Shown here: positions 1 to 64,000 of the stretch, in pieces
How the letters are laid out: the number at the start of each line of letters is the position of its first letter
Position numbering within the stretch: the stretch's first letter is position 1
NCBI GenBank assembly: GCA_963784355.1
Contig: CAWAQU010000012.1
Location: 64,001-128,000, forward strand
DNA from: an uncultured bacterium
GTDB lineage: Bacteria; Patescibacteriota; JACMRA01
Direction of reading: 5' to 3'
Length of the DNA stretch: 64,000 bases
Made by a program: the position numbers and the translations under genes
The notes under the pieces: model-generated
Told to the model about the DNA's origin: nothing
Databases searched by the model: none
The model's input: the letters and a program-made list of their open reading frames with translations, nothing else

Positions 1-134
1 CCCGGTAATGATAAGATAATATATGCCCAAAGAAAACCTCCTAATTTAGGATATAGCTCTACCTTCTGTTTTACATTTGGATTCGTTGGTTGGTATCTAT
101 TGTAGATTCTGTCGTTTGGTATGTCATTATTCAT
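1..134 (-). CDS. hypothetical membrane protein, N-terminal part (runs off window)
   Basis: Manual translation from ATG 134: MNNDIPNDRIYNRYQPTNPNVKQKVELYPKLGGFLWAYIILSLP..., open to the window edge with a hydrophobic segment starting. Confidence 0.55.
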   Translation of the reverse strand, partial: MNNDIPNDRIYNRYQPTNPNVKQKVELYPKLGGFLWAYIILSLP

Positions 135-309
135 AATTAGCTGTATTGAGGGTTGGTAGTAAAAGTACTTAAATTAGATTTGAAACTTATATAAACTTAA
201 GCTTTTTATTGAGTTAAGACTAACAAGAGTTGTTAAAAATGTAATAAATAGACTGAGCAACTATCTTGAACAATTTTGATTAAAATTATTATAAAATATT
301 TTGTTTATG

Positions 310-386
310 TGGTGCAACTGGCAGGGATCGAACCTGCGACCTTCAGGACCGCAACCTGACGCTCTAATCCACTGAGCTACAGCTGC
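310..386 (-). tRNA. tRNA-Arg(GCG)
   Basis: Reverse complement GCAGCTG...TAGCTCAGTGG...TCAGG-TTGCGGT-CCTGA...GGTTCGATCCC...CAGTTGC-ACCA; cloverleaf, anticodon GCG, encoded CCA. Confidence 0.95.
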
Positions 387-438
387 ATTAAATGGGCAAT
401 GCAATATACAAGCAAGTATTGCCCCGAATAATCATAAT

Positions 439-451
439 TGTCAAGTTGACA
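439..451. promoter_or_regulatory. back-to-back -35 hexamers for divergent tRNA-Arg and DsbA-family promoters
   Basis: TGTCAAgTTGACA gives TTGACA on both strands between divergent genes. Confidence 0.5.
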
Positions 452-483
452 TTACCGGAATATTCTCTCTAACTAAAGTTAAT

Positions 484-1245
484 ATGGCTAAAAGCTACGA
501 AGACAATTTTTGGCAAACTATTTGGGAATTTTTACCTGGAATAATAAAATTTTTATCTGTAATTGGAATTGTACTTTCATTGTTCAACTACTTCAATTTA
601 TCTGCGCTCCAACGAAACAATGCGTTGGTGGATAATGCAAAATATGATGTAAGTATTAGAAGAAGTTACAACCATATCGAAGGAAATGAGGCCAGTAAAG
701 TGACTTTGGTTTATTTTGTGGATCATCAGTGTCCTTATTGTCGTACCAATCAAACTGTTATGACAGAAGTAAAATCTGAATATAAAGATAAAGCATTATT
801 TGTATACAAGCACTTTCCTTTAGAATCTATTCATGTTTATGCAAAAACTGCAGCCAAAGCCGTACAAGCAGCTGGGAAACAAGGAAAATACACTGAATTT
901 AGTGCAAAAGCTTTTGATTTGCAAGATGGAAATAAATTTACCGGGAATAATTTAGAAGCTATCGCCAAAGAGTTAAATTTGGATGTAGAAAAGTGGAATC
1001 AGGATCGTAATAGCAATCTTATAAGTCAGGAAATTGAGAACGATGTAAAAGATCTAAGAGATATAGAGTTACCTGCAAACTCTTCAGGAGTCTCAAAACC
1101 CGGTGGGCAATTAGCAAATAGCGCAAAAGAAGGTTTAGGTACACCATTTTCAATTTTATATAAAGATGGAAAAGTTATGGATTGGTGGTCAGGAGGTTTA
1201 GATAGTCAAGGAATTAAAGCTAGGTTGGATAAAGCTTTAGAGTAA
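484..1245 (+). CDS. DsbA-family thiol-disulfide oxidoreductase, membrane anchored
   Basis: N-terminal TM, D-x-Q-CPYC motif, KHFPL, cis-Pro GTP. Confidence 0.88.
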   Translation: MAKSYEDNFWQTIWEFLPGIIKFLSVIGIVLSLFNYFNLSALQRNNALVDNAKYDVSIRRSYNHIEGNEASKVTLVYFVDHQCPYCRTNQTVMTEVKSEYKDKALFVYKHFPLESIHVYAKTAAKAVQAAGKQGKYTEFSAKAFDLQDGNKFTGNNLEAIAKELNLDVEKWNQDRNSNLISQEIENDVKDLRDIELPANSSGVSKPGGQLANSAKEGLGTPFSILYKDGKVMDWWSGGLDSQGIKARLDKALE

Positions 1246-1255
1246 ATTTTTGATT

Positions 1256-1465
1256 ATGAATTTGGAGCAAAAACTACTTAGACTGCAAGAAATACAGCAA
1301 TTACTTGAGCAAAAGAAAGTTAGCTTGTCTGAAAGTATGCCTTTACTCGAAGAAGCCTTTAAATTAAAACAGGAAATTGAAGAGGAGCTGACCAAAATGG
1401 AAAATAAATTGCTTGAACTTACGGAAACAGATTCAAAGAAAAATAATATAAACGAAGAAAATTAA
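1256..1465 (+). CDS. xseB: exodeoxyribonuclease VII small subunit
   Basis: LEQKLLRLQEIQQLLEQ...SLSESMPLLEEA...EEEL pattern, about 70 aa; ATG 1256 preferred over TTG 1250. Confidence 0.8.
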   Translation: MNLEQKLLRLQEIQQLLEQKKVSLSESMPLLEEAFKLKQEIEEELTKMENKLLELTETDSKKNNINEEN

Positions 1466-1466
1466 C

Positions 1467-1784
1467 ATGTCATCACAAGCTTTACCTGCAAGTGCAGTAA
1501 AAAAAATAGCTCACCTTGCTAGATTGAGCCAAAATCCTACTGAGGAATTTTTAAATAAATATGGTGAAGATCTTGGGGCAATATTGAGCTATGTTGAAGA
1601 ATTAAAAGAAGTTGATACTTTTGGTGTAAGTGCTTTAAATAGTAGAATAATACAAATTAATGAATTACGAGAAGATGAATTTGCAGAAGATAATAGCATT
1701 TATCAAAAGGTGAGGCAAAACATTATAAATAATTTCCCAAATAAGCAAAATAATTTGCTGGTGATACCAAGTATTTTTGAATAA
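1467..1784 (+). CDS. gatC: Asp/Glu-tRNA amidotransferase subunit C
   Basis: VKKIAHLARL...ILSYVEELKEVDT...LREDE...VIPSI. Confidence 0.9.
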   Translation: MSSQALPASAVKKIAHLARLSQNPTEEFLNKYGEDLGAILSYVEELKEVDTFGVSALNSRIIQINELREDEFAEDNSIYQKVRQNIINNFPNKQNNLLVIPSIFE

Positions 1785-1786
1785 GC

Positions 1787-3565
1787 ATGAATCACTCAAT
1801 ACAAGAGGATCGAAAAACCTGGAAATATAGACTTTTAGAAGCATCAATAGGGCTATCATCCATAATTTTCATATCACTTGTGGTAAGTTTCTCTTTTTTT
1901 GAAAGTAGCAGAAATGTGGTATCCATTTTTTTGATTATCTATAGTTTTCTATGGGTCCTAAAATTAAGTTTAAATACCTCATATACAATTTATACCTATA
2001 ATCAAGTTAGGAGATGGGAAAAATTTAATTGGGTAGAGTTTTTCTCCTACTTCCCAAACAATACCTCTCAAGCAAAAGCCAAACTTCAAGAATTTGCAAA
2101 CAAATATAAAGATAAAATAGATTGGAAGTATAAGATTGAAAATGACATTGCTCTTTTAAATAAAATAGAAAATACCAAATTTCAAAATATCGGTGAGATT
2201 TACCATGTAAACATCTTTTCAGTTTATAATGAACCTGCGGAAATTCTAATTAGGTCTCTAGAGAAAATTTACCAGGCGGGTTATAATTTAGGTAAAATTG
2301 TAGTGTTTGTAAGTCAGGAGGCTAGAAACGGAGCAGAAAAAAATAGATTATTTAGAGAAAGAATAAGTAAGGAAAATTGGCTTAGTACAAATTACTTTGT
2401 AGAAACTGAGTTAGATATAGTGTATTCAAAAGAGCATTTTGTCTCATCAGAAAATCAAGAATTTTGGGCTAAATATAAAAATACTGAACTTGAAAAAATT
2501 GAGTTATTGGCTGATAAATTAAATATAATTTTTACGGAACATCCTGATGGATTGGTTGGTGAGGTAAAAGGAAAGGCAAGCAATGAGGATTGGGGTTCTA
2601 GGCAAGCTTCTTTATTTGTAAAAGCAAAACAGATTGATCCCGAGCTAGTTTTGGCTACTAGTTTAGATGCTGATTCTCACATAGATAAATACTTTTACCA
2701 CAACCTATCTTACAGATTTTGTTTAGAAGAGGATAGATTTAGAAGAGGATTCCAACCAGTGCATAGTTACTCCAACAATTTTTTTCAGACAGGTATTTGG
2801 TCTAGGCAAGTAGCGGCCCAAACCACGCTTCATAATATGAGTCAATTGGCACTTGAAGAAGAAGTCACTTTTTTTGCTATTTATAGTGTGCCTTTAGTAG
2901 TCTTACAACAAGTAGATTTTTGGGTCAGAGAAGTAATTGCCGAAGACTCGCTTTTATTTATAAAATGCCTTATTCATTTCAACGGAAACTTTAAAGTAGT
3001 ACCTTTCTACGGAGTCTTTGAAGGAGATGCAGTAGAAGCTGACGACTATTTTGAAACAATATATAATCAGTATAAGCAGCTTCAGAGATGGGCTTGGGGC
3101 GGTATTGAAGGATTTCCATATTTATTTAAAAGATTTTTTTGGGATAAAGAAAAGTCTGATATAGATATTAGAATTAGACTCAAGTGGGCTTTTCTGCTTT
3201 TCACTAATCATTTTTTTTGGTCCTCATCCCCAATTTTATTTTCTGCGGGTATAATCTTACCTCAACTTGCCGGTGGAGATTTGTTTAGATCAAAACCCAT
3301 TTCCCAAAATTTATCTTTATTTTCTCAGTACTTTGCCTGGGTTAGCTTTGCTTTCCTAGCAATTTTTACATACATTACTATATTTTACATTGGCCAAAAA
3401 GCTACGAAAAATATTGATGTCAAATGGTATCATTGGGCCTTAGTTATCCTGCAATGCCTTACTTCCCCCCTTATCTACTGTGTCATGGGTATTCCGGCAC
3501 TAGATGCTCAGATTAGAGGTATTTTTGGTAGATATCTAACCTATTTAGTTACACCGAAAAAATAA
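1787..3565 (+). CDS. membrane-integral family 2 glycosyltransferase
   Basis: VYNE, GKA, DADS, AED and QLQRW (QxxRW) motifs with N- and C-terminal TM helices. Confidence 0.8.
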   Translation: MNHSIQEDRKTWKYRLLEASIGLSSIIFISLVVSFSFFESSRNVVSIFLIIYSFLWVLKLSLNTSYTIYTYNQVRRWEKFNWVEFFSYFPNNTSQAKAKLQEFANKYKDKIDWKYKIENDIALLNKIENTKFQNIGEIYHVNIFSVYNEPAEILIRSLEKIYQAGYNLGKIVVFVSQEARNGAEKNRLFRERISKENWLSTNYFVETELDIVYSKEHFVSSENQEFWAKYKNTELEKIELLADKLNIIFTEHPDGLVGEVKGKASNEDWGSRQASLFVKAKQIDPELVLATSLDADSHIDKYFYHNLSYRFCLEEDRFRRGFQPVHSYSNNFFQTGIWSRQVAAQTTLHNMSQLALEEEVTFFAIYSVPLVVLQQVDFWVREVIAEDSLLFIKCLIHFNGNFKVVPFYGVFEGDAVEADDYFETIYNQYKQLQRWAWGGIEGFPYLFKRFFWDKEKSDIDIRIRLKWAFLLFTNHFFWSSSPILFSAGIILPQLAGGDLFRSKPISQNLSLFSQYFAWVSFAFLAIFTYITIFYIGQKATKNIDVKWYHWALVILQCLTSPLIYCVMGIPALDAQIRGIFGRYLTYLVTPKK

Positions 3566-3583
3566 GAAAATAAATTTAAGAGT

Positions 3584-5086
3584 ATGAAAGTTAATCTGAA
3601 TTCTACAAAAAATGAATACGAGTCCAAATATCAACAAACACACAGAAAAACTTATTATTTACCTTATAAAAATGGGCTGAATAATTTAGATTTAGACATA
3701 TCAGATGGCTCCAACCAGAAATCTCAATCGGAAAAACCAAAAAAATGGGGAGGATATCTATTTTTACTTATTTTAGCACCGCTAATTTTATTAATTTTTT
3801 TATCAACGACAGTTTTAAACAACCAAAAACAATACAACCAATCAGTTCAAAGCTGTAAATCTCTACTTCAGGAAGCCAAGCAACAAGGTTTAAACATTGC
3901 AGACCTGAATTGTCCTGAGAATCAGATTAGTCTAACTTCTTTCACTAAAACAATTGACTACGAACCTTATTTTGAAAACCAAAAAGTATTAAAAGATCGT
4001 GAGAAAACAATACAAACTGAGATTGACATTGTAAATCAGAAGATAGCAAGTACTCAAAATCAATTGAAGTTACTTCAAGTAAATTATTCTGAGAAAATTA
4101 CCGAGCCCCAACCTAACAAAAATCTAGCAATTTATTTTGAAAATCAAAAACAGTATCTGGAAAACATCGGTATTTTACTAAATGAATCTAAAACAAAAAT
4201 CAATAACTCTATACAAATTTACTCAACCTTAATCAGTTACGGTGACAAATTGCAATTACAAAATCAACAACAATTTTTAAGTCAGTACACCAAATCAAGT
4301 GAGGATGAAAAAATTAAAGGATATCAAGAATTAATAAAAAAGATTGAAGAATTGCAAACGTTACTGGAAAAAAGTAATCCCACAGAGGAGGTAAAAGATC
4401 TGCTAAAATTTAAATTTTTCACTGGAGCGGCATTTAAGGATTTATATGAACAAATGGCGTACAAAAATGTTGCCCAAACCAGTCAGAATTTCAATATTAC
4501 CGGAGATGTTCAAGCAGACAAGCATATTGTTAATTTAGCTGAAAAAAGAGGCTACAAGAAGAGAAAACAAGCTTTTGAATCGGTTTTACAATCTGTTGAT
4601 GGTGAAAAGTTACAATCTGAGGCAAAACAAGCCTGGTTAGACATGAAAGCTGCTGCACTTAATGATGGGATTAAACTTGGTTTAGTCTCCGGCTATCGTT
4701 CGGTATCAGTCCAACAGGATTTATTTAAATCGCGGTTTGAAGAAGCCAGCAAAAAAGACAATAAACAACTGTACACTCCGGATGAAATAGTTCGAGGAGA
4801 TGCGGACGCTGTAATAGATAAAGTACTGCAAATGAGCTCGGTACCCAATTACTCCAGGCATCACACAGGATTTACTATTGATATAAAAGATGCTAATGAT
4901 AAAAATAGCTTCACCCAATTTAAAGATACTAAAGGGTATGAATGGATAATGAGAAATAATTATTTAAATGCTAAAAAATTCGGATTTATTCCAAGCTACC
5001 CGGCAGGTCAAAATAATGTTGGCCCGGAACCTGAGGAATGGGAATATGTTTGGGTCGGTAAAAATCTAGTAGAATTTAAGCAATAA
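3584..5086 (+). CDS. membrane-anchored coiled-coil protein with C-terminal M15B (VanY-like) carboxypeptidase domain
   Basis: SGYRS, SRHHTGFTID, KKFGFIPSYP, EEWEY. Confidence 0.8.
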   Translation: MKVNLNSTKNEYESKYQQTHRKTYYLPYKNGLNNLDLDISDGSNQKSQSEKPKKWGGYLFLLILAPLILLIFLSTTVLNNQKQYNQSVQSCKSLLQEAKQQGLNIADLNCPENQISLTSFTKTIDYEPYFENQKVLKDREKTIQTEIDIVNQKIASTQNQLKLLQVNYSEKITEPQPNKNLAIYFENQKQYLENIGILLNESKTKINNSIQIYSTLISYGDKLQLQNQQQFLSQYTKSSEDEKIKGYQELIKKIEELQTLLEKSNPTEEVKDLLKFKFFTGAAFKDLYEQMAYKNVAQTSQNFNITGDVQADKHIVNLAEKRGYKKRKQAFESVLQSVDGEKLQSEAKQAWLDMKAAALNDGIKLGLVSGYRSVSVQQDLFKSRFEEASKKDNKQLYTPDEIVRGDADAVIDKVLQMSSVPNYSRHHTGFTIDIKDANDKNSFTQFKDTKGYEWIMRNNYLNAKKFGFIPSYPAGQNNVGPEPEEWEYVWVGKNLVEFKQ

Positions 5087-5254
5087 TCTAGTCTGTATTG
5101 GCTATTAAAAACTACCCTGAAGTCAACTAAAAAAGCATTTATTTTAGCTCTTCAACCCAGTATTTTCCTAAAAATTGTATTTTCCTAAAAATTTGCTAGC
5201 CAACATTATTTTTCTGTGCTATAATTCTATAAACAAAGATATAAAGCAGACTTG

Positions 5255-7189
5255 ATGACAGCAAATACTTACAGCGATGGATTTCCGTTAACACCTTTAG
5301 AGGCAATAGAGTTTTCATACTTTTTGTCTGAGGGTGAAAAACAGGAATGGAGGGAATGGCTTCAAACTGCTACTATTGAGCAACAAAATGAGCTTGTGGA
5401 TATTCTCCACTCAATGTGGCTTGATAACCAGAAGCAAACTGTTCCGACTGCTTTCAATCCAAATAATAATCAACAAACGCAACAACAACCCGGGCTTTCT
5501 CAAGCACCTCCTAGTAATGCTTTTAATGTCTTCCCTCAAACTGACAACGCAAATTTTAATCAAGGTTTTAATAATAATTTTCAAAATTTTAACCCTGGTA
5601 TAAATCCTACACCACCTGCACAAGATGGATTAAATCATTTTGATTTTAACAATCCTCAAGTTTTCCCAAGCTCTCAGCAATCTCAACAGTTTAATCCAAA
5701 TCAAGGTTTTAACCAAAGTTCGACTCCAACACTAAATCAAATTCCAAATCAGACCTCAATTTACCCGAACCAAGGTTTAAATAATCAGCTTCCAAATTTC
5801 AATTTTAATCCTAACAGTCCTGAGCTACAAAATTACTCAACCTCACAAACTATCCAAAATCCGGAATCTCATATAAACAATTCTCAATCTGGTTTTGCTC
5901 AACCTACCATACCTACTATTACAACTCCAACTAACGATTTTAATTTTGACAACTCCGGCACTTCATCTTTTTCAAATCAACAACAAAATGATAGCAGCAA
6001 TTTTGAAGATCACTTTTCCAATTTTAGTTTTGCTACCGACGACGTTCCCGATCAACCTCAGTTTGATGATAGTTTTCAAGCTCCCAATTTAAGTGTACCC
6101 CAGATTAGCGCTACAGGATCAAATCGTACGGGAAATACTTTTGGGGGTCCGTCTAATAAAACAACCACTTCAGCTAACTTAATTGATTTGGATGATTATG
6201 AAGATGAAGATGATGACGGTTACTCAAAAGATCAGCATCCACTTTCACAGCCCATTATGGACCATGTCGGAGATGATCAAGAGGAAGCCTTGAGAAAAAT
6301 GGCCAATACTAAGTATAGCCCTAATCCTCTTCTGGATGATGACACACCCGCATTGGAAGAATTTGTATATAAAAATGCAGATGCTGAAAAGCCCGACAGC
6401 ACAAGTAATAAAAATAAAAACAACCAGTCAAAAAATACTCAAAATAAAGGCAGAAACGATAGGGACAATCAAAATGACAAACCGGAAAAACAGAAACCTA
6501 ATGAGAATGTAAAAGAAGAGAAAAAGAAAGCATTTTTAAACGCTAGCCAGATTAAGCAATCCGGTACTAAAGATGCTTTGGAAGAACTTTACAAAACTTA
6601 TCAAGGCAGTAGAGAAAAAAGATCTAGCTCACTAAATGAATTTGAAGAAAAGCAATCTATATTCTTTGATAAAATGATGCAGATAATGCTCAATTTCGAA
6701 GATGTGGGTAATTATTACGAAGCATTGATTGAAAAAATAATCGAAGTAAATGATAAGGTAGTCGAGCAAGCGAAAGATATTCAAATATTGAAAAATAGTT
6801 CACAAAGTCGAGGTGGGGTAAGTTTACAAGATCAAATTGATGAACTTAATGATGAAATTGATAGGGTAAATAGAGATTTAAGAGTTGTTAGAGGGGATCA
6901 AAGAAAAAAATATGATGAGGTGAGCGGTCAATTAGCTGCTTTTGGTGCTGATGTTTACAGGCAAGATGGTGTAATGCAAAAACTTGATTTAATGAAAGCT
7001 GATATAATTCAATTACAGCAAAAACTTAATATAAATACCGATTTTAAGCCAAAACAAGGTAATAATCAGCCTAAGCAAAATCAACAAAAGAGGTCTAATC
7101 AAGATTTTAGAAACAAAAATAATAATCAAAGCCAAAGCCAAAATGAGCCATCAGACTTTTCAGAACTTAGTGATATTGAAGAATTTTAA
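5255..7189 (+). CDS. hypothetical protein: N-terminal helical domain, long N/Q/P-rich then acidic low-complexity region, C-terminal coiled coil
   Basis: About 645-aa ORF; composition and heptad pattern read from the translation. Confidence 0.8.
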   Translation: MTANTYSDGFPLTPLEAIEFSYFLSEGEKQEWREWLQTATIEQQNELVDILHSMWLDNQKQTVPTAFNPNNNQQTQQQPGLSQAPPSNAFNVFPQTDNANFNQGFNNNFQNFNPGINPTPPAQDGLNHFDFNNPQVFPSSQQSQQFNPNQGFNQSSTPTLNQIPNQTSIYPNQGLNNQLPNFNFNPNSPELQNYSTSQTIQNPESHINNSQSGFAQPTIPTITTPTNDFNFDNSGTSSFSNQQQNDSSNFEDHFSNFSFATDDVPDQPQFDDSFQAPNLSVPQISATGSNRTGNTFGGPSNKTTTSANLIDLDDYEDEDDDGYSKDQHPLSQPIMDHVGDDQEEALRKMANTKYSPNPLLDDDTPALEEFVYKNADAEKPDSTSNKNKNNQSKNTQNKGRNDRDNQNDKPEKQKPNENVKEEKKKAFLNASQIKQSGTKDALEELYKTYQGSREKRSSSLNEFEEKQSIFFDKMMQIMLNFEDVGNYYEALIEKIIEVNDKVVEQAKDIQILKNSSQSRGGVSLQDQIDELNDEIDRVNRDLRVVRGDQRKKYDEVSGQLAAFGADVYRQDGVMQKLDLMKADIIQLQQKLNINTDFKPKQGNNQPKQNQQKRSNQDFRNKNNNQSQSQNEPSDFSELSDIEEF

Positions 7190-7226
7190 ATTGACAAAAT
7201 TTTCGGTACAGCTTAAAAAATAGTAA

Positions 7227-7373
7227 ATGCCAAATACTGATCTAAGTAAAGAACATGTTCTTGATAAATTTAGTATCATTTTATATGTAATAATGTTTTT
7301 TTGCATAATGGTATCAGTTATTTTTATTCTGGGCATCAGTATCAACCTTGTAAAAATGAATTTTAGATTTTAA
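7227..7373 (+). CDS. small single-pass membrane protein (48 aa), absent from the ORF track
   Basis: MPNTDLSKEHVLDKFSIILYVIMFFCIMVSVIFILGISINLVKMNFRF; TTGACA at 7191; stop lies 4 nt before the mraY start. Confidence 0.6.
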   Translation: MPNTDLSKEHVLDKFSIILYVIMFFCIMVSVIFILGISINLVKMNFRF

Positions 7374-7377
7374 TATT

Positions 7378-8490
7378 GTGAATTTACTGACATCTCTATA
7401 TTTGGAAGCAGCCAAAATCTTAAGTTATACAGCTCTATCTTTTTTGATAGCTATGTGGTGGGCGCCTAGCCTGATTAGCTTGTTAAAATGGTTGAAATTT
7501 TGGAAAAAGAAAAGTAGGGAAATTGCTACAACGGGTGAAAAATTCGAAGTTACCAAAAGTTTTTATGCACAAGATGAGGCCAAATTGCAAGTGCCTAGGG
7601 CAGGGGGCCTTTTAATATGGATAACTACTCTCAGTTTTGCCACATTTTTTTGGATTGTTTTAAAAATAGAACCAAATAGTAAATTTAGTCAGTTTTTAAA
7701 TTTTGTATCAAGAAAAGAAACATTTATACCACTAGGAACACTTTTTTTTGGATCAATTGTAGGGTTTATTGATGATGCGTTAGCTACTCTTGAAAATGGA
7801 GGAAACTACAAGGCAGGCGGGTTAAAGCTGAGTCATAGAGTAATTTTGGTCTGTATTTTAAGTTTATTAATTGGATTTTGGTTCTTTTTAAAGCTGAATT
7901 TAAATGATATTACTTTAATCCCGGGGTATTTAAATTTAACACATTTACAAATTCCCGGTGTTACAACAAATTGGGTTGTGATACCTGCTGTAGTTATTGT
8001 TTTGTTATCACTTTGGAGTAGTTCTGTTATTGATGGCTTCGATGGTTTGGCTACAGGTACTTTTATTCCAATTTATCTCTGTTTTGCGGGTATTGCCTTT
8101 GCAAGAGGCTTTTATGATATCTCAACTCTCTTAATGGTAATGGTTGGAGCGATGACTGCCTATTTATGGTACAATATACCTCCAGCTAGATTTATTATGG
8201 GGGAGACAGGGAGTATGGGAATACTGTTGATGCTAGGTGTAGTGGCTTTTCTAATAGATGCGGTATATATTATACCGATTGCAGGACTTATGCTTGTACT
8301 TACTTCTGCTTCAGACGTAATCCAGATTTTCTCTAAAAAAGTATTCAAAAGAAAAGTATTTTTGGCTGCTCCGCTGCATCACCACTTAGAGGCTATTGGT
8401 TGGCAAAGAAATCAGATTACTATGAGGTATTGGTTAGTTTCTCTAATGTGCTCTGTACTTGGTTTAGCTGTAGGGTTATTAGTTAGGTAA
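7378..8490 (+). CDS. mraY: phospho-N-acetylmuramoyl-pentapeptide transferase
   Basis: GFIDD, DGFDGLA, YNIPPARFIMGETGS, APLHHHLE. Confidence 0.92.
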   Translation: MNLLTSLYLEAAKILSYTALSFLIAMWWAPSLISLLKWLKFWKKKSREIATTGEKFEVTKSFYAQDEAKLQVPRAGGLLIWITTLSFATFFWIVLKIEPNSKFSQFLNFVSRKETFIPLGTLFFGSIVGFIDDALATLENGGNYKAGGLKLSHRVILVCILSLLIGFWFFLKLNLNDITLIPGYLNLTHLQIPGVTTNWVVIPAVVIVLLSLWSSSVIDGFDGLATGTFIPIYLCFAGIAFARGFYDISTLLMVMVGAMTAYLWYNIPPARFIMGETGSMGILLMLGVVAFLIDAVYIIPIAGLMLVLTSASDVIQIFSKKVFKRKVFLAAPLHHHLEAIGWQRNQITMRYWLVSLMCSVLGLAVGLLVR

Positions 8491-8759
8491 TAATATAAGC
8501 TAGGCGTCCTTATATTAAAAATAGAGTAATCTGTATTATTACTGTATTGCGATAAAATAATCAGTGTTTGATTCAGTGAACTAGAGTGTGATTTAGTTAA
8601 TAATAAAAACAGTCCTTCAATAATCAGATTTTACAATTTTGAAACACATTTTCTAAGATTAATTTGAATATAAATTACAAGTTTTTCACTTTTATTAAAA
8701 TAATTATAGTCATTTAGTATAGATAATTACTAAGCTAAAAGTTTTCCTTATAATATTTC

Positions 8760-8788
8760 TTGACAAATCTAATTTTTTTCTATATAAT
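8760..8788 (+). promoter_or_regulatory. consensus sigma70 promoter driving a non-coding region
   Basis: TTGACA(8760)-17 nt-TATAAT(8783), perfect consensus. Confidence 0.8.
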
Positions 8789-8793
8789 ATAAC

Positions 8794-9129
8794 TAATCTA
8801 AAACAGATTAATTTTACAGCTACCTTAGAACCCGGCAGGGAAAAACAAAAGCTACTATCAACACAATGGTGACTTCTGTTTCTGCCTGTACCTTAGTAAT
8901 AATCGGTGTTTGCTGAAACATTGGTATTACAAAAACAAAAATATAATAACACAAAAACATAAAAATTTTAACAAAAACAAAACCAACTTAAAAACAAAAA
9001 TACAAAAATTATTTAATGGGTCTGGGTAGAAAAAAATCAGCCGAAGTTAGTGTTAAAAAACTAACCCGTATCTCGAGGGTAACTGCCTGTACTTGTTTAA
9101 AACTTTTGGGGCTTAGTTACCCTTTTTTT
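8794..9129 (+). ncRNA. putative structured non-coding RNA of unknown family
   Basis: Bounded by a perfect promoter and a terminator; long-range helix 8820-8833/9018-9029, hairpins 8834-8886 and 8896-8930, G-free loop 8925-9017; no long ORF. Confidence 0.6.
9076..9129 (+). terminator. intrinsic terminator
   Basis: AGGGTAACT...AGTTACCCT followed by a T run. Confidence 0.65.
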
Positions 9130-9188
9130 GTTGCCCAAATAATTTAAAATTAAACCCAATTAGTACATTTTTAGACAAATTTTATATT

Positions 9189-9214
9189 CTCCACCTAGCG
9201 TGGAGTATTTTTTT
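9189..9214 (+). terminator. second intrinsic terminator
   Basis: CTCCAC-ctagc-GTGGAG then TA-T7. Confidence 0.65.
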
Positions 9215-9374
9215 GGCTTAATTTTCTAATTTATTAACTTGCTTCACTTTTTATAAATATTTAATAAAATAAATTGCCTGCTCAAAAGGAAAATAATCTT
9301 AAATAATCTAATTTGTAGACAAGTTGTTTAGTTAATAGTTAGTAGATTTAAATGGGAGGTAGGCCCAAGGTACA

Positions 9375-10262
9375 TTAATTTGCGAAAAAACCTGTTAGAT
9401 TGCCCTCTTGTTGACCATAGACGTGATACCTATCCAAATTTAATGGATTATCAAGATTTATTTCAAAGTTACCAATTTGTTCAATTGTGGTGTAACCTGT
9501 TTTGTAACCAATTTCACGAGCAAGCTTAATTGTTTTTGAGTCAAAAGCGCCATATGGATATACAATTGTTGAAATTTCCATATTTAACTCCTTCTCTAAA
9601 AAGCTTTTGCTTTCTTTAAGCTCGGATATTATTTGCTGTTCTGATAGTCTTATTTTAGAGCCAAATTCTAAACAATTACTTGTATTTATTGCTTTACTAT
9701 TTTCGGGCTTTATAAATATCTTAAGTCTTTGACCAAATTCTAAATTGGATGATAAAGTACAGTGATTTGATGTGTGAGAATCAATGCCCATATTTCTTTT
9801 TTTGAGCACTTTGATCTGATCCAAGCTCATATAGTCAGGTTTGCCGATAGCACTTGTAATTATTGCAAAATTAGCTTTAAAATTATATTTCTCAAGAATT
9901 GGTAGAGCGGTATCAAAACTGTCAGAAAAACCATCATCGATAGTTATGATTATAGGATTATTTGGGAGAGGTTTTTGATTTTCAATATAATCCACCAAGT
10001 CTTTACTTAAAATCGGATTATAGTTTTTCTCTTTTAAATAAACCATCTGTTTCTCAAAAATTTCTGGGCCTACCTTCAAATCAAAGCTAATTTTGTTCTC
10101 GCTTTGTAGATTAGAATAACTTATATGATGATAGGTAAGAATTGGTATCCGTAGGGTTTTTCTGGATTTTTTATTAAACTGTAGAAGTAAAACTGGTACT
10201 ACAATCAGTAAGCAAATTAAGAAAATAGATAGAATTTTAGCTAACTGTAGATTTTTTTTCAT
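9375..10262 (-). CDS. polysaccharide deacetylase (CE4/NodB-like)
   Basis: PILTYHHI, ITIDDG, SHTSNH, YPYG. Confidence 0.9.
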   Translation of the reverse strand: MKKNLQLAKILSIFLICLLIVVPVLLLQFNKKSRKTLRIPILTYHHISYSNLQSENKISFDLKVGPEIFEKQMVYLKEKNYNPILSKDLVDYIENQKPLPNNPIIITIDDGFSDSFDTALPILEKYNFKANFAIITSAIGKPDYMSLDQIKVLKKRNMGIDSHTSNHCTLSSNLEFGQRLKIFIKPENSKAINTSNCLEFGSKIRLSEQQIISELKESKSFLEKELNMEISTIVYPYGAFDSKTIKLAREIGYKTGYTTIEQIGNFEINLDNPLNLDRYHVYGQQEGNLTGFFAN

Positions 10263-11664
10263 AGATTAATTCTCCAAAAATAAATAAAATGGTCCAATAT
10301 AGAGCAATTGCCTGACTTTCCCATAAGTGCAAAAATACATTACCTAAAAGAATAGCTACAAAAGCCAAGATTATGCTAAATTTTTGTATATTATAGTTTT
10401 TATGTATGAGAAATTTGTGTACCGGTATGAGTATTAGAGCTAAATACATTATGAAATACAATATGCCTCCATTTAAAATTAGTTGAATGTACCAACTTTC
10501 AGGTATGGTAAGACGTGTATTTAAAAATTGCCATTTGGAAGCTACAAAGCTATTTTCTGTCACAAGCCTCTCGGCCAAAATATTGTAATAATTTATTTTA
10601 GCTGCAGGCCCACTCATACCAAGTCCATAACCATGTAAAAATACAAAGTGATTCTGGTTTATAATATCCAGCCCGACTAAGATGGATCTGCTATGTCCCG
10701 CAGTTGAAGAAGGCTTGGCTATATAGTTGGGTGCTGAGTACAACTGTTCCTCAGAAATTTTTAAAAATTGTTTGCTCCCTACAATCGTTCCACAAAAAAC
10801 AAGAATACAGGCTGAAAGTATCAAAATGGGTTTAATGACCTCTATTTTAGCAAATTTAAGTAGAAATCTAGTTAGCAAAATATAAAAAATAAGCAATATA
10901 GCGGAAGCTGCAAGGCCAAACCAGGCAAATCTTGCAAGACTTAGAACTATAAAAATAATCCAAATACATAAAGTACCTATACCAAAAGTTTTGGATATAC
11001 TGTTTTTAGATTTTGATGTGAAGTTTATCAAAAAAGGTAAGACTAAGATGAGGTATCCGGCGAAGTGATTAGGGTTTCCAAAAACTCCTGCAAAGCTACA
11101 TGTTTTAGCTCTAAAATCTATTAGATGACAGCTTATAGGTGCTGTATCACTATTTATTTTTGAAAAACCTATTTGATTAAAAAATGTTTCCTGGCCGATA
11201 ACCAAGCTAACTATGAAAATTAAAATAATAGCAAGATAGCCAACTAAAACATAATTTACTAAGTTCTTTTTAAGAATTTTTAGATCAGGAGTAGTTAGAT
11301 TATACCAGGAAACGAGAATAGCAAAAAACCATAGCCATAACAACTCAAATCTGAAACCTATTATGAAAATATTAAGTTTTAAATGATTTAAGATAAGTGA
11401 TGTAAACGTGATGTATAGTGTTAAAAACGCAATTAAAATACCTGGCCAAATAGATTTAAAAGTTTCTATGATAGTTGGCTTCTTTACAAATATGGTTTTT
11501 ATACTATCAGCTACACAAAATAAGACTGTTAGAAGTATAATAATTTCTTTCCAGAAAACTAGTAACTCAAATTGATTTTTAGTTAAAAGTAGCGTAATTA
11601 TGGTCTGTACAGGCAATAGAGCAGCAAAAAGAAGTATAAATTGCTGTATATATTTTGAATACAT
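10237..11664 (-). CDS. O-antigen ligase/Wzy-like polytopic membrane protein
   Basis: GVFGNPNHFAGYL, SLARFAW, GYGLG, PESWYIQ; many TM helices. Confidence 0.75.
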   Translation of the reverse strand: MYSKYIQQFILLFAALLPVQTIITLLLTKNQFELLVFWKEIIILLTVLFCVADSIKTIFVKKPTIIETFKSIWPGILIAFLTLYITFTSLILNHLKLNIFIIGFRFELLWLWFFAILVSWYNLTTPDLKILKKNLVNYVLVGYLAIILIFIVSLVIGQETFFNQIGFSKINSDTAPISCHLIDFRAKTCSFAGVFGNPNHFAGYLILVLPFLINFTSKSKNSISKTFGIGTLCIWIIFIVLSLARFAWFGLAASAILLIFYILLTRFLLKFAKIEVIKPILILSACILVFCGTIVGSKQFLKISEEQLYSAPNYIAKPSSTAGHSRSILVGLDIINQNHFVFLHGYGLGMSGPAAKINYYNILAERLVTENSFVASKWQFLNTRLTIPESWYIQLILNGGILYFIMYLALILIPVHKFLIHKNYNIQKFSIILAFVAILLGNVFLHLWESQAIALYWTILFIFGELIYEKKSTVS

Positions 11665-11701
11665 AAAACCTTACTATTAATAGGTAAATAGCCTTATGTG
11701 A

Positions 11702-13084
11702 TTAGTTAGCTTCTACTTCCACCTCTTGTTTTCCTAAAACTCGATCAAATAACCAGCTAGCGCCTTTACTCCTCATCAATCTGTCAAAAGCGATTTCATG
11801 ATAGTACTCGTGCTCAGCATTTTTTCTAATATTGTATTCATCCGGCTTTTTCTCCATCTCATGAGCTACAGTTTCTAATTGCTCAGTAGTAATTTTATCT
11901 TCAATCTTTAATTCGTAAATAGTCCTTAAGATAAATACCCATTTAAACTCTTTTTTTACGTAATCGTTTATCTTGTTTTTAATCTCAACACCGTCGTCAA
12001 TCACTTTACCTTTAGTATCACTAATACCACTGGAAAGGAAAATCTCACCAAGACTTTGTCCTGTACTTTCAGCTTGTTGTTGTAATGTTTTTAAAATCCT
12101 ATTTTGTTCAGCTTCCATTCTATCCTCTGGTAAACTGAAATCAGGTACTACTTTCAAAGTATCTTGAATTAATTGTTTTCTTTGTAAATCCTCTTCAATT
12201 ACTTTTGTCTCTTGATCGTAATAGTTAGCCAAAAATTCTTGCAACTTTTCTTTATTTTCAAATTGTTTTTTAGCATTTTCAGTCTTCTCAAAAAGCTCAT
12301 CAAGATTTGTATAAGTTGGCTTTAGTATCTTTTTCACTTTAACTTTGTATTTAACACTAGAAGTTTTTTTACCTGTACTTGTAGGTACTTTGATACTAAA
12401 TTCTTTATCTTCATCAAGCTTTAGACCGATTAAATTAGATTGAAAATCTTCAGGTAATTCATCTGTACCTAAGGTATATGAAACATCTTTTAATTCTCTT
12501 GGCTCGGAGTCCTTAACTTCCTCAGTCAAATCTACAGTGACTTTATCAAATTTTTCTACAGCCTCAGTACTTTCAGCATAACTATTCAGTCCGGCTAAAA
12601 ATTTATTTTCTTCTCTGCTCACAAAACTTTCTTTGGACAATCTTTCAGGCATGTCTTCAACTTTAATCTCCGGTTTCTTAAGTTTTTCAAGACCAGATAA
12701 ATCAACTTTAGGAAGTAAATTTAGCATAATTCTAAATTTGAAACCTTCAGCTGTTTCTACAGTATGTTCAGGGTCGGTATCCACTGTTTGGCTTTGGATG
12801 ATTCTATCTTCTTTAGCTAAATTTTCTTTGATATCTTTTACTGCTTCACTACCGTATTTGGAAATAGTTTCTTGAAAAATTGTATCTTCTACAGCTGCAA
12901 CATTTACATTCTTTAGGGCTAATTCAGCTGGTGCTTTACCTTTTCTAAAACCGGGTACCTCTACATTGCTTAAAATTTGGTTTGTAAGTTTAGCTTTCCA
13001 AGGATTGTAGGTTTCTGCTTCAACAATATAATCAACAACATATGTTAAATCGTCAGCAAATTCGTTTTTAAGAACTTTAGGCAT
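11702..13084 (-). CDS. tig: trigger factor
   Basis: VPGFRKGKAP ribosome-binding motif; 460 aa. Confidence 0.9.
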   Translation of the reverse strand: MPKVLKNEFADDLTYVVDYIVEAETYNPWKAKLTNQILSNVEVPGFRKGKAPAELALKNVNVAAVEDTIFQETISKYGSEAVKDIKENLAKEDRIIQSQTVDTDPEHTVETAEGFKFRIMLNLLPKVDLSGLEKLKKPEIKVEDMPERLSKESFVSREENKFLAGLNSYAESTEAVEKFDKVTVDLTEEVKDSEPRELKDVSYTLGTDELPEDFQSNLIGLKLDEDKEFSIKVPTSTGKKTSSVKYKVKVKKILKPTYTNLDELFEKTENAKKQFENKEKLQEFLANYYDQETKVIEEDLQRKQLIQDTLKVVPDFSLPEDRMEAEQNRILKTLQQQAESTGQSLGEIFLSSGISDTKGKVIDDGVEIKNKINDYVKKEFKWVFILRTIYELKIEDKITTEQLETVAHEMEKKPDEYNIRKNAEHEYYHEIAFDRLMRSKGASWLFDRVLGKQEVEVEAN

Positions 13085-13260
13085 AATATATTAAAACTGC
13101 CCTTTTCAGCGCTTTTTGTCAAGAGTGTAGATTGCAAGCTTCAAAACATGACTAGATAGATATATTTATCTCACATATGCTATAAATTTTTGTAAATATG
13201 GTTATTTCATTGACAAATGCTAACAGATTCTTTAAAAAATATGTACTAAATGATATATTT

Positions 13261-15099
13261 ATGTGTGGTATTGTAGGTTATTATGGAAATCCGGAAAAAA
13301 TAATTGCTACTTTGGTTGGCGGCCTAAGACGTTTAGAATACAGGGGTTATGATTCTTCAGGAGTTGCAGTAATTGATTTGGATAGTCAAGTTTATACTCG
13401 TAAGGCAGTGGGCAAGATTGTAAACTTGGAAGAAAAGTTGGATTTTGATAATAATTTAAGATTTGGGAAAATTGGTATTGCACACACCCGTTGGGCTACG
13501 CATGGTGTACCAAGTGAGGCAAACGCTCACCCTCATACTAGTTTTGATCAAAAAATTTGGGTAGTGCATAATGGTATTTTTGAAAATTATCAGGAATTAA
13601 AAGCTGATTTGGAAAAACAGGGGATTCAATTCAAAAGTCAGACTGATACTGAAGTAATAGCTAATTTAATCTCAGTCAACTATAGTGGAGATTTGGCTGC
13701 TGCGGTCAGAATTGCACTTAGTAAAGTAAAAGGGGCTTTTGCACTTGGTATATTTTGTGTAGATGAACCTGACAGATTAATTGCAGTTAAATTAAGTGCT
13801 CCCTTGGTTCTTGGATTAAAAGATAATGAATATATTATTGCTTCTGATGTGAGCGCAATTATTTCTTTGACTCGAGATGTAATTTATTTAGAAGATGGTG
13901 AAATGGTAGATATAAATAATGGTAGCTACCAAATTTCAGATTTTGTGGGAAGTGGGAGGCAAAAACAAATTCAAAATATTGACTGGACTGAGGAAGAAGC
14001 AGGAAAAGAAGGGTATGAGCATTTCCTACTCAAAGAAATTATGGAACAGCCTAAATCTGTTGAAGATACAATTAGGGGTAGATTGCTTAGGGAAACAGGA
14101 GAGATAAAATTTGGTGGTTTGATTGATATAGAGGATAGACTAAAAAACATAAATAAAGTAATTTTGATTGGGGTAGGAACTTCTTATTATGCAGCAAAAC
14201 TTGGAGAAATGTATTTTGAAGAACTGACCGGGATTTCGGCCAAGGCTGAGATGAGCCCGGAATTTAGGTACAAAACTACAGTAGTTGATAAAAATACTTG
14301 GGTGATTGTCCTAAGCCAGTCCGGGGAAACTGCAGATACTATTGCTGCATTGCAAGAAGCTAAAAAGAGAGGGGTACTAGTGACAGGTATAGTAAACACA
14401 GTTGGTTCAACTATCTCTAGAATGACTGAGGCCGGTGTATATAATCATATCGGTCCTGAAATTTCCGTAGCTTCAACGAAAGCTTTTACCTCACAAAGTT
14501 TGCTGTTACTGATGCATGCAATTTTTTTGGGACGGCTAGGAGGTTTAAATTTATCCAAAGCTCAACAACTTATTGGTGAAATTGAGAAATTACCGGATTT
14601 AATATCTAAAACTTTGAAGAAAAATGAAGAGATTTTGGCTCTAGCAAAAAAATATTATGATGCAATAAACATGTTTTATTTGGGTAGAAAATTTAATTAT
14701 CCAATTGCACTAGAAGGGGCATTAAAAATCAAAGAAATTAGTTATATCCACTCCGAGGGTCTGAGTGGTGGGGAACTAAAACACGGTTTTATTGCGCTTA
14801 TTGATGAGAAAATGCCTACTATTGCTTTAGCTACAGAAGATTCAGTTTATGAAAAGATGCTAAGTAATTTGGAAGAAATTAAGGCTAGGGGTGGGGAGAT
14901 TGTAGCTGTTGCTTCCGAGGGTGATAAAAACATTCATAAAATTACCGACAACATTATCTTTGTGCCTAAAACGCTGGAGGAATTACAACCTTTGATTAAT
15001 AATGTAGTTTTGCAACTATTTGCTTATCACTGTAGTAACTTAAAAGGTTTGGATGTTGATAAACCCAGGAATTTGGCTAAAAGCGTGACGGTTGAGTAA
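13261..15099 (+). CDS. glmS: glutamine-fructose-6-phosphate transaminase
   Basis: True start MCGIVG at 13261; LEYRGYDS, HTRWATHG, SQSGET, PRNLAKSVTVE. Confidence 0.97.
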   Translation: MCGIVGYYGNPEKIIATLVGGLRRLEYRGYDSSGVAVIDLDSQVYTRKAVGKIVNLEEKLDFDNNLRFGKIGIAHTRWATHGVPSEANAHPHTSFDQKIWVVHNGIFENYQELKADLEKQGIQFKSQTDTEVIANLISVNYSGDLAAAVRIALSKVKGAFALGIFCVDEPDRLIAVKLSAPLVLGLKDNEYIIASDVSAIISLTRDVIYLEDGEMVDINNGSYQISDFVGSGRQKQIQNIDWTEEEAGKEGYEHFLLKEIMEQPKSVEDTIRGRLLRETGEIKFGGLIDIEDRLKNINKVILIGVGTSYYAAKLGEMYFEELTGISAKAEMSPEFRYKTTVVDKNTWVIVLSQSGETADTIAALQEAKKRGVLVTGIVNTVGSTISRMTEAGVYNHIGPEISVASTKAFTSQSLLLLMHAIFLGRLGGLNLSKAQQLIGEIEKLPDLISKTLKKNEEILALAKKYYDAINMFYLGRKFNYPIALEGALKIKEISYIHSEGLSGGELKHGFIALIDEKMPTIALATEDSVYEKMLSNLEEIKARGGEIVAVASEGDKNIHKITDNIIFVPKTLEELQPLINNVVLQLFAYHCSNLKGLDVDKPRNLAKSVTVE

Positions 15100-15152
15100 A
15101 TACCCAGGTTAAGTTGATATTATATTTACTTATTCTAAACCTGAAGATCACT

Positions 15153-15779
15153 TTAAGTGTTTATTAAGTGTTTAATAGCCTCTTGTATTTGATGATCAAA
15201 ATTATTATCCATATTTATCACTTTAAAACCATATTTTCTAGATTCTTCTTCAAAAAATTTTCCGTACTTGCAAATCATTTTTGCAATTTTGCTATATGTT
15301 TCTTCATTAATCGTTCTTTCGATTATCCAATTATTTGGTGTTGTGCTTTTTTTAATGCTACTTATAAACTTTGATTCATCAGTTTTGATAAGAGAAATAC
15401 TTTTAACTCTATTAGGATATTTTAAGGTTAATTCAGCAACTAGTTTAGGTTCAATATGGTAACCTTCAACTATAAAATCGTTGCCGTCTGCGATCTCGCA
15501 AATCGTAAACATATCAATTGCTGGATAAGAAGTTTTTGCCTGTACTTGATAAGCTTGGATAATTTCATCTATTGAATATTGAGAGTATTTTTCGTCATTA
15601 CTTTTTCCTCTTTGATAGATTGTAGGAAATTTTTCTGGATAATCATTCTCATCTATGTACGGTTTTATAACAACTTGAAGAGTATCGGTTGATATCCAAG
15701 GAATACCTTCCAGTTTTGACAATGTTTTTGCTAGAGTTGTTTTACCACATTTTGGTGGGCCTCCAATCAAATATATCAT
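15153..15779 (-). CDS. P-loop kinase (2-phosphoglycerate-kinase-like)
   Basis: IGGPPKCGKTT, ISTD, IVEG. Confidence 0.7.
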   Translation of the reverse strand: MIYLIGGPPKCGKTTLAKTLSKLEGIPWISTDTLQVVIKPYIDENDYPEKFPTIYQRGKSNDEKYSQYSIDEIIQAYQVQAKTSYPAIDMFTICEIADGNDFIVEGYHIEPKLVAELTLKYPNRVKSISLIKTDESKFISSIKKSTTPNNWIIERTINEETYSKIAKMICKYGKFFEEESRKYGFKVINMDNNFDHQIQEAIKHLINT

Positions 15780-15983
15780 ATACCTAGTGTGATAAGTAAG
15801 TTCTAAATATTTGTAAAGAAGGTCCTCAATGTTTCTATAAAAAATAGCTCTTTAATTTAAGTTTGGTACCCTTATAAGATAACAAGCCTTACCGACAATT
15901 TAATAATATCTGATGCCTGTGATTGTCTAAAAATCAAATAAAATCCTTTTGACATGATTTAAGATCTATCTTATGTTAAAAGC

Positions 15984-18830
15984 ATGTTACTTGCCAGAAC
16001 TTACTCCCATCACTCACTTCTATCAGCCGTACCTAAAATCAAAGATTTGATTAAAAATGCTAAAGCTAAGGGCTATACAAGTGTGGCTCTAACTGATGAA
16101 GAGACCGGTTCAGGGTTGATAGAGTTTTATGATACATGTAAAGCATTGGAAGTCAAACCCGTTCTTGGAGTAACTTTAAAAATGCCAAATATTTCCGGAG
16201 GTGAGATTTCTTTTGGAAGTAATAAACATTTTAGTAAAGTTGGAATTTTAGCAAAAGACGAGTCGGGTTACAAAGCACTACTGGAATTGATTAGTATTGC
16301 GAGAACTGTGCAAGAAACACCTACATATCATATTAGTTTGGAAAATATAGCAGAACAAATCAAGAAAAATAGACACTTATTTGTAGTACTTGCTGGGAAT
16401 GATCATGAGATAATTAGCAGTATTAAAAATAACGATTTAAAAGCTACAGAAAAAATTCTAAATAGTTACATAGATTGTGTTGGCAAAGAAAATATTTTGG
16501 TAGAATTAGCTTTTGCTTTGAGAGATCAAGCTATTGAAGAAGTTAAAGATATAAATATTAAATTAAGCAGTTTGTGTGATAAACATAATGTAAGATATAT
16601 AATTTCTCCGGCACCTAGGTATCTCGAACCTGAAGATGAAGAAATTTTTCGTACAGTGTTAGCCATCAGAAATCAAAAAAGACTAAATGATATTAGTTTA
16701 ACTAGAGATTTTTATATTCCCAGCCTTGAAGAATTGCAAAAAACTTATGAGTACTTACCTAACATTACCGACACTTCTAGTATTGAGGAGGAGATAAATA
16801 TTGATATTCGTGTAGACTATGCCTCTAAAGCGTCCGAAGCATTTTTTCCTCCTGTAGATTTACCTAAAGGACAGACTGACACAAATAAATTAAAGTGGCA
16901 GAGTTACATTGGTTTAATGCATAAGTTTGATCCTGAGAAACCCGATTATGACGAATGTGTGGCTAGATTTCCTTTTGAAAAATTGTCTGAATTGATTGAG
17001 CACTGCAGACAAATTAATCTTGATCCTAAAGTTTTAACTAGCTATCCTAAAGAATATTTCATAAAGTACACAATACAAAATTATTTTGATCAGATTGAAA
17101 AAGAACTACAGATTTTGGAAGATAAGGGTTTTTCCAGATATATTTTAGTAATTGCCGATTTAGCCCAATTTTGCCGTAAGAACAGCATTGTGGCTAGTGC
17201 TAGGGGCTCCGGAGTTGGGTCTTTGATTGGGTATTTAAATGACATTTCTACCCTGGATACTGTTTACTATAAAATTCCATTTGAAAGATTTTTAAATCCT
17301 TTGAGGCCTTCTGCACCCGATATTGATTTGGATGTAGCTGACGATCAGCGCGAGACAGTAATTAGATATTTAATTGAAAAGTATGGGAATGATAGAGTTT
17401 GCCAGATAATTACCTTTGGAGGAATGCTTCCAAGGGCCTGTATTAGAGATGTAGGTAGAGTCCTGGGCGTGTCGTATCGTAAGTGTGATCAGATTGCCAA
17501 ACTCGTGCCAAAACCTCCTTTTGGTAAAAAAGCTAGTTTTGAATTTGCCTTCATTACCTCGGCTGAATTTAGAGATTTGTATGAAAAAGACCAAGAGGCT
17601 CAAAGAATTATTGATATTGCAAAAAAGCTTGAAGGTAATTACCGCCACGCTTCAGTACATGCTGCAGCCGTGCTTGTAACACCAACCCCAACAACTGATT
17701 ACACACCGGTTCAATGGGATTCAGAACATAACATGTTGATTTCCCAATATGATTGGCATGATGCGGAAAAAGTGGGAATTTTACCATGTAAGATTGATGT
17801 TTTGGGTATTACAAATTATTCAATTTTAGGAAATAGTATTAAAATTGCCGATAGTAGGAAAAATATAAATATAGATTTATTTAGTCTGAATTTAAATGAT
17901 AAAAAAGTTTATGATTTACTTACTAAAGGTAGAACTATGGGAGTATTTCAACTATCCTCGGCAGCAATGACAAAGTATTTAACAGAACTAAAGCCCACAA
18001 AAGTGGAAGATTTAATGGCCATGGTAGCGCTGTATCGTCCGGGTCCTATGGCCAACATTCCCGAATTCATTAAGCGAAAAAATAATGCTAAGTATGTGAG
18101 TTATTATGTACCTGAAATGCAAGAGTGGATGGAAGGGACTTATGGTATATTGGTTTATCAGGAGGACATTATGTATACCTTCGTAAATTTGGCGGGTTAT
18201 ACATTCGGTGAGGCTGACAATGTACGTAGGGCCATGGGTAAAAAGATAAAATCGGTGCTTGATGCGGAATACCCGAAATTTTTGGAAGGATGTAAAAAAA
18301 GAAATATTGATGAAGAGAAAGTGAAAAACTTATGGGATTTGATTATTCCGTTTGCTGACTATAGTTTTAATAAAGCTCACTCAGGTGCTTATGGAATTGC
18401 AGCTTATTGGACGGCCTACATGAAAGCCAATTATCCTGCTGAGTTCATGACCGCACTTATGACTAGTGAAGCCAATGATTTAAATAAAATTGCTGCAGCT
18501 ATACCAGAATGTGAGGAACTTGGACTAAAAGTTTTGCCCCCGGATGTAAATCAATCTTTTGACAATTTTACCATTGAAGATGATACAACAATTCGCTATG
18601 GATTTAGTAGCGTAAAAAACTTAGGTAGTGATGTTATTAAATATATGATTCAAGATAGGGAAACCGGTGGTAAATTTAGCAGTATGGAAGACTTTTTAGA
18701 GAGAGTAAGTAAATTCCAAGGATTTAATAAACGTAGTCTGGAGGCTCTTATTTGGTCAGGTTCTTTGGATAGTTTAGGACAAAAAGTGGTGAGTAAAATG
18801 AAAGATAAGATACACCAGCAGGTTGCATAA
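15984..18830 (+). CDS. dnaE: DNA polymerase III alpha subunit, C-terminally short
   Basis: RGSGVGS, FERFLNP, PDIDLD, KIDVLG, YSFNKAHS, HhH region; 948 aa. Confidence 0.93.
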   Translation: MLLARTYSHHSLLSAVPKIKDLIKNAKAKGYTSVALTDEETGSGLIEFYDTCKALEVKPVLGVTLKMPNISGGEISFGSNKHFSKVGILAKDESGYKALLELISIARTVQETPTYHISLENIAEQIKKNRHLFVVLAGNDHEIISSIKNNDLKATEKILNSYIDCVGKENILVELAFALRDQAIEEVKDINIKLSSLCDKHNVRYIISPAPRYLEPEDEEIFRTVLAIRNQKRLNDISLTRDFYIPSLEELQKTYEYLPNITDTSSIEEEINIDIRVDYASKASEAFFPPVDLPKGQTDTNKLKWQSYIGLMHKFDPEKPDYDECVARFPFEKLSELIEHCRQINLDPKVLTSYPKEYFIKYTIQNYFDQIEKELQILEDKGFSRYILVIADLAQFCRKNSIVASARGSGVGSLIGYLNDISTLDTVYYKIPFERFLNPLRPSAPDIDLDVADDQRETVIRYLIEKYGNDRVCQIITFGGMLPRACIRDVGRVLGVSYRKCDQIAKLVPKPPFGKKASFEFAFITSAEFRDLYEKDQEAQRIIDIAKKLEGNYRHASVHAAAVLVTPTPTTDYTPVQWDSEHNMLISQYDWHDAEKVGILPCKIDVLGITNYSILGNSIKIADSRKNINIDLFSLNLNDKKVYDLLTKGRTMGVFQLSSAAMTKYLTELKPTKVEDLMAMVALYRPGPMANIPEFIKRKNNAKYVSYYVPEMQEWMEGTYGILVYQEDIMYTFVNLAGYTFGEADNVRRAMGKKIKSVLDAEYPKFLEGCKKRNIDEEKVKNLWDLIIPFADYSFNKAHSGAYGIAAYWTAYMKANYPAEFMTALMTSEANDLNKIAAAIPECEELGLKVLPPDVNQSFDNFTIEDDTTIRYGFSSVKNLGSDVIKYMIQDRETGGKFSSMEDFLERVSKFQGFNKRSLEALIWSGSLDSLGQKVVSKMKDKIHQQVA

Positions 18831-18890
18831 TTAAGAAGGAGCTACTTAAAATACCTAGGTCAACTCTCCTACTGTACCAACTGTTCAATT

Positions 18891-20219
18891 TTAACCCTTC
18901 GTAATTAACACTGCGATTCCACCAATCACGAGAATTACTGTTAAGATTACAATTATAATTCTCCAATTATTGTTCTGTACCTGAGGTAAGTTTGCCTCTG
19001 TTTTTTCAGATATTTTAGGGCTGTAAATTACCTCTATTGAATCGGTTGCCTCTGGAGCAAATTTAGTGAAATCTTTGTTTACAAGCTGCACTTTGATTGT
19101 CTTGCGCCCTTTAGTAAGATCAGTTAAACCAAGTTCATTTAAAGAAAATTCAGTTTCAGGAAATATAGTTTTTCTAGGAACTTCATCTACAAATATCTGT
19201 AAATACCCGGTTTTAGGTTCATTTTGCCCTTCTTTTCGCTCGGTCAGAATAGTAAAATTACTAACCTCTAAAATAAATTTTCTATCACCATCTACATTTA
19301 GATCTGTCCTATCTTTCCTTGGCTCGACTATGCTGACTTTAGGAAGACCTACGTTTAAGGAATTGTTATAGTTTGTTTGTATGATAAATTCGGATTGGTA
19401 GGGTAAGATTTCATCTGTAGTTTTTGCCAGCACAAAAATCAACTTAGTTTGAGTGCTATCAGCAACTTTCAGTTTTTCAAAATTTAGATCTTTTGTATTG
19501 AAGCGTACTTCTGATTGTGCGTTACCCAAATCCTTACTGGAGTTGAGATTCAATGCTAGATTGGAGGGTTTTACTTCATTATAGTATACTTGCAGATGGC
19601 CTCGATTTGGCTGGTTGCTTGGCTTACTTTCCAATGCAAAATTATCTAATTTTAAAGTTACATTGTAATCTATATTTTTACCCAATACTATGCCTGTTGA
19701 AGGTTCTAAAACATTAATTTTTGGGGGGTTAACTGTATTTTTATAATTAAAATAAAACAGGACTTTAGCACCTACTTTATTGTTGGAATCTATATATACA
19801 AATAAAATCTTATTTTCTCCATCAGTTAATCTTGAAACAATTTTATCAATCCCAAGTGGGCTGTTTCCGTACTCAGTAATTAGATTTGTATCTTTGGAAT
19901 CGTCGTCTTTATAAATTTTTAGATATCCGGCACCCTTTGAAGGAGTTGTTTTGTATTTTACATTTAAATCTACTCCGGACCATTTGTATTTTATGGCATC
20001 GTTTGCGGTTAAATCTCCACTGTATCTCCAGATATTTGTGCCAGCCTGTTTGGTATTCTCATCTTTTTGATCTTTTACAACCTTAGTTATACCTAAATTA
20101 ATGGTATTTGTGCTGGATTGTTGAGCTAAAGTAGAAATTTGAGAGCCTGTAATCAAAAGAATAACGAGGGAAAAACCTGCCGTTAAAATTTTAGGCAAAA
20201 AATTATGCTTCAAAAACAT
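18891..20219 (-). CDS. secreted beta-rich repeat-domain protein with C-terminal membrane anchor
   Basis: Signal peptide, repeated P-K-(I/V)-x-(V/I)-x-E-P and G-(Y/H)-L-x-(I/V)-(Y/F) modules, C-terminal TM. Confidence 0.65.
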   Translation of the reverse strand: MFLKHNFLPKILTAGFSLVILLITGSQISTLAQQSSTNTINLGITKVVKDQKDENTKQAGTNIWRYSGDLTANDAIKYKWSGVDLNVKYKTTPSKGAGYLKIYKDDDSKDTNLITEYGNSPLGIDKIVSRLTDGENKILFVYIDSNNKVGAKVLFYFNYKNTVNPPKINVLEPSTGIVLGKNIDYNVTLKLDNFALESKPSNQPNRGHLQVYYNEVKPSNLALNLNSSKDLGNAQSEVRFNTKDLNFEKLKVADSTQTKLIFVLAKTTDEILPYQSEFIIQTNYNNSLNVGLPKVSIVEPRKDRTDLNVDGDRKFILEVSNFTILTERKEGQNEPKTGYLQIFVDEVPRKTIFPETEFSLNELGLTDLTKGRKTIKVQLVNKDFTKFAPEATDSIEVIYSPKISEKTEANLPQVQNNNWRIIIVILTVILVIGGIAVLITKG

Positions 20220-20354
20220 AAACTAATATATTAAAGCTTGGACTTAAAACTAATTTAGTCAAGTAATGTTAAATTGCTGTAAAGTTATTTGTTGGAACTA
20301 TATTAATTATGATCAGTATTGACTCTTACAATAAATTTTGTATATTGTTATTTT

Positions 20355-23021
20355 ATGGCTGAGATTAAGCAATTAACAAATACTAATTATTATAATCTGA
20401 CAGTACCCCAAGTTATAGATAATTTTGATTCAAGTCCAGATCAAGGATTAAATCAAGAGGAAGCAGATAGAAAGCTAGAACAGTATGGTAGTAACAGTCT
20501 AAGTCTCAAAAAAATAAAAACACCATTTCAAATGGTACTAGATCAGTTAAAAAATCCTTTGATCTTAATTTTATTATTTGTAATTGCTATTAAAACCGTT
20601 AATCTTCTAGCTGATAGTATAAACAAAAGCTTGAGCGTCCAAAGTTTGATAGAGATAATTATGGTAGCTGTGGTTGTCTTGATCAGTATTTGGGTTGGTG
20701 TTTCTCAAGAGCTTAGTGCAGAAAAATCCCTAGAAAAATTACGCTCACAGGTTAAGTTTTTCACTAGAGTATTAAGAAGTGGCAAACTAGAAGAGATAGA
20801 CGCAAATCAAATCGTATATGGTGATATTCTAATATTAGAATCAGGGGATAGGGTACCTGCAGACTGTAGAGTAATAGAGTCTATAAATGGACAGGTAAAT
20901 GAGTCTTTACTTACGGGGGAGTCTGAAGAAGTTGCAAAAACGTCGGATAAAATGGACAGTTTGAAGCCTATACCTGCTGAGCAAAAAAACATGATATTTG
21001 CCGGGACAAGCATGGTAGGAGGAAAAATTAAAGCCGTTGTATGTAAAATTGGACGTGAAACAGAATTTGGTAAAATTTCTCAAGAACTGGAGAATTCTAA
21101 ACCTGAAGATACTAAGTTTCAAAAACAAGTTAAAAGCTTACTAACCAATCTTACTATTTTGTCGGGGGCTGCCTTTATTTTACTTGAGATTTTATATATT
21201 TTTGTGTTGAAATTAGACACACTACGATCAGTTGAAACTGGTTTAGCGCTAGTTATTTCTTTTATTCCTGAGGCTCTATCTGCCGTGACCGTGATCGTAC
21301 TTTCTATTTCAGCTGCAAATTTGGTAAAAAAAGGTATAATTGTAAAAAATTTAGCTTCGGCAGAGGGGATGGGCTCGGTAAACATATTTTTAACGGATAA
21401 AACCGGAACTATTACTCAAGGTAAAATGAGTATTGAGGAGCTTTGGTTTTTGGACGGTCCAGTAAAAAGTATGGATTTTAAGGCGCATGGTACTCGGGAG
21501 TCTAAAATTTTGGAGATATTGCGTTTTTGTAACAATTCAAAAGGTGCGACTGAAGAAGCGTTGACAAATTTTGTTAAACTGCATGGTTTCGAGCCAGAAT
21601 TTTTTAATCGAAAAGCCGAATATAATTACAACTCTACTACTAAAAGAATGACGGTGGTACGTGAAAACAATGGTCAACACTCTGCTTATGTGAAAGGTGC
21701 AGGAGAAGTACTGTTGGAAATGTGCCATTTTTACTATGATCATAAAAGCAATGCAGAAATTAGTTTAAACAAAGAGATCTCAAAGCAAATTTTGAATCAG
21801 ATTGAAGATTATGCTTCTAAAGGATTGAGAGTTTTGCTATTGGCTTACAGAGACTATCATCCCGATCATGAGTTTGGAAATAGGGAAAAAGATGAAGCAA
21901 AATTAGTATTTACAGGTCTGATATGTCTTTTGGATCCTCTTAGAGATGAAGTGTTTGAAACTGTAGAAAAATTTAATTCAGCAGGAATTGACCTGGTAAT
22001 GATAACAGGTGATCATCCTAATATTGCAGGGTATTTAGCTCAAAAAGCCGGTATAATAAAAGAGCAGGGAAACGTTATTACTGGCGCTGAATTGGAAAAT
22101 TATATCACATATGAGATAAAAGATTTACCGAAAGATGTAGTAACAAAGCTTATTAATACTCATGTATTTGCTAGAGTCACTCCAAAACACAAAGAATTTC
22201 TAGTAGAACTTTTTAAAGCAAATGGTAAAATAGTTGCTATGGCCGGAGATGGGGTAAATGATGCTGTAGCTATCAAAAAAGCTAATATCGGAATTGCAGT
22301 TAAAAATGCTGTTGATTGGGTACGTGATATTGCCGGGATTGTTGTGACAGGCGGATTTGATGCACTCATCCAAGCTATTGAAGAAGGTCGCAAAATTATT
22401 TATAGAGCTAGGCTTTTTAGCCACTACCTGTTATCTGGCAATATTTCCCAAGTAGGAATTTTTGTTTTGATATCTTTAACTTCCGGTAATCCACCACTGA
22501 CCTCATTGCAGCTATTGGTTATCAATCTATTAACTGATACCTTGCCGGCATTAGCATTAGCTTACGAGAAAGTTCCGGTAACCATTATGGAAGAAAAGCC
22601 TGAATCCAGTAAAACCAATTTGATAAATAAATCCATTTGGACATCTATAATTATTCAAGGATCCCTTGCAAGCTTGTTTTTGTTTCTAGTATTTGAAACT
22701 TTTGAAAATAAAGGTCTAGTATATGCCCAAACGACTGTATTTCTAGCCTATTTATGTCAAAAACTATATCGTGCTTTTACAGCCAGATCCTTCACTCAGT
22801 CTATATTTGAAATTGGTCTGTTTAGCAACAAAATGACAGTTTATTCTGTGTTTGGAAGCATATTTGTAGCCTTTATGTTGATAGGTCCGCTATCTAATTT
22901 TGTAGGTATGTCTCGGGTGAGTTTAGAGGATTTTAGATTTATAGCATTGTCAGCTTTCAGTATTCCGGTTTTTGAAGAAATTTTTAAGTTTGTTAGAAAA
23001 CAGGTGGCCAAATCAAGATAG
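20355..23021 (+). CDS. cation-transporting P-type ATPase (type II-like)
   Basis: LTGES, IPEAL, DKTGT, KGA, MITGD, GDGVND; ATG 20355 preferred. Confidence 0.93.
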   Translation: MAEIKQLTNTNYYNLTVPQVIDNFDSSPDQGLNQEEADRKLEQYGSNSLSLKKIKTPFQMVLDQLKNPLILILLFVIAIKTVNLLADSINKSLSVQSLIEIIMVAVVVLISIWVGVSQELSAEKSLEKLRSQVKFFTRVLRSGKLEEIDANQIVYGDILILESGDRVPADCRVIESINGQVNESLLTGESEEVAKTSDKMDSLKPIPAEQKNMIFAGTSMVGGKIKAVVCKIGRETEFGKISQELENSKPEDTKFQKQVKSLLTNLTILSGAAFILLEILYIFVLKLDTLRSVETGLALVISFIPEALSAVTVIVLSISAANLVKKGIIVKNLASAEGMGSVNIFLTDKTGTITQGKMSIEELWFLDGPVKSMDFKAHGTRESKILEILRFCNNSKGATEEALTNFVKLHGFEPEFFNRKAEYNYNSTTKRMTVVRENNGQHSAYVKGAGEVLLEMCHFYYDHKSNAEISLNKEISKQILNQIEDYASKGLRVLLLAYRDYHPDHEFGNREKDEAKLVFTGLICLLDPLRDEVFETVEKFNSAGIDLVMITGDHPNIAGYLAQKAGIIKEQGNVITGAELENYITYEIKDLPKDVVTKLINTHVFARVTPKHKEFLVELFKANGKIVAMAGDGVNDAVAIKKANIGIAVKNAVDWVRDIAGIVVTGGFDALIQAIEEGRKIIYRARLFSHYLLSGNISQVGIFVLISLTSGNPPLTSLQLLVINLLTDTLPALALAYEKVPVTIMEEKPESSKTNLINKSIWTSIIIQGSLASLFLFLVFETFENKGLVYAQTTVFLAYLCQKLYRAFTARSFTQSIFEIGLFSNKMTVYSVFGSIFVAFMLIGPLSNFVGMSRVSLEDFRFIALSAFSIPVFEEIFKFVRKQVAKSR

Positions 23022-23112
23022 TTATTTTTATAGTTGATTGGTATTTAGATCTCAATACTATGCACATTAGTGCTTGACACTCCCAATGAATAGTGCATTA
23101 TTTAGGTATCAA

Positions 23113-24385
23113 TATGGATTACATTAAAAAGACTGATACCATACATATTTTGTCACAGCCCCTTGATCGAAAAAAAGTTGAGATTGAAGTGATTTATACT
23201 AGTGGCGGAAGTTGGTTTGAAGATGAGGCGGATAGAGGTAAAAAACATCTTTTAGAGCATTGTATTGCTTCCAGAACGAAGGATTTGAGTTTTCAAGAAT
23301 TAAAAGATTACGAATATAGAGAAAATGTTATGCTTAATGCCTATACACAGCCGATTACAATGGGTTTAACAGCCAGCGGACATCATTCTGATTTTCATAA
23401 AATGGTTGATTTGCTTCTAGAAATGGCTTTTAAACCTACTTTTGAGCAGGGTATATTGGATAAGGAAAAAGAAATAGTACTTAGGGAAATCAGCGAAAGG
23501 CGTGGCGAGCCAGGCTATAGACTTCATTTTGATACAATGAAAGAGATTTTTACCGAAAATTCATATTCTAATCATGAGGTTTTAGGAGATAGTGATAGAG
23601 TTGCTGAAACTACGTTAGCTGACTTTACTAAACTGCACCTACAAAACTTGGAAAAAAGTAATATTATTGTAATGATAAGCGGTGGTGGAATTGATCTAAA
23701 CTATTTAAACCAAAAGCTTGATGAATATATCGCTAAGTTGCCTGAATTAAAAAGCGAAAAAGTGAAAACACCCATAAATTTTCAGGCTAAAAATACTTTT
23801 AAAGATTTTACATACTTACCTGTAATTCATGAGCTTGCTCATAGCCATGCTGAACTAAATACCTTTCTTCCTTGCAAAATTGATTTTGAAAATAAGCCGG
23901 TATTACAAGTGTTTGAAAACTTGTTTCTAAAATATGGTGGTGTATTATATGATAGATTGAGAGATGAATTGGGGCTTGTCTATGGACTTCAAAGCAATTT
24001 TGATTACAATTTGCAAGTACTAGATATTTATTTATCTTGTGAAATTCAATATATTGAGACAATTGTAAATGAAATCAAGGCAGTATTTAGTGATTTTGAG
24101 AAACATTTTAATATTACTAAGTTTGATGAGTTCAAAAATATAATAAAGAAAAAACTGGATATTTCCCAAGATACTCTAGGTGCATCTACAAATTTTACTT
24201 TAAGTATGCTTAGAATATATGGAACTCCCGAGAATTATGATGATTACGCAGAAAGATTGCTAAAAGTGACCGAAAAAGACATTAGAGAAGTTTACGACTA
24301 CATCCAAAGTAATCTTAAAAATATCAAAATTGTAGTTGTTAGCAAAGATGCTGAGATCGAAAAAATTAAGGAGATGAAGTTCTAG
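23113..24385 (+). CDS. M16 family zinc peptidase
   Basis: HLLEH inverted zincin motif, NAYT, LRDELGLVY. Confidence 0.88.
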
Positions 24386-24432
24386 TTTAACTTTGCTGCT
24401 ATAATCGTAATTATTTCTTTATAGTAAATCAA

Positions 24433-26049
24433 CTACTTACTTAACCCCTTCCACCAGATTCCCCAGCCCCAGGCATAATCATCTATTTGCCAGCCTTCTT
24501 TTAGTACTTCTTGTCTAATTTCATCAGCTTTTTGGTAATTCTTTGTTTTCTTTGCAGTCCATCTTTCTTCAGCTAAGTTTAAGATTTCTTCAGGTAGGTT
24601 TAGTTCAAATAAATTTAATTTAAGTAATTTTGAATCAAATTCGGACAGAAGTTTATGGTCTTGGATAGATAAAATATTTTGATTTTGAATACGGTTGACT
24701 ATTGTGTGTAAAAATTCTTGATACTCTTCCAAAAATTTAGGCAGATTTAAATCTTCAGTCAAAATTTCTAACCATCTATTTTTAACGGCTAGATATTTAT
24801 TTTCATTCATGCTTTCCAGCTCCGGTGACTGAGCAAAAGATCGAATTTTGGCTATCTCTTTTCTAATATTAAAAAGCCTATTTTGAGATTGTTCCAATTT
24901 TTCCCATGTAAAATTCATTTGCTCATTATAGTGGTGTTCTAAAAGCATTAGGCGATATGCTAGCGGATCAAAACCTTTTTCTATTAAATCAAATACAGTA
25001 TAGGTTGTACCGGAACTTTTGCTCATTTTAGCACCGTCAATTAGTACATGTTTCCAATGTAGCCAGTTTTTCGATAAATGATATCCTAAGGCCTCAGTCT
25101 GTAAAATTTCATTTTTGTGGTGCATGGAAATGTGCTCTTCACCTCCTGAGTGCACGTCAATCAAGTAAGGTTTTTCACTAAAATTTTTGCTACCACCATT
25201 AAAATGTATTTTAGTATTGGTCAAAATATCAAAAATCATTGCTACACACTCACTGTGCCATCCAGGACAGCCCCATTTTAATTCAAATTCATCATTTCTG
25301 TACTCTTCTGAATTTTTTACATCAATTATCAAATTAAATATTTCTTGGCTAAAACTTGAGCTATCCGAACTTGTATAATCGTCAAATTTCCATTTTTGTA
25401 AACTACTTTCATCTACAAATTTCCAAAGTGCAAAGTCAGCTGGATTTTTGTCGGTATTCTTTATTTCTCTACCTGTAAAATCATTATTACCTCCAGATTT
25501 GGACATTCCCGCAAATTTCTCGAGCTGCTCAATATCTGATTTATTTGCATTATGATCAAAATAAATTCCATCTTCAAGTATGTAAGCTTTTCCCATTTTT
25601 ATCAAAGTTAGAGCTAAAATCATCTGCTGCTCTATAAATTCCGTAGCTTTTGGTCTAAATTTTCCTGAAGGTAGAGTAATATTTAATTGTTTTGCTTGGT
25701 CCAAATAATTATTTAAGTAAAAATTTACAATTTCCTCTACAGTTTTCCCTTCCCTTTTAGCTCCTTTTTCAATCTTATCCTCGCCATAATCACCATCACC
25801 AACTAAGTGACCCACATCAGTAATATTATGTACAAGTTCTACCTTCCAGCCTGCAAGTTCTGCCACACTTTTAAAAGTATCTGGAAACCAGGCAGCTCGC
25901 ATATTTCCTATTTGTTGGGTACTGTAAACAGTTGGCCCACAGGAATACATTTTAATTACTCCTGGCACCACTGTATTTTCCGGTGAAAGAACGACATCTT
26001 TTTTTTGATATGAGTCAAAGAAGCTTATTGGGTAGATATTTTGTTCCAT
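24433..26049 (-). CDS. cysS: cysteine-tRNA ligase
   Basis: CGPTVY, NITDVGH, DFALWK, PGWHSEC, KMSKS, ADEIR. Confidence 0.95.
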   Translation of the reverse strand: MEQNIYPISFFDSYQKKDVVLSPENTVVPGVIKMYSCGPTVYSTQQIGNMRAAWFPDTFKSVAELAGWKVELVHNITDVGHLVGDGDYGEDKIEKGAKREGKTVEEIVNFYLNNYLDQAKQLNITLPSGKFRPKATEFIEQQMILALTLIKMGKAYILEDGIYFDHNANKSDIEQLEKFAGMSKSGGNNDFTGREIKNTDKNPADFALWKFVDESSLQKWKFDDYTSSDSSSFSQEIFNLIIDVKNSEEYRNDEFELKWGCPGWHSECVAMIFDILTNTKIHFNGGSKNFSEKPYLIDVHSGGEEHISMHHKNEILQTEALGYHLSKNWLHWKHVLIDGAKMSKSSGTTYTVFDLIEKGFDPLAYRLMLLEHHYNEQMNFTWEKLEQSQNRLFNIRKEIAKIRSFAQSPELESMNENKYLAVKNRWLEILTEDLNLPKFLEEYQEFLHTIVNRIQNQNILSIQDHKLLSEFDSKLLKLNLFELNLPEEILNLAEERWTAKKTKNYQKADEIRQEVLKEGWQIDDYAWGWGIWWKGLSK

Positions 26050-26140
26050 ATTTTTGTGGTATAATTGCTCAGATTAAGTCGGAAAATCCTAATTTTGTAA
26101 AGGTTAAAATTTCAGTGAAATTATTTTTCTTAAATTGCTT

Positions 26141-27316
26141 TTATTCCTCAAAATAATTCTGATTTTTCAGCTCATCTGGCATACATTGTTGATCAGACTT
26201 TTTATTTTCTAAATTATGGTCATACTGATAGCCTTTTCCATAGCCTATTTCTTTCATAAATTTTGTAGGTGCATTACGGAAGTGTAGGGGAACAGGTAAA
26301 TGACCATACTTTTTTATATCTGCTTTAGCTCTGGATACTGCTTCATAGCTAGAATTATTTTTTGGGCTTTTAGCTAAATACTCTGCAAGTTGGGCTAATG
26401 CAGTTTCACATTCCGGCATTCCTAGTCTTTCACAAGCGGAGTATGCTTGGTTGGCAAGTAGGAGGGCATTGGGATTAATATTTCCTATATCCTCACTAGC
26501 AAATCTAAGTAATCTTCTGGCAACGTACAATGGGTCCTCACCGGCAGCAAGCATACGCATGACCCAATATACTCCAGCCGTAGGATTACTAGATCTCAGG
26601 CTCTTGTGGACAGCCGAAATCAGATTGTAATGCTCCTCTCCATTTTTATCGTAAAGTAAACTTCGTTGAGCAGCTTGTTCAATATTTTGTCTATCAAGTT
26701 TTTCAGGATCCAAATTTTTGACTATTTCTAATGTATTTAAAGCAAACCTTAAATCTCCGTAGGACAAATCTGCAATGTAATCTAGCAACTCAATATCTAT
26801 TTTCAAATTCAAGGTATCTCTAGATTTTTTGAGTACTTTTAAAATATTTTCTTTGGTATGAGGATTAAAGATAAAAACTCTACTTCGAGATAAAAGTGGT
26901 GCAATAATACTAAAACTCGGATTTTCAGTAGTGGCGCCAATCAATACTACGGTTCCGTTTTCCACATAGGGGAGCAGGGCGTCTTGTTGGGATTTATTCC
27001 AGCGGTGAATTTCATCAATAAAAATAATCGTATTTTTCCCTTGAATTCTGTTTTCCTCTGCAATCTTTATAGCTTTTTTAAAATCCTCCTTGCCCTCCAT
27101 GACAGCTGAAATTGTTATTATTTCTGAGCCTGTTTCTGAAGCTACCAATCTTGCCAAAGTTGTTTTTCCACTAGCAGGCGGTCCCCAAAATACCATGCTC
27201 GGAATATTTTTAATTTTGATTAGTTGATAAATAATACCGTTTTCTCCAACTAAATGATCTTGGCCCACAAATTCTTCCAAGCTTTTTGGTCTCAATATTT
27301 CGGCTAAAGGAGTCAT
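26141..27316 (-). CDS. rarA: replication-associated recombination protein A (MgsA/RarA)
   Basis: PLAEILRP, GPPASGKTT, DEIHR, GATTENP, SEDIG, VPLHFRNAPT. Confidence 0.95.
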   Translation of the reverse strand: MTPLAEILRPKSLEEFVGQDHLVGENGIIYQLIKIKNIPSMVFWGPPASGKTTLARLVASETGSEIITISAVMEGKEDFKKAIKIAEENRIQGKNTIIFIDEIHRWNKSQQDALLPYVENGTVVLIGATTENPSFSIIAPLLSRSRVFIFNPHTKENILKVLKKSRDTLNLKIDIELLDYIADLSYGDLRFALNTLEIVKNLDPEKLDRQNIEQAAQRSLLYDKNGEEHYNLISAVHKSLRSSNPTAGVYWVMRMLAAGEDPLYVARRLLRFASEDIGNINPNALLLANQAYSACERLGMPECETALAQLAEYLAKSPKNNSSYEAVSRAKADIKKYGHLPVPLHFRNAPTKFMKEIGYGKGYQYDHNLENKKSDQQCMPDELKNQNYFEE

Positions 27317-27372
27317 AAATTTAGATTACAAATTAAATAACAATTTGACAATATATCTTTCAAAGCTTACTT

Positions 27373-27765
27373 ATGCAAAATATGTCAGATACACAAAATA
27401 TTTACACATTAAGCAACGGATTAATCATTGAAGATATAATCGTAGGTACTGGAAATGAAGTGCAACAGGGAGATACAATTAAGGCTCATTACACAGGTAC
27501 ACTTGAAAATGGAGATTTATTTGATACTTCCAAAGGTAGAGGTAAATTTACCACCAAGATTGGGGTAGGTATGGTTATACCTGGATGGGACATAGGTATT
27601 CCAGCTCTTACTGTTGGTGAAACTAAAATTCTAGGCTTAAAAGAAGGTGGTAAAAGAAAATTGACCATTCCAGCAGCTTTAGCTTATGGGGACAATGATT
27701 TACCAGGTATTCCTGCAGGTTCTACTCTAATTTTTGAAATTGAAGACGTGGAAATTTTGAAATAG
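27373..27765 (+). CDS. FKBP-type peptidyl-prolyl isomerase
   Basis: HYTGTLENG, FDTS, VIPGWD, LAYG, IPAGSTLIFEI. Confidence 0.93.
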   Translation: MQNMSDTQNIYTLSNGLIIEDIIVGTGNEVQQGDTIKAHYTGTLENGDLFDTSKGRGKFTTKIGVGMVIPGWDIGIPALTVGETKILGLKEGGKRKLTIPAALAYGDNDLPGIPAGSTLIFEIEDVEILK

Positions 27766-27768
27766 GTT

Positions 27769-28080
27769 TTAATCTATAGGCTGACCAACTTTTTCGGATT
27801 TCATAATTACGAATCTTTTTCCGTACTCAACAGGATCGATTCCAAGTGTCGAATATTTTGTTGAATATATTTGTACTTGCCTATTAATAAATCTTTCGGC
27901 ATTATCTCTAGTTTTAAAATCTGTTCCCGATCTAGGTGTAAATCTTTTATTCGGTTCATCACTAGTTACAATATAATAACCATTTCCCTCCGGCACAAAT
28001 TCATAAGGATTAGGTTGGTTTTGGCGTTGTGTATTATCGCCTGAATTCAAATTATTATAACTCTCCATACATTGTATCAA
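27769..28080 (-). CDS. hypothetical protein (probable start ATG 28068)
   Basis: ORF with its own TTGACA upstream; no recognisable motif. Confidence 0.55.
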   Translation of the reverse strand: MIQCMESYNNLNSGDNTQRQNQPNPYEFVPEGNGYYIVTSDEPNKRFTPRSGTDFKTRDNAERFINRQVQIYSTKYSTLGIDPVEYGKRFVIMKSEKVGQPID

Positions 28081-28142
28081 ATAGCAGAATTATAATATGA
28101 TGTCAAAAAATGAACAATTATAAAAAATTAATAAATCAATGT

Positions 28143-28508
28143 TTAAACACTATACTCCTTAACCCTCTCAACATCCTCTTTTATTTGCTCAATTAACTCA
28201 TCAACTGAGTCAAAATTTTGCATGTCCCTGATTTTCTGGACTAATTCCAACTCTACTTCCTCGCCATAAATATCTTCTGAAAAATCTAAAATATAGCTTT
28301 CCACAGTCTCTTTAGTTTCACCAAAAACATAGGCAGGACCTACACTAGTAGCGGCTTTATAGATTTTGCCCTGACCTGAAATTTTTATACAAGAAATAAA
28401 CACTCCGTGTTTGAGTGTTAAGTTTTCTTTGGGTAAAATATTTGCAGTGGGAAATCCGATTTGCCTACCCATTTGCCTACCTTTTACAACAGTACCCTTA
28501 ATTATCAT
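28143..28508 (-). CDS. riboflavin kinase (stand-alone C-terminal RibF domain)
   Basis: GRQIGFPTAN, VESYILDF, IYG, F-x-S-x-DELIEQIKED. Confidence 0.9.
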   Translation of the reverse strand: MIIKGTVVKGRQMGRQIGFPTANILPKENLTLKHGVFISCIKISGQGKIYKAATSVGPAYVFGETKETVESYILDFSEDIYGEEVELELVQKIRDMQNFDSVDELIEQIKEDVERVKEYSV

Positions 28509-28525
28509 GAGGGTTTAAATAAAAT

Positions 28526-29206
28526 TTAGAAATAATCTTTTTCTCCTCCATCTGGTCTATTTTTGTCATCAATTTGAAATTCATTTAACGCATCCAATTC
28601 AGCTGGTACACTACTAATACTGTCAAATTTATCTTCAACCTTTGCATCACTACCCCCCGATTTTACTACATTAATAAATGCTCCCCAAGTAGCCGTTCCT
28701 TCTCTAGGTACATAAATTGCTACTTCATCTCCGGGTTGTAACCCCAGCTGCTTCATGGCATAAGTCGCACTAGCTTTAAGAACTTTGATTGAATTTGCAA
28801 ATTTATCTACTAAAACTACAAAGTTATCACCTTCAATAGCAAAGGTACCGGTTACTCTTTCTCTATTTACAGGTTGAATTAGCTTAAATATCTCTCTTTC
28901 AGGTGTCAAAATCCATTTCATTCTATCTCCAACTACCAGTTGGGTTTTGCTGGCATAATTTTGAGGTACTAGATATGTTTTTCCGTTATCACCGATCATG
29001 TTTTCACCGTCAAAGTGACCTTCTACAACCTCAAGTGCACCTGATTCTTCAGTATTTTTGATTGAGGAAGTAGTTCTTGTATCTGTAGTTAGTCTAACAC
29101 CTCCTTTTTCCTGACCGGCTTGAAGCAATAGAGCCTTAGCGGTTTTCAAGTTTGTCTCGGCTATTTCTATTAAATTTAAAGCAGTTTCGATTTTTTTTGC
29201 TGACAT
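28526..29206 (-). CDS. conserved hypothetical protein
   Basis: EGHFDGENM...YLVPQNYASKTQLVVGD pattern that I recognise from CPR-type hypothetical proteins. Confidence 0.7.
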   Translation of the reverse strand: MSAKKIETALNLIEIAETNLKTAKALLLQAGQEKGGVRLTTDTRTTSSIKNTEESGALEVVEGHFDGENMIGDNGKTYLVPQNYASKTQLVVGDRMKWILTPEREIFKLIQPVNRERVTGTFAIEGDNFVVLVDKFANSIKVLKASATYAMKQLGLQPGDEVAIYVPREGTATWGAFINVVKSGGSDAKVEDKFDSISSVPAELDALNEFQIDDKNRPDGGEKDYF

Positions 29207-29273
29207 ATATATTTTGGTAAATTAATCTGTTTTTGTTTTATGTAAAAAAATGTTATTTTCTTGAATTGTCAAA

Positions 29274-29993
29274 TTAAACACAGCATTGTTCTCTGAGATG
29301 ATTTGTAATTAAAGCAGTATTTGCAAATTGTTTATTGTTCAAATAATTTGTATTTATCTGATAAAGCAAATCTAAAACAATCTTATTTGGTTGCAATTCA
29401 GGATGCCTTAAAGCTGTAAGCCCTGTATTAATATAACTTACAAAAAGTGGCGAGAGCATAAAATTCATAAAGTAGCTTCGCTTTATATTTAAGTCGGTTA
29501 CTTTATCAAAAGCTTTAGTTAGATTTTTTGTGAAATCTTGAATAATTTGCTCCTGATTATCATTCAAACCAAAGCTTATATGTTTTGAAGTTAGCTGCTG
29601 CAATTGCGCGGGGTGATAAAAATCAAGTAAATTTTCCAATGGCTTTACTGATTCTCCTGTAATTGCTTGCGGACTTGGTGCTCCTAAAATTTGAGGTTGA
29701 TTTAACACGCTTGTGCTAACTGGAGTTTTTTCTTTTTTAGGCAAGATAGCCCCTGCAATTTTATCTACAAAATTAGGCTCTTTAGTGTCACTAGGTTTTT
29801 CAGATTCAAAAAACTTGGCTCTCATGATCTGCAAGGATTGCAAGATTGCCGGAGCTTGCCCATGAGTAAGACTTTGCTGCAATTTAAGCTTTTCCAGTGG
29901 ACTTAGGTTATTTAATCTTTGTATCAAAAAATTTTTATCCCCTGCGCCCAAGAAAGGAGTTTTAGAAATTAAATCAATCAAATGTTGATCCAT
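29274..29993 (-). CDS. hypothetical protein
   Basis: 239-aa ORF with an upstream TTGAC-like -35. Confidence 0.7.
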   Translation of the reverse strand: MDQHLIDLISKTPFLGAGDKNFLIQRLNNLSPLEKLKLQQSLTHGQAPAILQSLQIMRAKFFESEKPSDTKEPNFVDKIAGAILPKKEKTPVSTSVLNQPQILGAPSPQAITGESVKPLENLLDFYHPAQLQQLTSKHISFGLNDNQEQIIQDFTKNLTKAFDKVTDLNIKRSYFMNFMLSPLFVSYINTGLTALRHPELQPNKIVLDLLYQINTNYLNNKQFANTALITNHLREQCCV

Positions 29994-30082
29994 ACTAATT
30001 ATAATTATGCTGTATTAAACAAATTTGGTCAATTTCTTGCCAAAACATAATTTTAAGGATATAATTAATACATACAAAATAC

Positions 30083-31129
30083 GTGATTCGCAAATTTCTC
30101 TCCATGTTTTCAGATAAAACACTCATTGGTTTAGACATAGGTTCAGACTCCATAAAGATGGCAGAGATTGATCATGGCCAACCAAATCCTGAGCTTCATA
30201 CCTATGGAGTTGCTAGGCATGCAATGGAACTTGAGGGTTACTGGGACAGTACAAAACTAAGGCAATTGTCAATTATTATTGATGATATTATGCGTGCCGG
30301 GAACTTTGTAGGAGTAAAAACTGTTATGGGTATTCAGAGTAAGGACGTTTATGTAACTACCATGGATTTTGAAGCCGGCTGGAGTAAAAAATTGATCCAA
30401 GAAGAAATAGATAAACAAGCTCCGTATTTTTTACCTTATCCACCTGACGAAATGAGATTGTCATGGAGTTTGATTGAAAATGACCCCAGAATAAAAGCCT
30501 ATACGGGTAAACAGAGGGTTATTATCAATGCCTTGCCTGAGTTTGTAATTGAAAATTCTAAAAATCTGCTAGAACATGTAAATCTTGATGGATTGGCTCT
30601 AGAAAATCAAACAGTTTCACAGATTAGAGCTATTTTATCGCCTGATACCGGCAACACTTTGTTAGTAGATATTGGAGCAAATCAAACTACGTTTAGTATT
30701 GTTGTAGATGGTTTTTTACGTGCTAGCTCCCACATTGCTACAGGTGTCAGCAAGATCTCTAAAGACTTTGAAAAAACCTTAGGCTTGAGCAGTATTGTAG
30801 CAGAAGATTTTAAAAAAGATTTAAACTTGGTAAATTTGTTTGAATTACCTAAAGAACTCACCGACACTTACGCAATTATTAAAACAGAACTCAATACTTT
30901 TTACGAATTAAATAAAAAAGTTTCTCAAGCTCCTCAGAAAATTGTAGTTACGGGTGGCGGTACTATGACAGCGGGATTTTTTGAATATATTAAAAATTTT
31001 GCGGTACCTGTCTATCTTTCAAATAGTTTGAAAAATGTAAAAATCAAGCAGGAGATTATTCCTTATATCACTCCACAAAGTAATGCACTTTCATCTGCAA
31101 TCGGTTTAGCTTTGAAAACTGATGTTTAA
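30083..31129 (+). CDS. pilM: type IV pilus assembly protein PilM (actin-like)
   Basis: IGLDIGSDSIK, LVDIGANQT, VVTGGG, SAIGLAL. Confidence 0.88.
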   Translation: MIRKFLSMFSDKTLIGLDIGSDSIKMAEIDHGQPNPELHTYGVARHAMELEGYWDSTKLRQLSIIIDDIMRAGNFVGVKTVMGIQSKDVYVTTMDFEAGWSKKLIQEEIDKQAPYFLPYPPDEMRLSWSLIENDPRIKAYTGKQRVIINALPEFVIENSKNLLEHVNLDGLALENQTVSQIRAILSPDTGNTLLVDIGANQTTFSIVVDGFLRASSHIATGVSKISKDFEKTLGLSSIVAEDFKKDLNLVNLFELPKELTDTYAIIKTELNTFYELNKKVSQAPQKIVVTGGGTMTAGFFEYIKNFAVPVYLSNSLKNVKIKQEIIPYITPQSNALSSAIGLALKTDV

Positions 31130-31171
31130 ATTGGTTATTTTAGTTGGTTTGAGTAAATTTGATTAGCTTGC

Positions 31172-31270
31172 AAAAAAGCGTCCAAAAGAAAACAGCCAAA
31201 CTCTATTACCAATATTAATTTTAAACTAATATTAAAGTAATTAAGTTCGGCTGCTTAGGCTAGTTAGACG
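31172..31270 (-). terminator. extended hairpin plus T tract downstream of the orphan gene
   Basis: Minus strand: CGTCTAA/TTGGACG, CAGCCGAACT/AGTTTGGCTG, ATTAC/GTAAT and TAATATTAG/TTAATATTG stems, then T6. Confidence 0.55.
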
Positions 31271-31271
31271 G

Positions 31272-31616
31272 TTATCTTGCACAGGCTACGGTTGGCCCGC
31301 ATCCCCCTCCTCCTGAGGGGAAAGTTTTTTCAAGACGTTGAATTATTTTAACGTTTGTAATTCCTTGGAGGTGCAAACGAGACTCCAATGCATGTGCTTC
31401 GTTAGTACTTAATGGTTTAGACCGAAAGCTACGGCCTTCGAGATTTTTCCATTGAACAACTGAGTATTTAATGATCCGAACTCCCGTAATTTGGAAGCCA
31501 GGACCAATCCTCGTTTCTGGTTGAGGGTAGGGAACTCTTTTAATTTGAAAATCATTCGCCATAACTTGACCTCCAGACAGGATCATACAAAAAACAATTC
31601 CAGCAAATTGATTCAC
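31272..31616 (-). CDS. hypothetical exported protein
   Basis: GTG start with GGAG SD, promoter TTGACA-17-TATGTT upstream, signal-peptide-like N-terminus. Confidence 0.55.
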   Translation of the reverse strand: MNQFAGIVFCMILSGGQVMANDFQIKRVPYPQPETRIGPGFQITGVRIIKYSVVQWKNLEGRSFRSKPLSTNEAHALESRLHLQGITNVKIIQRLEKTFPSGGGGCGPTVACAR

Positions 31617-31859
31617 TTGAAAAACTCCAAAAATATAAAACTAGCCTTTATCTCAACTTTGTAGCTGAAATAAGACAATTTACAACATAGCATAATTTTT
31701 AACCCATGTCAAAAGTATTAATTGGACTTAAATATGCACTAGTAAGTTTAATTTATTCTTTTTCCTAATGAAATTCTTAGGATTCAATTACTTATATAAT
31801 TACTCTAAGCAAGATCTGGAAAATATTTGTTTGAGATGTCAGCTCTTGAATTTCTTAAC

Positions 31860-32981
31860 CTAAATCAACAGACTTCCCGCACCGATAATACCACTATTGG
31901 TGATTTGAGCTATTTCGCATTTATCTTTAGAAAGACCTAGCTTTTCCAAATAACTGTACGTTTTTTCTTTAAACTGATAACCTTTCCAAAATAGACTTCC
32001 TTCGATCAAACAAAGCATTTTAAAATCTCCTAAACTCTGCTTTTTAAACTCATATATACCAAAAATCTGCATGGCAACTAAACTTGTAGCTCTTTCAAAA
32101 ATTGTGCTTGCGAGCTCGGCCTCATCCTGGTTTTCTGATTCTGTTGAGTGACTAAGCTCTTTTGTCGTATGTAAATTGATTGGAAGACTATTTAATTTAG
32201 CCAAAATATTGAAATGTTTAGATAAGTAAGCACCTCCCACTTCTTTCTCCAAATATTGTTTGCCGGGGTTGGTAGATAGGGCATCGATAATTTTCCCGGT
32301 GTAGGTTTGCTCAAATTTATCAAAATTTCCGGACTCTACATTTATAAAAATGTTTTCTGACTCAAAAAAACCGAAATTGTATCCAGTACCTACGATCCCG
32401 CAAATTATTTCTTCCTTTTTATATTTATCACTGTACTTTGTTCCAGCTATTCCTAGTCCTACAGTGTCATTGCATACTGACACTTGAATTTTGCGTTTTT
32501 GGGTTTCAAAGATATATTCCTCCAGCATCAAACCTACAGTGTTGTGAAGCATTCCTACAAATCTATGCTCTTTAGTAGTGGAGATCAAAATACCATCAAT
32601 AAAGCCCTGCCTTACAATCGGTTGCATGGGGTAGGCAAAGTTTAGGGAGACTTTAGTGACTTCAGAATGTAGTTGTTTGGCAAAGAGTTCGCAGACCAAT
32701 TTTTTACTTTCTAAGTGTGGCAGCCCCTCTTTATACTTACTCAAAATTTCTATATGGCTATTAATGTTTTGTACTAAAGATGATTCAAGGTGAGACCCGC
32801 CCATCACGATCACTTGAAAAATCTCTCCTTCTTTTACAAGTCCACCTGCGGGAATCTCATTTCTAGCGTAGGCAAAGCTATTTTTGGATCCGGTACTTGC
32901 TTGGGTTAATTCGGCAATAAGATTACTTGAGATTTTTTTTAGTTGGTTCAAATCAAATAATTCAGGTTTTACTTCGAGCAT
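31860..32981 (-). CDS. hexokinase-family protein (eukaryote-type fold)
   Basis: MGGSH, NFAYP, NDTVG, GIVGTGYN, INVESGNF, LEKEVGGAYL, EGSLF. Confidence 0.8.
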   Translation of the reverse strand: MLEVKPELFDLNQLKKISSNLIAELTQASTGSKNSFAYARNEIPAGGLVKEGEIFQVIVMGGSHLESSLVQNINSHIEILSKYKEGLPHLESKKLVCELFAKQLHSEVTKVSLNFAYPMQPIVRQGFIDGILISTTKEHRFVGMLHNTVGLMLEEYIFETQKRKIQVSVCNDTVGLGIAGTKYSDKYKKEEIICGIVGTGYNFGFFESENIFINVESGNFDKFEQTYTGKIIDALSTNPGKQYLEKEVGGAYLSKHFNILAKLNSLPINLHTTKELSHSTESENQDEAELASTIFERATSLVAMQIFGIYEFKKQSLGDFKMLCLIEGSLFWKGYQFKEKTYSYLEKLGLSKDKCEIAQITNSGIIGAGSLLI

Positions 32982-33088
32982 ACTGCAAGAAAGTCGTTGA
33001 AGTGGCTTGATTTGTCAAGAATTATAGCAATAAGGCCAAGTCTTGTTAATAAGAAAAAAATGTGCTATAATAAGCTCATAACAATCGT

Positions 33089-34327
33089 ATGAAATACAAA
33101 AATAGAGTATCATATAAGCTACTTAGTCATGTTTTAGTACTGACAATGCTGCTTTTCCTGAATTTCTCTACACCTATCCAAACATTAAGCCAGCAGGCTA
33201 TCGCAAAGCCAACTAATGAATTAAGCTCAGATCAAGAAATAGATTCTACAATTTCTAAAATTGATACCAAATTAAGCGATTTAAATGTCGACTTACACGA
33301 TTCTTCCCAATTGAAAAATAATTTGAACGATCAAAAAAAGACTCTACAGAAAAATATAGATGAATTGGAGGGGATGATTGTAGATTCCAGATTGGTTATT
33401 AATAAACTCCAAGCCAGGATAGATAAAGAGCAGAAAGATATTGATAGTTTAGGAGGTGAAATGGGTCAAATGTTGAGAGAGATTGACAAAGAATCCCAGA
33501 CTCCGATGCTTTTAAGATTGCTTTCCAGTCAAAATTTAGGTGAGGCAATCAGTACAGTATACTCCTATAATACAATTCAAAGCAAGGCAGAGACTTTAAG
33601 AGACGATCTTGAGAAAAAGGTTAAAGTGCTTAAAGATAAGAAAGTGGAGCAGGAAGATAGGGTAAAAAAACTTGAATCAGCATATTTTCTATCCAAAAGT
33701 AAGAGAAGTGGGCTCCAAGATCTGATTGATAAGTATGAGGGTAAGGAAAGAGATTATGAAGCAATGGTTAAAAAGCTCAGAGAGGAAAAGCAGGCTCAGG
33801 ATGCTCAAGCTATAAAAAGAGAGAGTGAGAAAAAAGTAGTGAGTACAAGCACTTCCTCTTGCTGGTTTGAAGAAACTACACCACTCGGCATAGGTAAAGA
33901 TGTTTTAGGTAAGCCTGTAGAGGGATCAATTAGTAGAGTGCTTGAAGGTTGTCGACATGATGCAATAGATATAGCCAATAGCATGGGTACGGAATTAAAG
34001 GCTGTATATGAAGGTGCAGTAGTCAAAAAAGGTTATGAAGGTTACGGATATGGTAATTATATTATCATAAAACATGATCTACCAAATGGAAAAAGAGTAT
34101 ACGCTCTCTACGGACATATGAAAGGCCAGTCTTTTCTTAGTTTGGGTGATGCCGTTACAAAAGGACAGACTATAGGATTTATGGGAAACACCGGTAATTC
34201 TACAGGTCCACACTTACATTTTGGAATGATTTCAGAATCCTACGAAAAAACCAATAATGAAGGCTGCAGAAATGGAGGCTCTAATAATAGCTATTGCTAT
34301 AATCCGACTAAATATATTGATTTTTAG
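33089..34327 (+). CDS. coiled-coil plus M23 peptidoglycan endopeptidase
   Basis: Signal peptide, coiled coil, HDAID, YGH, GNTGNSTGPHLHF. Confidence 0.9.
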   Translation: MKYKNRVSYKLLSHVLVLTMLLFLNFSTPIQTLSQQAIAKPTNELSSDQEIDSTISKIDTKLSDLNVDLHDSSQLKNNLNDQKKTLQKNIDELEGMIVDSRLVINKLQARIDKEQKDIDSLGGEMGQMLREIDKESQTPMLLRLLSSQNLGEAISTVYSYNTIQSKAETLRDDLEKKVKVLKDKKVEQEDRVKKLESAYFLSKSKRSGLQDLIDKYEGKERDYEAMVKKLREEKQAQDAQAIKRESEKKVVSTSTSSCWFEETTPLGIGKDVLGKPVEGSISRVLEGCRHDAIDIANSMGTELKAVYEGAVVKKGYEGYGYGNYIIIKHDLPNGKRVYALYGHMKGQSFLSLGDAVTKGQTIGFMGNTGNSTGPHLHFGMISESYEKTNNEGCRNGGSNNSYCYNPTKYIDF

Positions 34328-34570
34328 ATAAATTAATACTTGTAATTAAAATTTTGACTAGAGAGTTTAGAAAGTCCTTTTGGTGTTTATATCTACTATT
34401 TTTCTTGAATTAATATTTTAGAAATCTCATGAAATTAAAAACCTATCATATAAATTGTTGGGAGATTGCAAATACAGATTCCTTTGACAAAATTTAGAAA
34501 ACTCATCTTGTTATATTCTGTTTAATGCCTTGCACGAATGTGTAATTTAGATTAGACTCAATACAGGATT

Positions 34571-35917
34571 ATGCTAAAGAGACTATTTAATCTTAAAAAA
34601 TCAACTTTCCTTTCAATTACCTTTGCTTTTGTAATACTTTTTAACTCAATTATATTTTTAGGTTTTGGAGTCAATTCCGCAACTTATGATCAGCAAAAAA
34701 AAGAGATAGAGACAAAGAAAAGCGATCTAGCCAAAAATTTATCTAAAGCTAATGATGATTTAGAAGATGTAAGCCAATTAAGTAATACTTTATCAGGAGA
34801 AATTACCAGAAAAAATCAAAAAATTGAAGAGTCCAATCAAAACATAGTTAAAATCGATAGTTTGATCACAGAGCTTGATAAGCAAAGTGAGGTTATACAG
34901 AGCCAAAGAGTTGAAACAGTCAATCAAATTAAAAGTGTTTTAGTGGAAATGCAAAAAGAGCCTACTCCTCTACATGCATTTTTATCTAGCCAGAGTTTAG
35001 GAGATGCTTTGAGCAAATTTTACAGTTTTAGTGTATTACAAGAAAAAGCAGACGATTATAGATTAAAACTTGAAGAGACTGAAGCAGAGCTGGAAAAAAA
35101 CAAACAAGATCAGCTAAAAACTAAAGAGCAGCAAGAAATCGCAAAAGGTTTGCTTATTGCAGAAAAAAGTTCTTTGGTTGAATTAAAAACTAAAACTCAA
35201 AATGATGAGGCTAAGTATCAGCAAATGAGAAATTCATTAATTGAGCAAAATAGTAAATTAGAAGCGAAATTAGCTGAAGTAGAATCTTCAAGAAAAAAAG
35301 AAATAGCCGAACAAGAGGCAAGAAGATTACAACAAGAAGAGGAAAATAGGAAAAGAAGAGCGAACGAACGAACAGTTGTGAGTAATCCGGGCGGAGGTTC
35401 AAGTGGAGGCACTGATTCTGATGGTCCGGATGATAATGATACGGGTAGTGCATCTTGTTGGTATGAAGAAGGAAGAGCATTAAATGTACCTAGCGGATAT
35501 TTTGGTTCTCCTGCAAATGGTAGCTTGACTAGAGCATTTAGCGGCTGTTCCCATGACGGTGCTGATATTGCAAATGATACAGGCACTGAATTACATGCTG
35601 TAGCTAGTGGGGTGGTTGTACATAAAGGCTCATATGATGTTTCCGGTTATGGTATTTATGTTGTAGTCAAACATAATCTTCCATCAGGTCAAACAGTATA
35701 TTCACAATACTCACATATGCTTTCTGAGTCACCCAGATCTGTAGGTGAAACTGTCGCTAAAGGTGCAGTAGTAGGTAGAATGGGTTGTACAGGGCTGTGT
35801 TATGGTACTCATGTCCACTTTATGCTGTATTCAGATACATATGGCCAAAATGGTCCGGGATGTAGGTTAGGTTCATCTAAATGCTACAATCCTACCAAAG
35901 TTCCCGGGATCCTGTAA
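34571..35917 (+). CDS. coiled-coil plus M23 peptidoglycan endopeptidase (paralog)
   Basis: HDGAD, YSH, GCTGLCYGTHVHF. Confidence 0.9.
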   Translation: MLKRLFNLKKSTFLSITFAFVILFNSIIFLGFGVNSATYDQQKKEIETKKSDLAKNLSKANDDLEDVSQLSNTLSGEITRKNQKIEESNQNIVKIDSLITELDKQSEVIQSQRVETVNQIKSVLVEMQKEPTPLHAFLSSQSLGDALSKFYSFSVLQEKADDYRLKLEETEAELEKNKQDQLKTKEQQEIAKGLLIAEKSSLVELKTKTQNDEAKYQQMRNSLIEQNSKLEAKLAEVESSRKKEIAEQEARRLQQEEENRKRRANERTVVSNPGGGSSGGTDSDGPDDNDTGSASCWYEEGRALNVPSGYFGSPANGSLTRAFSGCSHDGADIANDTGTELHAVASGVVVHKGSYDVSGYGIYVVVKHNLPSGQTVYSQYSHMLSESPRSVGETVAKGAVVGRMGCTGLCYGTHVHFMLYSDTYGQNGPGCRLGSSKCYNPTKVPGIL

Positions 35918-35928
35918 TCAATTTGCAA

Positions 35929-36933
35929 ATGAATATCTTCAATAAAATCAGTTCTAAAAATTTGAGCCTACTATTTTTACTTTTTGGCTCATTATTGGCT
36001 TTAGTTCTATATTACCCTATAAGTTTAATTTTTTCAGGAAATGTAAAACTAAATCAGCAAATTGAGCTTTTTAATATAGAGCAAATTTGGTTTTTAGGCG
36101 TTGAGATACCTATTGGAAGTATTAGTGTTCGATTTTATTCGATTTGCATTTTGTTGGGACTCTTGGCAGGCTATTTTTTGACTCTTCATTTAGCCAAAAA
36201 GCATTTTATCGCAAGTACTACAATTGATCGTTTGTTTATAGGGTTGTTACTTGCAGGGTTGGTTGGAGCAAGATTATTTTATGCCCTATTTAGTCTGGAT
36301 AAATTTATTCAAAATCCACTCGAAATTGCGACTGAAATTACCAGGGGGGGCATTGCTATCTACGGCGCGATTATTGCCGGAACTATACAGCTGTATTTTT
36401 ATTCTAAAAAGTATAAATTTAATCTTTTTGAGCTTTTGGATGTTATTGCTCCGGGAGTTTTGATTGGTCAGGTCATAGGTAGATTCGGAAACTTTTTTAA
36501 CTACGAAGCTTATGGCGGGCCTACTTCAGTATACTGGAAAATGTTTGTGCCTCAAACAGCCAATATCTATGAAGACTTCCATCAAAAATACTTTCATCCT
36601 ACATTTCTATACGAGATAATACCAAATTATATTCTATTCTTAATAATTTTGGCCAACTATGATAAATTAACTCATAGGAAATCAGGTTTAGTGTTTGCAA
36701 TTTATGCTATAGGCTATGGCATTATACGTTTTTTTGTTGAGTTTTTCAGATTAGATGCATTGAGAATTAATTTTCCTGAGTATTTCATACCAAAAATAGG
36801 CCCTTTCAGTTTTGAATATATCGCAGTAAGCCAAATATCCTCATTAATTTTGATTTTTGTAGGTACTTATGTAATTCTCAAAAGAAGAAAAACTATATAT
36901 CTCAAAAGAAATATGAATGAAGTAAGCGTTTAA
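35929..36933 (+). CDS. lgt: prolipoprotein diacylglyceryl transferase
   Basis: VGARLFY, GGIAIYGA, GQVIGRFGNFFNYEAYG, HPTFLYE, RFFVEFFR; ATG 35929 avoids overlap with the upstream gene. Confidence 0.92.
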   Translation: MNIFNKISSKNLSLLFLLFGSLLALVLYYPISLIFSGNVKLNQQIELFNIEQIWFLGVEIPIGSISVRFYSICILLGLLAGYFLTLHLAKKHFIASTTIDRLFIGLLLAGLVGARLFYALFSLDKFIQNPLEIATEITRGGIAIYGAIIAGTIQLYFYSKKYKFNLFELLDVIAPGVLIGQVIGRFGNFFNYEAYGGPTSVYWKMFVPQTANIYEDFHQKYFHPTFLYEIIPNYILFLIILANYDKLTHRKSGLVFAIYAIGYGIIRFFVEFFRLDALRINFPEYFIPKIGPFSFEYIAVSQISSLILIFVGTYVILKRRKTIYLKRNMNEVSV

Positions 36934-37050
36934 GTTTTACCCTTGTCAAAATACTTTTCCTTGTTTAACCTAAAGTTAATATAGAATTAAAAGCCTAAAA
37001 ATGTTATAATAATGCGGCTAAACATTAAAAACCCTAACACAAGTTTACTT

Positions 37051-37623
37051 ATGTACGAAAAAAAATCAAATAAAGCAAGTATAATTATTGCCGTTGTAGC
37101 AATCGGATTAGTTTTACTGGGAGTTTACTTAATCAGCGAAAGTATAAGCTCTTCAAAAAATAAAAATGACTCTAAAACAGCCCAATCATCTTCAGTAAAA
37201 AGTGAGGCTAAATCAAGTACAGTGAGTAGTACAATAACTACAGCCTCAACAAACAATAATAATAGTACCACCACAACTACAGCTACCGATTCAAACTCTG
37301 CCACAGAAGAAGATGTAACCACATCATCTACAACATCTAGCCAGGCCAGCAGCCCCGCTCCGGCTGAAACCGTAACAACACTAGCTGAAGATGAAGCGAT
37401 TATTAAAGTAACTAAAGTTACGTCCGGCAGCTCTGCAACTAGATATGATATCGAAATAGTTGATACAGGTTTTAAAGATGGAACTAAGCTGAAAAAGGGT
37501 GCTACTACTTATGTAAATGTTAGTGGAGTCACTTTAACTGAAGGTAAAAGCTATAAAATTACCAGCATAACTGAGAAAGACGGAAGAATTGCGATTAATA
37601 ATTTAAAAGCAGTTGAAGCCTAA
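37051..37623 (+). CDS. membrane-anchored Ser/Thr-rich protein with small C-terminal beta domain
   Basis: N-terminal TM and S/T tract; ATG 37051 or 37012. Confidence 0.7.
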   Translation: MYEKKSNKASIIIAVVAIGLVLLGVYLISESISSSKNKNDSKTAQSSSVKSEAKSSTVSSTITTASTNNNNSTTTTTATDSNSATEEDVTTSSTTSSQASSPAPAETVTTLAEDEAIIKVTKVTSGSSATRYDIEIVDTGFKDGTKLKKGATTYVNVSGVTLTEGKSYKITSITEKDGRIAINNLKAVEA

Positions 37624-37647
37624 GTTTGAAAGACAAAAAACTTTTAC

Positions 37648-38475
37648 ATGTCCGTTTATCCTGAAAATATTGGAATAAGATTACAAAAGGCTAGTTTTAA
37701 CAACGAACAAATTGTTGATTTAAAAAATACTTTGCCGGCAAAATTAATTATAAGTGTGGATGGATTAGCTGGAGTGGGAAAGGGTACTTTGGGAAAAAAT
37801 TTAAGCAAAGTGTTGGAAATCCCCCATCTTCACACGGGTTTACTCTATCGTACCTTTACATACATTTATGAGGATCAAGGTTTTGAGCTTAATAGTGAAA
37901 ATACTGCCAAAGTGGCTGAGTTAGTTGATGCCAAAATTGCCAATAATTCTTTAGAAATGAGTTACAAAGGTGAGGTTTTGCACTATACTGATTTAAACAA
38001 TAAATTCATTGATACAGCTCTGAATAAATATACCTCTAATCTATTACTAAGGCAAAAAGTAGATGAGTGTATGGTGGATATTGTACTGGAGCTAAAATCG
38101 CCATTTGTACTTGATGTAAGAGGTGAATCCAATCCTTACCAAACAATTCCTGAAAAAAACGGTTTTAAAGTAGTCAGACTAATTCTAGAAACTGATTTAG
38201 AAGAAAAAGTTCAGAGAAGATATTTAGATCACATAAAAATTGCTCAAGAAAAGGATCCTAATTTTCATGATACTGAGGAAAATAGACAGAAAGTTTTAAA
38301 ACAGTGTAGGGAGGCAATTGTGATCAGAGACAATCAAGATTTAGAATCAATTAAAAAAACTAATATTGGCCTAATTACACCTGAGTCAGCCATTATTAAC
38401 ACAACAAATCTCAGTATTCATGAGGTATTGGAAACAGCGCTACACTTTATAAAAACTGAGATCAGTAGAAGTTAG
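37648..38475 (+). CDS. cmk: cytidylate kinase (divergent)
   Basis: ISVDGLAGVGKGT, LHTGLLYR, RDNQD, INTTNLSI. Confidence 0.8.
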   Translation: MSVYPENIGIRLQKASFNNEQIVDLKNTLPAKLIISVDGLAGVGKGTLGKNLSKVLEIPHLHTGLLYRTFTYIYEDQGFELNSENTAKVAELVDAKIANNSLEMSYKGEVLHYTDLNNKFIDTALNKYTSNLLLRQKVDECMVDIVLELKSPFVLDVRGESNPYQTIPEKNGFKVVRLILETDLEEKVQRRYLDHIKIAQEKDPNFHDTEENRQKVLKQCREAIVIRDNQDLESIKKTNIGLITPESAIINTTNLSIHEVLETALHFIKTEISRS

Positions 38476-38528
38476 TTGACAATTTTTCAAAAATCAATCT
38501 AAACTTAAGTATTATTGATAATATAAAC

Positions 38529-38604
38529 GGGCGGTTGGCACAGCTGGTAGCGCGTCTCGTTTACACCGAGAAGGTCAGAGGTTCGAGCCCTCTACCGCCC
38601 ACCA
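38529..38604 (+). tRNA. tRNA-Val(TAC)
   Basis: GGGCGGT...TCTCG-TTTACAC-CGAGA...GGTTCGAGCC...ACCGCCC-ACCA. Confidence 0.95.
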
Positions 38605-38618
38605 TTGACATCTTTAAC

Positions 38619-38640
38619 AACTCTGCATAGAGTTTTTTTT
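38619..38640 (+). terminator. terminator after tRNA-Val
   Basis: AACTCT-gcat-AGAGTT plus T run; overlaps a TTGACA(38605)-17-TAGAGT promoter candidate for the thioredoxin gene. Confidence 0.55.
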
Positions 38641-38685
38641 GTTAAGACTTTTTTAACTACTATATACCTATTAAAATAAATATTT

Positions 38686-39105
38686 ATGTCAGACCTAATG
38701 GAATTAAATGCAACTACATTTGAAGAACTAAAGAAAACAACTGATTTAGTAATAGTCGATTTTTGGGCTACTTGGTGTCCACCTTGTAAAGTAATGGGAC
38801 CAATTTTTGAAGAGTTTGCTACTCAGTCGGAATTTGCTAATTTGAAATTTATAAAATGTGACGTAGACAACAACCCAGAAATCTCAGGATTATTTGACAT
38901 TTCTAGTATTCCTACGTTTGCAGTTATTAAATTTAATGGAAATGGAGGCTATGAATTAGTTGACTCTATTGTAGGGGCGTATGAAAAGGAAGTTTTTCAC
39001 AAAATGATTACTGAAATAGTTGCAAAGTCTAATTCTAAATCAAGTAATGTTTTGAATCTTGATGATGCTAAACCTGAAATCAATGTAAACCCCAAAGCTG
39101 CATAA
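38686..39105 (+). CDS. trxA: thioredoxin
   Basis: VDFWATWCPPCK, SIPT. Confidence 0.9.
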   Translation: MSDLMELNATTFEELKKTTDLVIVDFWATWCPPCKVMGPIFEEFATQSEFANLKFIKCDVDNNPEISGLFDISSIPTFAVIKFNGNGGYELVDSIVGAYEKEVFHKMITEIVAKSNSKSSNVLNLDDAKPEINVNPKAA

Positions 39106-39108
39106 TTA

Positions 39109-39363
39109 ATGGAAATAATTTTCGCTATAATAAGCTTTATTTTTCTCTTTTTAGGACTTTGTATTGTAGTCCTTTTATCTTTTACGCTAACTAATATCTT
39201 TACAAAAAGCTATAGTTCAAAAAACGCTACAATAATTATATTATTTTTGCTGGCACTTTTTTTAATAAATGGGTTAATGTTATTTTATAGTTATACACAG
39301 CTAGTTTCAAAGATAAAAGAAAATTCAAGTAGAAACGATGTGGTTGAACTACAAAAATTTTAA
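39109..39363 (+). CDS. small two-TM membrane protein
   Basis: Two hydrophobic segments; starts 3 nt after the thioredoxin stop. Confidence 0.6.
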   Translation: MEIIFAIISFIFLFLGLCIVVLLSFTLTNIFTKSYSSKNATIIILFLLALFLINGLMLFYSYTQLVSKIKENSSRNDVVELQKF

Positions 39364-39371
39364 GTTAAAAT

Positions 39372-40538
39372 CTAAAATCTCAACTTGGCAGCTATCTCGG
39401 GAGCACTTTCAAATTCAGGCTCAAAAAATATTCTGATATTTCCACCATGTGAAATGACACTGTTAATTAACCATGGACCAATGTTGCTCACTTGTTTTGC
39501 ATTTTCAACTGGTTTGGTAAAAACTAAATCATTATCTAGCACATAACCTTCTTGAATTAAGTCAGGTTTAATAAATAGTGTTTCAATTCTAGCTGATTGA
39601 CTGGCATTGCAGATATCAGACCAGTCAGTAACAAAATGCGTGTATTTCTCTTTTGCTTGATTAAAATAGTCGTTTTTTTCTTTAGATTTTAGTGATTTTA
39701 TCTCGTGGAGTACTTGGTCTTTTATTGAGTCAAATAATTGTAAGTTCTTTTCGATAAATACCACTTTAGCTTTAAATTTATAGTTGTCCAAATGATTTTT
39801 AACTGAGTCTAAAATATGTGTAAAGTTGGTTGAGTGAAAAACTACCATGTAATCGAAATCAATATTAAGACTATCTATCCTGCTGGCGATACCCTCTAAA
39901 AAATGCTTATCCTCTTCTAAAATCCACTGAGTATCTTCTCCAATGTTCCACCAACCTTGCTCTCTTTTATTGTCCATTCTTACCTCACTTTGCACCTCAT
40001 CTACAATGGCATTTTTATTGTCCATAGTAAACATTTCACTCAATTCATTTTGCTCCAAGGATAAAAATCTACAACCATATCTTTGCAATTCCAAGATCAA
40101 AGTAGTTTTATCAAAATTTTGGTTGGCAATTAACTGATCTAAATCAAAATATTTGTCTATTGTACTTTCTTTAACTACGTCTAAATGTAAATTAGCATAT
40201 TTTACATCAGTTTCAGGCTCCAACTCAGGATTTCCTTTAGACTCTTTATCAATTGTAAATTTACAAAATAGAGCAAAGCCTTTCTTATTGTAATCAAAAT
40301 ACTGTCCAAAAGCTGACAATTTATCAGCAAGATTTGTCCTTAAAAATTTGTATTCATCCAAATCAGGTGAGTTTTTCAAACATTCTAAAATTTGAGCTCT
40401 AAACTCTTCTTGTAAATTACCGCTTCGGTCTGGATTGTCACCGTAGGGAAAATAGGCTGTGAAGCAAAAACTTTTTTCGGATAAATCGTTGTATGAGCTT
40501 AAAAGTTTGTTTAGGATTGTGCTATATTCTGTTTTCAT
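39372..40538 (-). CDS. bacterial archaeo-eukaryotic release factor (baeRF)-family protein
   Basis: C-terminal DICNASQSARIETLFI...VISHGGNI...IAAKLRF pattern of the aeRF1/pelota domain 3. Confidence 0.7.
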   Translation of the reverse strand: MKTEYSTILNKLLSSYNDLSEKSFCFTAYFPYGDNPDRSGNLQEEFRAQILECLKNSPDLDEYKFLRTNLADKLSAFGQYFDYNKKGFALFCKFTIDKESKGNPELEPETDVKYANLHLDVVKESTIDKYFDLDQLIANQNFDKTTLILELQRYGCRFLSLEQNELSEMFTMDNKNAIVDEVQSEVRMDNKREQGWWNIGEDTQWILEEDKHFLEGIASRIDSLNIDFDYMVVFHSTNFTHILDSVKNHLDNYKFKAKVVFIEKNLQLFDSIKDQVLHEIKSLKSKEKNDYFNQAKEKYTHFVTDWSDICNASQSARIETLFIKPDLIQEGYVLDNDLVFTKPVENAKQVSNIGPWLINSVISHGGNIRIFFEPEFESAPEIAAKLRF

Positions 40539-40687
40539 ATGTATTTGTTTATTAAAACACAGATATACAAGACTACATTGAATGTGTCAAGATTTTTTTA
40601 GTTACTGATCCAAAATACCGGCAAAATTATTTATAACAATTTATATAGCAACTTAAACTGCTTTTATAGATTTGTGTGTCAGTTGAT

Positions 40688-41413
40688 TTAGATTTTTCCT
40701 TTATCTTGTGGTCTAACTTTACCTCCACCAACTTGAAAAATTTGATCTACATTTTTAATTGTGTTTAATCTATGGGCTATGATCATTTTAGTCGTAGTTT
40801 TAGGTAAACTGTCTAGAATTTCTTGTAAAATCTGCTCTGTAACGGTATCTAAATTTGCTGTAGCCTCGTCTAAAATCAAAAAACTAGGCTCTCTTAAAAT
40901 GATTCTTAAAAAGTTAATAATTTGCTTTTGACCTAAGCTGATATTTTCACTATTGTTATTTACTTGAGTTTCCAAGCCGTCCGGAAAAACTTTAATTAGA
41001 TTGTATAAATTTTTGGCCTTTAAAATATCTTCAAAATTACCTTTTTCTTCAGCATCAATTTTTTTATCTTCATCAAACATTAGACTGTATTGTTTTAGGG
41101 TAGGGTTACCGTATACAATATTTTCCAAAACTGTCCCACTAAATAAATATGGTTCCTGTAAAATAAACCCGATCTCTTTATAGATATCTTCTTCAGTCCA
41201 CTCTTTTAAATCTTTTTGCTGAAATATAACCTGGCCGCTATCAGGGGAATACAGTCCTGCGATCAAGCTGGCAGTAGTGCTTTTACCTTCTCCAGTTGGG
41301 CCAATAAATGCATAGCTCTTACCTTTTTCCAAACTAAAAGATACATCGTTTAAAACATACTTTTGAGTCTCATTATATCTAAAGCTTACATTTTTAAATT
41401 CTAAAATATTCAT
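40688..41413 (-). CDS. ABC exporter nucleotide-binding domain (stand-alone)
   Basis: GPTGEGKST, SLGQKQ, LILDEAT, IAHR. Confidence 0.9.
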   Translation of the reverse strand: MNILEFKNVSFRYNETQKYVLNDVSFSLEKGKSYAFIGPTGEGKSTTASLIAGLYSPDSGQVIFQQKDLKEWTEEDIYKEIGFILQEPYLFSGTVLENIVYGNPTLKQYSLMFDEDKKIDAEEKGNFEDILKAKNLYNLIKVFPDGLETQVNNNSENISLGQKQIINFLRIILREPSFLILDEATANLDTVTEQILQEILDSLPKTTTKMIIAHRLNTIKNVDQIFQVGGGKVRPQDKGKI

Positions 41414-41414
41414 A

Positions 41415-42410
41415 TTACTTAACTTTTAATAAGGTTTGGATACGGCTCCAAGCTGCTAAAGCCTCCTGCATATTACCCCAGATATTGCCTAGTGTTCTGA
41501 GAGGCTCATAAAATTTTTGAGTATAACTGATAAATCCGATTAAAAGACCAATACTTAAATCACCTTTAGCAAAAAGATATAGCCCAAAGGATAAAACCAA
41601 AACCTGAGCAATGTTACCTGCAAAACTGTATAGTGGATTGAAAAAACCATTTAAAATTTGAGCAAAAGTAGCTTTTTTGAAATTATCTTGATTTAGTCTA
41701 TCAAACGATTGTTCCAGATACTCTCCCTTATTGAAAGCTACTAATGCCTTAAAATTGTTAAGATTTTCGTCCAAAAATGCCGTCATTTCTCCATTTGCTT
41801 TCAAACTGGCTTTGTTTTGAATATTTACTTGGCTTGAAATTAGCTGACTAATTACCACTACAAAAAAAACTGCCACCCAAACTACTGCGGCTAATTGCCA
41901 ATTTAGGAAAAATATAAAAATTCCGATACCTATAAAAGTGAAAAAAGAGGAAACAAACTGAAAAATCGAACCACTTAAAAAGTTATTGAGTTTGTCTGTA
42001 TCACTATTCACACGAGCAATAATATCACCGGCTTTGTTTTGTTGAAAAAAACCGACAGGCAAGTCCTGAAGCTTGGTAAATAAATTTCTTCTAAGCCTGT
42101 AAAGCACTCTTTGTGAAAGTTGTCCTACCAAAATAGTCTGTAAATAACTTACAATAGAAGTAATTATAAACATTACAACCAAGCCAATTAAAATTGCATT
42201 AAGATCTTTTAAATCGTTCCTAGCAATATATTGGTCTAAAGCAATAGACACTAATAAAGGTGTTGCAATATTGGTTCCGGAATTTATCAGTACGGCAAAA
42301 ATTGAAGTGTAAAGCTTGCTCCATTCGTTGGTTAAAAGTTTACTAATTGATTCCCATTTATCATTCCAGGTATCGTTTAACTGAATTTCATTAAGATTGT
42401 ATTTCTGCAT
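41415..42410 (-). CDS. ABC exporter transmembrane domain (stand-alone)
   Basis: Six-TM ABC_membrane pattern: LRRNLFTKLQDLPVGFF, GDIIARVNSD, FYEPL. Confidence 0.88.
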   Translation of the reverse strand: MQKYNLNEIQLNDTWNDKWESISKLLTNEWSKLYTSIFAVLINSGTNIATPLLVSIALDQYIARNDLKDLNAILIGLVVMFIITSIVSYLQTILVGQLSQRVLYRLRRNLFTKLQDLPVGFFQQNKAGDIIARVNSDTDKLNNFLSGSIFQFVSSFFTFIGIGIFIFFLNWQLAAVVWVAVFFVVVISQLISSQVNIQNKASLKANGEMTAFLDENLNNFKALVAFNKGEYLEQSFDRLNQDNFKKATFAQILNGFFNPLYSFAGNIAQVLVLSFGLYLFAKGDLSIGLLIGFISYTQKFYEPLRTLGNIWGNMQEALAAWSRIQTLLKVK

Positions 42411-42521
42411 ATTTTGATTTTTCTGCGGTAATAAGAATGTTTATACAGTAAAACACAAAACAGCTGTTGTCAAAGGTATGGATTTTTGACAATTATATTA
42501 GTATAGGCCATAATGTTACTC

Positions 42522-42956
42522 ATGAACAACGAGTCTAATTTTGATCGACGAGCTGCAGAAAACCGCAGCAAAGAGCTACTTATTACTACAATATCTTCAA
42601 ATTTGGTTAGGATTAGTAATATACTTAAACCAAGGGAAGAAAAATCTGAATATATGCCAAGTTTGGATACATTAGAACTTGAAATTTTGAACGCCCAATC
42701 TCCTGACCTTCGTGAAAGAATTGAAAATATTAAAACTAGCTTGTCAGTTAGCGATGAAAAAAGCTTAAGTCGAATATTAAATCCAAATGATTCTTATTTA
42801 ACGATTTCAAGAATTAAGTTGGAACTACCGGTCATTAATGATGAAATTGAAAAGCTAGCTTTAAGCGTAACTAGACATGGTAAAACGTTAAGTTCTGGGC
42901 TTCGAATAATAAAGCAAGATTTAGCTAATATATCTAGATTGATTAACAGTCTTTAA
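42522..42956 (+). CDS. hypothetical helical protein
   Basis: TTGACA(42486)-17-CATAAT then ATG 42522, so probably leaderless. Confidence 0.6.
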   Translation: MNNESNFDRRAAENRSKELLITTISSNLVRISNILKPREEKSEYMPSLDTLELEILNAQSPDLRERIENIKTSLSVSDEKSLSRILNPNDSYLTISRIKLELPVINDEIEKLALSVTRHGKTLSSGLRIIKQDLANISRLINSL

Positions 42957-42978
42957 AAATTGAAAAAAAGTTTAAAAT

Positions 42979-43512
42979 TTAAACTAATAATCTATCTCCA
43001 TATAAACTCAATAACTTCTGAACTTTAGGGTTGATCACTATTCTACAATACCCTTGGTTTTGGTTGTTATTAAAGTAATTTTGATGATAATCCTCTGCCG
43101 GGTAAAATTTTTCTAGGGCTACAATTTCCGTAACTATAGGATCTGAATATACTTTTTCAGCTTCAGTTTTCAATTTAGATTTTTCAGCTATTTCTTTTTG
43201 CTCTTCTGTCTCATATAAAATAATTGATCTATACTGTGTACCTTCATCCGCTCCTTGTTTATTTAGAGTGGTTGGGTCGTGTAGATGCCAAAAAATTTCC
43301 AGAATTGTACTCAAGTCTATGATTCCTGGATCAAATGTAATTTGTATAACTTCGGCATGTCCTGTATTACCTGTGCAAATCTCTCTATAGGTTGGGCTTG
43401 CTGTATGTCCTCCTGCATAACCGGAAACTACTTTTAGTACTCCATTTAATCTTTGAAAAATAGCTTCTGTACACCAAAAACATCCTCCACCAAATACAAT
43501 ATTTTCTGTCAT
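42979..43512 (-). CDS. msrA: peptide-methionine (S)-S-oxide reductase
   Basis: GGGCFWC, GHAE, HDPT, QYRS, AEDYHQNY. Confidence 0.96.
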   Translation of the reverse strand: MTENIVFGGGCFWCTEAIFQRLNGVLKVVSGYAGGHTASPTYREICTGNTGHAEVIQITFDPGIIDLSTILEIFWHLHDPTTLNKQGADEGTQYRSIILYETEEQKEIAEKSKLKTEAEKVYSDPIVTEIVALEKFYPAEDYHQNYFNNNQNQGYCRIVINPKVQKLLSLYGDRLLV

Positions 43513-43557
43513 ATTCTAAATATGAAAGTATGCTTATGTATTGGCAAGTCTTTTTGC

Positions 43558-45300
43558 TTAATCTTCCAAAACCTGTTGACTGGAGTAGATACTTTGATAT
43601 TCCGAATTATTTTTCAAAAGCTCATCATGAGTACCAATACCAACTAGCTCTCCTTCCATCAAGACAATAATTTGATCAAAATCTTTTACAGCATCAATTT
43701 TTTGAGTAATACTAACCAAGGTTAAATTAGGATACTTATCTTGTAACCTCTGCCAAATTTCTTTTTCAGTCTGATTGTCCACTCTAGCAGTAAAATCATC
43801 TAAAAGTAGTATTTTAGGCTCAATTGCAAGACTTCTAGCAAGCATTAATCTTTGTTTCTGGCCACCTGATAAACTAGCACCTCTTTCGCTTATTTGAGTC
43901 TCCAAACCATTTTCTAAAGATTCTACAAATTCATCAAGTTTTGAAGTAAATACTGCATTATTTAAGTTTTCTTCGGAAACCAAATTAGAAAACACAATAT
44001 TTTCTTTAAGGCTACCTTGAAAAACCAAACTATCCTGAAATACAATACCGATTTGACTTAATAGTTGTTTTTTACTCCACTCAGGTAACTTTACTCCATC
44101 AATCAAAATTTCTCCGCTTGTAGGGTGATTTAGACCAATTAACATTGTAAATAGCTGGGATTTACCGGCACCTGTTGGTCCTAAAATTGCTGTCCTAGAT
44201 CCTGGTTTAATTTCAAAGTTTATATCTTTTAAGATATGTTTTCCATTTATTATTAGATTCAAATCTTTTACAGAAATAGCTCCTTTAATTTCCTTATCAT
44301 AATTACCATCAAAGTCCTCATTTGGGGCTTCTAAAATATCTTCAATTCTTTGATATGAAATCAGACCTCTAGATAGTCCTTGGCTTGTAAAACCAAGAAT
44401 AAAAATTGGCATTATAAGTAAATTGAAATATGTTATAAAACTAGCAAACTGACCAAAGGTCAAACTATTATTTACTATAAGTGAGCCACCAATAAATAAA
44501 ATTAGGACAGTAGCTAGATTGGAAATTAGATTAATACTTGGGATTAGTAAAGAAAATAAAGAAATTATATTTAAACTAATACCTCTAGCCTCTCTATTTA
44601 CTTTTTGGAACTTTTTTTCCTCCCAGCTTTGGCTATTTATTACTCTAACTAAACTAGAGCCGAAAATACTCTCGTTTACTACTTGGTTGACTTTGCTAAT
44701 ATTTTGTTGAGCTTTTCTAAAAAGAGGTGAGATTTGGCGAAAAATAACCACAAACACAATTATAATTACCGGCAAAATTGACAGTGCTATGGTTGCTAAA
44801 TAAGCATTTGTAATCAATAACATTACACAAGATCCAACTAGTAGAAATACTGCAGTTAAGAGGTAAACTATACCTTGGGATATTACAGATTTTACATTGT
44901 TTACATCTGAAGTAAAAATAGTTATTAAATCACTAGCCCCATACTTATTTACAAAGCTAAAACTACTTTTAGATAATTTTTTGATTAGTTTTTCTCTGAG
45001 ATCTTTGGCGATTTTTTCCGATAAATAAGTGGTAATACCTCCTTGAAGTACTGCAAGTGCAAAAATTTCGAAAACTAAAACCCCAAGAATCGTGTAATTC
45101 ATGATTGATAGACTTCCCTGATCTTTTTGGAAAGCATCAATATAATTACCAACTAATCTCGGCAAGAATAGGTTTAATCCATTTGCAGCTAAAATTATTA
45201 GTAATGATAAAATTAAAGTTTTTAAGTACGGCTTGAGTAATCTAACCAAAGGAGAACTTTTCGGTTTTGTTTGGGCCTGTGTTTCGATATTTTTGTCCAT
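43558..45300 (-). CDS. ABC exporter, fused TMD-NBD, degenerate-site subunit
   Basis: GPTGAGKS, LSGGQKQR, Walker B LLLDD, switch ITQK. Confidence 0.92.
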   Translation of the reverse strand: MDKNIETQAQTKPKSSPLVRLLKPYLKTLILSLLIILAANGLNLFLPRLVGNYIDAFQKDQGSLSIMNYTILGVLVFEIFALAVLQGGITTYLSEKIAKDLREKLIKKLSKSSFSFVNKYGASDLITIFTSDVNNVKSVISQGIVYLLTAVFLLVGSCVMLLITNAYLATIALSILPVIIIVFVVIFRQISPLFRKAQQNISKVNQVVNESIFGSSLVRVINSQSWEEKKFQKVNREARGISLNIISLFSLLIPSINLISNLATVLILFIGGSLIVNNSLTFGQFASFITYFNLLIMPIFILGFTSQGLSRGLISYQRIEDILEAPNEDFDGNYDKEIKGAISVKDLNLIINGKHILKDINFEIKPGSRTAILGPTGAGKSQLFTMLIGLNHPTSGEILIDGVKLPEWSKKQLLSQIGIVFQDSLVFQGSLKENIVFSNLVSEENLNNAVFTSKLDEFVESLENGLETQISERGASLSGGQKQRLMLARSLAIEPKILLLDDFTARVDNQTEKEIWQRLQDKYPNLTLVSITQKIDAVKDFDQIIVLMEGELVGIGTHDELLKNNSEYQSIYSSQQVLED

Positions 45301-45447
45301 GTGAATTTAGCTAGAGTTAAGCTTGACTTTTTATTTATTGTCAAAACTGTAGGTAAGTTGAAACCCTACTTAGTCATATTAAATAAATTTTGTTTTAACA
45401 GAGCTAATTAAATCTAATAATATAAATAACTGTGTACCTTACCTAAA

Positions 45448-45885
45448 TTAATTTTGATAGCCGGTTGAATTACCTAAGTATCTGGGTCTGGTAGATTCGC
45501 CAGCTGCTAAGCTAGGTCTAAGTTGAGACTGCGTTGTCACAACCCAAATTTTTAAGTTATCAATACTTTCTAATGCACCTGATAAATTATTAATACTTTT
45601 TTGTGTATTTTGGTCCTTCAAACAATCATTTTCCAGATTTTCTAGATCTTTTTTAATTACACACAATTGATCAAAAGCGCCTGAATTATTTTTACCTACT
45701 TTGAGTTGATTATAAATGTTGTTGCATTTTTGGCCAATTTCCGTAAAACGCTGCTCTGCAGTTTTTGGTTCAATTGGAAGTAGCTGCTCTTGCGACTTAA
45801 TTATGCCATTATTTACGGGAATATTTTGTGTTTCTAAACGTGGTTTGTTGTTGCGTATATTATTACGAGGTATATCAATAGACAT
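45448..45885 (-). CDS. hypothetical protein downstream of attenuator A
   Basis: 145-aa ORF with N-rich N-terminus and helical core. Confidence 0.6.
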   Translation of the reverse strand: MSIDIPRNNIRNNKPRLETQNIPVNNGIIKSQEQLLPIEPKTAEQRFTEIGQKCNNIYNQLKVGKNNSGAFDQLCVIKKDLENLENDCLKDQNTQKSINNLSGALESIDNLKIWVVTTQSQLRPSLAAGESTRPRYLGNSTGYQN

Positions 45886-45981
45886 AAAATTAATAAAATA
45901 AAAAATTTATAAAATTGTAATGAACTAATTAGCTAATAGTTTTTACGAGATTGAAAAATAGTTTTGTTTTAATTTTAGCAT

Positions 45982-46140
45982 AAAAAAATCTCCCGGTTGT
46001 TGGGAGTCTGGTTTGAGTAAATTTAGTTTTATACAACAATCTAGGCCCCCGTATTATCAGGAAGAATGAGACTAAAAATAAATGTTGCAAAAAACATAAT
46101 TAAGCCTAAGAAACCATATTTATTGTGTTTTGTCAAGAGC
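45982..46140 (-). promoter_or_regulatory. leader-peptide attenuator A
   Basis: GCTCTTGACAAAA promoter, leader ORF 46097-46041, anti-terminator GGGGGCCTAG, terminator CTCCC-aacaacc-GGGAG-A-T7. Confidence 0.65.
46041..46097 (-). CDS. putative leader peptide MFFATFIFSLILPDNTGA
   Basis: 18-codon ORF between promoter and terminator. Confidence 0.5.
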   Translation of the reverse strand: MFFATFIFSLILPDNTGA

Positions 46141-46209
46141 TAGAACTACAAAAGTGCATGTGTATATTAATATTAAATATATTGGTGAAAGCGCTTAAAA
46201 TTCACCTTA

Positions 46210-47280
46210 TCAGATTAATTTCAAAAAATCAGTTAGAATTAAGTAAAAATTCTCAAGGCTTTTAATATCAACCCATTCACTATCAGTCCCTATACCTCCA
46301 CCAATTGGACCAAACTCTATTCCTTTTCCGCCAATTTTAGTATAATGTCTTGAATCTGAAGATCCTTGTGCACCATAAAAATTGACCTTTGAATTTAGCC
46401 TCGATTCAGTTGCTTGTTTGAGTTTTTGTAGATACCTATTATCCTCTTCTACAAATAGTGGACTTTCTTCTGCAATAACTTCAATTTTAAAATCTGAAGG
46501 CAGCATATTTTTGATATCATTTAAAACATTTTCATATTTACCTGGTATAGATCTGATATCAAGACAAATATTACAATTATCTGGAATTTTATTATATGTC
46601 TGGTTTGTAGTTTCAATTGATGCTAAGTTTGCAGTAGTATCCCAAATTTGCTCGACAGGTAAAGGATACTTTTCAAGTAATATATCAAGAAATTTATGCA
46701 TTTTCCAGATTGCATTTTCTCCTCTATGAGGATAAGCGCCATGTGCTGTAGTTCCACTACAGGAAATTCTAAGCCATACAACTCCTTTAGCTTGATTAAC
46801 GATGTCAAAATTAGTGGTTTCACCTGCTATAACAAAATCTGCTCTAACTCCTTTATCAATTTGAAATTTCGTACCATGAAAACCACCAATTTCCTCATCT
46901 GTAACAAGCTGAATTGCAAATGGATAACCTACCTTGCTAGCCATTGTTTTAAACACAAAAATCATTGTTGCAACACTAGATTTCATATCCATAGAACCCA
47001 CTCCATATAATCTAGAATCTTTTATTTCTGGAATATACTGATAATCTTTCCCAGGAATGACATCCAAATGTCCATTCAGTATTACTTTGAATTTTTCAGG
47101 CCTGACTTGTGAATTGTAAGCAAGTAAACTCTTGTAACCATTACTTTCAAATTCCTCCAAAGTAAATTCATTCAGTTCACTTATAGCTAAATTGAGAATC
47201 TCATTTAGTGCTTGTTTGTTGTCCGGGTCCGATTTGATATGGATAAATTTTTGGCTAAGTTCAAGTATTTTTTGTATCAT
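46210..47280 (-). CDS. M20 family metallopeptidase/deacylase (ArgE/DapE-like)
   Basis: NGHLDVIP, GVGSMDMK, DEEIGG, GE, AHGAYP, SDSRH, EWV. Confidence 0.9.
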   Translation of the reverse strand: MIQKILELSQKFIHIKSDPDNKQALNEILNLAISELNEFTLEEFESNGYKSLLAYNSQVRPEKFKVILNGHLDVIPGKDYQYIPEIKDSRLYGVGSMDMKSSVATMIFVFKTMASKVGYPFAIQLVTDEEIGGFHGTKFQIDKGVRADFVIAGETTNFDIVNQAKGVVWLRISCSGTTAHGAYPHRGENAIWKMHKFLDILLEKYPLPVEQIWDTTANLASIETTNQTYNKIPDNCNICLDIRSIPGKYENVLNDIKNMLPSDFKIEVIAEESPLFVEEDNRYLQKLKQATESRLNSKVNFYGAQGSSDSRHYTKIGGKGIEFGPIGGGIGTDSEWVDIKSLENFYLILTDFLKLI

Positions 47281-47335
47281 AGGTAAGTTGTAAATTTGGT
47301 ACAATATTACGTGACTTTTAAAAATATTGCAAGCT

Positions 47336-49237
47336 TTACATTTCTACTGGAGCCCATACAGTATCTTTAGAACCGTGCACTCTATTTTGTTCTGCCTCTT
47401 TAGTATTGAGGGGCATTAGAGATCTAAACCCTCCTCCAACTAGTACTACTCCTTTAGGGCCAGTAAACAAAAAATTTCTATCAATTGCAATATATTTATC
47501 ACCTTCATTTCTATCATTTAATAAATTTTGGTTTGGCACTGTAATTGTTATAGGCTTCATTTCAGGCTGAAATACATATGCACCACGTTGTTGCATTTCC
47601 TTTTCAAGTTTTTCTACAAAATCAGGTTTTATAGGATTTACTCCAATTAGATGACCATAGCATCCATAAGCATCTGTTAAAGGTTTTCCTCGTAAGGTCA
47701 AATTACCAGCTTTTGCACTCTCAAGATCAATGCCTCTATTTGATAAAAAACTCTCAAATTGTTTTGTAAACGGAGTAGTAAAATTATTAATGTCATATAG
47801 TTGAACTGGCTCAATTTCTAAAATGTTCAAACTATTATTTAAATTGGAAAGTAGTGTCGTTGTAGTCTTAACTTTTTCATCTTGATTTAAAGCCTTTTTA
47901 GAAATAAGCTCTAAAAGTAAATTAGTAACTTTGTCTATCTGACCAATTGTATTTGTTATAATCTGGTTTTTATGTGTAAAGGTAGTTTCAATATTTGACT
48001 GGGCTTCATTTTTTAGTTTGGTAAGTCTTAATTGTGCATTGCTATGTTCCGTTAGGTCATAATCCGATGTCTTGTATAAATTCTTCATTTTTTTAATTTT
48101 GTTCAGTTGTCTTGAGTATGAGCTTATTTGTAAGTTTTTACTTAGTGCTTCGGTCTTTTGTTTTTGATTGTCTCTAATTAAATTTTGTAATTGCCTTTTT
48201 AATAATTGTAAATGTGTGTACGAAAGGTAATTTTTATTAAATATATCTTCCATTTTCCTAACAACATATGCCATTTTAGTATCTTCCATATATTCCTTTG
48301 TATCATTTATTTTCTTGCTGGAATCTGAATCATTTGGATTGTTGACGTTCATAGTTAGAGAATTAGCCTTAATTTGCTTTCTCATTTCATCATTACCAAG
48401 TAGTGGGTGTTCTACTGCAGCGTTAGGATTTTTTAATTTATTTACTGGATCAGAAGATCTTACGTATAGTAATGTTTGACACTCTCCATTGTTCTCAGTT
48501 AAGTGCTCTTTAAATTGATTTGGACCCCAAACATCATTAAAGCCAGATTTGTCCATTATATATTGACTATTGGGTTCAGAGGAATTTTCTACTCCAAATT
48601 CTGAAGCTAGGATAGCACGGTATTTTTGTTCTGTTACCGCCAGCATTACAATATTTTTGCCGGTTCTATTCCTTATTCCGTCTAGAGTTTGCCTGAATGC
48701 TATGCTAAATTGACTTTGAGCGTCTCCTTTTTGAAAAAGTATTTCTAAAAGTGGAGTCATAGCCATAGAGTTTTCAATTTCAAATATTAAATTCCTTACT
48801 ACTTCCTTTACTGTATCTTTCTTGAATTTTCCAGAAGCGCAAGCTTGTAAAAATTTTTCTGGTAAGGCTTGCATATCAATCTGTACTCCATAGCTAACGG
48901 GAAATCCATTAATAATACAATATTGATAATCAGTTTTCCATTCTCGATTTTTCTCAATAAGAGGTGTAAATGCATTATTATATTCTGTGTATAACTCTTT
49001 TAATACGTCTACTACGATTTGAGGGTAGACCGTTTTATATTCCTGCATGACTGGATACCCTCCTTTAGGCGTCAAACTACTTTCAAAGGGTACCCTCTGA
49101 ATCTGGGCTATGTTGGGTTCAATTACCAAGTTTTGATTATTTTTAAAAGTGTGTTCCAGAGCACGAATTTGACCTTTATTAGGCTCTGTTGTGGTTTCTG
49201 ATATTTGGGTGTTGTACGATGATATTATTTCTGACAT
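47336..49237 (-). CDS. putative circularly permuted ATP-grasp amide ligase with helical insertion
   Basis: Motif order QID...FEIEN...NDTK...RGKP-x4-YGCYG...YVFQPE...RVHG resembles GSP-synthase/CP-ATP-grasp proteins; ATG 49237 follows GGAGG. Confidence 0.5.
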   Translation of the reverse strand: MSEIISSYNTQISETTTEPNKGQIRALEHTFKNNQNLVIEPNIAQIQRVPFESSLTPKGGYPVMQEYKTVYPQIVVDVLKELYTEYNNAFTPLIEKNREWKTDYQYCIINGFPVSYGVQIDMQALPEKFLQACASGKFKKDTVKEVVRNLIFEIENSMAMTPLLEILFQKGDAQSQFSIAFRQTLDGIRNRTGKNIVMLAVTEQKYRAILASEFGVENSSEPNSQYIMDKSGFNDVWGPNQFKEHLTENNGECQTLLYVRSSDPVNKLKNPNAAVEHPLLGNDEMRKQIKANSLTMNVNNPNDSDSSKKINDTKEYMEDTKMAYVVRKMEDIFNKNYLSYTHLQLLKRQLQNLIRDNQKQKTEALSKNLQISSYSRQLNKIKKMKNLYKTSDYDLTEHSNAQLRLTKLKNEAQSNIETTFTHKNQIITNTIGQIDKVTNLLLELISKKALNQDEKVKTTTTLLSNLNNSLNILEIEPVQLYDINNFTTPFTKQFESFLSNRGIDLESAKAGNLTLRGKPLTDAYGCYGHLIGVNPIKPDFVEKLEKEMQQRGAYVFQPEMKPITITVPNQNLLNDRNEGDKYIAIDRNFLFTGPKGVVLVGGGFRSLMPLNTKEAEQNRVHGSKDTVWAPVEM

Positions 49238-49423
49238 AAACAAAATACCTCCCTTGATTGGGAGGCTGGTTAAAATTTATTATTATTTAATAATATAGTT
49301 TAAATCCAAACACTCCCTAACTCACTAAACATGAGTAACCAGAGATTTATAAAAATGGATTTGAATTGCATACTATTAAACTTAAGTCCAAATACAGCGC
49401 ATTTTCATCCTTTTGTCAAGAGC
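49238..49423 (-). promoter_or_regulatory. leader-peptide attenuator B
   Basis: GCTCTTGACAAAA promoter, leader ORF 49371-49300, anti-terminator GGGAGTGTTTGG, hairpin CCTCCC-aatcaa-GGGAGG covering the SD. Confidence 0.65.
49300..49371 (-). CDS. putative leader peptide MQFKSIFINLWLLMFSELGSVWI
   Basis: 23-codon ORF between promoter and hairpin. Confidence 0.5.
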   Translation of the reverse strand: MQFKSIFINLWLLMFSELGSVWI

Positions 49424-49486
49424 AAATGCAGTAAATAATGGTTGACTAATCAGCTATATTGCTTTTAATATAAGTACAGCTTATTT

Positions 49487-50083
49487 ATGTCCTCAAATTT
49501 TCGCTTAAAATGGTATCACGGAGTAATATTCTTCGTTATTGTAAATTTAATAGGTTTTGGCTGGGGAATTGAAGTACGAGAATACTATGCTAATCTAAAC
49601 AAGCCATGGTTTGCCCCTGCAACTTGGGTATTTGGAATAGCCTGGACTGTAAATAATATATTAGTTATAACCGGAAATATTTGGGCTTTTAATCTATTTC
49701 AGGATTTGCAAGCAAAAAAGGATAAAGTACTCAGCAACTCTAAAACTGCAAGTGTATTTAGTAATCTAAAGCTTTACGGTACATTTCAGGTTTTGTCTTG
49801 GGTAAATTTTATGATTTTTCAGTATGTATCTTTTGGTACACAAATTCCTGCTATGTTTTTCTGGCCAACTTTTTCTATGTGGCTAATTACAGTGATTAGT
49901 ATGTATTTTGCAGGGCAGATTGATACACAAAGAGCTTGGGTTGAAAATCCTGAATTGCCAAGATTCGAAGCTTTTTGGCAAACTGTGATAAAAGGTAGGA
50001 GTATTATTTTCACTTTTACTACTTTAATAATTTGGTTGAGTATAGCTAGTTTGCTAGGTCACTACATCTGGTGGAATAACTAA
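49487..50083 (+). CDS. TspO/MBR family protein
   Basis: YYANLNKPWFAPATWVFGIAW. Confidence 0.8.
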   Translation: MSSNFRLKWYHGVIFFVIVNLIGFGWGIEVREYYANLNKPWFAPATWVFGIAWTVNNILVITGNIWAFNLFQDLQAKKDKVLSNSKTASVFSNLKLYGTFQVLSWVNFMIFQYVSFGTQIPAMFFWPTFSMWLITVISMYFAGQIDTQRAWVENPELPRFEAFWQTVIKGRSIIFTFTTLIIWLSIASLLGHYIWWNN

Positions 50084-50159
50084 ATCTTCGAATTGCTAAA
50101 ATAATACATTGGTATGATAAGCATTTGCCAAATTATGTTTTGTATATAAAATATTAAAT

Positions 50160-50864
50160 ATGCTTGATAGCATTTGGAAAGACTTACAAAGTGTTAGCTC
50201 CAGAGAAAAAGCAGCTAGCTCATCCAGATTTTTTAAAACTGGAATAGGCCAATATGGCGAAGGAGATATTTTTATTGGAGTGACCGTACCAGAGCAAAGA
50301 AAAGTAGCTCAGAAGTACTATAAAGATGTAGATTTAGATGAAATTCAAGATCTTTTAAATAGTAAAATTCATGAGTATAGGCTTACTGCTTTAATTATTT
50401 TGACGCTCAAATTTAAAAAAGCTGATAGCACTGAGCAAAAAGAAATTGTTGACTTCTATCTAAAAAATACAGAAAATATCAATAACTGGGACTTAGTAGA
50501 TGGCTCAGCTCCCTATATTTTAGGAAAATACTTGCTTGATAAACCACGAGAAATTTTGTACAGTTTGGCTAAATCCGGGACGCTATGGGAAGAAAGAATC
50601 TCAGTGCTAGCAACCTACACTTTTATCAAAAACAATGACTTTGAGGATATTCTAAAACTGGCTAAGTTATTTTTAAGCCATAGGCACGATTTGATGCATA
50701 AAGCAGTAGGTTGGATGCTTCGTGAAGTAGGTAAACAAAATATTTTGGTACTTGAGCAGTTTTTAAAAGAAAATTATAAAACAATGCCCAGGACAATGCT
50801 TAGGTACGCTATTGAAAAATTTGAACCGGAAATCAGGAATAAAATCTTAACCGGAGAATACTAA
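50160..50864 (+). CDS. DNA alkylation repair protein (AlkD-like)
   Basis: GVTVPEQR, NNWDLVD, LWEER, KAVGWMLRE, RYAIE. Confidence 0.9.
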   Translation: MLDSIWKDLQSVSSREKAASSSRFFKTGIGQYGEGDIFIGVTVPEQRKVAQKYYKDVDLDEIQDLLNSKIHEYRLTALIILTLKFKKADSTEQKEIVDFYLKNTENINNWDLVDGSAPYILGKYLLDKPREILYSLAKSGTLWEERISVLATYTFIKNNDFEDILKLAKLFLSHRHDLMHKAVGWMLREVGKQNILVLEQFLKENYKTMPRTMLRYAIEKFEPEIRNKILTGEY

Positions 50865-50871
50865 TAAAATT

Positions 50872-51528
50872 ATGTCTAAAAATGATAAAATAATAAAAAT
50901 CTTAGATCAGCTGATATTTGGAAGTTTGCTTTTGACCGTTCCAGTTGAAATATATTTAAAGAGTTGGCACGCCTTGATGATGAGCTTATTCAGCATATTT
51001 GTAATTTGCACTGCCAAATTCTTTCTGAAGAAATCAGATATAAACCTACCTGTAGAATTCAGTTTATTTCTAACGGTTTTTATATACTGCTCGGTTTTTT
51101 TGGGTGAGGGAAATGATTTTTATACTAAATTTTGGTGGTGGGATTTAGTTTTACACACATCCTCTGGAATGGTATTTGGTTTTGTGGGATTTATGATATT
51201 GTATATTTTGTACAGAATCAAAAAATTTACAGCTAGTGTATTTTTAATTGCCTTATTTACTTTTTCTTTCTCTGTAGCAATAGGAGCAATTTGGGAAATC
51301 TTAGAATTTACAATGGATCAGTTATTTAAAACAAATATGCAGAGATCAGGCCTTTTAGACACCATGAAAGACTTGATTGTGGATACCGTAGGAGCATTAA
51401 TCACTTCTGTTTGCGGCTATTTTTATTTAAAGAAGAGTGGAGACTCTTTTGATTGGTTTGAAACTTTGCTTGAAAGATTTGTCCACAAAAATCCTAAATT
51501 AGTAACTAAATTAAAAAAACAATCTTAA
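50872..51528 (+). CDS. membrane protein (DUF2238-like)
   Basis: WWDLVLHTSSG, GAIWEILEF, DTMKDLIVD. Confidence 0.75.
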   Translation: MSKNDKIIKILDQLIFGSLLLTVPVEIYLKSWHALMMSLFSIFVICTAKFFLKKSDINLPVEFSLFLTVFIYCSVFLGEGNDFYTKFWWWDLVLHTSSGMVFGFVGFMILYILYRIKKFTASVFLIALFTFSFSVAIGAIWEILEFTMDQLFKTNMQRSGLLDTMKDLIVDTVGALITSVCGYFYLKKSGDSFDWFETLLERFVHKNPKLVTKLKKQS

Positions 51529-51543
51529 AATCGATTATAATAT

Positions 51544-51888
51544 ATGACACTCACAGACTACCAAAAAGCTGCTAAAACTACACTTATACACACAGATAAA
51601 GAAGTAGATAACAAGGATTATCTTTTATTCAGAATGGTGCTTGGTTTGCTTGGAGAAACAGGGGAAGTGGCTGAAAAAATCAAAAAACAACTTAGAACCG
51701 GAATTGATTATAACGATGAAAAATTTAAGGAAGACTTGAAAAAAGAACTGGGAGATGTGTTGTGGTATATGTCCATGCTAGCCGAAGTGTATGGCTTTGA
51801 TTTAGAATCAGTTGCGCAGACAAATATTGAAAAATTAAGCGCTAGAAAGGCAAGCGGAACTATTTTCGGTAGTGGGGATAATAGGTAG
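51544..51888 (+). CDS. MazG-like nucleoside triphosphate pyrophosphohydrolase
   Basis: GLLGETGEVAE, KELGDVLWY, GSGDNR. Confidence 0.9.
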   Translation: MTLTDYQKAAKTTLIHTDKEVDNKDYLLFRMVLGLLGETGEVAEKIKKQLRTGIDYNDEKFKEDLKKELGDVLWYMSMLAEVYGFDLESVAQTNIEKLSARKASGTIFGSGDNR

Positions 51889-51936
51889 GTGCAATTATTG
51901 ATCAAAATATTTAAATACCTGAATTATATTAAATAA

Positions 51937-52647
51937 CTACAAAATTTGGCCACTCTGTATTGATGTTTTGTTGTTCAATATTCCTTCAAGTGTTTTAATT
52001 TCTTGAGTTTGGGTGTCAATTATACTTGTTGTAATTTGTTTAATTTTTTCATTTTGCACTTTATTTTGCGCTAGCTTAGTCATGTCGATTGCTTCTTTGT
52101 GATGCTTAATCATATCCATAATATAGGCCTTGTCTAATTCTACACCTCTGAAGTTACTCAAATCCATCATAGGTTTGTAATCAAATTTTGAAGGCAGATC
52201 AGATTGATATAAATTTTTATATTGCAAAGTCATTTCACTGATTTCGGAAGTCTGTTTTTCGATGACCTTTTGAGCAAAATTCTTTAGTTCCTGGTTTTGG
52301 CTTCTAGATAATATAATCACTGAACTATCAATCGCTTCTTGGTGATGAGGAACCATGTGTAAAATAAAATCTTTATCATTACTTATTTCGTCATTATTAT
52401 GATGGTCCTCCCTTTTATTGTTCATCTTTTTTTCTGCTTTCTTGTTTTGTTTAATTGATTGTTTTTCATCATTCATCTTTTTAAGAGTTGACTTATCGGG
52501 ACTTGATAAACCAGTAATATAGAGTAAAGGTATGAGTAAAGTCAAACCAATTGCTAGCAAAGCTACAGTAATTAAGCCGGCAGTAAGTGGAGAGAATTTC
52601 TTGCCATTTGGTATATTTGATTCAGAAATATTTTTGTTTTCAACCAT
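51937..52647 (-). CDS. DUF305 (ferritin-like, CopM-like) protein
   Basis: Duplicated MVPHHQEAI / MIKHHKEAI...Q-x2-EI motifs; N-terminal TM. Confidence 0.85.
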   Translation of the reverse strand: MVENKNISESNIPNGKKFSPLTAGLITVALLAIGLTLLIPLLYITGLSSPDKSTLKKMNDEKQSIKQNKKAEKKMNNKREDHHNNDEISNDKDFILHMVPHHQEAIDSSVIILSRSQNQELKNFAQKVIEKQTSEISEMTLQYKNLYQSDLPSKFDYKPMMDLSNFRGVELDKAYIMDMIKHHKEAIDMTKLAQNKVQNEKIKQITTSIIDTQTQEIKTLEGILNNKTSIQSGQIL

Positions 52648-52793
52648 AATTTGTTATTTAACTAAACCTATAATATTCAAACGAAGACCTATTGTCAATC
52701 ATAAAATAGGGTACAACAGAATAAGACACTTGACAAAATCAGTAAAATCTCAGATAAGTTTATAGATATTAATACCTTTGCCACAATAATAAT

Positions 52794-53387
52794 ATGCTTC
52801 AGAATTACGAACTTTATATTATTTTCAACCCTGAATTATCCAGTGAAGAAATCCAAAAAGAACAAGACACAATTAACTCTATTTTAACCACAGATCTTAA
52901 AGCTCAAAATTTGGATGTGCAATCTGAGGGTTTGAGAAAATTGGCTTATCCTATTAGTAAACACCGAACAGGATTCTACTCTCTGGCTAATTTTGACATT
53001 GATATGTCGGATGCTAGAAATTTAAAGAATCTAGAGAAAAAATTGAACTTAAGCGAAAATGTAATTCGTTATATTATCATTAATCAAACTGACTACCTAA
53101 AGCAAAAATCCAAAGAAAAGAGAAATGACGTTGAAATAGTAAATCACAGAGAATTGAATAAGGGTAAGTCAAAAGCTAAAAAATGTATTTCTAAATACAT
53201 GGGATTAAAAGTAGTTGATTACAAAGATGTAAGTTACTTAAGCCAATTTGTATCACCATATTCTAAAATCTTTATTCGTGAGAAAACTGGATCCAGTGCT
53301 AAATTCCAAAGAAAAATTACGCAAGCTGTAAAAAGAGCGAGACATATGGCTCTTATGTCATTCACTCCCATACATAATGACCAATAA
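52794..53387 (+). CDS. rpsF-rpsR: fused 30S ribosomal proteins S6-S18
   Basis: S6: YELYIIFNP, GLRKLAYPI, G-F-Y, VIRY; S18: VDYKD, KTG, FQRKITQAVKRARHMAL, in one frame. Confidence 0.9.
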   Translation: MLQNYELYIIFNPELSSEEIQKEQDTINSILTTDLKAQNLDVQSEGLRKLAYPISKHRTGFYSLANFDIDMSDARNLKNLEKKLNLSENVIRYIIINQTDYLKQKSKEKRNDVEIVNHRELNKGKSKAKKCISKYMGLKVVDYKDVSYLSQFVSPYSKIFIREKTGSSAKFQRKITQAVKRARHMALMSFTPIHNDQ

Positions 53388-53397
53388 ATTTATTATT

Positions 53398-53423
53398 ACC
53401 TGAACATCGCTTCAGGTTTTTTT
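53398..53423 (+). terminator. intrinsic terminator after the S6-S18 gene
   Basis: ACCTGAA-catcgc-TTCAGGT plus T run abutting the next ATG. Confidence 0.7.
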
Positions 53424-53825
53424 ATGTTTGATATAATTGCAGTAGATTGGGGTGAGAAAAGATGTGGCATTGCTTTTGGTGATCAAAAAACCGATTTGGT
53501 TATTGCCTACAAAAAAGACTGTTATACCCAAGAGGTTTGGGAAATTTTAGCTGAGGAAATAAGCCAAAAAAAAATCAAAATTGCAGTAATTGGTTTACCT
53601 TCCAATTTTAATGGAAAGCCCACAGAAGTAACTAAAAAAATTGAGTTGTTTATTGAAAACTTCAAAGTGGTTTTTCCGGGTATTGAAGTAATTACTTTAA
53701 ATGAAAGAAATAGCACAAAAGAAGCACTAATTGGATATAAGATTATTGATAAACATATAATAAATCATCAAGCTGCAGCAAAAATACTTGAGTATTATTT
53801 CACTGATAAATCATTGCGTAAATAA
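53424..53825 (+). CDS. ruvX: YqgF/RuvX family nuclease
   Basis: AVDWGEKRCGIA, VIGLP, NERNST, AAAKILE. Confidence 0.85.
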   Translation: MFDIIAVDWGEKRCGIAFGDQKTDLVIAYKKDCYTQEVWEILAEEISQKKIKIAVIGLPSNFNGKPTEVTKKIELFIENFKVVFPGIEVITLNERNSTKEALIGYKIIDKHIINHQAAAKILEYYFTDKSLRK

Positions 53826-53849
53826 TTTACTGATAGGGTTTAAAATAAG

Positions 53850-54668
53850 CTAACTAAGAGTAATTTCTCGTAAAATATCCCATACAGTTTGTTTTTGCGA
53901 CGAGGATAATTCGAAGGGAAGTTTATGTGTTAGGTTGCGTAAAAAATCAACATCCAGATGCCCTATTTTGGCAGGTTTATCAACTCTTTTTAGCTCTATA
54001 TACTTCAACAAACAAAGCCTCAAAAAAACCCTAAAAGTAGTCCAGGAACTTAGACTTTCTTGATAATGCTTAGCTGATTTTGGGTGATGAATGCCGCCGA
54101 GATCCAGAATTTCTTTCAATATTGAGCTTTTAGGTACGAGGCCTTGTAAATTTAAAACATAATCAATAGGCTTAAGACGTCTATGGAGTGCGACTATTTC
54201 GGCTCCTGTGAGAGTTTCAATTCTAAGATATTTTGCTACTAAGTAAGGTCTTAATTCTGCTTGTCCAAGTATGAAATTATATTTGTTGATAGCATCTTTT
54301 TTTAAAGAAAATTTTTCTATATTCCAAAAACCGCTATGAAATTTGAGTAATAGCTGATATTCTTTACCAATTTCTAAAAGTTTGTAGGTAAACTTAGATA
54401 CGGAAAACAAGTAACATTTTAGTTGCCAGCCACCGTCAAAATCTAAAATAAAATAATTTTTTTGAGCTTTTTTCTGAGTAATATTTACAAGTTTTGCATT
54501 CCACAAGTAAGTAATTTTCTCTTCAGGTAAATCATGAATATTCTCTAAAGGCTTGATCTCAGTTAAATCGTAGGGTAGGTAGGTAATAAAATCATACAGG
54601 TTTGTTATACCTACTTTTTCTAGCTTTTGTATTTGTAGTGGTGTAAATCTATCTTTTAGTCCCAACAT
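53850..54668 (-). CDS. recG: RecG N-terminal (wedge) region only
   Basis: LEKVGITNLYDFITYLP, IHHP, LPFELSSSQKQTVWDI then stop before Walker A. Confidence 0.7.
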   Translation of the reverse strand: MLGLKDRFTPLQIQKLEKVGITNLYDFITYLPYDLTEIKPLENIHDLPEEKITYLWNAKLVNITQKKAQKNYFILDFDGGWQLKCYLFSVSKFTYKLLEIGKEYQLLLKFHSGFWNIEKFSLKKDAINKYNFILGQAELRPYLVAKYLRIETLTGAEIVALHRRLKPIDYVLNLQGLVPKSSILKEILDLGGIHHPKSAKHYQESLSSWTTFRVFLRLCLLKYIELKRVDKPAKIGHLDVDFLRNLTHKLPFELSSSQKQTVWDILREITLS

Positions 54669-54734
54669 AGATTATTTGTATTCTTGACAATTTTCTCATT
54701 TTATGCTTAACTAAAAATATATTTAATGCAAATC

Positions 54735-54809
54735 GGCGCTATCGTCTAATGGTTAGGACGCAGGATTTTCATTCCTGTAATCGGGGTTCAATTCCCCGTA
54801 GCGCTACCA
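54735..54809 (+). tRNA. tRNA-Glu(TTC)
   Basis: GGCGCTA...CAGGA-TTTTCAT-TCCTG...GGTTCAATTCC...TAGCGCT-ACCA. Confidence 0.95.
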
Positions 54810-54897
54810 ACTTTAATTTTCAATAATATACAAACTACCGATTAGACAAAAACTTAATTTATTTTTACAATACTCCCTATTATAAGGGTAATTTTTT

Positions 54898-55884
54898 ATG
54901 TTTAAACAAAACCTGCCAATACTGGAAGAAATATTTTCCTTTTTGAGAAATCCACAAAGCTTTTTAGAAAAAAAATCCGAGTTAAATTTTTGGCAAACTT
55001 TATGGTATGTAATTCAAATTATAGGTTTTTGCATTACAGCCGGAATTTTAATAGGTTTAATTACCGAGTTTGTAAGTAAATTATTCGGGTATTCTCAAGA
55101 AGAAAATAATATTATAATTAGTACTTTGGTTGATATACCACCTTTGGTTGCGGGATTATTTTTGGTAATTATTGGTCCTTTTTTTGAAGAACTAAGTTTT
55201 AGATTATTTTTGCGTCCTAAAAAGTTTGCCTTTTTATTAGGGTTAGTGTTTTTTGTTTTATTCTTTGCAAGTTCTGTGCTGAGCTATTTTAACATTAGTT
55301 TACCGCAGATGGTTACAAATTACACTACTTTAATTTCGGGTGAAATCGGAATATCTTTTTTGATCACTTTATTAATATTGGCAGGACTTTTACTTGGATG
55401 TTTGAGCTTGGTTTTTAGATTTATTGATAAAGAAAAGGCAGAAAAATTTGTTTACTCTAGATTCAATTATTTGGTGTATTTCAGCTCAGTTATTTTTGCT
55501 TTGATGCATATTACAAATTATGAAAACCTGGAAAAGTTTTGGTGGTTGGCCCCTGTGTTTATTTTGCCACAATTGCTTGTAGGTTTGATTTTGCCTTTTG
55601 TACGTACAAAATTTGGTTTTTGGTGGTCTGTTTTTACCCACAGTTGTTACAATTTTGTTTTAGGGGTGGGCGTAATTGCAATTTTAGCCGGTTCTGATGC
55701 AGTTAGAAAACTTATTTTGGAACCCAAAAATGCTGACGATGCCATGAAAACCTTGAGCCAAGCTGATCAAATTTATGTTGGAGGGTTTGGTTTGATTTCA
55801 GGATGGTTGTACTTAACTGCCTTTACTTTAGCTGCAATGCTTGTGTATAATTTTTGGAGAAACGGTAATTTCAGAAAAAAATGA
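54898..55884 (+). CDS. CPBP (Abi/CAAX-like) intramembrane protease
   Basis: EELSFR, FALMH, HSCYN. Confidence 0.88.
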   Translation: MFKQNLPILEEIFSFLRNPQSFLEKKSELNFWQTLWYVIQIIGFCITAGILIGLITEFVSKLFGYSQEENNIIISTLVDIPPLVAGLFLVIIGPFFEELSFRLFLRPKKFAFLLGLVFFVLFFASSVLSYFNISLPQMVTNYTTLISGEIGISFLITLLILAGLLLGCLSLVFRFIDKEKAEKFVYSRFNYLVYFSSVIFALMHITNYENLEKFWWLAPVFILPQLLVGLILPFVRTKFGFWWSVFTHSCYNFVLGVGVIAILAGSDAVRKLILEPKNADDAMKTLSQADQIYVGGFGLISGWLYLTAFTLAAMLVYNFWRNGNFRKK

Positions 55885-55930
55885 GTTCAGAGGTAATTTC
55901 CTAGATTCTACTTTTATAAACAGAGCATGT

Positions 55931-57493
55931 TTAATTCTCTTCCTTGACTAGCATCTCAATTTCTTCAGCTAATCTAAATAAAGTATCTTCACTGAGCTCA
56001 GGACCTAGAATCTGACAGCCTGTAGGTAGTTTCAATTTTTCACTTGCCAGCTCGGATTCACTATTCTCATCAATTTCAAACAAACCTAGTGGTACTGAAA
56101 GTCCGGGGATTTTTACAGGATTTATACCGCAAGTAAAAACATCAGACAAGTACATTTTAAGCGGATCACTGGTTTTCTCACCAATTTTAAAGGGAAATTC
56201 TGGTGTAGTTGGTGTTAAAAGTACATCAACTTCTTTAAATACCTCCAGAAAATTCTGTCTGGCCAATTCCTTTACTTTTTGAGCTTGATTGTAATAAGCA
56301 TCGTAATAGCCTGCTGAAGAGACGTATGTACCCAACATTATTCTTCTTTTTGCTTCATCACCAAAGTATTCCTGCCTGTGATCAAAATATAATTCGTCAT
56401 ATTTATCTTTTTGAGCAGCGTACCTAATACCATCAATCCTTTCTAAATTTGAAGCTACCTCGACAGTCATAGTCATATAGTAGACTGAAATAGCGTATTT
56501 TGATAAAGGAATGCTAACATCCACCAAAGTATGCCCCAATCCCGTGAGTTTTTCCTGTAAATCCTCTAGCGCTTTTCTGATTATGGGGTCAATACCGTCA
56601 ATATAAAATTCTTTTGGGATACCTATTTTTAAGGGTTTTGTGGTTTTAGATATTTTTTTAGTTGTTCTTGTACTCTTTTTTAGTTCAAGGTTTTTTCCAA
56701 GCTTTTCAATTAATTCATCTGATTGCAGTGTAGTTTGATCTTTAGGATCTTTCCCGGCCAAAACTTTTGTGACGATAAGATTATCTTCTACATTGTTGGT
56801 GATACCTCCTACCTGATCAAAAGATGATGCCATAGGGATTACACCATATCGGGATACTAGGCCGTAAGTTGGTTTGAGTCCTACTACGTCGCAGAAGGCA
56901 GCTGGTTGGCGAATAGAGCCTCCTGTATCAGTTCCTAGGCTAAATACAACCTGTCCTGAAGCTACTGCGGCTACCGGGCCACTTGATGAGCCCCCTACAA
57001 TACGGGTAGTATCAAACGGATTTTTGGAAATGGCATAAGCCGAAGACTCACCACTAGATCCCATGGCAAATTGGTCCATGTGGCTAATACCTATACAAAT
57101 AGCACCTGCCTGATCTACTTTTTTGTAAACTGTGGAGGAATAAGGAGATTTGAATTGATCAAGTATTTTAGAATCAGCATCAAAAATTTCATTATCTATC
57201 AATATAATAGCCTTAACAGTATATGGAATTCCAAACAAAGAATAGTCTTCAATTAGTTTATCAAACCAGTTTTCCTCTCCTTTTTCAGCTTTGTATTTGT
57301 CTAAAATATCATCTAATTCAAAAGACTTTTTTTCAGCTAATTCTTCAGTATAATAGTGAAAAGCTTGAATTTTCTTATCTATTTGCTTACTTCGATTCAG
57401 AAAAAATTGTAGCACTTGAGATGGCTTGCCTTTACCGGTTTTATACAAATCATGGATTTCATGGATCGTAGGTCGTTTGGAAACGGAAAACAT
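55931..57493 (-). CDS. gatA: Asp/Glu-tRNA amidotransferase subunit A
   Basis: GGSSSG, GTDTGGSIRQPA, RRIMLGTY, DPLKMYLSD. Confidence 0.95.
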   Translation of the reverse strand: MFSVSKRPTIHEIHDLYKTGKGKPSQVLQFFLNRSKQIDKKIQAFHYYTEELAEKKSFELDDILDKYKAEKGEENWFDKLIEDYSLFGIPYTVKAIILIDNEIFDADSKILDQFKSPYSSTVYKKVDQAGAICIGISHMDQFAMGSSGESSAYAISKNPFDTTRIVGGSSSGPVAAVASGQVVFSLGTDTGGSIRQPAAFCDVVGLKPTYGLVSRYGVIPMASSFDQVGGITNNVEDNLIVTKVLAGKDPKDQTTLQSDELIEKLGKNLELKKSTRTTKKISKTTKPLKIGIPKEFYIDGIDPIIRKALEDLQEKLTGLGHTLVDVSIPLSKYAISVYYMTMTVEVASNLERIDGIRYAAQKDKYDELYFDHRQEYFGDEAKRRIMLGTYVSSAGYYDAYYNQAQKVKELARQNFLEVFKEVDVLLTPTTPEFPFKIGEKTSDPLKMYLSDVFTCGINPVKIPGLSVPLGLFEIDENSESELASEKLKLPTGCQILGPELSEDTLFRLAEEIEMLVKEEN

Positions 57494-57573
57494 AATTACT
57501 TAAAACTTAAATAATTTACAAACTTTGTAAAGTAATTGGGCTTTAATTGATAAGACTAGATCTAGTTTGTTTG

Positions 57574-58362
57574 TTATTTGGAGCCTAACACAAAGCATTT
57601 TCGGTTTTCATCTACTTCAAAATGTAAATCTCTGTACATTTGGGCTACCGGTGGGCGGCTACAGCTAAAACTCAAATATTTGAAATCCTTTTTTTGTAAA
57701 ATATCTGCTAACTGACCCATCAAAATACTCATTTTATTACCTTGAGTATATTGATTGTCTAAATCTGATTTTGCTGCGACGGAATGGAGTTGTATTTCAC
57801 CTAAGTCTGAAATGTTTAGTAAAGAAAATACTCCTACATTCTGGCCGTTTTTATGCTGGACTAAGTAAGTTTTGAGATTGGGGCTGTCTTGAATTACATT
57901 TAAATTTTCCGAGATTTTTTGTCTGCGATTTTGGTCAGGCTCAAATAATTTTACCCCGTTTTTTTCTGAATATTTTACACCAAAGCTGGTAAACATATAA
58001 TTCTCTAAAATGTCCTTTTCAGCATTATTAATTTTGGAAAATTGGAAATCATCAGTTATTTTTGTAGTTTTATTTGCCTCTATAAAATTATCTAAATCAG
58101 TTTTCCTCAGCCTAAAAAAAGTAGTATTTCTTTGAGCTATTTCGTAGTTTTCATGGCTATTCTGAAAATTAGCTATGGCTTTTTCCTGCTCATCCGAATT
58201 TGTAATTACTCTAAATACAGTCTGTCTTTGCTCGGTGATTTTTTGCAGCTCTTTTTGAACTTCAGTCAAGGTTTGACTCGGACTCAAAATCAATTCTAGA
58301 TATTCAGAACCATCCGGTAGTTGTACTTTGATTAAAGACATAAAATAATTTGTATTTGTCAA
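57574..58362 (-). CDS. hypothetical protein, possible C-terminal GNAT-like fold
   Basis: 262 aa; IQLHSVA...MYRDLHFE is GNAT-like but weak. Confidence 0.55.
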   Translation of the reverse strand: MTNTNYFMSLIKVQLPDGSEYLELILSPSQTLTEVQKELQKITEQRQTVFRVITNSDEQEKAIANFQNSHENYEIAQRNTTFFRLRKTDLDNFIEANKTTKITDDFQFSKINNAEKDILENYMFTSFGVKYSEKNGVKLFEPDQNRRQKISENLNVIQDSPNLKTYLVQHKNGQNVGVFSLLNISDLGEIQLHSVAAKSDLDNQYTQGNKMSILMGQLADILQKKDFKYLSFSCSRPPVAQMYRDLHFEVDENRKCFVLGSK

Positions 58363-58395
58363 AAAATATTATTTAAAGTAAACTTTGACAAGTAA

Positions 58396-60615
58396 ATGGC
58401 AGCGAACAATAATCTTAATACGAATCAACCACAAAATACCTCAAATTCCGGGAGAAATTCTAACTTTGGCCAAATTAATATGGGCTATACCCAAGCCCCA
58501 ATGCGAAAATCTTCTGCGGTTCAATTTCCTCAAATTCAAACCAATGCTCAAATGCAGGGTAATTTACCTCAAATGCCAAGTCCTGCAGGTAGCGTAACAC
58601 CAGTAATTAATAATAACCAGCCTCCTTACCCTCAGAGTCAACAATTTTACCCTCAGCAAAGACCATCAATGCCTTATGGACCTAATAATGGTTACGGTCC
58701 AGGGATGCCACCTCAGCAAAATCCGGTGTACGGTAGGCCTGCTTACCCTCAACAAAGAGCGATAGGACCTCAAGAAAATTACGACTATCTCACAAAATTA
58801 AATCCGACTGAGCTTAGAAATGAAGTAATCAAGACTGAAATCGAAATCCAAAAGGCTTTAGTAGATAGTGAAAGAGCTTATAGAGAGGGGATTTCTACTA
58901 TACGTGACTTAATTGCGCCAAGTAGTGTAAAAGTTACCACAGGACAACTGGAAATCGGTACTAAACTTATTCGTAGTTTTTTTGTTTTGACTTATCCTAG
59001 AGTAATAAATAGCGGTTGGCTAGAAGGTGTGGTAAATGCTGATATTCCAATGGATTTATCAATCTTCATTTACCCGAGAGATTCGTCTGATGTACTTCAC
59101 GAATTGAAGAGTAAGGTAGGTAAAATCCAAGCCTCTTTGGAAATTAATTCAGAGCGAGGTGCTGCCAGAGATCCTGCTTTAGAAATAGCTTATAAAGATG
59201 TAGAAAGTCTTCGAGATGCTATTCAACAAGGTGTAGAAAAATTTTTCAGGGTAGGGGTGTATGTTACTATCTACGCTGATAACTTAGACCAAATGGAGAA
59301 ATATACTCAAGATATTGAAGGAATTTTGAGTCAGCAGAGTATCATAATGAAAAGAGCTGCCCTTCAAATGGATGATGGTTTCAACTCTTCACTACCGATT
59401 TTAAAAGATGATTTGTATGTTTTAAATAACATGAATACAAGTCCGCTTTCAGCTTGTTTCCCTTTTGTTTCTTCCGAATTGTCTTCTGACTCAGGTATTT
59501 TGTATGGAGTAAATAGACATAACACTTCTTTAATTATTTTTGATAGATTCGAGCTTGAAAATGCAAATTCCTTAATTTTTGCTACTTCAGGTGCCGGTAA
59601 GAGTTATGCTGTAAAATTAGAAATTTTGAGGAGTTTAATGATGGGAATTTCTGTAATTGTAATTGACCCTGAACAAGAATACAAAGTACTTGCTGATACC
59701 CTGGGAGGTACTTATGTAAATATGAGTTTAAACTCAAATAATCGTATCAATCCTTTTGATTTACCTAAACCTTTACCAGGAGAAAGCACTGCAGATATTT
59801 TGCGTACAGCTATAATTGACTTGATGGGACTTATGGGCTTGATGCTTGGTAAATTGACTCCTGAAGAGATAAGTATTTTGGAAAAAGCAATCCAAGAAGC
59901 TTATGCTAAAAGAGATATTACGGCTGAGAGTGATTTGCATAATATAGTACCTCCTACAATTGGTGATCTAGTGGACATTCTAAACGGTATTGTGGGTGGA
60001 GAAACTTTAGCCCAAAGACTTTATAGATATAGTGAGGGTACCTTTGCCGGTATTTTCAACCAACGTACAAATATCAATATCAGCAATGATTTTATCGTAT
60101 TTAATATTCGAGATTTGCAGGAATCACTGAGACCAATTGCCATGTATGTACTCTTGAAGTACATTTGGAACGAAATTAGATCTAGTTTGAGAAAAAGAAT
60201 TTTGGCTATCGATGAGGCCTGGATTATGATGCAATACGAAGATTCGGCTAGGTTTTTGTATGGGCTTGTAAAGCGTGCCCGTAAATATTATTTGGGAATT
60301 ACCACAATTACTCAGGATGTAGGTGACTTTTTGAGCTCTCCATTCGGAAAACCAATTGTGACTAACGCGGCTATGAAGTTATTGCTTAAACAATCTCCGG
60401 CTGCTATTGATACCGTTGCTGATACCTTTGCACTTACCGGTGGTGAAAAACAAGTTTTATTGCAATCGGATGTAGGGCAGGGAATCTTTTTTGCCGGTCC
60501 GAGGCATGTAGCTATTGAAATTGTGGCTTTTCCAACCGAACACAGGATCATTACCACCAATCCAAAAGACATCCTGAGAATGCAAGGTATGAATGAGAAC
60601 GATATTCAGGTTTAG
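58396..60615 (+). CDS. VirB4/TraC-like (DUF87) ATPase with Q/P/N-rich N-terminal extension
   Basis: ATSGAGKS, IDPEQEY, INPFD, IDEAW, KRARKY, ITQD. Confidence 0.9.
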   Translation: MAANNNLNTNQPQNTSNSGRNSNFGQINMGYTQAPMRKSSAVQFPQIQTNAQMQGNLPQMPSPAGSVTPVINNNQPPYPQSQQFYPQQRPSMPYGPNNGYGPGMPPQQNPVYGRPAYPQQRAIGPQENYDYLTKLNPTELRNEVIKTEIEIQKALVDSERAYREGISTIRDLIAPSSVKVTTGQLEIGTKLIRSFFVLTYPRVINSGWLEGVVNADIPMDLSIFIYPRDSSDVLHELKSKVGKIQASLEINSERGAARDPALEIAYKDVESLRDAIQQGVEKFFRVGVYVTIYADNLDQMEKYTQDIEGILSQQSIIMKRAALQMDDGFNSSLPILKDDLYVLNNMNTSPLSACFPFVSSELSSDSGILYGVNRHNTSLIIFDRFELENANSLIFATSGAGKSYAVKLEILRSLMMGISVIVIDPEQEYKVLADTLGGTYVNMSLNSNNRINPFDLPKPLPGESTADILRTAIIDLMGLMGLMLGKLTPEEISILEKAIQEAYAKRDITAESDLHNIVPPTIGDLVDILNGIVGGETLAQRLYRYSEGTFAGIFNQRTNINISNDFIVFNIRDLQESLRPIAMYVLLKYIWNEIRSSLRKRILAIDEAWIMMQYEDSARFLYGLVKRARKYYLGITTITQDVGDFLSSPFGKPIVTNAAMKLLLKQSPAAIDTVADTFALTGGEKQVLLQSDVGQGIFFAGPRHVAIEIVAFPTEHRIITTNPKDILRMQGMNENDIQV

Positions 60616-60616
60616 C

Positions 60617-61744
60617 CTAATTTGCTTTTATTGCTTCCTGTAGAGAATCAACATCGGATTTCAATTTTACATCTGGTTCTAGTCCGGTTTTGTTTATCTT
60701 TATATCATTTGGGGTAATCCATTCGGCAATGGTTAATTTCATTCCGTCACCATTTTTCAGTGGGAAAATTTGCTGTACTACTCCCTTACCATAGGATTTT
60801 TGACCAATCAATTGAGCACCTTTATGGTCTCTTAAACTCCCAGCTACAATTTCACTTGCGGAAGCAGTATTTTTGTTTATCAAAATTTTTACAGGGTAGT
60901 TTTGCAGACTAAATTCTTTTTTTGTACTGTTATGATTAATTATCCTGGTTTTAGTTTTTTCTTTTAGTACTACTTTATCTGGCTCGATGAAGTAAGAAAC
61001 CGTGTCTACAGCTTCGTTTAACAAGCCTCCAGTATTATCTCTCAAATCCAGTATAATTTCTTTAGCTTCTTTGTTTTGTAATATTTTCTGAGCTGCATCG
61101 TTTAGTTGGGTATCTACCTGCTCTCCAAACGAAGTAATGTTTAAAATAGCGTACTTATCTTTAAAATCCAGAGTAACCAAATCTGCAGTGATGCTGCGAC
61201 GAGTTACTTCGAATTGCAAATTTTTACCACCTCTTACAAATTCCAATTTTACAAGGGTATCTTTAGGACCTTTAATAAGTTTAACTACCTCAGCAAAATC
61301 CATACCATCTGTAGACTTATTGTCCACTTTCTGAAGTAAATCTTCAGCTTGAATACCGGCTTCTTTAGCGGGGCTATTGTTGAAAACTTTCTCAACTACA
61401 AATCCTGCATCAGTTTCTTTAAATGAAACCCCGATTCCTTCATACTGCCGATTAATCTCGTTCTTAATTTCTTGGGTATCTTTCACCGTTAGATATTCGC
61501 TATACGGATCGTCTAAACTAGCGACTACAGCCCTCAATTCAGTTTCTCTAAGCTTCTCATCAGTTGGTAAATCACCCGTGTAATTTTGCTTGATGGTGTC
61601 TAAAATTTCTTGCTTTGTGTTGAACTGATTGTAAGAACTGACTGGGTTGAGTTTGTATCTGTTGAATATACCGAAACTGGCTACTAATACTAGTAAAATA
61701 ACGATTCCAAATGTATTCAGATTTTTATTGAAGGAGTTTTTCAT
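60617..61744 (-). CDS. S41 carboxy-terminal processing protease
   Basis: DPYS, PDZ (GIG), DLRDNTGG, ASASE, GKG. Confidence 0.93.
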   Translation of the reverse strand: MKNSFNKNLNTFGIVILLVLVASFGIFNRYKLNPVSSYNQFNTKQEILDTIKQNYTGDLPTDEKLRETELRAVVASLDDPYSEYLTVKDTQEIKNEINRQYEGIGVSFKETDAGFVVEKVFNNSPAKEAGIQAEDLLQKVDNKSTDGMDFAEVVKLIKGPKDTLVKLEFVRGGKNLQFEVTRRSITADLVTLDFKDKYAILNITSFGEQVDTQLNDAAQKILQNKEAKEIILDLRDNTGGLLNEAVDTVSYFIEPDKVVLKEKTKTRIINHNSTKKEFSLQNYPVKILINKNTASASEIVAGSLRDHKGAQLIGQKSYGKGVVQQIFPLKNGDGMKLTIAEWITPNDIKINKTGLEPDVKLKSDVDSLQEAIKAN

Positions 61745-61821
61745 ATCACTAATAGACTAAAATTCCACATAGAAAGATTGTTGTCAAAGATTTCAAGGTT
61801 CTGCCTACATGTTTTACTAGC

Positions 61822-62358
61822 CTAATTTAGTGGTTCATTTCCTACGAGACTTTTAGCCTTGTTCCTTGCTCTGTTCAATCGGACTTTTACATTCCCTTTG
61901 GTAATTTTCAGAATCTCGCTTATTTCTTCAATGCTCAGTTCCTGCAGGTAAAAAAGTATTAATATTTGCCTATCTTTCTCCTGTAGTTGATTCAAAACAG
62001 CTTCCAAATCATGTTTGTCGGGCTTATCAAAATCGAAATTTATTGGCTGATCGTACTCTTTGATTTCAATAGTGTAATGTTTTGATTTATGCTTGATAAT
62101 ATTTACGGCTTCGTTGTGGGCAATACGGTAAAGCCAGCTAAAAAATCTTAGGTCTTGCTTGAATGTGGCTAAATTTGCATAGGCTTTTAGAAAAGTCTCA
62201 TTTAAAGCATCTTTTGCATCTTCGTTGTGAAAGTTTAAAAACCTTATAAGGTAACTGAAAATCTGTTTTTGGTATCTTTCAACCAACATTTCAAAATAAT
62301 CAGATTGACCTTCCAAAACAAGGTTGATTAATTCTTTGTCAGTATGATTATGCTGCAC
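61822..62358 (-). CDS. ECF RNA polymerase sigma factor
   Basis: ETFLKAY, WLYRIAHN, EISEIL, VKVRLNRAR. Confidence 0.92.
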   Translation of the reverse strand: MQHNHTDKELINLVLEGQSDYFEMLVERYQKQIFSYLIRFLNFHNEDAKDALNETFLKAYANLATFKQDLRFFSWLYRIAHNEAVNIIKHKSKHYTIEIKEYDQPINFDFDKPDKHDLEAVLNQLQEKDRQILILFYLQELSIEEISEILKITKGNVKVRLNRARNKAKSLVGNEPLN

Positions 62359-62431
62359 AGTTAAAAATTAGAGTAAGTTTTTTTAGTTATGTGAAAAATA
62401 TTAAAGAACTTAGATTTAGTAAAATGGATTA

Positions 62432-62695
62432 TTAATCATAATGCCCCTTGCAAGATAAAATTAGAACCTCACCTTTGTCTACTCTATAAATTAATCTATT
62501 CTTTTTATCAATCCTTCTTGACCAGTATCCAGATAAATTAAGTTTTAAAGGTTCAGGTTTGCCTATGCCTGCAAAAGGATCATCTTGTATTGATTGGGCT
62601 AGACGTACTATTTTTACTGCTAATTTCAGATTGCTATCTTTAAGATAAACCAGATCTTTTTTAGCCCTGTCAGTCCAAATTAATACCCAGCTCAT
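62432..62695 (-). CDS. yoeB: Txe/YoeB toxin
   Basis: GIGKPEPLK, GYWSRRID, RLIY, GHY. Confidence 0.93.
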   Translation of the reverse strand: MSWVLIWTDRAKKDLVYLKDSNLKLAVKIVRLAQSIQDDPFAGIGKPEPLKLNLSGYWSRRIDKKNRLIYRVDKGEVLILSCKGHYD

Positions 62696-62945
62696 CTGCC
62701 AAACCTTTTACATTATTATATTTTGTATACTCTCCCTTTTCATGTTGCTTAAGTGAGACATCTATATCCTCCATAATTTTAGAATTACTTAAAACATATA
62801 GAGTTTCCTGTAAACTTTCCCACTCATCTTTTGATACAAGCAATACATCGTTTCCTTCTACTAAAATAGGCTCAGAGTCGTCGTTGACTTTCTTTAGATA
62901 CGACTTAAGATTGTTTCTCAAAGTAGTATAGTTTACCGTAGTCAT
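62670..62945 (-). CDS. yefM: Phd/YefM antitoxin
   Basis: MTTVNYTTLRNNL, EWESLQETLY; ATG 62945; overlaps the toxin gene. Confidence 0.9.
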   Translation of the reverse strand: MTTVNYTTLRNNLKSYLKKVNDDSEPILVEGNDVLLVSKDEWESLQETLYVLSNSKIMEDIDVSLKQHEKGEYTKYNNVKGLADELGINLD

Positions 62946-62980
62946 GTACAGATTATTGTACGTATTTTTAATATTGTCAA
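62945..62980 (-). promoter_or_regulatory. yefM-yoeB promoter/operator
   Basis: TGTACA (62945) and TGTACG (62957) hexamers 12 bp apart; TTGACA at 62980-62975. Confidence 0.65.
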
Positions 62981-63000
62981 TATTGGGCGGAGTATTATAA

Positions 63001-63474
63001 TTATCTTGCAATTTCCTTAATATTCGCTGTTACTAGTTTCTCGTATTCACTGTTACTTAAAAAAACTGATTTGGTTAGTTCACCTGCGTTAAAACAAAGC
63101 TCCGGTTCGATTAAAGCTTTTGGATCGACAATAATTCTTAAACTAAATATTTCACCAATTGGCGGTAAAGTGCCAAATTTGCAACTGGTAAGTTGAATCA
63201 TTTCCTGTTCTGAGCCAAATTCTACTTTATCAGCTACTAAAGCGGTTTTTACTTTTTTAAGATCCAATTTTAGATGGGCTGGTACCACACATATGATAAA
63301 TTCTATTTGATCATTTTTACAGCTTTTCACAAATAGCGCTTTCAATCCTTGTTCGGGTTTGGTTTTTACGATGCGGTTATGCTCTGTTGTCGAGCCGGCC
63401 GGTAAGTGATCTACAACTCTGTATTTAACATTGTTTTGATCCAAAAAGGCTGTGATTTTTCGATATGTTGTCAT
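63001..63474 (-). CDS. YbaK/ProX family aminoacyl-tRNA editing protein
   Basis: KALFV, GTLPPIG, FNAG. Confidence 0.85.
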   Translation of the reverse strand: MTTYRKITAFLDQNNVKYRVVDHLPAGSTTEHNRIVKTKPEQGLKALFVKSCKNDQIEFIICVVPAHLKLDLKKVKTALVADKVEFGSEQEMIQLTSCKFGTLPPIGEIFSLRIIVDPKALIEPELCFNAGELTKSVFLSNSEYEKLVTANIKEIAR

Positions 63475-63590
63475 ATATTCAGCTAATTACATACTAATGA
63501 CTTATTGTCTATATATTCCTGACACTATTTTTAACACTTGACAATTCGGCCTTTATTTTCAATATAATTCTATCGTAATATTTCGACGAT

Positions 63591-64000
63591 ATGCTAGAAA
63601 ATTTGTTATTTGAACTTGGCCTTGATGAAAAAGAAGTGATTATCTTTTTAAAAATAAATGAGCTTGGCAGCACTAAAGCTTCTGACATTGCCAGAGAAGT
63701 AGAATTGCCCAAAACTACTGTAATTGAAAAGCTTTATAGCCTGGAAAATAGAGGGCTTGTGAGTAAAACTAAGGACAAAAACTCCTTCACTTTCCGCCCT
63801 GAGGACCCGGAAATACTGCTGCTGGAGCTTGTGAGAAAGGAAAAAGCTATTGAACAATTGAAAAAAGGTGTAAATCAGGCAGTACTGGAGTTGAAATCCA
63901 AACGTAAACAAGTAAAATTGCCTAAAGTGAAGTATTTTGAAGGTAAGGAAGGGTTGAAACAGCTTTACGAAGATACTTTAAACAGTGAAACGGAAATTGT
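63591..64000 (+). CDS. TrmB-family HTH transcriptional regulator (partial, runs off window)
   Basis: Manual translation MLENLLFELGLDEKEVIIFL...DIAREVELPKTTV...GLV...PKVKYFEGKEG. Confidence 0.85.
   Translation, partial: MLENLLFELGLDEKEVIIFLKINELGSTKASDIAREVELPKTTVIEKLYSLENRGLVSKTKDKNSFTFRPEDPEILLLELVRKEKAIEQLKKGVNQAVLELKSKRKQVKLPKVKYFEGKEGLKQLYEDTLNSETEI

Follow-up and report, generated by a model that had tools for sequence, protein, structure and literature searches.

The Pseudomonas RNA CrcZ binds Hfq through A-rich motifs, tmRNA binds the ribosomal protein S1, and 6S RNA is present as two paralogues in Bacillus. The raiA, OLE, ROOL and GOLLD RNAs are orphan, lineage-restricted structured non-coding RNAs (ncRNAs), which had no known function at the time of their discovery and are included in Rfam. 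Patescibacteria, also called CPR bacteria, account for a large share of bacterial diversity and have genomes of about 1 Mb that encode little beyond the essentials. To our knowledge, almost nothing is known about their RNA biology, and the titles and abstracts of the literature that we searched describe no CPR-specific ncRNA.

Here we describe an RNA gene in the genome of an uncultured member of this group (GenBank: GCA_963784355.1, called G000 below, 81% complete). The window is the whole stretch of DNA that was analysed, 64,000 nucleotides of contig CAWAQU010000012.1 (C12), and coordinates are window positions unless a contig is named. A first-pass annotation had proposed a stand-alone structured RNA with a perfect TTGACA-17-TATAAT promoter, in a gap of about 880 bp between convergent genes. 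The gap measures 884 bp between the flanking ORFs, and the promoter lies exactly where it had been placed. The elements around the RNA are the following.

7378-8490, plus strand: upstream flanking ORF, glycosyltransferase family 4
8760-8788, plus strand: sigma-70 promoter, with the -35 box TTGACA at 8760-8765, a 17-nt spacer and the -10 box TATAAT at 8783-8788, matching 12/12 positions
9189-9214, plus strand: second intrinsic terminator, a stem at 9189-9205 followed by a U-run, the only terminator-like site that a scan reported in 8300-9500
9375-10262, minus strand: downstream flanking ORF, polysaccharide deacetylase

Out of 11 promoter-like sites in 8300-9500, only the one at 8760-8788 reaches 12/12; shuffled sequences gave 6.5 +/- 2.7 sites at >=9/12. 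Both terminators of the first-pass annotation are present. The simple scan flags only the second one, while the first is conserved and covarying and was left unflagged because its bulge and large loop are not acceptable to the scan.

Like CrcZ and CrcY (Rfam: RF01675), the window RNA is stand-alone, several hundred nucleotides long and has repeated A-rich single-stranded motifs, with periodic CAAAAA units that can be read as AAN triplets. Unlike in CrcZ, which has no counterpart of them, a covarying long-range helix and a pseudoknot are present; furthermore, the taxonomic group differs and no Hfq gene was detected in G000. It resembles tmRNA in size and in its unstructured A-rich, mRNA-like stretch, which lies inside a long-range helix and between pseudoknotted elements, but it lacks a conserved reading frame or tag. 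Nor does it have tRNA-like ends; on the 3' side it finishes with a terminator hairpin and a U-run (U7). With 6S RNA it shares that it is stand-alone, stable and presumably abundant, that it has a strong promoter and that two paralogues per genome are possible, whereas it has no match to the 6S model and, where 6S RNA forms a closed rod, possesses a long single strand and a pseudoknot. The window RNA is also like raiA, OLE, ROOL and GOLLD, which combine a complex covarying fold with restriction to one lineage and no conserved neighbourhood. In contrast to these, the window RNA has no Rfam match and is limited to a CPR class, and it is smaller than OLE, ROOL and GOLLD.

Using covariance models built in this study, we found copies in 23 of 27 genomes of the class to which G000 belongs, often as two paralogous types. 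The models R1, R2 and R3 matched 8, 17 and 23 of the 27 genomes, respectively; eight weaker R3 matches within the class were not inspected. The four class genomes with no R3 match are 68-85% complete. The type B paralogue was not found in G000 by the R2 and R3 searches, and second matches in G000 (contig C8) and G003 (contig C120) were rejected as coding sequence. Among 143 other genomes of the phylum no convincing copy was found. Weak matches occurred in two (R2) and six (R3) of these genomes; both R2 matches (G138 and G088) and the five R3 matches that were inspected (G037, G043, G046, G115 and G051, leaving out G136) are terminators, other RNAs or A-rich coding sequence and have none of the family features.

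The family is poorly visible to sequence searches. With the whole locus as query, blastn matched 31 of 41 relatives, of which only G001 is similar beyond the A-rich tract and the terminator, as a motif check on the loci confirmed. An exact 3'-domain pattern was found only in G000 and G001 among 26 family genomes. In metagenome contigs a three-block pattern occurred at two loci, both of them chance matches in coding-like sequence, and the RNA was not found in phage and plasmid collections. Since 23 of the 27 class genomes have retained this RNA, with its covarying pseudoknotted fold and near-consensus promoter and often as two versions, an important role is likely.

Of 22 homologous loci, 19 have a promoter of the form TTGAC-N17-20-TAnnnT in the corresponding position by regular expression, and all nine further copies have one by eye. 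These near-consensus promoters suggest that the RNA is abundant. The flanking ORFs are homologous within genera only, forming five small clusters among 78 ORFs. The next gene downstream has the same orientation as the RNA in 13 of 20 loci and is convergent with it in the other seven, G000 among them. The locus has a promoter and an intrinsic terminator to itself and does not depend on any given neighbour, which are the features of a stand-alone small RNA gene. Judged by its sequence, 8760-9129 on the plus strand is a gene of its own, encoding a stable structured ncRNA of ~335 nt (about 8795-9129), which probably acts in trans.

An extremely improbable alternative is that the transcript is a small-protein mRNA, a cis-acting leader or the 3' UTR of a neighbour. 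The co-orientation in 13 loci would suit a leader, yet the downstream genes are non-homologous and those of the other seven loci convergent. Likewise, an AUG at 9016 follows the A-rich tract, which would make a good leader in a Shine-Dalgarno-poor organism, but the ORFs that start at this site range from 3 to 43 codons (by eye), have unrelated sequences and differ in frame relative to the conserved nucleotides, and the ORF of G000 reads through the terminator. The 43-codon ORF at 9016-9147 corresponds to an unrelated reading frame in G001, and the conserved GCCGAAG is in different frames. The longest internal ORFs across the copies have 13-50 codons, and the linker, being free of G, has no ATG, GTG or TTG. 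A small-protein or type I toxin mRNA was thus rejected for want of a conserved ORF, and a riboswitch or other cis leader because there is no conserved downstream gene family and 7/20 downstream ORFs are convergent. A template for a reverse transcriptase (retron, DRT or telomerase-like) was rejected as well: the reverse transcriptase domain (Pfam: PF00078) has no match in G000 at E<=0.01, and the neighbours of the locus are a glycosyltransferase and a deacetylase.

The first-pass annotation had recognised no family that the RNA fits and suggested Rfam as the check. No RNA family matches the locus at gathering thresholds, and no strong hit to a known family was obtained. At E<=10, the region 8480-9400 has only four chance-level matches, with 10-19 bits against cut-offs of 51-95. 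One of the four is CrcZ, the only one over the linker and the following strand (8971-9029); with 10.6 bits (E = 2.5) it falls far below its cut-off of 95, and the window RNA is thus no member of that family. Rfam 15 has no match to the window RNA or to 10 loci of the variant form. Each of tmRNA, RNase P RNA, SRP RNA and 6S RNA was ruled out at this locus. For tmRNA (Rfam: RF00023) there is no match at E<=10 in 8480-9400, and the tmRNA of the genome itself lies at C1:923-1386 (62.4 bits). RNase P RNA (Rfam: RF00010) has nothing at the locus and is encoded at C9:19452-19796 (143.9 bits). In the whole window, Rfam reports only three tRNAs at gathering thresholds.

SRP RNA (Rfam: RF00169, RF01854) and 6S RNA (Rfam: RF00013) were not detected in G000, and searches of 41 and 40 genomes of the phylum found no SRP RNA, while the window RNA is near-universal in its class. 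It could be a highly divergent form of one of these universal RNAs, which are seemingly missing from these genomes. We consider this very improbable. No SRP or 6S model matches 8480-9400 even at E<=10, and the SRP RNA models match nothing anywhere in G000 at E<=1; the 6S model is weak, matching only 5 of 14 control genomes. The helix-8 hairpin of SRP RNA has a GNRA-type tetraloop and a conserved internal-loop motif, and none of the matches to three loose regular expressions, run genome-wide, falls in C12:72,760-73,214, where the RNA lies. The protein partner is missing too. The domain PF02978 is found in 0 of 41 genomes, PF00448 has only P-loop-level matches of 18-22 bits in 13 of the 41 and none in G000, and the SRP-type GTPase motif was not found in G000. 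Moreover, the family is limited to one class, though SRP RNA is undetected in the other sampled genomes of the phylum as well. The architecture of 6S RNA, a closed rod around a central bubble, is not seen either, since each end of the window RNA forms a local hairpin of its own; the minimum free energy (MFE), centroid and comparative structures all have separate terminal hairpins and a pseudoknotted core.

The lack of an Rfam match together with covarying homologues supports the earlier proposal of a novel ncRNA. The family was previously uncatalogued and is currently missed by genome annotation pipelines, and we regard it as very probably a real new ncRNA family. Its predicted elements in G000 are the following.

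8794-8810, plus strand: P0, 5'-terminal hairpin (8794-8799 with 8805-8810), in the MFE structure
8812-8819, plus strand: conserved single-stranded UUUUACAG motif, invariant between G000 and G001
8820-8833, plus strand: strand a, 5' strand of helix P1, pairing with 9018-9029, in the MFE structure (duplex -16.4 kcal/mol)
8834-8886, plus strand: P2, long imperfect hairpin, its base GGCAG (8834-8838) pairing with CUGCC (8882-8886) and overlapping strand a'
8879-8893, plus strand: strand a', 5' strand of helix Px, pairing with 9018-9032 (14 pairs, 1 mismatch)
8896-8930, plus strand: P3 hairpin, with the loop GCUGA (8912-8916) as 5' strand of the pseudoknot
8931-9015, plus strand: A-rich, G-free single-stranded linker (58 A, 11 C, 16 U) with CAAAAA repeats
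9018-9032, plus strand: strand b' (GGGUCUGGGUAGAAA), 3' strand of Px and P1, invariant between G000 and G001 and covarying with a'
9037-9041, plus strand: 3' strand of the pseudoknot, UCAGC, pairing with the P3 loop (8912-8916)
9046-9065, plus strand: small variable hairpin GUUAG/CUAAC, in the MFE structure
9076-9129, plus strand: terminal hairpin, presumed intrinsic terminator, with a 9-bp stem, a UU bulge (9113-9114), three G-C pairs, a large loop and U7 (9123-9129)

The MFE of 8794-9129 on the plus strand is -72.1 kcal/mol (z = -3.70), which none of 100 shuffles reached, compared with z = -1.70 and 4 of 100 shuffles on the minus strand. The structure contains these elements of the first-pass description: the 5' hairpin, the helix of 8820-8833 with 9018-9029, two hairpins enclosed by it, the large unpaired A-rich loop, the GTTAG/CTAAC hairpin (9046-9050 with 9061-9065) and the long terminal hairpin with U7. 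Its argument from G-U pairs that work only on the plus strand also holds, as such pairs are common in the conserved helix: at two of its positions, GU is found in 10 and UG in 13 of the 20 sequences.

In the homologues a hairpin of different sequence also follows the promoter, and most of the other copies, whether of one type or the other, have a UUUACAG(C/U)-like sequence at the UUUUACAG site (by eye). A long hairpin that ends at or just before a', corresponding to P2, is predicted in 20/20 folded copies. At the site of the small variable hairpin, G001 has a hairpin of other sequence between the conserved GCCGAAG and CCCGUAU (by eye). All 20 copies have a predicted hairpin at the P3 site (-4.6 to -13.5 kcal/mol), with differing stem sequences; the evidence for P3 comes from per-sequence folds only, because the MAFFT alignments of P2 and P3 are too poor for column-wise counts.

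The long-range helix needed a correction. The 3' strand of the first-pass annotation (9018-9029) is right, but its family-wide 5' partner is 8879-8893 and not 8820-8833. This helix, Px, is found across 29 copies with 13-15 bp and closes a domain that holds P3 and the A-rich single strand. Its duplex energy ranges from -13.0 to -20.8 kcal/mol in 20/20 copies, and its core occurs in 11 different complementary combinations among the 29 copies. Pairing with the own partner has -16.2 kcal/mol, compared with -10.0 kcal/mol for partners from other copies. The pseudoknot was absent from the first-pass description. Throughout the family, the P3 loop pairs with 5-8 nt immediately 3' of Px, with a mean of -8.4 kcal/mol for own and -4.5 kcal/mol for foreign 3' strands (29 copies), and 6/6 aligned pairs are changed on both sides. 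The 29-copy duplex analysis omits G003, in which the anchors are unclear, and G024b, an RNA of ~180 nt with only the 3' part in common. In type B copies the pseudoknot partner lies within the loop of a small conserved hairpin, which is a kissing-loop arrangement.

Taking Px and the pseudoknot together, 87.3% of cells are paired versus 32-51% with slid partners, and the covariation score is 0.443 versus 0.05-0.18, a value that 0 of 500 shuffles reached. The search for covariation among homologues, which had been proposed as a check, thus found homologues in which Px, the pseudoknot and the terminal hairpin covary strongly. From these comparisons, the predicted core of the family consists of Px with the domain that it closes, the pseudoknot, the 5' hairpin and the bulged terminal hairpin whose U-run caps the 3' end.

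The helix of the first-pass annotation, P1, is strongly complementary (duplex <= -14 kcal/mol) in only 4 of 20 copies, G000, G001, G013 and G008, and is therefore an alternative pairing. In four genera, that of G000 included, strand b' can pair either with a' or with the upstream copy of a' (8820-8833 in G000), so that these copies could adopt either of two mutually exclusive folds. One reading, which we find rather unlikely, is that the RNA is a conformational switch or sensor in which 9018-9032 alternates on a signal between 8820-8833, with P2 fully formed, and 8879-8893, exposing or hiding elements of the RNA. The duplexes in G000 are equally stable (P1 -16.4 and Px -16.2 kcal/mol), and the whole folds have -72.1 kcal/mol with P1, which is the MFE structure, and -64.8 kcal/mol with Px enforced. 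However, the upstream duplex is weaker than -14 kcal/mol in 16/20 copies, and the type B copies and G016 have neither the upstream partner nor a 5' copy of b'. Switching can therefore not be the general mechanism of the family, and the redundancy in the four genera may be the mere residue of a partial duplication.

The linkers of the family are mostly 44-86 nt long, G-poor and A-rich with CAAAAA repeats; pooled from 20 copies, they have a content of 64% A and 2.6% G. The 20 linkers contain CAAAAA 49 times, compared with 15.7 +/- 3.2 in composition-matched shuffles, a threefold enrichment, and CAAAAACAAAAA is found in 5 of 20 linkers versus a shuffle mean of 0.25. This argues for sequence selection inside the tract. 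The length of the linker is widely variable and, outside the hexamer motif, little of its sequence is conserved, as might also be expected of a passive spacer. The G004 copy lacks the A-rich linker, having a short purine-mixed segment of 7 nt by the automatic boundary, so the tract may be dispensable or the G004 copy degenerate.

It is possible, though we put it forward with reserve, that the structured core is the functional part, binding a dedicated protein or ligand or being catalytic, and that the tract is a flexible spacer, free of G because a G-free tract cannot interfere with folding. Conservation and covariation are strongest in Px, the pseudoknot and the terminal hairpin, the kissing-loop arrangement of type B is typical of compact tertiary folds, and the variable linker length and the copy without an A-rich linker point the same way. 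Against this reading, the enrichment of CAAAAA and CAAAAACAAAAA favours selection on the tract sequence, and no ligand, protein or reaction can be named.

We tentatively propose that the RNA is a trans-acting decoy or scaffold that mimics A-rich mRNA leaders without Shine-Dalgarno sequences. The rigid pseudoknotted core would display an unstructured (Y-A5)n tract that resembles the A-rich, G-poor, Shine-Dalgarno-less translation initiation regions of the organism. The tract might then capture a translation component that binds single-stranded RNA, most plausibly ribosomal protein S1 or 30S subunits, and exchange between the two long-range helices could modulate the capture. In the genome, a Shine-Dalgarno-like tetramer was found upstream of the first ATG in only 34 of 645 long ORFs, a count that used a naive choice of start codons, and the regions upstream of long ORFs have about 44% A and 10% G. 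An ORF of 391 amino acids with three S1 domains is also encoded, at C11:7159-7887. The suggested link to S1 or 30S is one of compositional resemblance only.

An A/C-rich single strand, or the UUUACAG motif, could instead pair with U/G-rich segments of mRNA targets, as in a base-pairing sRNA. The stand-alone gene with its own promoter and terminator, the accessible single strand and the missing conserved neighbours would agree with such an sRNA, but ~335 nt with an elaborate covarying fold are atypical for seed pairing and an A-rich seed would have very low specificity in a genome of 33% GC, so that we regard this as improbable. Hfq was not found in G000 either. A role as Hfq sponge was likewise rejected, as PF17209 has no match in G000 at E<=0.1 (genome 81% complete).

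The decoy proposal can be extended, with considerable doubt, to a class-specific housekeeping riboregulator: a leader mimic that would capture S1 or 30S on (Y-A5)n and set the global translation capacity, gated by helix exchange, in a host that initiates translation without Shine-Dalgarno pairing and apparently lacks the SRP pathway. If true, leader mimicry would tie the RNA to the unusual Shine-Dalgarno-poor initiation seen in G000. A sponge for S1 or 30S would be the first functional ncRNA specific to CPR bacteria and, with helix gating, a new class of translational sponge RNA. The RNA is a concrete testable object, for which the ends and the fold are predicted and two competing helices as well as a candidate partner are proposed.

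At the 3' end, the terminal hairpin has 91.6% of cells paired in 22 sequences versus 44-54% with slid partners, in an alignment that was fitted to the model, and 10 of its 12 pairs are changed on both sides. One further element follows it.

9130-9140, plus strand: trailer GUUGCCCAAAU after the U-run, possibly outside the RNA, with a motif that recurs in homologues

In 9 of the 22 homologous loci this motif, [GAT][CT]CCAAA, is no more than 6 nt away from the U-run (by eye), and after other terminators of the genome it occurs in 1 of 100 cases, with 1.2 expected.

The candidate RNA gene (about 8795-9129, plus strand) lies on contig C12 of G000, the CPR (Patescibacteria) genome that contains the window (1.14 Mb in 13 contigs, ~33% GC, estimated to be 81% complete). 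As the first-pass annotation had described from the sequence alone, it occupies a gap between convergent genes, measured here as 884 bp, and is preceded by a perfect TTGACA-17-TATAAT promoter at 8760-8788, the only one of 11 promoter-like sites between 8300 and 9500 to match at 12/12 positions. The predicted plus-strand fold also held: the minimum free energy (MFE) of 8794-9129 is -72.1 kcal/mol (z = -3.70), equalled by none of 100 shuffles, with z = -1.70 only for the minus strand. In this MFE structure the 5' hairpin comes first, then the helix 8820-8833/9018-9029, which encloses two hairpins and a large A-rich loop that stays unpaired; next are the GTTAG/CTAAC hairpin and a long terminal hairpin with U7 at its 3' side. 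A second terminator is found at 9189-9205. The features discussed here are:

7378-8490, plus strand: glycosyltransferase-4 gene, left flank of the RNA
8879-8893 (a', just after hairpin P2) with 9018-9032 (b', just after the linker), plus strand: long-range helix Px, defined by duplex energies and covariation
8912-8916 (loop of hairpin P3) with 9037-9041, plus strand: pseudoknot in G000, formed with 5-8 nt just 3' of b'
8931-9015, plus strand: A-rich linker of 85 nt in G000 (58 A, 11 C, 16 U and no G)
3' end of the RNA: terminal hairpin in which a 9-bp stem is followed by a 2-nt bulge on the 3' side, then by three G-C pairs and a large loop; a U-run comes after the hairpin
9375-10262, minus strand: polysaccharide deacetylase gene, right flank of the RNA

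The RNA had been proposed to fit no known family. At the gathering thresholds of Rfam 15 the 64-kb window gives three tRNAs only, and at E<=10 the RNA region gives four chance-level matches, scoring 10-19 bits where the cut-offs are 51-95; ten loci of the paralogous type B were likewise without an Rfam match. A divergent copy of a universal RNA is a less likely explanation: the RNase P RNA and tmRNA of G000 are elsewhere in the genome, 6S RNA is ruled out by the architecture, and SRP RNA by the lack of a model match, with its protein partner Ffh also undetected in the lineage. We also consider a base-pairing sRNA less likely. Neither Hfq nor a reverse transcriptase was found in G000. Among the titles and abstracts listed by a full-text literature search, none described a structured RNA specific to the CPR. 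We rate the RNA as a new family without identifiable relative.

With blastn, the single true homologue was that of the congener G001, which aligned to query 108-370 at 69% identity; the remaining matches covered the A-rich tract or terminator only. The G001 copy has a promoter of the same type, a 5' hairpin of differing sequence and different neighbours. Invariant between both copies are the blocks UUUUACAGCUACCUU, UUCUGCCUGU, GGGUCUGGGUAGAA, CCCGUAU, AGGGUAACUGCCU and GGCUUAGUU; GCCGAAG is also common to both, one column out of register in the MAFFT alignment. In the collection searched, the class has only 27 species genomes. Of these, 8 were matched by a covariance model for the 3' domain that used the two sequences, 17 by a model rebuilt from 8 sequences and 23 by a core model from 20 sequences, where the E-values of such home-built models are rough. 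Eleven new places were examined individually and ten were family members, two of them halves of one copy divided between contig ends. Beyond the class, in 143 genomes sampled from the phylum, the 8-sequence model gave two weak matches and the core model six; none of those examined (both of the former, five of the latter) had family features. Phage and plasmid collections gave no match and a metagenome pattern scan only two chance matches.

The copies fall into two forms, which we label type A and type B in this analysis. Type A is the G000-like form, in which the linker is followed by GGGUAGAA. Type B shows GGGUGAAG together with a longer 3' domain, and its pseudoknot partner lies within the loop of a small hairpin. 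Both types occur, one copy apiece, in four genomes (G001, G002, G008 and G016), and G041 and G025 have two type A-like copies each; the G000 assembly yielded none of type B. Locus L071 (contig C18 of G024, about 1475-1650 as oriented) has a shorter RNA of ~180 nt with its own TTGAC/TATAAT promoter. What this RNA has in common with type B is limited to the 3' portion (CUAACAAAGGGG plus the bulged terminal hairpin). It may be a relative that has been truncated, or another RNA employing the same 3' module.

Covariation among homologues, which the first-pass annotation had named as a check, was found for both Px with the pseudoknot and the terminal hairpin. With only 20-29 copies from 22-23 related genomes the alignments are small, and relatedness among the sequences inflates shuffle tests, so we rely mainly on controls with slid partners and on own-versus-other-copy comparisons. 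The Px duplex reaches -13.0 to -20.8 kcal/mol in 20/20 copies. Over the 15 pairs of Px and pseudoknot (MAFFT, 20 sequences), 87.3% of cells are paired versus 32-51% with slid partners, and the covariation score is 0.443 versus 0.05-0.18, reached by 0/500 shuffles. Across 29 copies the Px core occurs in 11 different complementary combinations, for example UCUGCCU/GGUAGAA, UUCACCU/GGUGAAG, UCCGCCU/GGCGGAG, UCCAGCU/GCUGGAA and UCCAUCU/GGUGGAC, and its strands pair at -16.2 kcal/mol with their own partner versus -10.0 with those of other copies. The pseudoknot differs by lineage (GCUGA/UCAGC, AUUGAGA/UCUCAAU, AGCUAGGA/UCCUAGCU, CUGACA/UGUCAG, CACCGAUA/UAUCGGUG, CACUCAUG/CAUGAGUG), with a mean of -8.4 kcal/mol for own partners versus -4.5 for others and all six aligned pairs altered on both sides. 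In the terminal hairpin (22 sequences, alignment fitted to the model) 91.6% of cells are paired versus 44-54% when slid, and 10 of 12 pairs have both-sided changes. The hairpins P0, P2 and P3 were found in every copy folded; their sequences differ and cannot be aligned column by column with MAFFT.

The originally proposed long-range helix thus keeps its 3' strand, which is b', and loses 8820-8833 (strand 'a') as the family-wide partner. Strand 'a' is a second sequence complementary to b', and in G000 both duplexes are equally stable (-16.4 kcal/mol for 'a'/b', -16.2 for a'/b'); the MFE of -72.1 combines the 'a' helix with a full P2, and enforcing Px gives -64.8. A comparably strong 'a' (<= -14 kcal/mol) is found only in G000, G001, G013 and G008, in whose genera the flanks of 'a' change along with b'; both 'a' and the 5' copy of b' are missing from type B copies and from G016. 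Px is therefore the family-wide helix and the 'a' helix a lineage-specific alternative competing for the b' strand. The 'a' helix may act as a switch or be left over from a partial duplication; that the whole RNA is purely a switch is less likely.

Several features describe a gene of its own. Consensus-like promoters lie upstream in 19/22 loci by regular expression and in 9/9 further copies by eye, and the first eight copies measured 312-359 nt from promoter to U-run. Flanking ORFs show kinship within genera only; the upstream gene is divergent in 17/21 loci and the downstream ORF co-oriented in 13/20 and convergent in 7/20. An mRNA is a less likely reading: internal ORFs have 13-50 codons, and the 43-codon ORF at 9016-9147 is unconserved in G001, where the conserved nucleotides fall in another frame. 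In many copies the 5' margin of b', inside Px (9016 and equivalents), carries an AUG or a purine run resembling GGAGG; the ORFs starting at such AUGs (3-43 codons) are by eye unrelated. In 9/22 copies the U-run of the terminal hairpin is followed by a motif resembling GCCCAAA (window 9130-9140), which sits at the equivalent place in loci L055, L057, L060, L063, L068, L069 and L070; the 11-mer GTTGCCCAAAT after the U-run is common to G000 and G003. After other perfect-stem terminators of G000 the motif occurs in 1/100 cases (expected 1.2). The motif may belong to the RNA itself, or it may be a processing site or a site in the DNA.

The genomes of all relatives are 0.7-2 Mb, and near-universal retention in genomes of ~1 Mb, together with strong promoters and protected ends, points to an abundant, trans-acting RNA. 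The pooled composition of twenty linkers is 64.2% A, 21.3% U, 11.9% C and 2.6% G. They contain 49 CAAAAA, where 1000 shuffles average 15.7 +/- 3.2 and never exceed 27, and CAAAAACAAAAA occurs in 5/20 (automatic boundaries) versus a shuffle mean of 0.25. Among 645 ORFs of at least 200 codons in G000, with start codons picked naively, only 34 have a Shine-Dalgarno-like tetramer (GGAG, GAGG or AGGA) between -22 and -5 relative to the first ATG; A makes up about 44% and G about 10% of the upstream regions. Translation initiation in G000 thus appears, judged from sequence, to proceed without Shine-Dalgarno pairing, and the G-free linker resembles its initiation regions. A three-S1-domain protein is encoded in G000. 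Our preferred mechanism, held only tentatively, is that the pseudoknotted core would display the linker as a leader mimic, which S1 or 30S subunits would meet as a decoy or scaffold. About equally likely, function would centre on the structured core with the linker as a passive spacer; linkers vary from 44 to 85 nt in the first eight copies delimited by hand, and the G004 copy is without the A-rich tract.

Two side observations concern the genomes themselves. The SRP pathway went undetected in G000 and 40 relatives, a sample that takes in closed genomes and genomes rated 100% complete: SRP RNA models matched 0/41 and 0/40 genomes and the Ffh M domain 0/41, the SRP54-type GTPase domain gave P-loop-level matches of 18-22 bits only, in 13/41, and G000 has no SRP-type GTPase motif, its sole six-frame DTAGR lying within an L31-like ORF. 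Either the pathway has truly been lost throughout the lineage, or the search's first-look filter is blind to it. In the window, a 739-aa ORF at 58396-60615 (plus strand) with TraG P-loop, HerA/DUF87 and VirB4/TrbE-type domains is a predicted type IV secretion or conjugation ATPase.

What the first reader, a model, noticed from the sequence alone, without database searches (positions are those of the whole stretch)
52794..53387. Ribosomal proteins S6 and S18 fused into one polypeptide, with ssb absent
Seen: a complete S6 domain, a roughly 35-aa charged linker and a complete S18 core (one Cys only, so not a zinc-ribbon form) in one 197-aa frame, followed by a terminator. Established: S6 and S18 form an obligate heterodimer on the 30S platform near the anti-SD and are normally separate genes in rpsF-ssb(priB)-rpsR. 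Inference: a covalent heterodimer that may be a lineage marker and may relate to SD-independent initiation.
Basis: partly seen in the sequence, partly recalled or inferred. Interest (0 to 1): 0.75.

Follow-up and report, generated by a model that had tools for sequence, protein, structure and literature searches.

The report
Fused ribosomal proteins S6 and S18
Two small-subunit ribosomal proteins that normally pair as separate chains are encoded here as one conserved polypeptide, a real trait shared by a whole class of tiny Patescibacteria, and similar fusions exist in other bacterial groups.

Summary
Window 52794..53387 (+) is one uninterrupted 197-aa frame with a full bS6 domain (residues 4-96), a 32-aa linker and a full bS18 (129-197); both pass the Pfam and NCBIfam cut-offs.

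It is the only S6 and the only S18 found in the 1.14-Mb genome. ssb sits on another contig.

It is not an assembly error. 120 of 120 listed homologues from independent assemblies carry both domains. In the genome's GTDB class, 23 of 27 species genomes carry the fused gene, and the other 4 have neither domain.

In 401 Patescibacteria genomes the fusion appears only in this class. Five of five checked relatives with split genes have rpsF-ssb-rpsR.

The linker has a fixed length (31-33 aa), is better conserved than the S6 domain, and is modelled with high confidence.

The architecture is not unique: other S6-S18 fusions exist, some labelled Gemmatimonadota.

The proposed link to SD-independent initiation is not specific. 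This genome lacks SD motifs, but so do several split-gene Patescibacteria.

The class also lacks detectable bS21 and the zinc motif of S18.

Verdict: a real, ancient, lineage-marking fusion of moderate interest.

The parts
52794..53387 (+). Fused rpsF-rpsR gene: bS6-linker-bS18, 197 aa plus stop
   Evidence: ORF list and sequence. Both Pfam and both NCBIfam models are above cut-off. It is the only S6 and the only S18 hit in the genome.
52803..53081 (+). bS6 domain (residues 4-96)
   Evidence: PF01250, 71.4 bits. The AF2 model shows beta-alpha-beta-beta-alpha-beta elements. Foldseek matches to S6 chains give target TM-scores of mostly 0.8-0.9.
53082..53177 (+). Conserved linker (residues 97-128): S6 C-terminal helix plus S18 N-terminal tail
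   Evidence: 31-33 aa in 31 of 31 aligned fusions. Majority-residue frequency is 0.63 against 0.55 for the S6 domain. N122 is invariant, and H118, K105, K107 are conserved in at least 28 of 31. AF2 pLDDT blocks are 94/90/88, with helices at 99-106 and 118-121.
53178..53384 (+). bS18 part (residues 129-197; Pfam core 139-188 = nt 53208-53357)
   Evidence: PF01084 70 bits and TIGR00165 66.6 bits. It aligns without gaps to E. coli S18 residues 9-74. Equivalents of E. coli Y23/K24 and K60/R61/R63 are conserved.
53398..53427 (+). Terminator-like hairpin and T-run; the T-run abuts the ATG of the next gene (ruvX, 53424)
   Evidence: Pattern scan: 1 site found against 0.5 expected. The downstream ORF is PF03652 RuvX. 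ruvX follows the fused gene in 7 of 10 relatives.
52730..52735 (+). TTGACA box 59 nt upstream of the ATG (possible -35)
   Evidence: Read from the sequence. A TTGACA box is visible upstream of the fused gene in all 11 aligned upstream regions (read by eye). The pattern scan did not pair it with a -10. Its role as a promoter element is inferred.

Best explanation
This is the functional, single-copy gene for a covalently joined bS6-bS18 ribosomal protein.

The likely history is as follows. In the ancestor of one class of Patescibacteria, the phylum's usual rpsF-ssb-rpsR operon lost ssb, which moved elsewhere in the genome. The rpsF stop codon was then lost. As a result the C-terminal tail of bS6 and the N-terminal tail of bS18 became one fixed-length, ordered 32-aa linker.

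The product most likely does what the separate proteins do. They normally form a heterodimer before binding the uS15-primed central domain of 16S rRNA on the 30S platform. The fusion supplies both partners in forced 1:1 stoichiometry with no need for prior dimerisation.

Shown here: the architecture, single copy, class-wide conservation, relocation of ssb, conservation of the S18 rRNA-contact and S6-interface residues, linker constraint, and a confident single-body model. Inferred: expression, incorporation into ribosomes as an uncleaved chain, and the order of evolutionary events.
For: Architecture and family membership.

Single copy: only one S6 hit and one S18 hit in the genome, both in the same 204-aa open frame.

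Not an artefact: 137 homologues at E<=1e-3, and the best 120 listed all carry PF01250+PF01084. They are 191-220 aa, 48-72% identical apart from the window's own entry, and come from NCBI, JGI, ENA and Logan assemblies.

Class-wide: 23 of 27 species genomes have a full-length, stop-free match, including a single-contig 1.27-Mb genome. The other 4 genomes (73-80% complete) have neither an S6 nor an S18 Pfam hit.

Phylum scan of 401 genomes: stop-free matches spanning both domains occur only in 21 genomes of this class.

Ancestral state: ssb lies between S6 and S18 in 5 of 5 split genomes checked (coordinates). ssb lies elsewhere in 5 of 5 fused genomes checked, 49 kb away in the closed one.

Functional residues: the query aligns without gaps to E. 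coli S18 (129-194 against 9-74). E. coli Y23/K24 (S6 interface) and K60/R61/R63 (contacts to C719/C720), as described in PMC4647458 (passages), therefore correspond to Y143/K144 and K180/R181/R183. These are present in 30, 31, 31, 29 and 30 of 31 fusions.

Linker: fixed length and higher conservation than the S6 domain.

AF2 with a 31-sequence alignment: mean pLDDT 92.8 and pTM 0.87, with linker blocks at 88-94.

Trees: the class fusions form one group (S6 part SH-aLRT 99, S18 part 85), apart from the other fused groups.
Against: There is no direct evidence of expression or of an uncleaved chain in ribosomes. No RNA run was listed, and the only DNA contig laid (161 nt, 52757-52917) does not bridge the linker.

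The genome is a MAG estimated 81% complete, so 'no second copy' is not proof for this genome. The closed relative G018 also shows one match only.

AF2 confidence does not show that the inter-domain geometry equals that of the ribosome-bound heterodimer. I could not superpose coordinates.

No autoregulatory rpsF leader was detected, so how the level of the protein is controlled is unknown.
Confidence: 0.88

Rival explanations
1. The fusion is more than a stoichiometric convenience. The conserved linker, together with bS6 and bS18, forms a docking groove for the 3' tail of 16S rRNA (the anti-SD). This would resemble the bS6/bS18/bS21 pocket of Bacteroidia and would stand in for the missing bS21, contributing to SD-blind initiation.
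For: The 16S rRNA ends in the canonical ...CACCTCCTTTCT, yet SD cores are not enriched upstream of starts: 34 of 742 upstream against 68 of 742 in coding controls. The E. coli control gave 14 of 34 against 0 of 34.

bS21 (PF01165) was found above cut-off in 0 of 27 class genomes. It gave a hit at E<=1e-3 in 130 of 149 other Patescibacteria genomes.

In F. johnsoniae, the 16S 3' tail lies in a groove of bS6 and bS18. U1544 stacks between Trp100 of a Bacteroidetes-specific bS6 C-terminal helix and Phe50 of bS18 (PMC7797042, passages).

Here a helix (99-106) follows the S6 domain. It carries an aromatic residue at 101 in 29 of 31 fusions, with K105 in 28 and K107 in 29 of 31.

The Phe50-equivalent position (148, by the alignment) is aromatic in 28 of 31 class fusions. 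It is aromatic in 0 of 11 split Patescibacteria S18, 0 of 4 Gemmatimonadota-type fusions and 4 of 4 Bacteroidota-like fusions.

The best PDB matches of both halves are Bacteroidota chains (7jil_w, 9i5v_b).
Against: SD-poor starts are not specific to the fusion. Among 17 split-gene Patescibacteria the SD-core fraction was 0-30% (pooled 66 of 488 against 43 of 488 controls), and six genomes were at or below 7%.

The key Bacteroidia element, bS21 with Tyr54, is absent rather than present.

Other Bacteroidetes-specific bS18 residues are not matched. Asn56 corresponds to Ser154, and Lys/Arg37 corresponds to position 135 (Tyr in the window protein).

The post-domain S6 helix also exists in split Patescibacteria S6.

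The class is a single evolutionary event, so co-occurrence of fusion, bS21 loss and SD-poor starts has n=1.

Gemmatimonadota-type fusions have variable, acidic linkers and lack the aromatic residue.
Confidence: 0.1
2. The single frame yields two separate proteins in the cell, through proteolytic cleavage in the linker or internal initiation. On this view the fusion is only a gene-level economy.
For: None directly. The only internal Met before the S18 core (M136) could in principle serve as a start. Nothing here tests processing.
Against: M136 is not conserved; most rows of alignment A1 have Leu or Ile there (read by eye). The linker keeps a fixed length of 31-33 aa, has invariant or near-invariant residues, and is modelled as ordered and packed. 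A disposable spacer would not be expected to show this.
Confidence: 0.06
3. The fusion is an assembly, binning or gene-calling artefact: a lost stop or a chimeric join.
For: The source is a MAG. No reads bridging the linker could be laid.
Against: The same architecture appears in 120 of 120 listed homologues from four data sources, on contigs up to 1.27 Mb, and in 23 species genomes. The two short relatives are fragments that still include linker sequence: P0123 does not begin with Met, and P0124 ends inside the linker.
Confidence: 0.01

Closest known systems
Separate bS6 and bS18, the obligate heterodimer of the 30S platform (e.g. E. coli; T. thermophilus S15-S6-S18-rRNA complex, PDB 1G1X)
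   Same: Both domains pass the family models. The S6 fold matches solved S6 chains, including 1g1x_A (TMt 0.81). The S18 residues for rRNA contact and for the S6 interface are conserved.
   Different: One polypeptide instead of two. A conserved, ordered 32-aa linker is present. No PDB chain covers both halves. ssb is not between the genes.
rpsF-ssb-rpsR operon of other Patescibacteria
   Same: Same phylum. The S6 part is 24-38% and the S18 part 37-58% identical to 12 and 11 split relatives respectively. The 'SP[YH]' motif in S18 and a helix after the S6 domain are shared.
   Different: Split relatives keep ssb between the two genes (5 of 5). Their S18 carries CxxC...CxxH in 10 of 11; the class has no second Cys of the CxxC in 0 of 31 sequences. 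Most have bS21 (130 of 149).
S6-S18 fusion proteins of other lineages in public databases (some labelled Gemmatimonadota or Longimicrobiales by NCBI)
   Same: Same domain order, S6 then S18, in one chain of 180-250 aa. All 120 best hits to a profile of 23 distant fusions carry both Pfam domains, as do 10 of 10 tested.
   Different: Only 29% identical overall to a Gemmatimonadota-labelled example. Their linkers are acidic or low-complexity and total lengths vary. They form separate groups in both domain trees, which suggests independent origins.
Bacteroidia anti-SD sequestration pocket (bS21, bS18, bS6; F. johnsoniae 70S, PDB 7JIL; PMC7797042)
   Same: Canonical anti-SD together with SD-poor genes. 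An aromatic residue sits at the bS18 Phe50-equivalent, and an aromatic plus lysines sit in a helix after the S6 domain.
   Different: No bS21 was found. The Asn56 and Lys37 equivalents are not matched. The proteins are fused here and separate in Bacteroidia. No structural evidence exists for tail docking.

Membership tests
bS6 (PF01250 / TIGR00166) | Sequence match above the curated cut-offs | tested here: met
   PF01250 71.4 bits against 27; TIGR00166 67.7 bits against 42.9.
bS6 (PF01250 / TIGR00166) | S6 split beta-alpha-beta fold | tested here: met
   AF2 secondary structure is E-H-E-E-H-E. Foldseek hits to S6 chains give target TM-scores of mostly 0.8-0.9, and 50 of the 50 top rows shown are S6.
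bS18 (PF01084 / TIGR00165) | Sequence match above the curated cut-offs | tested here: met
   PF01084 70 bits against 21; TIGR00165 66.6 bits against 38.75.
bS18 (PF01084 / TIGR00165) | Basic residues that contact 16S C719/C720 (E. coli K60, R61, R63) and S6-interface residues (Y23, K24) | tested here: met
   The mapping uses the gap-free alignment 129-194 against 9-74. K180 31/31, R181 29/31, R183 30/31, Y143 30/31, K144 31/31. Residue roles come from PMC4647458.
Zinc-binding (C+) form of bS18 | CxxC ... CxxH/C motif | tested here: not met
   The window protein has one Cys. The second Cys of the CxxC (position 134) is present in 0 of 31 class sequences. 10 of 11 split Patescibacteria S18 have CxxC and C..H (the C..H pair was read by eye).
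Canonical rpsF-ssb(priB)-rpsR operon | ssb or priB between rpsF and rpsR | tested here: not met
   No gene lies between the two domains. ssb is on contig C9.
rpsF_leader autoregulatory RNA | Conserved structured leader upstream of rpsF that mimics the S6:S18 rRNA site | tested here: not met
   An Rfam scan at E<=10 over 52300-53500 gave 4 weak, unrelated hits and no ribosomal-protein leader. An alignment of 11 upstream regions gave 0 predicted pairs. I did not verify under what name Rfam 15 holds this leader.
Bacteroidia-type anti-SD sequestration | Canonical anti-SD with genome-wide lack of SD | tested here: met
   The 16S 3' end contains CACCTCCTTTCT. SD core was found upstream of 34 of 742 ORFs against 68 of 742 controls; the E. 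coli control gave 14 of 34 against 0. The method is crude: it takes the first ATG of ORFs of at least 150 aa.
Bacteroidia-type anti-SD sequestration | bS21 with the signature Tyr54 | tested here: not met
   PF01165 was found above cut-off in 0 of 27 class genomes.
Bacteroidia-type anti-SD sequestration | bS18 Phe50/Asn56/Lys37 and a bS6 C-terminal helix with Trp100/Arg103/Lys107 | tested here: inconclusive
   The Phe50 equivalent is aromatic in 28 of 31, and helix 99-106 carries an aromatic residue in 29 of 31 plus K105 and K107. However, the Asn56 equivalent is Ser154 and the Lys37 equivalent is not basic in the window protein.

The most novel reading that the evidence does not exclude
In this class of Patescibacteria the fused bS6-bS18 may form a Bacteroidia-like docking site for the 3' tail of 16S rRNA. 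The relevant features are its conserved linker helix (aromatic residue 101, K105, K107) and the class-specific aromatic residue at the bS18 Phe50-equivalent position. Such a site would do without bS21, which the class lacks. It would be a second, independently evolved structural solution for silencing the anti-SD.
Probability: 0.1. Interest if true: 0.7.

Novelty: new variant of a known kind. Interest (0 to 1): 0.4.

Why it matters
bS6 and bS18 are a textbook example of ribosomal proteins that must pair before binding rRNA. A natural, class-wide covalent version with a constrained linker shows that the pair tolerates permanent tethering, and perhaps benefits from it. It gives a simple molecular marker for one deep Patescibacteria lineage. 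It also explains why annotation pipelines name the gene only 'S18' or only 'S6' and may score one marker as missing.

The fusion co-occurs with relocation of ssb, loss of the S18 zinc motif and absence of detectable bS21. Together these describe a remodelled 30S platform in a lineage with reduced ribosomes. That is a concrete target for cryo-EM or heterologous complementation.

Similar fusions exist elsewhere (Gemmatimonadota-labelled and others), so the architecture can be used for comparative tests of what drives such fusions.

Tried and rejected
Reads across the linker: the look-up of sequencing runs listed one weak DNA holder (share 0.10) and no RNA holder. Read laying placed a single 161-nt contig at 52757-52917, which does not reach the linker. 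This gives no evidence either way.

Names came instead from the search for homologous proteins. Only 4 of the 120 listed rows carry an organism name: 3 Gemmatimonadota and 1 Longimicrobiales. My 'GEM' label for P0127, P0129, P0145 and P0190 and my 'Bacteroidota-like', 'alpha-like' and 'gamma-like' impressions of other rows rest on sequence resemblance and tree position only. They are not source labels.

Literature: searches found no description of an S6-S18 fusion. So did term look-ups inside PMC9297842 (only 'bS6 ... large in the CPR bacteria'), PMC9723686, PMC9132574 and PMC2837039. Supplements are closed and subscription journals are not covered, so 'not in print' is limited to these searches.

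rpsF leader: nothing was found.

Genes with strong SD: the listing was dominated by internal in-frame sites and was not interpretable, so I dropped it.

Possible ssb-rpsR fusions: these were suggested by long open frames around S18 in some phylum members. One case (G290) was checked and the three genes are separate. Loci L071 and L072 were fetched but not examined.

Class name: it could not be determined. Record titles gave only 'bacterium' and 'Patescibacteria group'.

Model geometry: I could not compare the AF2 model with a solved 30S, because no coordinates are available to scripts.

UNPUBLISHED genome G173 is one of the 401 genomes counted. No claim here rests on it alone.

Full report
WHAT IS THERE. 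Window 52794..53387 (+) is one ATG-to-TAA frame of 197 codons with no internal stop. Pfam finds Ribosomal_S6 at residues 4-96 (71.4 bits, cut-off 27) and Ribosomal_S18 at 139-188 (70 bits, cut-off 21). The NCBIfam equivalog models for S6 and S18 both pass their cut-offs, covering residues 3-99 and 129-191. Between the folded S6 domain and the start of S18 lie 32 residues (97-128), with 9 K/R and 5 D/E. A terminator-like hairpin follows at 53398-53417 with a T-run. The T-run abuts the ATG of a ruvX gene (PF03652).

IS IT REAL, AND IS IT THE ONLY COPY? The window lies in a 1.14-Mb, 13-contig genome of about 33% GC, estimated 81% complete. Searching the whole genome with the two Pfam models gives one hit each, both in this frame. 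SSB is elsewhere: a 157-aa gene on contig C9 beside ATP-synthase genes and smpB-like ORFs.

A search of 5.8 billion proteins returned 137 homologues. The best 120 listed all carry both Pfam domains, are 191-220 aa long, and are 48-72% identical to the window protein. They come from NCBI, JGI, ENA and Logan assemblies, and sources name them 'S18' or 'S18/S6'. The two short relatives in the exhaustive search are fragments that still contain linker sequence. An assembly artefact is therefore excluded. Direct read support could not be obtained.

HOW FAR DOES IT REACH? The genome's GTDB class consists of a single order with 27 species genomes. 23 of them have a full-length, stop-free match; one genome, G017, has two. 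The remaining four (73-80% complete) have neither an S6 nor an S18 Pfam hit, so the region is simply missing from them.

In a sample of 401 Patescibacteria genomes, stop-free matches spanning both domains occur only in this class. Other families show two separate hits, or one. In five of five such genomes, ssb lies exactly between S6 and S18 (coordinates). In five of five fused genomes, ssb is elsewhere, 49 kb away in the closed genome G018. The simplest history is rpsF-ssb-rpsR, then removal of ssb, then loss of the rpsF stop, once, in the class ancestor. The order of these events is inferred.

THE LINKER IS NOT A FLOPPY SPACER. Across 31 fusions that are as little as 48% identical to the window protein, the linker is 31-33 aa. 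Its majority-residue frequency is 0.63, against 0.55 for the S6 domain and 0.77-0.79 for S18. N122 is invariant, H118 is in 30 of 31, K107 in 29 and K105 in 28.

AlphaFold2 with this alignment gives mean pLDDT 92.8 and pTM 0.87. The linker blocks score 94/90/88, and the model has a helix at 99-106 and a short helix at 118-121. The first half continues the C-terminal helix seen after the S6 domain in split Patescibacteria S6 and in P. gingivalis bS6. The second half is the basic N-terminal tail of S18. Foldseek finds S6 chains for the N-terminal half (TMt mostly 0.8-0.9). No solved chain covers both halves.

FUNCTIONAL RESIDUES. The S18 part aligns without gaps to E. coli S18 (129-194 against 9-74). 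The residues that PMC4647458 reports at the S6 interface (Y23, K24) and at the rRNA contact (K60, R61, R63) (passages) correspond to Y143, K144, K180, R181 and R183. These are kept in 29-31 of 31 fusions. This fits a protein that still binds 16S rRNA as the heterodimer does.

Unlike its split relatives, whose S18 carries CxxC...CxxH in 10 of 11 cases, the class has lost the zinc motif. A possible reading, which is inference only, is that the covalent tether replaces the stabilisation that the zinc site gave to the S18 N-terminal segment.

NOT UNIQUE. The exhaustive search also found at least 23 full-length S6-S18 fusions only 27-36% identical to the window protein. Ten of ten tested carry both domains. 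A profile built from these 23 retrieved 120 of 120 top hits with both domains, 180-249 aa, on contigs up to 1.98 Mb. Four rows carry names: three 'Gemmatimonadota bacterium' and one 'Longimicrobiales bacterium'.

A named example is 29% identical to the window protein and has an acidic, gappy linker. In trees of the S6 part and the S18 part, the class fusions form one group (SH-aLRT 99 and 85) and the Gemmatimonadota-type sequences form another (100 and 87). The class S6 sits among split Patescibacteria S6, although deep support there is weak. The architecture has therefore most likely arisen several times.

THE SD IDEA. The 16S rRNA keeps the canonical anti-SD. I used a crude test: the first ATG of ORFs of at least 150 aa, and any of GGAG, GAGG or AGGA at -20..-4. 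An SD core occurs upstream of 34 of 742 ORFs, against 68 of 742 coding controls. A 40-kb E. coli control gave 14 of 34 against 0 of 34. Four other genomes of the class gave 7 of 83 against 8 of 83.

However, 17 split-gene Patescibacteria gave 66 of 488 against 43 of 488, with per-genome values from 0 to 30% and six genomes at 7% or less. SD-poor initiation is thus widespread in the sampled phylum and does not depend on the fusion.

Some features keep a weaker form of the idea alive. bS21 was not found above cut-off in any of the 27 class genomes, but it was found in 130 of 149 other Patescibacteria. The two aromatic residues that sandwich the last 16S nucleotide in F. johnsoniae are bS6 Trp100 and bS18 Phe50 (PMC7797042). 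They have aromatic counterparts here: residue 101 in 29 of 31 and residue 148 in 28 of 31. Residue 148 is aromatic in 0 of 11 split Patescibacteria.

Against this, bS21 is the key player in Bacteroidia, other signature residues do not match, and the class is one evolutionary event. I rate this reading at about 0.1.

REGULATION AND CONTEXT. No Rfam family of relevance matches upstream. Eleven aligned upstream regions share no predicted structure. They do share a TTGACA box and a T directly before the ATG in 11 of 11. ruvX follows the fused gene in 7 of 10 relatives, and the upstream neighbour is not conserved.

VERDICT. This is a genuine, ancient, class-wide fusion of the two partners of an obligate ribosomal heterodimer, with a constrained linker. 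It is a useful lineage marker and a neat natural experiment. It is also a recurrent architecture already present, though unremarked, in public databases, and its proposed tie to SD-independent initiation is not specific. My literature searches found no description of it.

Noticed in passing
whole genome G000 (e.g. window 52793 before the ATG at 52794): Start codons have a strong T at position -1: 72% of 742 ORFs in this genome and 61% in four class relatives, against 38% pooled in 17 other Patescibacteria and 29% in the E. coli control. G is only about 10% in the 30 nt upstream. All 11 fused-gene homologues start TATG.
   Followed up: partly
class genomes G000-G025, G041: Ribosomal protein bS21 (PF01165) was not found above cut-off in any of the 27 genomes of the class, including a single-contig genome. 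It was found in 130 of 149 other Patescibacteria genomes that are at least 90% complete.
   Followed up: partly
L058-L069 (split relatives) versus window 53178-53384: S18 of other Patescibacteria carries a CxxC...CxxH zinc motif (10 of 11). The fused class has lost it.
   Followed up: partly
G017:C89:1859-2440 and G017:C21:6712-7290: One class genome holds two different fused copies, 60% and 50% identical to the window protein. This could be a mixed bin or true paralogues.
   Followed up: no
proteins P0159, P0170: Two further S6-S18 fusions group with split Patescibacteria S6 in the S6 tree (SH-aLRT 86 with L060). They may be a second, independent fusion inside the phylum, not seen in the 401-genome sample.
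   Followed up: no
class genomes: Estimated completeness of the class is systematically low (64-93%, and 86% for a closed 1.27-Mb genome), while most other sampled Patescibacteria score 95-100%. This suggests that several standard markers are missing or altered in this class.
   Followed up: no
window 53398-53427: The terminator-like hairpin after the fused gene ends 6 nt before the ATG of ruvX. ruvX expression would therefore need read-through or an internal promoter.
   Followed up: no
window 53850-54668 (-): A 272-aa ORF with no Pfam match is conserved downstream of ruvX in 3 of 10 relatives.
   Followed up: no
protein P0135: A 189-aa protein with a tandem duplication of the S6 domain and no S18 appeared among the hits.
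   Followed up: no
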